Under the pieces are notes generated by a model. That model saw only the letters and a list, made by a program, of their open reading frames with translations, did not search any database and was not told the DNA's origin. A program made the position numbers and the translations under genes. A stretch of DNA of 62,595 nucleotides, the filler included, from Pirum gemmata (lineage: Eukaryota): assembly GCA_002812295.1 (NCBI GenBank). It is 23 parts of 23 records of this genome, joined end to end, with 100 filler letters (N's around TTAATTAATTAA, not from the genome) between each part and the next. Parts side by side here need not be neighbours in the genome. Positions count along the whole stretch, not along the records: positions 13,594 to 18,126 come from PDIN01006686.1; 22 more parts are not named here. One strand, given 5' to 3'. Positions 1-62,595 of the stretch are shown here, in pieces; within the stretch, counting starts at the first letter, position 1, and the number at the start of each line of letters is the position of its first letter.

Positions 1-72
1 TAATAATAATGCTAATAATAATAAAAATGATTATGATAAAAATAACAATAACAATAATATTTTTCTAAATAG

Positions 73-1120
73 ATTCTGGAAATGGAAATGGAAACCATTT
101 CTTTCAAAATATGCCAATGCAAAGGTATATAAAAAATATTATGCTATAAAGTGTTTAAATAGAATTTAATAATAAGTTTGATGATATCATTGTTGTAATA
201 ACTAAAAGTTTTTCTACTAATATTATTTCCTTTTTGTTCTAATTATTGTACCCACCCCACCCCCTCAATGGTTATTTTATTATTATTATTCTGTTTTGTT
301 TGCTTGTCATTTGTTGTTGCTTTTTGTTTGTGTGCTGTCTACTGTCCGCTGTCTGTGTGTTGGTTTTTGTTTTATTTATTTAGTTATTTATTTATTTGTA
401 GTCCGGACAGAAATGGAAATTACTATAGCCCTAATGCCACCGGTAGCCCAAGTCCAAGAGGTGGATTCAGAGGAAGGGGCAGAGATTTTGGTAACTTCTA
501 ATTGCTTTGATTTATTAATACTTTCGACGTTATTATCATTGTTTAATTATGGTTAATTTCTTGCATAAAGATTTTCTATTTCCCTTCATTTACTGCTGGA
601 TTTGTTTTTCATATTTTGTGTATCACTTATTTATGAATCACTGTTTTTGTTCTGTTATATTTTTGACATTTAAACTTAAATCAATTTATTTAAGGTTTTT
701 GTGAATTTGAATGTGGGTGTGATTGTGTATTTATTATTTTGGCTTTGTTTTTTTTCGGATTGATTTTCAAGTTGACTATAACCTAACCCAACGTTTTTAT
801 ATATTGGTTGGTTATTGTTATTTTTTTTTTGCGTCAATTTATTATTTGCTTTATTAGGAACACCTAGTCCTCAAAGTTATCGAGGTCGTGGTGGTCGTGG
901 CGGGCATAGTAGTTTTAACAATAGTCCCTATGGTGGTGGTAGCCATAATAATAGCCCTAATTGTGGAGGTGGTAGCCACAACAATAGCCCTAATTATCGA
1001 GGAGGTAGCCATAACAATAGCCCTAATTATCGAGGAAATAGTCCTTACAATCAAAACTATGGAAAAAGCCCTAATAATAGTGCTGGTCGGTATTCTCCCT
1101 ACGATCACGGAAACAAAAAG
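73..1120 (+). CDS. Internal exons (73-124, 402-490, 858-1120) of an RGG/Ser-Pro-rich low-complexity protein, partial
   Basis: AG/GT boundaries with consistent phases give SGNGNGNHFFQNMPMQ-SPDRNGNYYSP...RGGFRGRGRDF-GTPSPQSYRGRGGRGG...KK. Exon 3 has three 33-nt repeats encoding GGSHNNSPN(Y/C). Confidence 0.75.
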
Positions 1121-1218
1121 GTAAGCACAATTCTGATTTGTTAAGGTGTGGGTATTGGTGTGTTGTGGGTGTGTGGGTGTTAGTGTGTTGTGGGTGTGTG
1201 GGTTTTAGTATTGGTGTG

Positions 1219-1290
<72 letters not shown>

Positions 1291-2262
1291 TGAGNTGATA
1301 TTATTATTATTAGCATTATTAATATTATTAATTAGCTATTAACTTATAGACTAATAATTATTTTAACAGAAGCAAAGTATGCATAGCAGTAGCTGCACAA
1401 TAATTACACACAAGTTACACGAACTACTACCTGGTATATTATCAATAATATTATATATTATAGGCTATTTATAGCAAAAGTAACATAGATGAGAAGATGT
1501 TAATTAAAGTGTTTTCAATTAGAGGCTGACAAAGGTCATTCTCCTGCTCAGTTTTTTGTTGGATATTATATTAATATATGAGCATATAATATTATGTATA
1601 ATTATATTGATAGTATTATACTTATATAGTCTACTTTACCAGTCTTTAGCTCTGGTAGTTACTAGTTAGTCTACTACTAAAATATACTATGATAGTAAGT
1701 ACTGGTATGATGGTATCCTACTAACTAGTAGACCCCATCTAAATGTATATGATATAAGTATAATATAATATAGAGTCATTATAATAATTATAGACCTATA
1801 CGGTATATAATTTGAATACCGGTATAGTCTTTTAATTAACTAGCTAGCTATCATAGTTAGACAGCTAGCTAGTCTTTGTGGACTCTTACTGGTATAGCTC
1901 ATGGTATGCATAGCTAGCTAGGTATGCATATTCTAGCTAGACCTCTAGCTATCGATAGCTAGAGCCCTGAAGCTACTACCTAGCTAGCTACTGGCTATGA
2001 TAGCTAGAAGAACTTACCTCTAACTAAGCTAGCTAGCTACTACTTCCAGGCAGCTACTATGACTAGGAAGTAGACCTACTAGTAGCTAGCTAGCTAGTAG
2101 TAGAGTACTCGATAGACTAGCTAGCTAGCTGCTAGACTGGTTAGCTACCTAGACCTACTAGCTAGACTCCTACTAGCTAGCTACTAGTTAGAGTTAGCTA
2201 CTAGCTAGTATCATAGTCTAGCTAGCTAGATTCGTACTACTAGCTAGCTAGCTAGCTAGTAT

Positions 2263-2442
2263 CGCTTTTCATTTATTTTGTTACTCCAAATATTTATTTG
2301 GAGGTTTATAATATTTAAATCGTCATTTTTAAATCAATAAATACATAATAAAATATACCAAAATATAGAAAATGGACTTATATTGTATTTATTTGGTACT
2401 ATTTATTGTATATTTCATGATGACAAAACAACTGAAAAGCAC
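2263..2442 (+). mobile_element. MITE family A (~180 bp, TIR GTGCTTTTCA...TGAAAAGCAC)
   Basis: Related copies in both orientations at 2659-2840, ~7140-7289, 7546-7726, 20331-20510, 20725-20906, ~20990-21135, 22342-22523, 22762-22961, 24347-24536, ~24550-24705 and 38857-39037, partial at ~30170-30240 and ~59570-59616. Confidence 0.85.
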
Positions 2443-3223
2443 TATAGTTAGGCCTGGGACTCGCCTAGCTAGCTAGTCTACTCTAGTAGACTAGCTAGTA
2501 TACTCGTAGACCCCCAAGTCGTCCCCCCCCAACAGGCTAGACGGCCTAGCTCTAGCTATGATAGCTACTAGTCTAGTAGTAGACTAGTCTAGCTAGACCC
2601 CGTCTAGCTAGTAGTACTGAGACCTAAGTATTGAGACAGTTAGCCTAGCTAGTCTAGCAAATTATAAAATAAATAGTACCAAATTAATACAATATAAATC
2701 CATTTCATTTAATTTGGTATTTTTTATTATATATTTATTTATTTAAAAGTATCAATTTAAATATTATAAACAACCAAATAAATCTTTGGGAGTGACAAAA
2801 TAAATCTCAAAGCAAAATACATATGATAAATGAAAAGCACAATATCAAACCTCTGATATCGATACCGTGTAGTCTAGCTAGTCTAGTTGCTGAAGGCTGT
2901 TGCTGAAGGCTTTGACAGTGCGCTCCGTCCGACTCAGTGCAAGAGTACTGGCTGGTAGACCCGTCTAGGTTGGTCTTTTTATTTTTTATTTTTATGATAA
3001 TATAATATTATATAAATATGATAATATAATAATAATATTCATATTGGTATAATTATTGTTCAATATTTATATTACCAGTATTATAGCCTTTTTTTATTTT
3101 TTATTTATTTTTTATTTTTATTTATTTTTGTTTTTGAAAGAAAATGTAAAATAGTAATTACCTAAAACAAACACTAACGCCAAGAAATACCGAATCAAAC
3201 GAGCAAAAACCTTTTCAGCAATA

Positions 3224-3248
3224 ATGCATCACCATACTCCTTTCAAGC

Positions 3249-3285
<37 letters not shown>

Positions 3286-3432
3286 TAATAATAATAACTT
3301 TCGTTCCCCTCAAGGATCTTCGCCTAGGGGGCATCCTCCACGCATTCCTAGTTTTTCTTCACCACATAATAGAAATGATAGCAACAATGGCGATAATTTT
3401 CGAACACCGAATCCCAAATTTTCAGTTCCTAG
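3224..3432 (+). CDS. First exon of an Asn-run, SP/TP-rich protein
   Basis: ATG at 3224, MHHHTPFKH(N)nFRSPQGSSPRG...RTPNPKFSVP, donor AG|GTATTT at 3433. Confidence 0.65.
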
Positions 3433-3517
3433 GTATTTTTATAATCATTGTCTTTATTTAATATTGAATAACTCAAAAAAATTCCCACTTGTCCTTTATC
3501 CTTGTATATAACTTGAT

Positions 3518-3608
<91 letters not shown>

Positions 3609-3644
3609 GCTACTGCTACTACTACTACTGCTACTACTACTACT

Positions 3645-3744
3645 NNNNNNNNNNNNNNNNNNNNNNNNNNNNNNNNNNNNNNNNNNNNTTAATTAATTAA
3701 NNNNNNNNNNNNNNNNNNNNNNNNNNNNNNNNNNNNNNNNNNNN
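3645..3744. other. Artificial contig spacer (N44-TTAATTAATTAA-N44), first of 22
   Basis: Identical 100-bp spacers, with stops in all six frames, start at 3645, 6105, 8596, 11027, 13494, 18127, 20617, 23107, 25596, 28054, 30509, 32772, 35203, 37673, 40080, 43622, 46050, 48513, 51000, 53460, 55903 and 58390. Confidence 0.98.
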
Positions 3745-4005
3745 TGTTGTTGTTGTTGTTGTTGTTGTTGTTAACATTAGCTACGATTATTATCACAATT
3801 TCTACTAGTCTAAATTGAATGTAGATTAAGTAGGGTTAGGACAGAGTTAGAATTAGGCTTAGGGTAGTTTGGGTAGGGATTATGGTTATATGAATATGAT
3901 AGTATAAAATATATTTAGACTATATCAAGGACTTCAAAAAAAAAAAAAAATTAATAAAAAAATAAATATAATTTGAATAAATCATAATACATTTTTTTTA
4001 ATAGC

Positions 4006-4217
4006 CAAGCCGGATAAAAATTGTAACATCCACCATATGAGCTCAAAAATCCAAAAAATTACAAAATGCTCCAATATTGATAAAAGTACTATCAATTTTG
4101 GAGAAATAATCTAACTAAAAAAACTCTATTATATACCAATGGCCTTTTTTAAAAATAATTTGGCTTGTTTTTAGAAAAGAAGTCTAAAAAAAATGATTTC
4201 TACAGTTTTATGGCTGT
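4006..4217 (+). mobile_element. MITE family B (~220-235 bp, TIR CAAGCCGGATAAAA...TTTTATCCGGCTTG)
   Basis: Shared core GAGCTCAAAAATCCAAAAAA...AGAAAAGAAGTCTAAAA. Other copies at ~6741-6976, 9426-9610 (reverse), 32067-32283, ~57010-57115 (reverse, partial) and ~59240-59421 (reverse). Confidence 0.8.
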
Positions 4218-7200
4218 TAAAAAATAAAATAATTAGTGTCTATAAATGAAATTTTTTTATTTTTTTACATATCATATTAATAAAAATATTATTATGAGAG
4301 GTCGTAGTTATCCAGAGAAAACTCGAATATTAAATTTTATAAATAATTTTATCAAACCATGATTATCATTATCATAACCCTAACTCTAACCCTAACCCCT
4401 AGCTAGTAGCTAGATCCGATCCCTAAGCCTAAGCCTAGTCCTAAGCCTAACAACTTACCCCTAACCTTAGCCATTTCCATAACCATATATAGCTCTAAAA
4501 ATTCGAACTACTTTCAAAATTCAAACTTCGATCACGTCTAACCATTATTGCAAATCGGTGTATTATAGGCTTTTGTTACGCACCATATTTGTGGTTTTTG
4601 GCTATTATTGTTATAAATAATAACGTTTTTGGTAATATATTTACTTAAAATGTATATATCTATAAACCGCATTTTATTCAACTTGGCGCACTTCAGATCA
4701 TTTTAGATTTTATTTTAGCAATAGTTGAAATATGTTTCTCTTTCTTCTCAATTTGGGCCTATTATATAAACATTTTAAGCTTTCAGATTGCAATCTAAAC
4801 CATTAACTTGGAAGTCTGGAAAAAGGGTAAAAGTGACGTCATTAGTTATTTAATAAGAAGACTTACCATAATTTTGATATATTATTATATATTATAATAA
4901 TGATTATAATAGTATTATAATTAAATATTATAATTATTATTGTCATAATTGTCATATTAATATAGCTATTAGTATATAAATTTGTTAATATATATGATAT
5001 ATAAAATTATAAAAAATTCTAATAATTGGAGTTTTGGAGTTTTGGAGTTTTGGAATCAAGCAAAAACAGATTTCCTTATTATTATATTCCTTTAGTTAAA
5101 ATACCAAAACGATGTCTAATAAATTTTAATTCTTTTTCTACGTTATTCGAATTCATATAAAATAAATTACAATAACTTAATTAAGTATTTCCTGATAAAT
5201 AATAATTATTAATAAAGGTCAGCGTGCGTTAGGGTTATAATTGGCTATAGGGGTTGGTGTTAGGGTTAGGGTTAGACTAGGGTTAGGGTCAGGGTTATAA
5301 TTAGGGTAAGGGTTAGGGTTATAAGGGTCAGGGTTAGGGTTAGGGTAGGGTTAAATAATGAAGCTCAAGCCTCAACATTCGATCGAATTTTTAAAATAAT
5401 TATTTTAACAAAAACATTAACAAAACATATGCATATGCATGAATTTTTAGTTTTGACACTGTTTTAACTTTGCTAGTTTAACTTTGTCAGATTTATTTAT
5501 AAATTATTTAATTAATAATAAGAAACCCCCAACAACGCGAAATTTGCGGAAGTGTCGAAAATTGGATTCTTTCGGAATGATGACGAAAACTATGACGACA
5601 ATTCTACGTTTAACGTCAAAAGTTATTAATGCGTCATAAACATTAAGTACGTCATACACTGCGTCACTTAAGTGTTGTTGTTGTTGTAGTATTTATAATA
5701 ATATTTAATATAATTATTGTTGTTATTGTAGTTTTCGTCACTTCTGTCACAATTTGGGCTGTGTTTGATTTAATAATTAATTATAATATTATATAATAAT
5801 AATTATATTAATATATCATATTAATAAATTTCAACCTGTAATATTCCAATATAAATCTGAATATGACAATGGTTATTTAAGAAGTCATGATGGCATTTAA
5901 AACACGGATTTATTGTTGCGTAAGATTTAGAAGAGATTCATCCAAAATATGATATGATCGATATCATATAATATATATATTATAATATAGGGCTACTACT
6001 ATTGATACTCCTACTACTACTGCCAGTATTGCTGCTGCTGCTAATAATAATAATAATATTAATAATATTATTATAATATTAATATTAATATTAATATTAA
6101 TAATNNNNNNNNNNNNNNNNNNNNNNNNNNNNNNNNNNNNNNNNNNNNTTAATTAATTAANNNNNNNNNNNNNNNNNNNNNNNNNNNNNNNNNNNNNNNN
6201 NNNNTATTATTATTATTATTATATATAATCATTATCATTATCATTATTGTTAATTAACGTTATTGTTATTATTATTATAAAATGAATAAAAAATAAAACA
6301 AAACTTTTAAAATTAAAATTAAAATCAAAAATATTATTATTGATTATTGATTATTGATTATTGATTATTGATTATTGATTATTGATTACTATAATTTATT
6401 ATTATCTGATATTAGTTTTCTCTAGCTAGCTAGCTAGTAGCTAGCTAGGTATAGACCAAAAAAAAATTTTTTACGTCCATAGACTTTTTTTTTTTAAAAA
6501 AAAAAAATTAATAGATTTCAATTGAATTTTCAGTTTTCAAACATGAGTAATGTAATAGGCATTTAATAGATTTGAAATTTTCGAACATATTACATTTACT
6601 AATTTTTTTTAAAAAAAGGTGACTTTTAATTAGTAAAAAAAAGTAGGATGTAGCTAGAGCCAGTAGCTACTATGAATGACAATGTAGTAGACTATATATA
6701 GTATGATATATTTTACAAATAAATAAAAGGCTTTTTGACTGGCCGATAAAAATGGCGACATCTGCCATATGAGCTCAAAAAATCAAAAAATCTCAAAAAA
6801 ATCCAATGTTAAAAAAAGTACTACCAAATATTAAGAAATCTTCTGACTAAGAAAACTCTATTATGAGCCAATTGCTAATTTTTAAAAAAGTTTTGGCTAG
6901 TTATTATTTTTTAAAAAGATTTTTAGAAAAGAAGTCTAAAAAAAATGATTTCTGTCATACAGTTTTATCCGGCTTGACCAAAAAAAAAATAAAAAAAATA
7001 ATAATAAATAATAGCCTTATTAGTCAATGATTAAAAAAACTCTACCTTTTTGTTATTGTAAAGGTTTTGACTGGAAGATTTGAGTTTAAAAGTTTTTATT
7101 TGTTTACCAATGGAAGGCTATTATAGGAGTCCAATAGGTTTATTTGAAGGGTTATAATCTTTTAATTGATATTTTTAAAATCAATACATAGATAATAAAA

Positions 7201-9155
7201 TATACCAGAATATATCAAATGGATTTATATTGTATTTATTTGGTACTATTTATTGTATATTTTATGATGACAAAACAACTGGAAAGCACTATACGAAGTT
7301 GATCAAAGACCCTAGCTAGGGTCTATCATGGGGTTAGCTGGGGACCTGGGGTCTCGAGTCCTCGACTCCCAGCTCGTCTCTAGCTAGAGTCTAGCTAGCA
7401 AAATAGCTGGGGACCCTGGGGACCCTGGGGTTATTACTCTCTCTGGTCAGTCTCTGGGTTTGTAGTATCGATACTTTAGTGCACTAAGTCTTTGTATATA
7501 TAGGATGTTCTATCATAAACAATTAGGATGTATAGACGTATAGTAGTGCTTTTCATTTATTTTGGCACTCAGAATATTTATTTGGTTGGTTATAATATTT
7601 CAATTGACATTCTTAATTGAATAAATAGATAATAAAATATACCAAATTAAATGATATGGATTTATATTGTATTAATTTAGTTCTTTTTATTGTACATTTT
7701 ATGATGACAAAACAACTAAAAAGCACAATAGTAGATTTCCTATGTCATAGCTAGTCTAGCTAGCTTTCGTACTTTCATAGTGTAGACTTGTAAGATTTAG
7801 GATTGACTATCAATGTAGAGCTTTACCCTAATTCTGTAACGCTAACTCTAACACTAACCCTAACTCATCCTAACTTTAACCTTTAACCCTACCACTACCC
7901 CTACATAAGTAACCCAAACCCCAGCCCTAACCCTAACCCAAACATTAACCATAACCCTAACCCTAACCATAACTACTAGACCCTAACCATAACAATAACC
8001 CTAACCCTAACCCTAACCCTAACCCTAATTATATAACCCTAACCCAAATACTAACCCAGATCCTAACCCTAACCCTAACCCTAACCCTAACACTAGAATA
8101 CATGCAATACTCATGGAATAGTATGTAATGACATACTTAAAAATATAATTAATTAATATTATGTTAAAAAATTATTTAGTTTTTGTACTGGTCAAAATTG
8201 TCATAAAAACATATTATTGCTATGGCAATCATTATTTATAATGTAATTAGCTAGAAAATATTTTGTTATTATTGTTGCTGTTCTTTTTAAATTCTTTTCA
8301 TTCCAAAACAAACAAAAACAAAAACAAAAAAAATGTTTTTTGTTGTATAATATTATAAAGAAAATATATAAGAATATATTTTTTTCGAAATTTTGATTTT
8401 TATTTTTGTTTTTTTTTGTGTGTTTTTGTTTTTTTTGTGTGTTTTTGTTTTTTCTTGGTATTGTTCTTTGACGTTTCAATAATTATAGCACTAATCATAA
8501 CAATAACAATAACAATAACAATAAGAACAGCCAAAACAATAAAAATAAGTAATAATTAATTACTCAATAATAATAATAATAATAACGTTAACAATNNNNN
8601 NNNNNNNNNNNNNNNNNNNNNNNNNNNNNNNNNNNNNNNTTAATTAATTAANNNNNNNNNNNNNNNNNNNNNNNNNNNNNNNNNNNNNNNNNNNNACCCT
8701 AACCCTAACCCTGACCCTAACCCTAACCCCAAACCCTACTAACCCTAACCCCTAACCCTAACCCTTACCCCTAACCCTAACGCTAACCCTAACGCTAACC
8801 CTAACCCTAATTAATAACCCTGGCCAAGCACTTTTAGGCTTTTGGTCACTTTTTTTTTTAGGCTTTTGGGCACCTTTTTGAAAACATAAAAAGCCAAGCA
8901 CTTTTAGGCTTTTGGTCACTTTTTTTTTTTGAAAAGCCTACGATAAAAAGTCAGGACTATTTGGTATCTTCAAAAAAACTGATTCCTAACTTCAGGTTTA
9001 AAAATTATATAAAAATAACTAATGAAAAATAAAACGGTACCTAAATAATTTTTTTGCTGACATTTAAAATTAACTTGGTAGCTTTTTAGTTATTTAGATC
9101 TGACAGCTAGCTAGGATCTGACGGGGTTAGTCTCGGGGTTAGTCTACTAGGGGAA

Positions 9156-9348
9156 TAGGGGTGAGATGACGTCATTTTATTATTACCGAATAGCTTCCGG
9201 AACTTTATGTTAATAAGATTACTTTATTTGGTAACTACTATAATTAAATTTACTATTTTAAGCTATTTAACTGCTATATTTAAGGTTGGCTCGATAAGGC
9301 TCGATAAGTATCTGTTCGAAAAAAGTTCCAGCAGATATCTCACCCCTA
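9156..9348 (+). mobile_element. MITE family C (TIR TAGGGGTGAGAT, hAT-like termini)
   Basis: Perfect 12-bp TIR; inverted homologous copy at 38549-38776; related end at ~39967. Confidence 0.75.
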
Positions 9349-9629
9349 CTACTAGCTAGCGTCTACCACATAGTAGTCTATAAATAGAACATCAACTAGT
9401 TTTTTTTTTTTTTTTTTTTAACAGCCAAGCCGGTTAAAACTGTAGATTTTTAGGCTTCTTTTCTAAAAATCTTTAATCTTAACTATCCAAATTAATTTTA
9501 TAAACTAGCTATTGGTTCATAATAGTTTTTTTAGGTTGACTATTTCTCAAATATTTGGTAGTACTTACATTAATATTGGATCATTTTGAGATTTTAGATT
9601 TTTGAGCTCCCGCTTGGTATTCATAGACT

Positions 9630-9711
<82 letters not shown>

Positions 9712-9846
9712 ATTAAAAACAACAACACTCAACAAGTACTCAACACCAGAACACTGAGGTTCAACAATAAATAACAACACTACCAAGTGGTAACAAGAAC
9801 AGCAACAAATTTAATCAAACTAAATTTAAAATTTATTAAAAATCAA

Positions 9847-10982
9847 ATGACTAACACTCTTACTGGCATTATGGATGAAGTTAATACTTTTCAATATTCT
9901 GTTTCTTCCATTAAAGACGCAAACGAAAAAACCGTAAATGAAATTGTTGACATAGTAAATGATGGTACTTGAATAACTCTGACCTTAACCCTAACCCTAA
10001 CCCTAACCCTAACCCTAACCCTAACCCGAACCAGGACCCGAACCCGAACCCGAACCCGAACCCCTAACCCTAACCCTAACCCTAATCCTAACCTTGACTC
10101 TAACTTTAACTCTAACTCTAACTCTTAACTCTAACTCTAACTTTAACTCTAACCCTGGCTTTAACCTTAACCCTAACCCTATAAAAGCTTATGCTTGGGG
10201 TGAAGAAGGCATGTGGGTTGATGGGCATCCTAGGACTAATGCTAGTGAGATCAAAAGTTTCGCAGAAAAATCTTTATTAATCCTTGTAAGAAATAAAGAA
10301 CAACAAGTTATTGCTTCAATGTATTTAGATCCTTTTGATCAAAGTAGAGGTAGCATTTGACCATTTCTATTGTTATTGTTGTTTTTGTTGGTTTTGTTGT
10401 TTTAGTTGTTCTTGTTCTTGTTCTTGTTCTTGTTCTTGTTTTGGGATTGTTCTTGTCCTTTCTGTTTCTTGTTGTTCTTGTTGTTCTTGTTGTTCTTGTT
10501 GTTCTTGTTGTTCTTGTAATTCTTGTTGTTCTTGTTGTTGCTATATTATTATTTTAGCGTTATTATAAACGTGATCTTTGTGACAATATCATAAACTGTA
10601 TACCATAAACATAAAATATAAACAGAATTATAGCCATAGACATAACAATAACAAAAACAATAACCATAACCATAACAATAACCAATAACAATAACCATAA
10701 CCATAATCATAACAATAACCAATAACAATAACCATATTATTATCATTATCATTGTTGTTATAGTCATAGTTGTTATTATCTATGATTTCGTTCTTATTGT
10801 TGATGTTACTGTTGTGATTGTTGTTATTATTGTTTTTTCGGGCTATTATTTTTATAAGGAGGTGTCTCTAAGAAATTAAGTTGTACATTTATTATTGATC
10901 TTTATATTAGAAGCCGGTCTACCCCGAACTGGAAGTTTGGGAATGTTAGCTGTTCATAAATTATATACACGTAAAGGAGTTT
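9847..10982 (+). CDS. GNAT-family N-acetyltransferase, exons 9847-9964, 10188-10349, 10911-10982 (3' end lost in gap)
   Basis: All three junctions are phase 1 GT-AG. Spliced protein ...EIVDIVNDAYAWGEEGMW...RTNASEI...GSLGMLAVHKLYTRKGV carries a GNAT motif A-like MLAV...RKG. Confidence 0.85.
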
Positions 10983-11126
10983 GTAAGTTATTATTTACTA
11001 TTATTATCATTATTATTATCATTATTNNNNNNNNNNNNNNNNNNNNNNNNNNNNNNNNNNNNNNNNNNNNTTAATTAATTAANNNNNNNNNNNNNNNNNN
11101 NNNNNNNNNNNNNNNNNNNNNNNNNN

Positions 11127-11188
11127 CTTGGTCGGGGGGATTCGAACCCAATACCTCCGGATCCAGGTTGTTAACCAAATAACCACTG
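11127..11188 (-). pseudogene. Degenerate tRNA-derived sequence (B box only)
   Basis: Minus strand has GGGTTCGAATCCC T-arm/B box but no complete cloverleaf; head-to-head with tRNA-Arg. Confidence 0.5.
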
Positions 11189-11250
11189 ATAATTGAAACT
11201 GTTTTTGGGGACACCCTAAAATTTTAGAACTTACACCCAAATTTCGGCAG

Positions 11251-11323
11251 TATCTTGTGGCCCAATGGCTAAGGCGTATGACTACGAATCATGAGATTGT
11301 GGGTTCGAGTCCCATCAAGATCT
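11251..11323 (+). tRNA. tRNA-Arg(ACG) with a 1:72 mismatch
   Basis: Cloverleaf: acceptor (T)ATCTTG/CAAGAT(C), D arm GCCC..AGGC, anticodon arm TATGA-CTACGAA-TCATG, T arm GTGGG-TTCGAGT-CCCAT. Confidence 0.88.
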
Positions 11324-11589
11324 TTGTAAAAAATTGGATTGAAAATTGTAGTGGAAGTTTAAAAGTGTAGTAGTGGAGTAGTTTTTTTTTTTTGAAAAAA
11401 GGGGGAAATTCAAATACTTGTTCCTTCATTTTGCTTAATGATATTAATAATATCGAAAAAGGAGAAACATATGTATTTTTGTGTTTTATGAATTTATACT
11501 TTTTATTTACAACATTTTAGTCTTTTATAAATTTATGCGCTCCTTTTCATACACACATAGGTTTTTACACTCAGCTTATAGGTTACTAT

Positions 11590-13390
11590 GGATAGAGGAA
11601 ACGAGAAACCCCTTCTTCCCTACAACATTTTATGGTTAGCAAGCATGGTGGAGGGGGTGGTAGGTGGCAGAGGAAATGAGAAACGAGGTTAGCATTTTTT
11701 TTGACTGACCTCGGTTTTTTTTGGGAAAAATGTGCTAGAGAGTTATCAATCAATGATGATTTTAATGAAAAAAACATTTGTTTCGGAAGTCAAGATTATG
11801 ACAAAAAAAAATTTAAGAATATCTATAATAATACCTTACTTTTTTATATAATATATTATGAAAACAAGAAGAAAAATACGAATAGTGATATTAACCAATT
11901 ATGTAAATTATTTAAGAATTTTTGAATCAGTGTAAAAAGAATATGTAAACTTTTTATGATTTTTTTATCAAAAAAATCGAATCTGAGGTCTTTTTTACCT
12001 CTGTCGATTCATTAATTTTTTTAGGGTTAGGGTTAGGGTTAGGGTTAGGAAAAAAAAAAAGATTTTACACGGTGACTATGTTGATAAACTTGTCAAAGAA
12101 CAAGAGGAAGTTACTGTTAAATTCAAAAATCTAAATTGTAATGATGTAGGTGAGATAACAGCAAAACTAAACAGTTTAGGTTTGATAAATTTCAAATTAA
12201 CTAGAAAAATTTACCAATACCAATCGAAAAGTGATGCAAAAGAAAAACACCTAAGTCCCAGTAAAGCGGTTTTTCTAAAGTTTTCTTTACAAGAAAACAG
12301 TATTGCAATGGTCCCAGTAAAGCGGTTTTTCTAAAGTTTTCTTTACAAGAAAACAGTATTGCAATGGTTAAGAAATTGGAAAATCTTAATGGAAAACTGT
12401 CAATTGAAATGACAAAAGATGACACAGAAGAAATAGAAGGAATTTTATTTTTTGATATATTCAACAAAAAAAAGTTCTGCTATGAGTGTAAACGGGTACA
12501 TTCTATGTACGACACTAAAAATTGTATCAAAGAATTCAATAATGAAGAACAAGAAAACAACGACGATTGTATCGAACAAAATCATAAGGAAAGTGAATGG
12601 CGCCAAGCAAAAGCTACCTATAAAGTCAACAATCAAGGTGTAGGTCTTAATAATCATATGTTTAAGTCTAAAAATATATTCAGTAGGCTGCAAGTTGAAG
12701 AGAGAGAAAATAGTAATCAATCAGATATGTTACCTGAGTTTCCCAGTTTTTCATACAAAAGATCCAAACAAATGGCAAGCCCAACCAATAGTCCAGAAAT
12801 TAAACAACAGTTAAAAAAAGTTTTGGATGAAGTGGAGAATGGTGAATTGTGCAAGGCAATCCTACAAGCAAATGTTGAAAGAAAGGAATTAGAATCAAAA
12901 GAAATCAATGGCAAAAAAAATGATGAGGAAAACAAAAACGGGAAACTAAGCATGAGTTTATCTGTTGTTGATAATAATGATTCAGAAAAGGCAAAAAGTA
13001 TTTCAACTCCGGTTAATGCCGATGATTTAATTGCTAAAAGTGATAGCAACTACGCTTTCTGCATTAAAGATCAATTAAACAAGAAAAATGGCTCAAATGT
13101 GAACAATTATGGCTGCCTCAATGAAGATACAAGTTGATCAATGGTTAGTCAAGATGGTAAGTTAAATGTCTAATTCAAATTCATATAGAATATCAACTTA
13201 CAATGTTAATGGCTTTAAGAGTAGTAATGCAAAACAAGAAGCCGTACTAAATTTTGTAAATAATTATAATTTTATAAATTTAATAGTGTTAAATGAAACA
13301 ATTTAGAAGAAAATCACTTAACAAATGAGTTAAGTAAAGATAAAAAAAAACAAAAAGGTCATGGTATAACAATTTTTAGTAATTGCGATA
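11590..13390 (+). mobile_element. Degenerate L1-like non-LTR retrotransposon: broken ORF1 (12364-13137) and start of ORF2 AP endonuclease (~13166-13390)
   Basis: ORF1 has a degenerate zinc knuckle CYECKRVH...C. It is followed by MSNSNSYRISTYNVNGF...IVLNET and, after a frameshift, KGHGITIF, typical APE-domain motifs. The 5' limit is approximate. Confidence 0.75.
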
Positions 13391-13391
13391 G

Positions 13392-13493
13392 ACCTTTTTT
13401 AGAGAATGGTGGTAAATTTAAAACAATTCCATGAGGCAGTATATCTTCAATTGTAAAACCTTTATCAGCCATAACGCCAGCACCATCCCACAA
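13392..13493 (-). mobile_element. ISL2EU/Harbinger-type (DDE_Tnp_4) transposase fragment
   Basis: Minus-strand translation LWDGAGVMADKGFTIEDILPHGIVLNLPPFSKKG contains the MAD(K/R)GF...LNxPPF motif; runs into the spacer. Confidence 0.75.
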
Positions 13494-13756
13494 NNNNNNN
13501 NNNNNNNNNNNNNNNNNNNNNNNNNNNNNNNNNNNNNTTAATTAATTAANNNNNNNNNNNNNNNNNNNNNNNNNNNNNNNNNNNNNNNNNNNNCTGTTGC
13601 TGCTGTTGCTGTTGTTGCTGTGGTGGTGTTGTTGCTGTTGGTGCTGGTGCGAGTGCTGATAGTGTGGGTTCTGATGGTGTTTGTGATGATGGTGTGGGGG
13701 TTAATGGTGGTGGTGGTGTGGATGCTGATGCAGGTGTGTTGCGTTGTTTTTGTAAC

Positions 13757-13792
<36 letters not shown>

Positions 13793-13979
13793 CGTTTGTT
13801 GATGTTGGTCATCGTGACTTCGTTGTAGTTGTGTGTTCTTTCTGTGTTGCGTTGTGAGCGTCGACCTCCCCTAACCCGTGTATAGAAATAGTGGTAGGTA
13901 TGGGTTGTTGTAATATGGATTGTTATAGTGATGTCGTGTATGTAGTGGTTGTGTTTGTGGTTTGTGGTGGTGTTGTTGC

Positions 13980-14037
<58 letters not shown>

Positions 14038-14998
14038 GCTGTGGTTGGTTTTGTTGTTGTTGTGGTTGCAGGTATATTTGTGTCATGCGTTGCCAATGTT
14101 GTATGTGTTGTTGATGTAGTTGTTGCAATTGCTTTTGTAATGTGTTTCTGCCGTTCTTTGTGTATGTCATCGGGTAGAGTGTTGGAAATATGACTACCGA
14201 TCTTGATCTTATCATTTGTTTTGTCTTGAGGTTGAGTAGTAGATATTCGTCGTTAGTGGAGTCTAGTGGTGTGCCCATTATGATGCATTCGATTGCTCGA
14301 TCATTTGACTTAGGTTTTTTGTCACGAGGATCATGAGCCAATGCGCTGCAGCCTAATGGTCTATATGTATCAATTCTTCTGTGACGTAAGCCCCATTTTT
14401 CGTTACTAATTATGTTATACTTTGTTGTTGGTATGTTTTTCAGAATAAAGATTGCGTCGTCCATTGCGAACGACCATAATGTTTTGGGTAAACCTGAGTT
14501 CTGTAGTAGACATCTGGTTATGTCACCAATTGTTTAACCTGTTCGCTCGCATAGCATCATTTCTGGAGTATTATTGGGTACCGTTCGTAGCTCTACTCTG
14601 ATGTTGCGGAGTCCTGATCTCATGGTGTTGTTATATAATTATGTGCCTTGGTCAACTATTACTTGCTGTATGGGTACTGGTGCTTGGGTTGGTGATGCGT
14701 ATGTTGGTTATGACTTTGTTGTGATCGGTTAGGAAGTTGATTATGTTGTTTGTTATGGTTTTTTTGTTCGTGTGATACAGTTTACATTTTTTTCTGGTGA
14801 GGGAGTCGATGATGAATGATATGTATTTATATTTTTGCGGTTGTGATACTATATCCCAGGTGTATGTATCAATATATACTACTTGTCCTCGGGATTGCGT
14901 CGTCCATTGCGAACGGCCATGATGTTTTCGGTAAACCTGAGTTCTGTAGTAGAGTCTACATCTGGTTATGTAACCAATTGTTTGACCTGTTCGCTCGC

Positions 14999-15385
14999 TA
15001 ATAGATTATCTCATTTCTCATTTTTACGTATGTTGGAAAATGGATCACTGAGTGGGAATCGAACCCACGACCAACTCTCTCCGGGAGTTTGCTCTTGACC
15101 ACTGAGCTATCAGGTAATCCATTTTCCCACGTATTTTCGTTTTTTCTTGTAGCATATTCTATTACAACACCATATCCATCTAGGCCTCTTCTCTAGGCCT
15201 AGCTGGTTCAGGGAAGTGTCGGGGACAAGGTGGGCAGAGTCATGGTCCTGATAACGTAATAGATTATCTCATTTCTCATTTTTACGTGTGTTGGAAAATG
15301 GATCACTGAGCGGGAATCGAACCCACGACCAACTCTCTCCAAGAGGGGTTTTTTTTTTTTAAAAAAACTAATCAGTATTCTATTA
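14999..15385 (-). mobile_element. TRIM (miniature non-autonomous LTR element) with a tRNA-like cassette in its LTRs
   Basis: TSD CTCGC at 14994-14998 and 15386-15390; empty site at 14546-14550; LTR-like units 14999-15164 and 15257-15385 each bounded by TAATAGA...TCTATTA; 92-bp internal region starting CGTTATCAGGACCATG on the minus strand. Confidence 0.85.
15043..15121 (-). ncRNA. tRNA-like cloverleaf with Pol III A and B boxes embedded in the TRIM LTR
   Basis: Minus strand GGATTACCTGA-TAGCTCAGTGGTCAAGAGC-A-AACTC-CCGGAGA-GAGTT-GGTC-GTGGGTTCGATTCCCAC-TCAGTGATCC; C instead of U33, bulged and extended acceptor stem. Confidence 0.75.
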
Positions 15386-18300
15386 CTCGCATAGCATCAT
15401 TTCGGGAGTATTCTTGGGTACCGTTCGTAGCTCTACTCTGATGTTGCGGAGTCCTTATCTCATGGTGTTATATAATTCTGTGCCTTGGTCAACTATTACT
15501 TGCTCTTGTAGGTTGGTGATGCGTATGTTGGTTATGACTTTGTTGTGATCGGTTAGGAAGTTGGTTATGTTGTTTGTTATGGTTTTTTTGTTCGTGTGAT
15601 ACAGTTTATATTTTTTTCTGGTGCGGGAGTGGATGATGATTGATATGTATTTGTATTTTTGCGGTTGTAATACTATATCCCAGGTGTATGTATCAGTATA
15701 TACTACTTGTCCTCGGTGGTGTTGTTGTCGTGTGTGGCATACTGATTTGACTGGTTTCTTCTTCATTTTTGTTTGTGCACANGGAAAAGTGAGGTAATGT
15801 TTTGTTTTTTTTTTCTTTTTTTTTTTAGCCATTGTTTTTTAATTTTACTATTATATTACAGTACTAGATAAATATCATACTACACATATGCTTTGTGCTA
15901 GTATTTGTATTAGTGTCGTATTAGCATTAGCATTAGTATAGTCCTAGTCCGTGTTTTTTTTTTTCTTTTCTTTTGCCATTGTTTTTTAATTTTACTATTA
16001 TATTATAGTACTAGATATATATCATACTACACATATGCTTTGTGCTAGTATTTGTATTATTGTCAGTATTAGTATTAGCATTGGTATACTAGTCCAGTTT
16101 TTACTATTAGAACTATTAGACATTATTATTTTATTGTCGATGATGATAACAAGGTATATTTAATGGCCATTTATTTTATTAATGGATTTCGGCATTTGTT
16201 TTTCTATTAGCTTTGGGTCTGTGCTAGTTCTAACTAATAAGTTCTTATTCAAAACACCTACTTATTTATATTTACATCAAGTTATTGCAGTTACTTTTTT
16301 GTATACTGGCGTTATTACTAATCTAACTATTTTCTTTTTTCTTTTTACCCTAACCCTAACCCTAACCCTATTTTTCTTCGTCTACTAACTGAAGTCATTT
16401 AAAAATCGATTCTTAGTAAAAATGCATTAACTAGTATTGATGACTTATTCATTAAATCAACCTCAAAAGCTAGTAATAAAAAAAATTTTAAAAACATTAT
16501 TTATGCTAATCTAGCAGTCATACTCCAACTAGTTAACCCCAACTAATTTATATTTTTATATTTTTAAAGATCTGTATTTGTGATAAGCTTTTTGGGAAAC
16601 TGGGTCGTCAATCTCCCTTTATCTTACTATTTTGGCTTTAAGCTTAAGCAGGGTGTACATGCTATTTGGTACTTTTTACTTTTAAATATTAACTATTAAC
16701 AAAAAAGAAAATAAAATAAAATATTAAGAAAATTTCACTTAACTTTTGTAATATGTTATTTTTATTAACTGGTAATTCTGTTAAAATTCGAATTCTCTTA
16801 TCCCAAGTTTTTGACACGTTTTATAATGAAAGATATAATTTTACAGTTTATTCTGCTGCCCTTCTTAGCAAAGTTGCTCTTCTTTTTTTTTACCATCATA
16901 GTTTCCTTTCCTTATCAAATGTGTAACAATTATCAAAAATTCACAGGTATGCTGTATGCGCTATGGAAGCTTTTAAATTGATATGTTTCTTGATGATTTT
17001 GTTCTTATCTGATTTTGAAAAGATCTCCGAAAAAATTCATAAGCAAATGACAAATTCTAATGAATCTGAAGCATCCCAAGATGAAAATGATTTTTATATT
17101 AACAGAGTATACCAACAACACTCAGTGGACTACTAAAATTTGATATCAATTTACTTGACTTGATCATAATTGCGTTTTGTTTTCTGAGTTTTCTAAGTTT
17201 GTAATTCATGTACATGACTGTCGGGAATGAAAACCAGACAATAATGTTCTGAGGTTTATCCAGCTACTTTGATAAGCGATACACTTTGGTGAAGGAATCC
17301 CTCACTCTATCTACCTTACCCGCTCTATCTGTTGAGTAACATGACGTAATACCAGCATGTATAACCCTTGGTGAAGAAATATCTCACTCTATTTGTTGAA
17401 CAATGAGTAATACCAATATATGTAGTTATTTTAAAAAAAATTAACATTATATGATCCAAGGCCGATTTTGACTTATATTTGGGTGCATATTAAAAGTGGG
17501 TGGGTGCGGGTTTTCAAGAAGTGGTGTTTTTGGTACGTTCGAAAGCTTCTACGAGACTACAGACGTTTTAACTCGACGTAGTAATATTTTGATTAATAAT
17601 AGAGTTATTATATAACACCAAATTATATTAAAAAGCCACAATAGCATTATCTGTAATAGTAAAAAGTTGACATGAAATAGTCTACTAAAAAGTTGTAATT
17701 AAGAAATAAAATTATAACGTACTAATTAATATTTTATGAAAACTCTACTTCTTGCCTTTTACATGCATGACTTTTACGTGACCTTTTTATCATTTTTTTG
17801 TTCATCGCGAAAAAAAATGAACAATATTGGCCAATGCAGAGTAATATTTTTTTTAAAAAAAAAAATATAGGATAAGAGAGACATGAAATACGTCATTATT
17901 TGGGTTTATTTTTTTGATCGTTACTGAAAACGTTTACGCTGAAAATGTTTGGTGTTATATAATATTATAAAGCCACAAGAGTATTAACTGTAATGGTAAA
18001 AAGTTGACATGAAATAGTCTATTAAAAAGTTGTAATTAAGAAATAAAATTATAACTAATTAACATTTTATGAAAACTCTACTTTTTTTTTTTTGCCTTTT
18101 ACATGACTTTTACGTGACTTTTTTTTNNNNNNNNNNNNNNNNNNNNNNNNNNNNNNNNNNNNNNNNNNNNTTAATTAATTAANNNNNNNNNNNNNNNNNN
18201 NNNNNNNNNNNNNNNNNNNNNNNNNNTTTTTTGCTGTTTCTTGTTTTTTGTTTTTTGCCAAAACTTTCTGCCTATTTATATGTTTCTGTAGCTAGTAGCT

Positions 18301-19496
18301 ACAGCAGCTATCCAATAAAAAGAGTCGGTGATAAAATTCATAAATTTTTATTTTATTTTATTTTATTTTGTAAACAAATTTACATATTATAAAAAAAAAA
18401 AAAAACTGTGGTGCCCAGCGCCCACCCGTGTTACCGTATACCCGCCCTCAGTCCACCCTCTTCATTAGTAAGAATTGCTGTGTCTTCCTAGTAATGTTGT
18501 TATTTTATTGTTATAAAATTATTATTATTATTATTATTTTAAAATATTATTAATGATCTGATTCATTTCCACACAATATGATACTGTTATATAATATTGC
18601 TCGCTGGCAATCTATCGATAACCCTAATCCTAACCCTAACCCTATTTCCCCCCCTAACCCTAACACTCCCTAACCCTAACTACCAATATCGATATATAAA
18701 TAATGGTCTACTATCATTTTCAACTAGCTTATAAATTAACCAATACCAAAAAATAACTGTTAAATTTTCTTACTAACGTAGGTAAGAAAAGGTTCATGTA
18801 ATGCATTAATTAACATCATAAATTATTATAATATTATATATGTCACTTTTTGCGACAAATGTGACAAAATGTGCGAATACTGGCACCTCTTATAGAAAAA
18901 AATTGAAATCTGATGTTGCACACAGTACACTTGTTGTACCCTTTTGTTTTATCTGGACTGGATTACAAATATTTTTACACATGTGTGTGTTTTATTTACT
19001 AGTAATAAATATGATAATGCCATGATGTTATGTTCATAATGACAATGTTTTAAACGGAAAGGAGGAGGTTGACAATGATATATAGATCAAAATTAACAAG
19101 TCTGTCATGGAAGTAAGTAAGATAAAAGAAAGCTTTTATGATGTGATATAGGAAGGACGGATAGGAGGGTTGACATAATATTATCTAATTGACTACCCCT
19201 ACTAAAGGTAACGGGTCATTTGGTTATTTTGGTTTTGTATCTGTCAAAATAATAATAATAATAGTATTATATAATAATATTAATAATAATAAAGACTTCG
19301 TACCATCTTCAATGACCATCTTCGTGCCATCGAAAGTTGACTGGGTTCATCAAAGATCAAGAGTCAAGGAAGGAGTTCAAGAAAAAAAAACCAAAAAAAA
19401 GTTTTTTTCTTGAACTCCTCGCAAGAAAGAGTCAAGGAAGGAGTTCAAGAAAAAAAACCAAAAAAAAAGTTTTTTTCTTGAACTCCTCGCAAGAGT

Positions 19497-19575
<79 letters not shown>

Positions 19576-19820
19576 CAAAAAAATTGAAAAAAAAAGTGAA
19601 AATTATTATTATCCAAAATTCAGAATTTCAGGTATAAAATACAGACTTTTGAGGAGGAAATTATAATTAAATAAAAATAAAAATAAAAATAAAAATGCAA
19701 ACTAGACAATATAAATATTCAACAATTTCCTCGCAATATTCAAGACTACCCTCCCGGAGTCCTCCCGGCTACCGCTACGTTACACTTAGGCAATGGACAC
19801 TCTTGCGAGCACAACCACCA

Positions 19821-20319
19821 CTACCATGCTATCGTCACAGCTGGACAAGCCTTCTGGAACAACACAGCTCGTTTTTGTAGACGGGTTAGGGTTAGGGTTA
19901 GGGTTAGGGTTAGGGTTAGGGTTAGGGTTAGGGTTAGGGTTAGGGCAAAACCAAAGCGATTAAGAACGGAAGACACGCCAGTAATAATAGACAGTTAGTT
20001 ATCCGTTACACTTTAGCTAAATTTCTACCACCACAACTACAATCACCAGATAGACAATGAGTAGCATTAACATATTTCATAATAGTATTATTGATATCAA
20101 GTGGTAGAAATTTAGCTAAAGTGTAACGAATAACTAACTGTCTATTATTACCGAACAAATCCTTGCTTTGACTTGATGTAGTCCCAGCAGTTTCTGGCGT
20201 GTCTTCCGTTCTTAATCGCTTTGGTTTTGATGACTGTGTTGGCACATCCTGGGATTCGTCGACAAAAACGAGCAGTGTTGTTCCAGAAGGCTTGTCCAGC
20301 TGTGACGATAGCATGGTAG
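19821..20319. repeat. Imperfect inverted duplication; one arm interrupted by about ten GGGTTA units
   Basis: 19821-19883, 19946-19981 and 19981-20031 are near reverse complements of 20257-20319, 20193-20229 and ~20100-20151. Confidence 0.9.
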
Positions 20320-21504
20320 TTATCGATATCGTGCTTTTCATTTAGTTTGTCACTCTTAATATTTATTTGGAGGGTTATAATCCTTAAATTGGCATTTTTA
20401 AATCAATACATAGATAATAAAATATACAAATTAAATCAAATGGATTTAAATTGTAGTAATTTGGTATTATTTATTTTATATTTTATGATGACAAAACAAC
20501 TGAAAAGCACTCTAGGAAAAGCACTACTCTAGACCCCCCGGTCTATACTAAAAAATAAAATTAATAAACCAAAGTCTTTTATAGCCTATCAGAGGTATTC
20601 GAACGTAATTCAAAGTNNNNNNNNNNNNNNNNNNNNNNNNNNNNNNNNNNNNNNNNNNNNTTAATTAATTAANNNNNNNNNNNNNNNNNNNNNNNNNNNN
20701 NNNNNNNNNNNNNNNNTTTATAACGTGCTTTTCATTTATTTTGTCACTCTGAATATTTATTTGGAGGGTTATAATCTTTAAATTGACATTTTTAAATCGA
20801 TACATAGATAATAAAATATACCAAATTAAATTAAATGGATTTATATTGTATTAATTTGGTGCTATATATTGTTTATTTTATGATGACAAAAACAACTGAA
20901 AAGCACTAGACTATAGACTATAATGATAGACTAGCTAGAGTCACTAGACCGGGTCTATATCTATACCATATTATCATAAATATCGTGCATAAAATATACA
21001 ATAAAGATTACCAAATTAATACAATATAAATCCATTTCATTTAATTTGGTATTATTTTATTATAAATTTATTCATTTAACAATGTCAATTAAAAAACTAT
21101 AACCAACCAAATAAATATTCGGAATGACAAAATAAATTATAGTTGTTGGAACTGTTGTTGGTTAAAATTATTTCTTGTAGTCTAAGTCAGCTGGAAGCCA
21201 CACGCTACGTAGCCTACGTAGACTAACGCCAATTTCCGGTCAAGTACAGCTTCAAATACCCCCTACCTACCTACCCCTCGACGTTAATTTCTGGTCAAAT
21301 AGACTAGGTACTTAGAGACTACCGATATCAGTATCATATCGATATCCAATGATAAAACAAGAATTTACAGCTTTTGAATGGTTGAAATTGACTTGAAATT
21401 GGCTCTGATATCAACATTCCAATCTATCTTAATTAAAATAAAATAAAAAAAAATAAAATAAAGTAATTTCTTTTTATGGAAAAAAGATACTGACTACTAC
21501 TTAG

Positions 21505-21555
<51 letters not shown>

Positions 21556-21785
21556 CACGGCTACTATTAATACTACTACTACTACTACTGCTACCACCCA
21601 CCACTACTACTACTAGTACTACTAGGCTAGTACTACTACTACTGCTACTACTACTACTACTACTATTATTACTACCACTACTACTACTATTACTACTATT
21701 ACTACTACCACTACTACCACTACTACTACTACCACTACCACCACCACCACTACTACTATTACTACTACTACGTATACGACTACTG

Positions 21786-21818
<33 letters not shown>

Positions 21819-23206
21819 TTTCTACTACTACGACTACTACTACTACTACTACTATTTCTACTACTACGACTACTACTACTACTACTAATACTAATACTAC
21901 TACTACTACTACTAACCCTAACTAATACTATTACTGCTACTACTACTACTATTAATAGCAATACCTAGTAGTACCTACAAGCAGTGTTATTAAAAACTAG
22001 ACACGCCTTCGTACGGGTTAGAGAGTTAGAAGTGTTAGAGTTAGGGTAGTTAGGGTTGGGGTTGGGAGACTGGGTTAGGGTTGGAGATTATATTTTAGGT
22101 GATTTGAGATGATTAGAAAAAAAAAACATGTATCTGATAAACTGCCGCCAGTGCACTGTACACTATGATTTATGTTATAAAACTTTTGCTTTTTTAAATA
22201 TTAGAAATTATCTGAATTTGATTTCAAAAAAAAAAAAAAAACTTTTGTGATTGCTTATTGTCAAATCAAAATAAAATAAATTACATTATTATTACTGATA
22301 ATTATTATAGGGATATTTATATAATAATATTATATAGACTAGTGTTTTCCAGTTGTTTTGGCATCATAGAATATACAATAAAAAGTACGAAATTAATATA
22401 ATATAAATCAATTTTATTTAATTTGGTATATTTTATTAGCTATTTATTTATTTAAAAAATGTCAATTAAAAGGTTATAATCTACCAAATAAATATTCAGA
22501 ATGACAAAATAAATGAAAAGCACAATAACATATTGTCATAAAGTTGTCTTTTGTGATAATATTTACATATTTGCTTACTTCATTATCTTTGCCACCTGTA
22601 TGAGAAATAGAAATGTTAGAATTTATTTCTTTAGCTAATAAACATATATCACTATTATTACCAGTATTAATACCTTCTATTATTAATAATTTACTAGACT
22701 TTTTTCGCTGCTATTAATTAAAACATATAGCAAGACAATCTTTTTCATCCAAAACTACATCGTGCTTTTAAAAATTTCAGTTGTTTTGTCTTCATAAAAT
22801 ATACAAAAAAAGAGTGCCAAAGTAATACAATATATAAATCCATTTCATTTAATTAATTTCGTATTACATATTTATTTATTTAAAAGTATCAATTTAAATA
22901 TTATTATATTATAAACAACCAAATAAATATTTGGAGTGACAAAATCATAAATGAAAAGCACACTATATAATATCACATTTACATGATAAAACTATTCAAA
23001 AAATTGTAAATGACCCAGAAAATAGAAGTATTTTTATATATTATATTATATTAATATATAATTATATATTATGTATGTATTAAGTATGATAACGATAAGG
23101 ATATTANNNNNNNNNNNNNNNNNNNNNNNNNNNNNNNNNNNNNNNNNNNNTTAATTAATTAANNNNNNNNNNNNNNNNNNNNNNNNNNNNNNNNNNNNNN
23201 NNNNNN

Positions 23207-23900
23207 ATTAACAATGTCCACCTAATTGTCTTTTATTGCCATTTACTACTAAATTCTATATAAACCTAGCTTTCCGCGATTTTCCTCACCTATTCACTCA
23301 TGAATTCGGTATTCACAATTATTGCTATGCATGATGACGATATTGTTATTACACCCCATTAATTCTATAATTTAACCTTGACTTTTCACTCTTTTGCCAT
23401 TACCAGAACTAAATAATATCACAACAATATTCATATCTTAAGCAATTTGCATGTTACTACAAGAAAAATTTTCACAATCTATTGAATTTTGGCCACTATT
23501 GCACCTCTCCAGTTACTTTGTTCTCTTTAGATAAGCTTTTACCACTAGTTCTTCACAACCTTATAGCTTTCCTTCTAATCATGAACCATAACTTTATATG
23601 CTTAAACCACATTCATTACCGTCATTATCTCACCATAATGATCTCTTAACACTATATAGAACTAAATTCTATCTCAAACCACATAACTAAGCATTATAAC
23701 GTCTCATATAAGCCAGCTACGTCCTATGGAGCCCTCCAGTCTACCTCATGCTGTTTTGTATAGCACAACCAACAACGAATGCTTTCGTAATCCTCTTGAT
23801 ATTCTCGCATTTGTTTTCATTCACATCCTACTTATCTGTACATAATCGCTTTCTCTTTGCCCTGCTCCTCCACCAATTTGTCCCATCATTTTACTTAATG
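23207..23900 (+). pseudogene. Highly degenerate LINE reverse transcriptase fragment
   Basis: Frameshifted remnants resembling PxxxLxPLLLNFYIN and CYA-DD (~23220-23345). Confidence 0.45.
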
Positions 23901-24805
23901 ATATTATATCGAAAAAAGAGAACTATATGTATTTTTGTGTTTTATGAATTTATACTTTTTATTTACAACATTTTAGACTTTTATAAATTTATGCTCTTCT
24001 TTTCATACACACATAAGCTTTACACTCTGCTTATATACCTTTGTGAAAACTAACTATTACATAATCCACAATTTTCTGGAACATTCTAAATAATCATTTA
24101 CAAATACAAATTATTATTACATAATCAATTTGTATAATACCAAACAATAAAATCATACACTTAAACTTAATTCAATCATAGCTAAACAAATAAGCTCGAC
24201 ATAAAATAATAGTTTCGAGAATAAATGTATATCCAATCGACCAATCATATTGCCACGCGGTCAGCCCATTGAGATTTCACCACAGGCAGACCATGAAGGC
24301 TCGGATTCGAACTAGTCTACATACATTTATATTATAATATATTATAGTGCTTTTCAGTTGTTTTGTCATTATAAAGTATAAAATAAATAGTTCCAAATCA
24401 ATGTAATATAAATCCATTTAATCTAATTCGGTATATTTTGTTATCTGTATATTGATTTAAAATTGTCGATTTAAAGATTGTAACCCTCCAAATAAATCAA
24501 ATAAATATTCGGAGTGATAAAATAAATGAAATGCACGATAATATAATTTTAAGTCGTTTTGTCATCATAAAATATACAATAAAGAGTACCAAATTTTATT
24601 TAATTTGATATATTTTATAATCTAATTATTAATTTAAAAATATTAATATATTAAATATTATATAATATTTTAATTATAATGTTTGTGGAGTGACAAAATA
24701 AATGATTATCATTATTATTATCATTATTATTATCACTAATATATTATTATTATCATTATTACTATTATTATTATTATCATTATTATTATCATTATTATTA
24801 TCATT

Positions 24806-24837
<32 letters not shown>

Positions 24838-62595: not shown

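What the first reader, a model, noticed from the sequence alone, without database searches (positions are those of the whole stretch)
14999..15385. Miniature LTR retroelement whose LTRs carry a tRNA-like Pol III cassette, with TA...TA ends and a half-tRNA primer site
Seen: a 387-bp insertion in a copia integrase is flanked by a 5-bp duplication CTCGC, and the paralogous empty site is present at 14546-14550. It has two direct-repeat units (166 and 129 bp), each ending in TAATAGA/TCTATTA, around a 92-bp non-coding core. The intact unit holds a full cloverleaf with A box (TAGCTCAGTGG) and B box (GGTTCGATTCC) in the element's sense direction; the other has lost the cloverleaf's 5' half. Established: Cassandra TRIMs carry 5S RNA in their LTRs, and small-RNA-bearing LTRs are described for Helenus/Ajax elements. 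Inference: this is a Pol III-driven TRIM of that kind, but this combination of termini and primer site in a protist-like genome may be an undescribed family.
Basis: partly seen in the sequence, partly recalled or inferred. Interest (0 to 1): 0.85.

Follow-up and report, generated by a model that had tools for sequence, protein, structure and literature searches.

The report
tRNA-carrying mini-retrotransposon in animal relative
A 387-base gene-less jumping element with a tRNA-like piece in its end repeats sits inside another transposon of what is most likely the single-celled animal relative Pirum gemmata; it is a new family of a kind described in 2024 (Helenus), likely copied by Copia-type elements from an RNA that the tRNA-like piece would drive.

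Summary
Observation confirmed. Read on the minus strand: 5' LTR (129 bp), 92-bp core, 3' LTR (166 bp), TA...TA ends, 5-bp duplication CTCGC. The empty site also appears in 3 of 4 laid runs. The family is abundant, and other flanks join at the same ends. Most copies have the primer site CGTTATCAGCAC, which pairs with the anticodon arm of tRNA-Ile(IAU); the window copy has one mismatch there. Contigs of other runs show an intact 5' LTR, so the deletion is not a family trait. The assembly is most likely Pirum gemmata, an ichthyosporean. This is a Helenus-type TRIM (Kojima 2024). TA...TA ends, half-tRNA primer sites and 5-bp duplications already occur together in published rust-fungus Helenus. New are the family, the host lineage, and a long LTR hairpin that pairs with the T4 terminator. 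Pol III transcription, a second duplication, the polypurine tract and the helper Copia are not shown. Earlier notes of this scan report Helenus-type elements on other DNA (a clubroot protist, a fungus).

The parts
14994..14998 (.). Target-site duplication CTCGC, low-coordinate copy
   Evidence: joint 14993->15386 with 5 letters fitting either side in X2, X3, X7
14999..15164 (-). 3' LTR, 166 bp, intact, TAATAGA...TCTATTA; folds as one long hairpin with the cloverleaf as its loop
   Evidence: (z -3.84, 0 of 200 shuffles)
15041..15116 (-). tRNA-like cassette; Ser(GGA) by anticodon but with a short variable loop and a CC-GGA-GA loop, so probably not a working tRNA (inference)
15099..15109 (-). A box TAGCTCAGTGG
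15055..15065 (-). B box GGTTCGATTCC
15037..15040 (-). T4 run after the cassette, candidate weak Pol III terminator (twin at 15298-15295 in the 5' LTR)
15110..15133 (-). Upstream arm that pairs with 15052-15023, including the T4 run (duplex -26.5 kcal/mol)
   Evidence: 0 of 2000 shuffles of the first 48 nt fold as well
15031..15046 (-). 16-mer GATCCATTTTCCAACA, identical to the LTR end of Selaginella Helenus-1_SMo; here 32 nt inside the LTR end
   Evidence: compared by eye and by text search
15165..15256 (-). 92-bp non-coding core with an 8-bp hairpin at 15202-15180
   Evidence: crossed whole by X1 record 3 and X4 record 1
15245..15256 (-). Primer-binding site abutting the 5' LTR; window CGTTATCAGGAC, majority CGTTATCAGCAC; complementary to the anticodon arm of tRNA-Ile(IAU)
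15165..15180 (-). G-rich candidate plus-strand primer region GATGGATATGG-TGTTG; not a clean polypurine tract
15257..15385 (-). 5' LTR, 129 bp; head of a second LTR subtype; lacks the A box and the 5' half of the cloverleaf in this assembled copy
15386..15390 (.). Target-site duplication CTCGC, high-coordinate copy
14546..14550 (.). Empty site in the paralogous Copia segment
13874..15716 (-). Host: frameshifted Copia-type integrase region with a 437-bp segment present twice; the insertion falls at MLCE|R, where the aligned solved integrase has AER

Best explanation
It is a small non-coding LTR retrotransposon (TRIM) of the Helenus type, with a tRNA-like cassette in its LTRs, that is likely transcribed by RNA polymerase III from the A and B boxes of the 5' LTR and likely reverse-transcribed and integrated by a Copia-type helper, which would use a half molecule of tRNA-Ile(IAU) as primer. 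Shown: LTR-core-LTR layout, TA...TA ends, a 5-bp duplication with empty site, many variant copies, other flanks at the same ends, and a primer site complementary to the tRNA-Ile anticodon arm in the register of known half-tRNA sites. Inferred steps: (1) Pol III starts a few bases before the cloverleaf of an intact 5' LTR, reads through the first T4 in part of its rounds, and ends at or beyond the T4 of the 3' LTR, giving an RNA of about 340 nt with the cassette repeated at both ends. (2) A helper particle packages this RNA; the tRNA half primes at the LTR edge, with C opposite inosine 34. (3) A G-rich stretch before the 3' LTR primes the second strand. (4) The integrase accepts TA-3' ends and makes a 5-bp duplication. 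The window copy is probably dead: no A box in the 5' LTR and a mismatch in the primer site. Odds: TRIM 0.93; Copia helper with half-Ile primer 0.85; Pol III as the working promoter 0.75.
For: Empty site with one CTCGC in 3 of 4 runs. Contigs laid on 14850-15550: 2566 (X1), 68, 114, 6; summed depth in X1 is 738,000-1,252,000 over 15066-15329 against 62,000-274,000 over the Copia flanks (not a copy number). Other flanks at the ends: X7 at 14998 (1 contig) and 15385 (2 contigs), X2 at 15386 (1), X1 at 15164 (6, agreement 0.5); 24 of 84 loose-end rows were shown. Primer-site majority: 15247 C>G in all covering depth of X1 (70 contigs), X2 (4) and X3 (18); the same letters in X6. In 90 viral loci, 28 of 53 ARAGORN calls held the matching 12-mer and all 26 distinct ones were tRNA-Ile(aat). 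Half-tRNA-Ile priming with inosine is described for Bianca Copia (PMC6317226, passages) and for fungal Helenus (PMC10886601). Core joined to an intact LTR in X5 and X6; none of the four runs covers 15321-15399. Size lies within the Helenus range of 311-1263 bp.
Against: No second insertion with both flanks, so only one duplication is shown. No helper found: no relative among the 17 pattern hits in the viral and metagenome collections, no second primer site in the window. The polypurine tract is atypical. The two LTRs of this copy have different heads, which a fresh insertion should not have; this needs recombination or an assembly mosaic. The host's own tRNA-Ile was not seen; the match is to viral-contig tRNAs found with a pattern built from the primer site. 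The lack of sense-strand T runs is not significant (19% of window stretches of that length have at most one). Contigs of repeats are graph paths and cannot phase the two LTRs across their 89-nt shared part.
Confidence: 0.85

Rival explanations
1. It is a TRIM, but the tRNA-like cassette is a passenger; the copied RNA comes from Pol II or from read-through out of neighbouring elements.
For: No transcript start was mapped. A T4 lies right behind the B box in the 5' LTR and would cut many Pol III transcripts short. PMC10886601 says Pol III function is untested for Helenus.
Against: Both boxes are intact, correctly spaced and on the primer-site strand, and none of the variants listed falls in either box. 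Only 48 nt of A-rich LTR lie upstream of the cassette.
Confidence: 0.15
2. The two units are independent foldback (MITE-like) DNA elements with a captured tRNA, and the core is an unrelated spacer.
For: Each intact unit folds back on itself end to end (z -3.84) with 7-bp terminal inverted repeats. Units with other flanks exist. The window holds another short interspersed repeat family.
Against: One duplication brackets the whole 387 bp. The core is about as deep as the units and is joined to them in the same order in X1, X4, X5 and X6. It begins with a 12-nt tRNA-Ile primer site exactly at the unit edge. Lone units are expected as solo LTRs.
Confidence: 0.04
3. The insertion is real but its interior in this assembly is a mosaic of family members, so the unequal LTRs and the deletion are artefacts. 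This is compatible with the best explanation.
For: The deletion starts at a poly-A run. Contigs of X3 and X7 continue the same head into a longer run rather than into the window's next letters. PMC5560861 describes this species' assembly as fragmented by repeats (passages). The two heads belong to two abundant subtypes.
Against: Recombined, truncated and tandem TRIM copies are common in real genomes (PMC13570524, passages). The loose-end and piece tables were cut, so a contig with the deletion may exist unseen.
Confidence: 0.4
4. The element primes itself: the 5' end of its RNA folds back on the primer site, as in Tf1-type elements.
For: Cassette positions 4-11 pair with primer-site positions 2-9 (8 bp, one G-U; -9.7 kcal/mol; 25 of 2000 LTR shuffles reach it).
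Against: Noticed after the fact. Four of the eight bases are fixed by the A box. The pairing stops one base short of the LTR edge, whereas tRNA-Ile pairs over 12 nt up to the edge. PMC10886601 found no such complementarity in Helenus.
Confidence: 0.04

Closest known systems
Fungal Helenus TRIMs (TRIMp3), Kojima 2024, PMC10886601 (read: main text parts 1-4 of 6; supplement parts 1, 2, 9, 10, 11 of 11, with all of Table S1, plus two text searches)
   Same: tRNA-like A/B-box cassette in the LTR followed by a T run, short core, primer site on a tRNA anticodon arm (Ile-AAT among them), 5-bp duplication, Copia-type signals. TA...TA ends occur in Helenus-11B_PTrit and Helenus-17_PHor. By eye, the A-box and B-box arms are near-identical to those of Helenus-8_PSt and Helenus-15_PHor (20 of 21 nt in the B-box arm), which may only reflect a shared tRNA type.
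   Different: Host lineage: Table S1 lists only Fungi, Metazoa and Selaginella. The primer-site motif and the upstream arm motif were not found in Data S1 by text search (line breaks can hide matches). No G-run polypurine tract next to the LTR. A 24-nt arm pairs with the terminator region; I saw none in the few LTRs checked by eye.
Helenus-1_SMo of Selaginella moellendorffii (same paper)
   Same: Similar size (120-bp LTR, 85-bp core), 5-bp duplication, and an identical 16-mer after the cassette; its first 10 letters occur once in Data S1.
   Different: TG...CA ends, with the 16-mer forming the LTR end; primer site for the 3' end of a whole tRNA; a clear purine tract.
Animal Helenus (same paper)
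   Same: tRNA-like cassette in the LTRs of a TRIM.
   Different: Whole-tRNA primers, 4-bp duplications and Gypsy helpers. This element, from a closer relative of animals, has the fungal (Copia) signals instead.
Bianca lineage of Ty1/copia (PMC6317226, passages and one supplement row)
   Same: Half-tRNA-Ile primer site read with inosine (92% of 260 elements) and 5-bp duplication (96%).
   Different: Autonomous plant elements of about 6 kb; no tRNA cassette in the LTR is mentioned in what I read.
Cassandra and Ajax TRIMs (PMC10886601; PMC7215508, passages)
   Same: Non-autonomous LTR elements with an internal Pol III promoter in the LTR.
   Different: They carry 5S rRNA sequence; here Rfam finds tRNA only.
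Non-TGCA Copia elements such as AtRE1 (bioRxiv 10.1101/137141, passages; its supplement not seen)
   Same: 5'-TA...TA-3' termini; non-canonical ends are mostly Copia (89%) and go with short LTRs.
   Different: A plant Copia element; no tRNA cassette is mentioned in the passages read.

Membership tests
Helenus (TRIM with tRNA-derived LTR sequence) | Two LTRs as direct repeats around a short internal part | tested here: met
   89 nt at 96% plus a shared 10-nt head; core joined to LTRs on both sides in X1 and X4 and to an intact LTR in X5 and X6. In the window copy the 5' LTR is deleted and has another head.
Helenus (TRIM with tRNA-derived LTR sequence) | Shorter than 1 kb, no coding capacity for RT or integrase | tested here: met
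   387 bp; stop-to-stop frames lying within it are 62-64 codons
Helenus (TRIM with tRNA-derived LTR sequence) | tRNA-like sequence in the LTR with conserved A and B boxes | tested here: met
Helenus (TRIM with tRNA-derived LTR sequence) | Primer-binding site next to the 5' LTR, complementary to a tRNA | tested here: met
   Majority site pairs over 12 nt with the anticodon arm of tRNA-Ile(aat) genes from viral contigs (11 Watson-Crick pairs plus C opposite the edited position); the host's own tRNA was not seen
Helenus (TRIM with tRNA-derived LTR sequence) | Polypurine tract before the 3' LTR | tested here: inconclusive
   G-rich GATGGATATGG-TGTTG abuts the LTR; a 10-nt purine run lies 20 nt upstream inside a hairpin
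Helenus (TRIM with tRNA-derived LTR sequence) | 4-6 bp target-site duplication | tested here: met
   5 bp at one insertion, with the empty site in 3 of 4 runs; no second insertion with both flanks
TRIMp3 | Transcription by RNA polymerase III from the LTR | not testable with these tools
   Only contigs were available; they cannot show starts, ends or strand
Copia-dependent (fungal-type) Helenus | An autonomous Copia in the same genome with the same primer site | tested here: inconclusive
   No genome is held; no second site in the window; collection scans gave no relative
Cassandra / Ajax | 5S rRNA-derived sequence in the LTR | tested here: not met
   Rfam scan of the whole window at gathering score: tRNA only
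MITE / TIR element | Each unit moves alone and has its own duplication | tested here: not met
   In the window one duplication brackets both units and the core; lone units elsewhere could not be checked for duplications

The most novel reading that the evidence does not exclude
The LTR hairpin is a position-sensing terminator. RNA started in the 5' LTR lacks most of the upstream arm and reads through the weak T4, while in the 3' LTR the fully transcribed arm pairs up to and into the T4 and releases Pol III. One LTR sequence would thus give read-through first and termination second, a problem every Pol III-driven LTR element must solve. In addition, TGTTG at the core's end and CAACA 32 nt inside the LTR would be fossils of older TG...CA ends, shared with Selaginella Helenus, meaning that the family shifted its termini to TA...TA and that Copia-type Helenus is one old lineage across fungi, a plant and a unicellular holozoan.
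Probability: 0.18. Interest if true: 0.6.

Novelty: new member of a known kind. Interest (0 to 1): 0.33.

Why it matters
It extends Helenus to a unicellular holozoan lineage not listed in the 2024 survey, and with fungal-type (Copia) rather than animal-type (Gypsy) signals, which bears on whether these elements arose once or many times. An abundant tRNA-like repeat will inflate tRNA gene counts in this genome. The species grows in axenic culture (PMC5560861, passage), so the untested claim that Helenus is transcribed by Pol III, and the question of how one LTR both lets Pol III through and stops it, could be tested here.

Tried and rejected
No whole genome is held. BLAST of the element against the window found only the two LTRs plus low-complexity hits. 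Junction pattern LTR end + primer site: 1 hit in viral contigs and 16 in metagenome contigs, none with similarity to the element beyond about 21-23 nt around the pattern (one gapped 43-nt match at 79%), so chance hits. LTR pattern: 0 hits in viral contigs and 0 in prokaryote genomes. Integrase relative P0122 in viral contigs: none. No RNA holder listed; X5 and X7 are only guessed to be RNA, so nothing is claimed on expression. X7 has no cover of 15186-15329, which is not used. The X5 contig (organism B, 4 differences in 183 laid letters) could be a relative or carry-over; not decided. Strand bias of T runs: not significant. A direct repeat TACGT flanking the cassette (15133-15129, 15030-15026) looked like the duplication of a nested SINE or solo LTR, but it follows from the palindromic hairpin arms, so it is not counted. 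The position-sensing idea is weakened: a start only 4 nt before the cloverleaf already gives a stem next to the T4 (-26.0 against -30.1 kcal/mol with the longer arm). The lactonase-like protein gave one distant hit and no taxon. Paper searches for non-canonical termini with joined terms gave 0. No alignment with published Helenus consensus sequences was computed; those comparisons are by eye or text search. Repbase and Dfam could not be searched.

Full report
Context. The window is a chain of short AT-rich contigs, mostly about 2.4 kb, joined by N spacers. The element lies on the piece 13594-18126. A protein from another piece (36297-37490) is 100% identical over 99% of its length to a EukProt entry labelled Pgem. 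Pgem stands for Pirum gemmata, Ichthyosporea, in a supplement of PMC5560861 (lineage). The host assignment rests on that one protein on another contig of the same assembly. No whole genome is held.

Observation. On the minus strand the element reads: 5' LTR 15385-15257 (129 bp), core 15256-15165 (92 bp), 3' LTR 15164-14999 (166 bp), between two CTCGC copies; the paralogous site at 14546-14550 has one. Chance identity at that spacing is 0.39%. The intact LTR holds a cloverleaf (ARAGORN Ser(gga); Rfam tRNA 43.2 bits) with A box 15109-15099 and B box 15065-15055. The short variable loop and the CC-GGA-GA loop do not fit a serine tRNA (established tRNA anatomy, recalled), so it is probably a promoter relic. 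The flanks encode a frameshifted integrase with an SH3 domain downstream. A 402-aa relative at 76% identity shows gag_pre-integrase, weak rve and SH3, and its best solved match is an integrase, 7z0h (E 1.3e-4; that this is Ty1 integrase is recalled). The insertion falls at MLCE|R, aligned with AER of that integrase; reading this E as catalytic is recalled.

Is it a family? Nineteen runs were listed, 16 holding some of the stretch, in 11 studies; I laid 8. In one search (X1, X2, X3, X7) 2566, 68, 114 and 6 contigs were laid. The empty site (14993->15386, five letters fitting either side) appears in X2, X3 and X7. Other flanks join at the same termini: X7 at 14998 and at 15385, X2 at 15386, X1 at 15164 (24 of 84 rows shown). 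No record gave both flanks of one insertion. Summed depth in X1 is several times higher over the element than over the multi-copy Copia flanks; the tool warns that this is no copy number. A second LTR head, the one in the window's 5' LTR, is common but usually has 4 letters fewer at 15361 (141,502 of 155,362 depth in X1), which leaves T3 instead of T7 on the sense strand. In one search (X4, X5, X6, X8; one contig each) X4 crosses the whole core, X5 and X6 join the primer-site end of the core to an intact LTR, and none covers 15321-15399. A typical copy would therefore be 166+92+166 = 424 bp. The deletion and the unequal heads are private to this copy or come from assembly. The junction of the host's tandem duplication (14892/14893) is not followed in X2, X3 or X7.

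Primer site. The window has CGTTATCAGGAC at the LTR edge. All covering depth in X1, X2 and X3 has CGTTATCAGCAC, and so does X6. A pattern made from its reverse complement with the AAT anticodon gave 90 viral loci; 28 of 53 ARAGORN calls held the 12-mer, and all 26 distinct ones were tRNA-Ile(aat), with the match ending on the 3' side of the anticodon stem. The one non-matching base is C opposite A34, which is edited to inosine; the same type of site is described for Bianca Copia (PMC6317226, passages) and tRNA-Ile-AAT anticodon-loop sites for fungal Helenus. The host tRNA was not seen. The 3' end of the core is G-rich but not a clean polypurine tract.

LTR structure. The intact LTR folds as one hairpin with the cloverleaf at its tip (-44.7 kcal/mol, z -3.84). 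The 24 nt before the A box pair with the 30 nt after the T arm, including the T4 run (-26.5 kcal/mol); with the cassette fixed, 0 of 2000 shuffles of the first 48 nt fold as well. bioRxiv 10.1101/2021.08.27.457903 (passages) reports that T4 is nearly non-functional in vitro and that an adjacent hairpin makes it a moderate Pol III terminator. This suggests read-through in the 5' LTR and release in the 3' LTR. Against it, a start only 4 nt before the cloverleaf already forms most of the stem, and I have no covariation evidence. An 8-bp match between the cassette's 5' end and the primer site (25 of 2000 shuffles) is probably incidental.

Comparison. Kojima 2024 (PMC10886601; and supplement) defines Helenus as TRIMs with tRNA-derived sequence in the LTRs. 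Fungal families use anticodon-loop primer sites, make 5-bp duplications and are linked to Copia; animal families use whole-tRNA primers, 4-bp duplications and Gypsy. This element meets every defining feature that could be tested except the polypurine tract (inconclusive). TA...TA ends are not new: two published Helenus LTRs have them, one with a half-tRNA site and 5-bp duplication, and so does the Copia element AtRE1. Table S1 lists no host outside Fungi, Metazoa and Selaginella. Paper searches listed nothing on TRIMs or Helenus in ichthyosporeans (listings and abstract starts only); Repbase and Dfam could not be searched, and supplement parts 3-8 were only text-searched. A 16-mer after the cassette is identical to the LTR end of Selaginella Helenus-1_SMo, and the core ends in TGTTG. 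These may be relics of TG...CA ends, but the match was noticed after the fact and includes the T run and CAACA that many such LTRs share.

Earlier notes of this scan report Helenus-type elements in a clubroot protist and a Basidiobolus-like fungus (unchecked AI notes), so the kind is turning up in several lineages. The two notes for this genome concern other pieces.

Verdict. Real, mobile in the past and abundant; a new family of Helenus-type TRIM in a new host lineage. Pol III transcription, the helper and the function of the hairpin are inferred or open. Interest 0.33.

Noticed in passing
window 2257-2448, 7139-7293, 7541-7732, 20326-20511, 20720-20907, 22340-22521, 24343-24534, 38856-39042 and others: An interspersed AT-rich repeat of about 185 bp, about ten copies at 71-95% identity, twice as head-to-head pairs (2271-2805, 20734-21137); MITE-like or SINE-like.
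   Followed up: no
window 25725-26088: A 364-bp foldback (87% self-complementary) directly before a Copia RT region.
   Followed up: no
window 26125-27970: Second, frameshifted Copia piece (RVT_2 E 1.4e-26) followed by a purine tract AGGGGGAGAG at about 27938-27947; its LTR start does not look like TA. No link to the TRIM shown.
   Followed up: partly
window 36297-37502 (-): UDP-galactopyranose mutase; apart from the self hit, the named homologues are mostly bacterial at 40-53% identity, with one gastropod entry. Possible horizontal transfer.
   Followed up: partly
window 46939-48339 (-): 467-codon lactonase-like beta-propeller frame with a single distant hit at 26% identity.
   Followed up: partly
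window 30609-31919 (-): 437-codon frame that looks like a hAT-type transposase by eye (recalled motifs); no Pfam match at E 0.001.
   Followed up: partly
window 11250-11324 (+): Ordinary tRNA-Arg(ACG), Rfam 52.4 bits.
   Followed up: no
window 15234-15305 in run X3: Summed contig depth is 108,000-171,000 here against 4,000-11,000 over 15042-15185. Unexplained; contigs cannot show levels.
   Followed up: no
window 14450-14892 and 14893-15716: Tandem duplication of a 437-bp Copia integrase segment whose junction is not followed by contigs of three runs; possibly an assembly join.
   Followed up: partly
runs X4, X6 (marine metagenomes) and X8 (urban metagenome): Single contigs of 177-284 nt, 90-99% alike, show the element in environmental data at depth 2-7.
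   Followed up: partly
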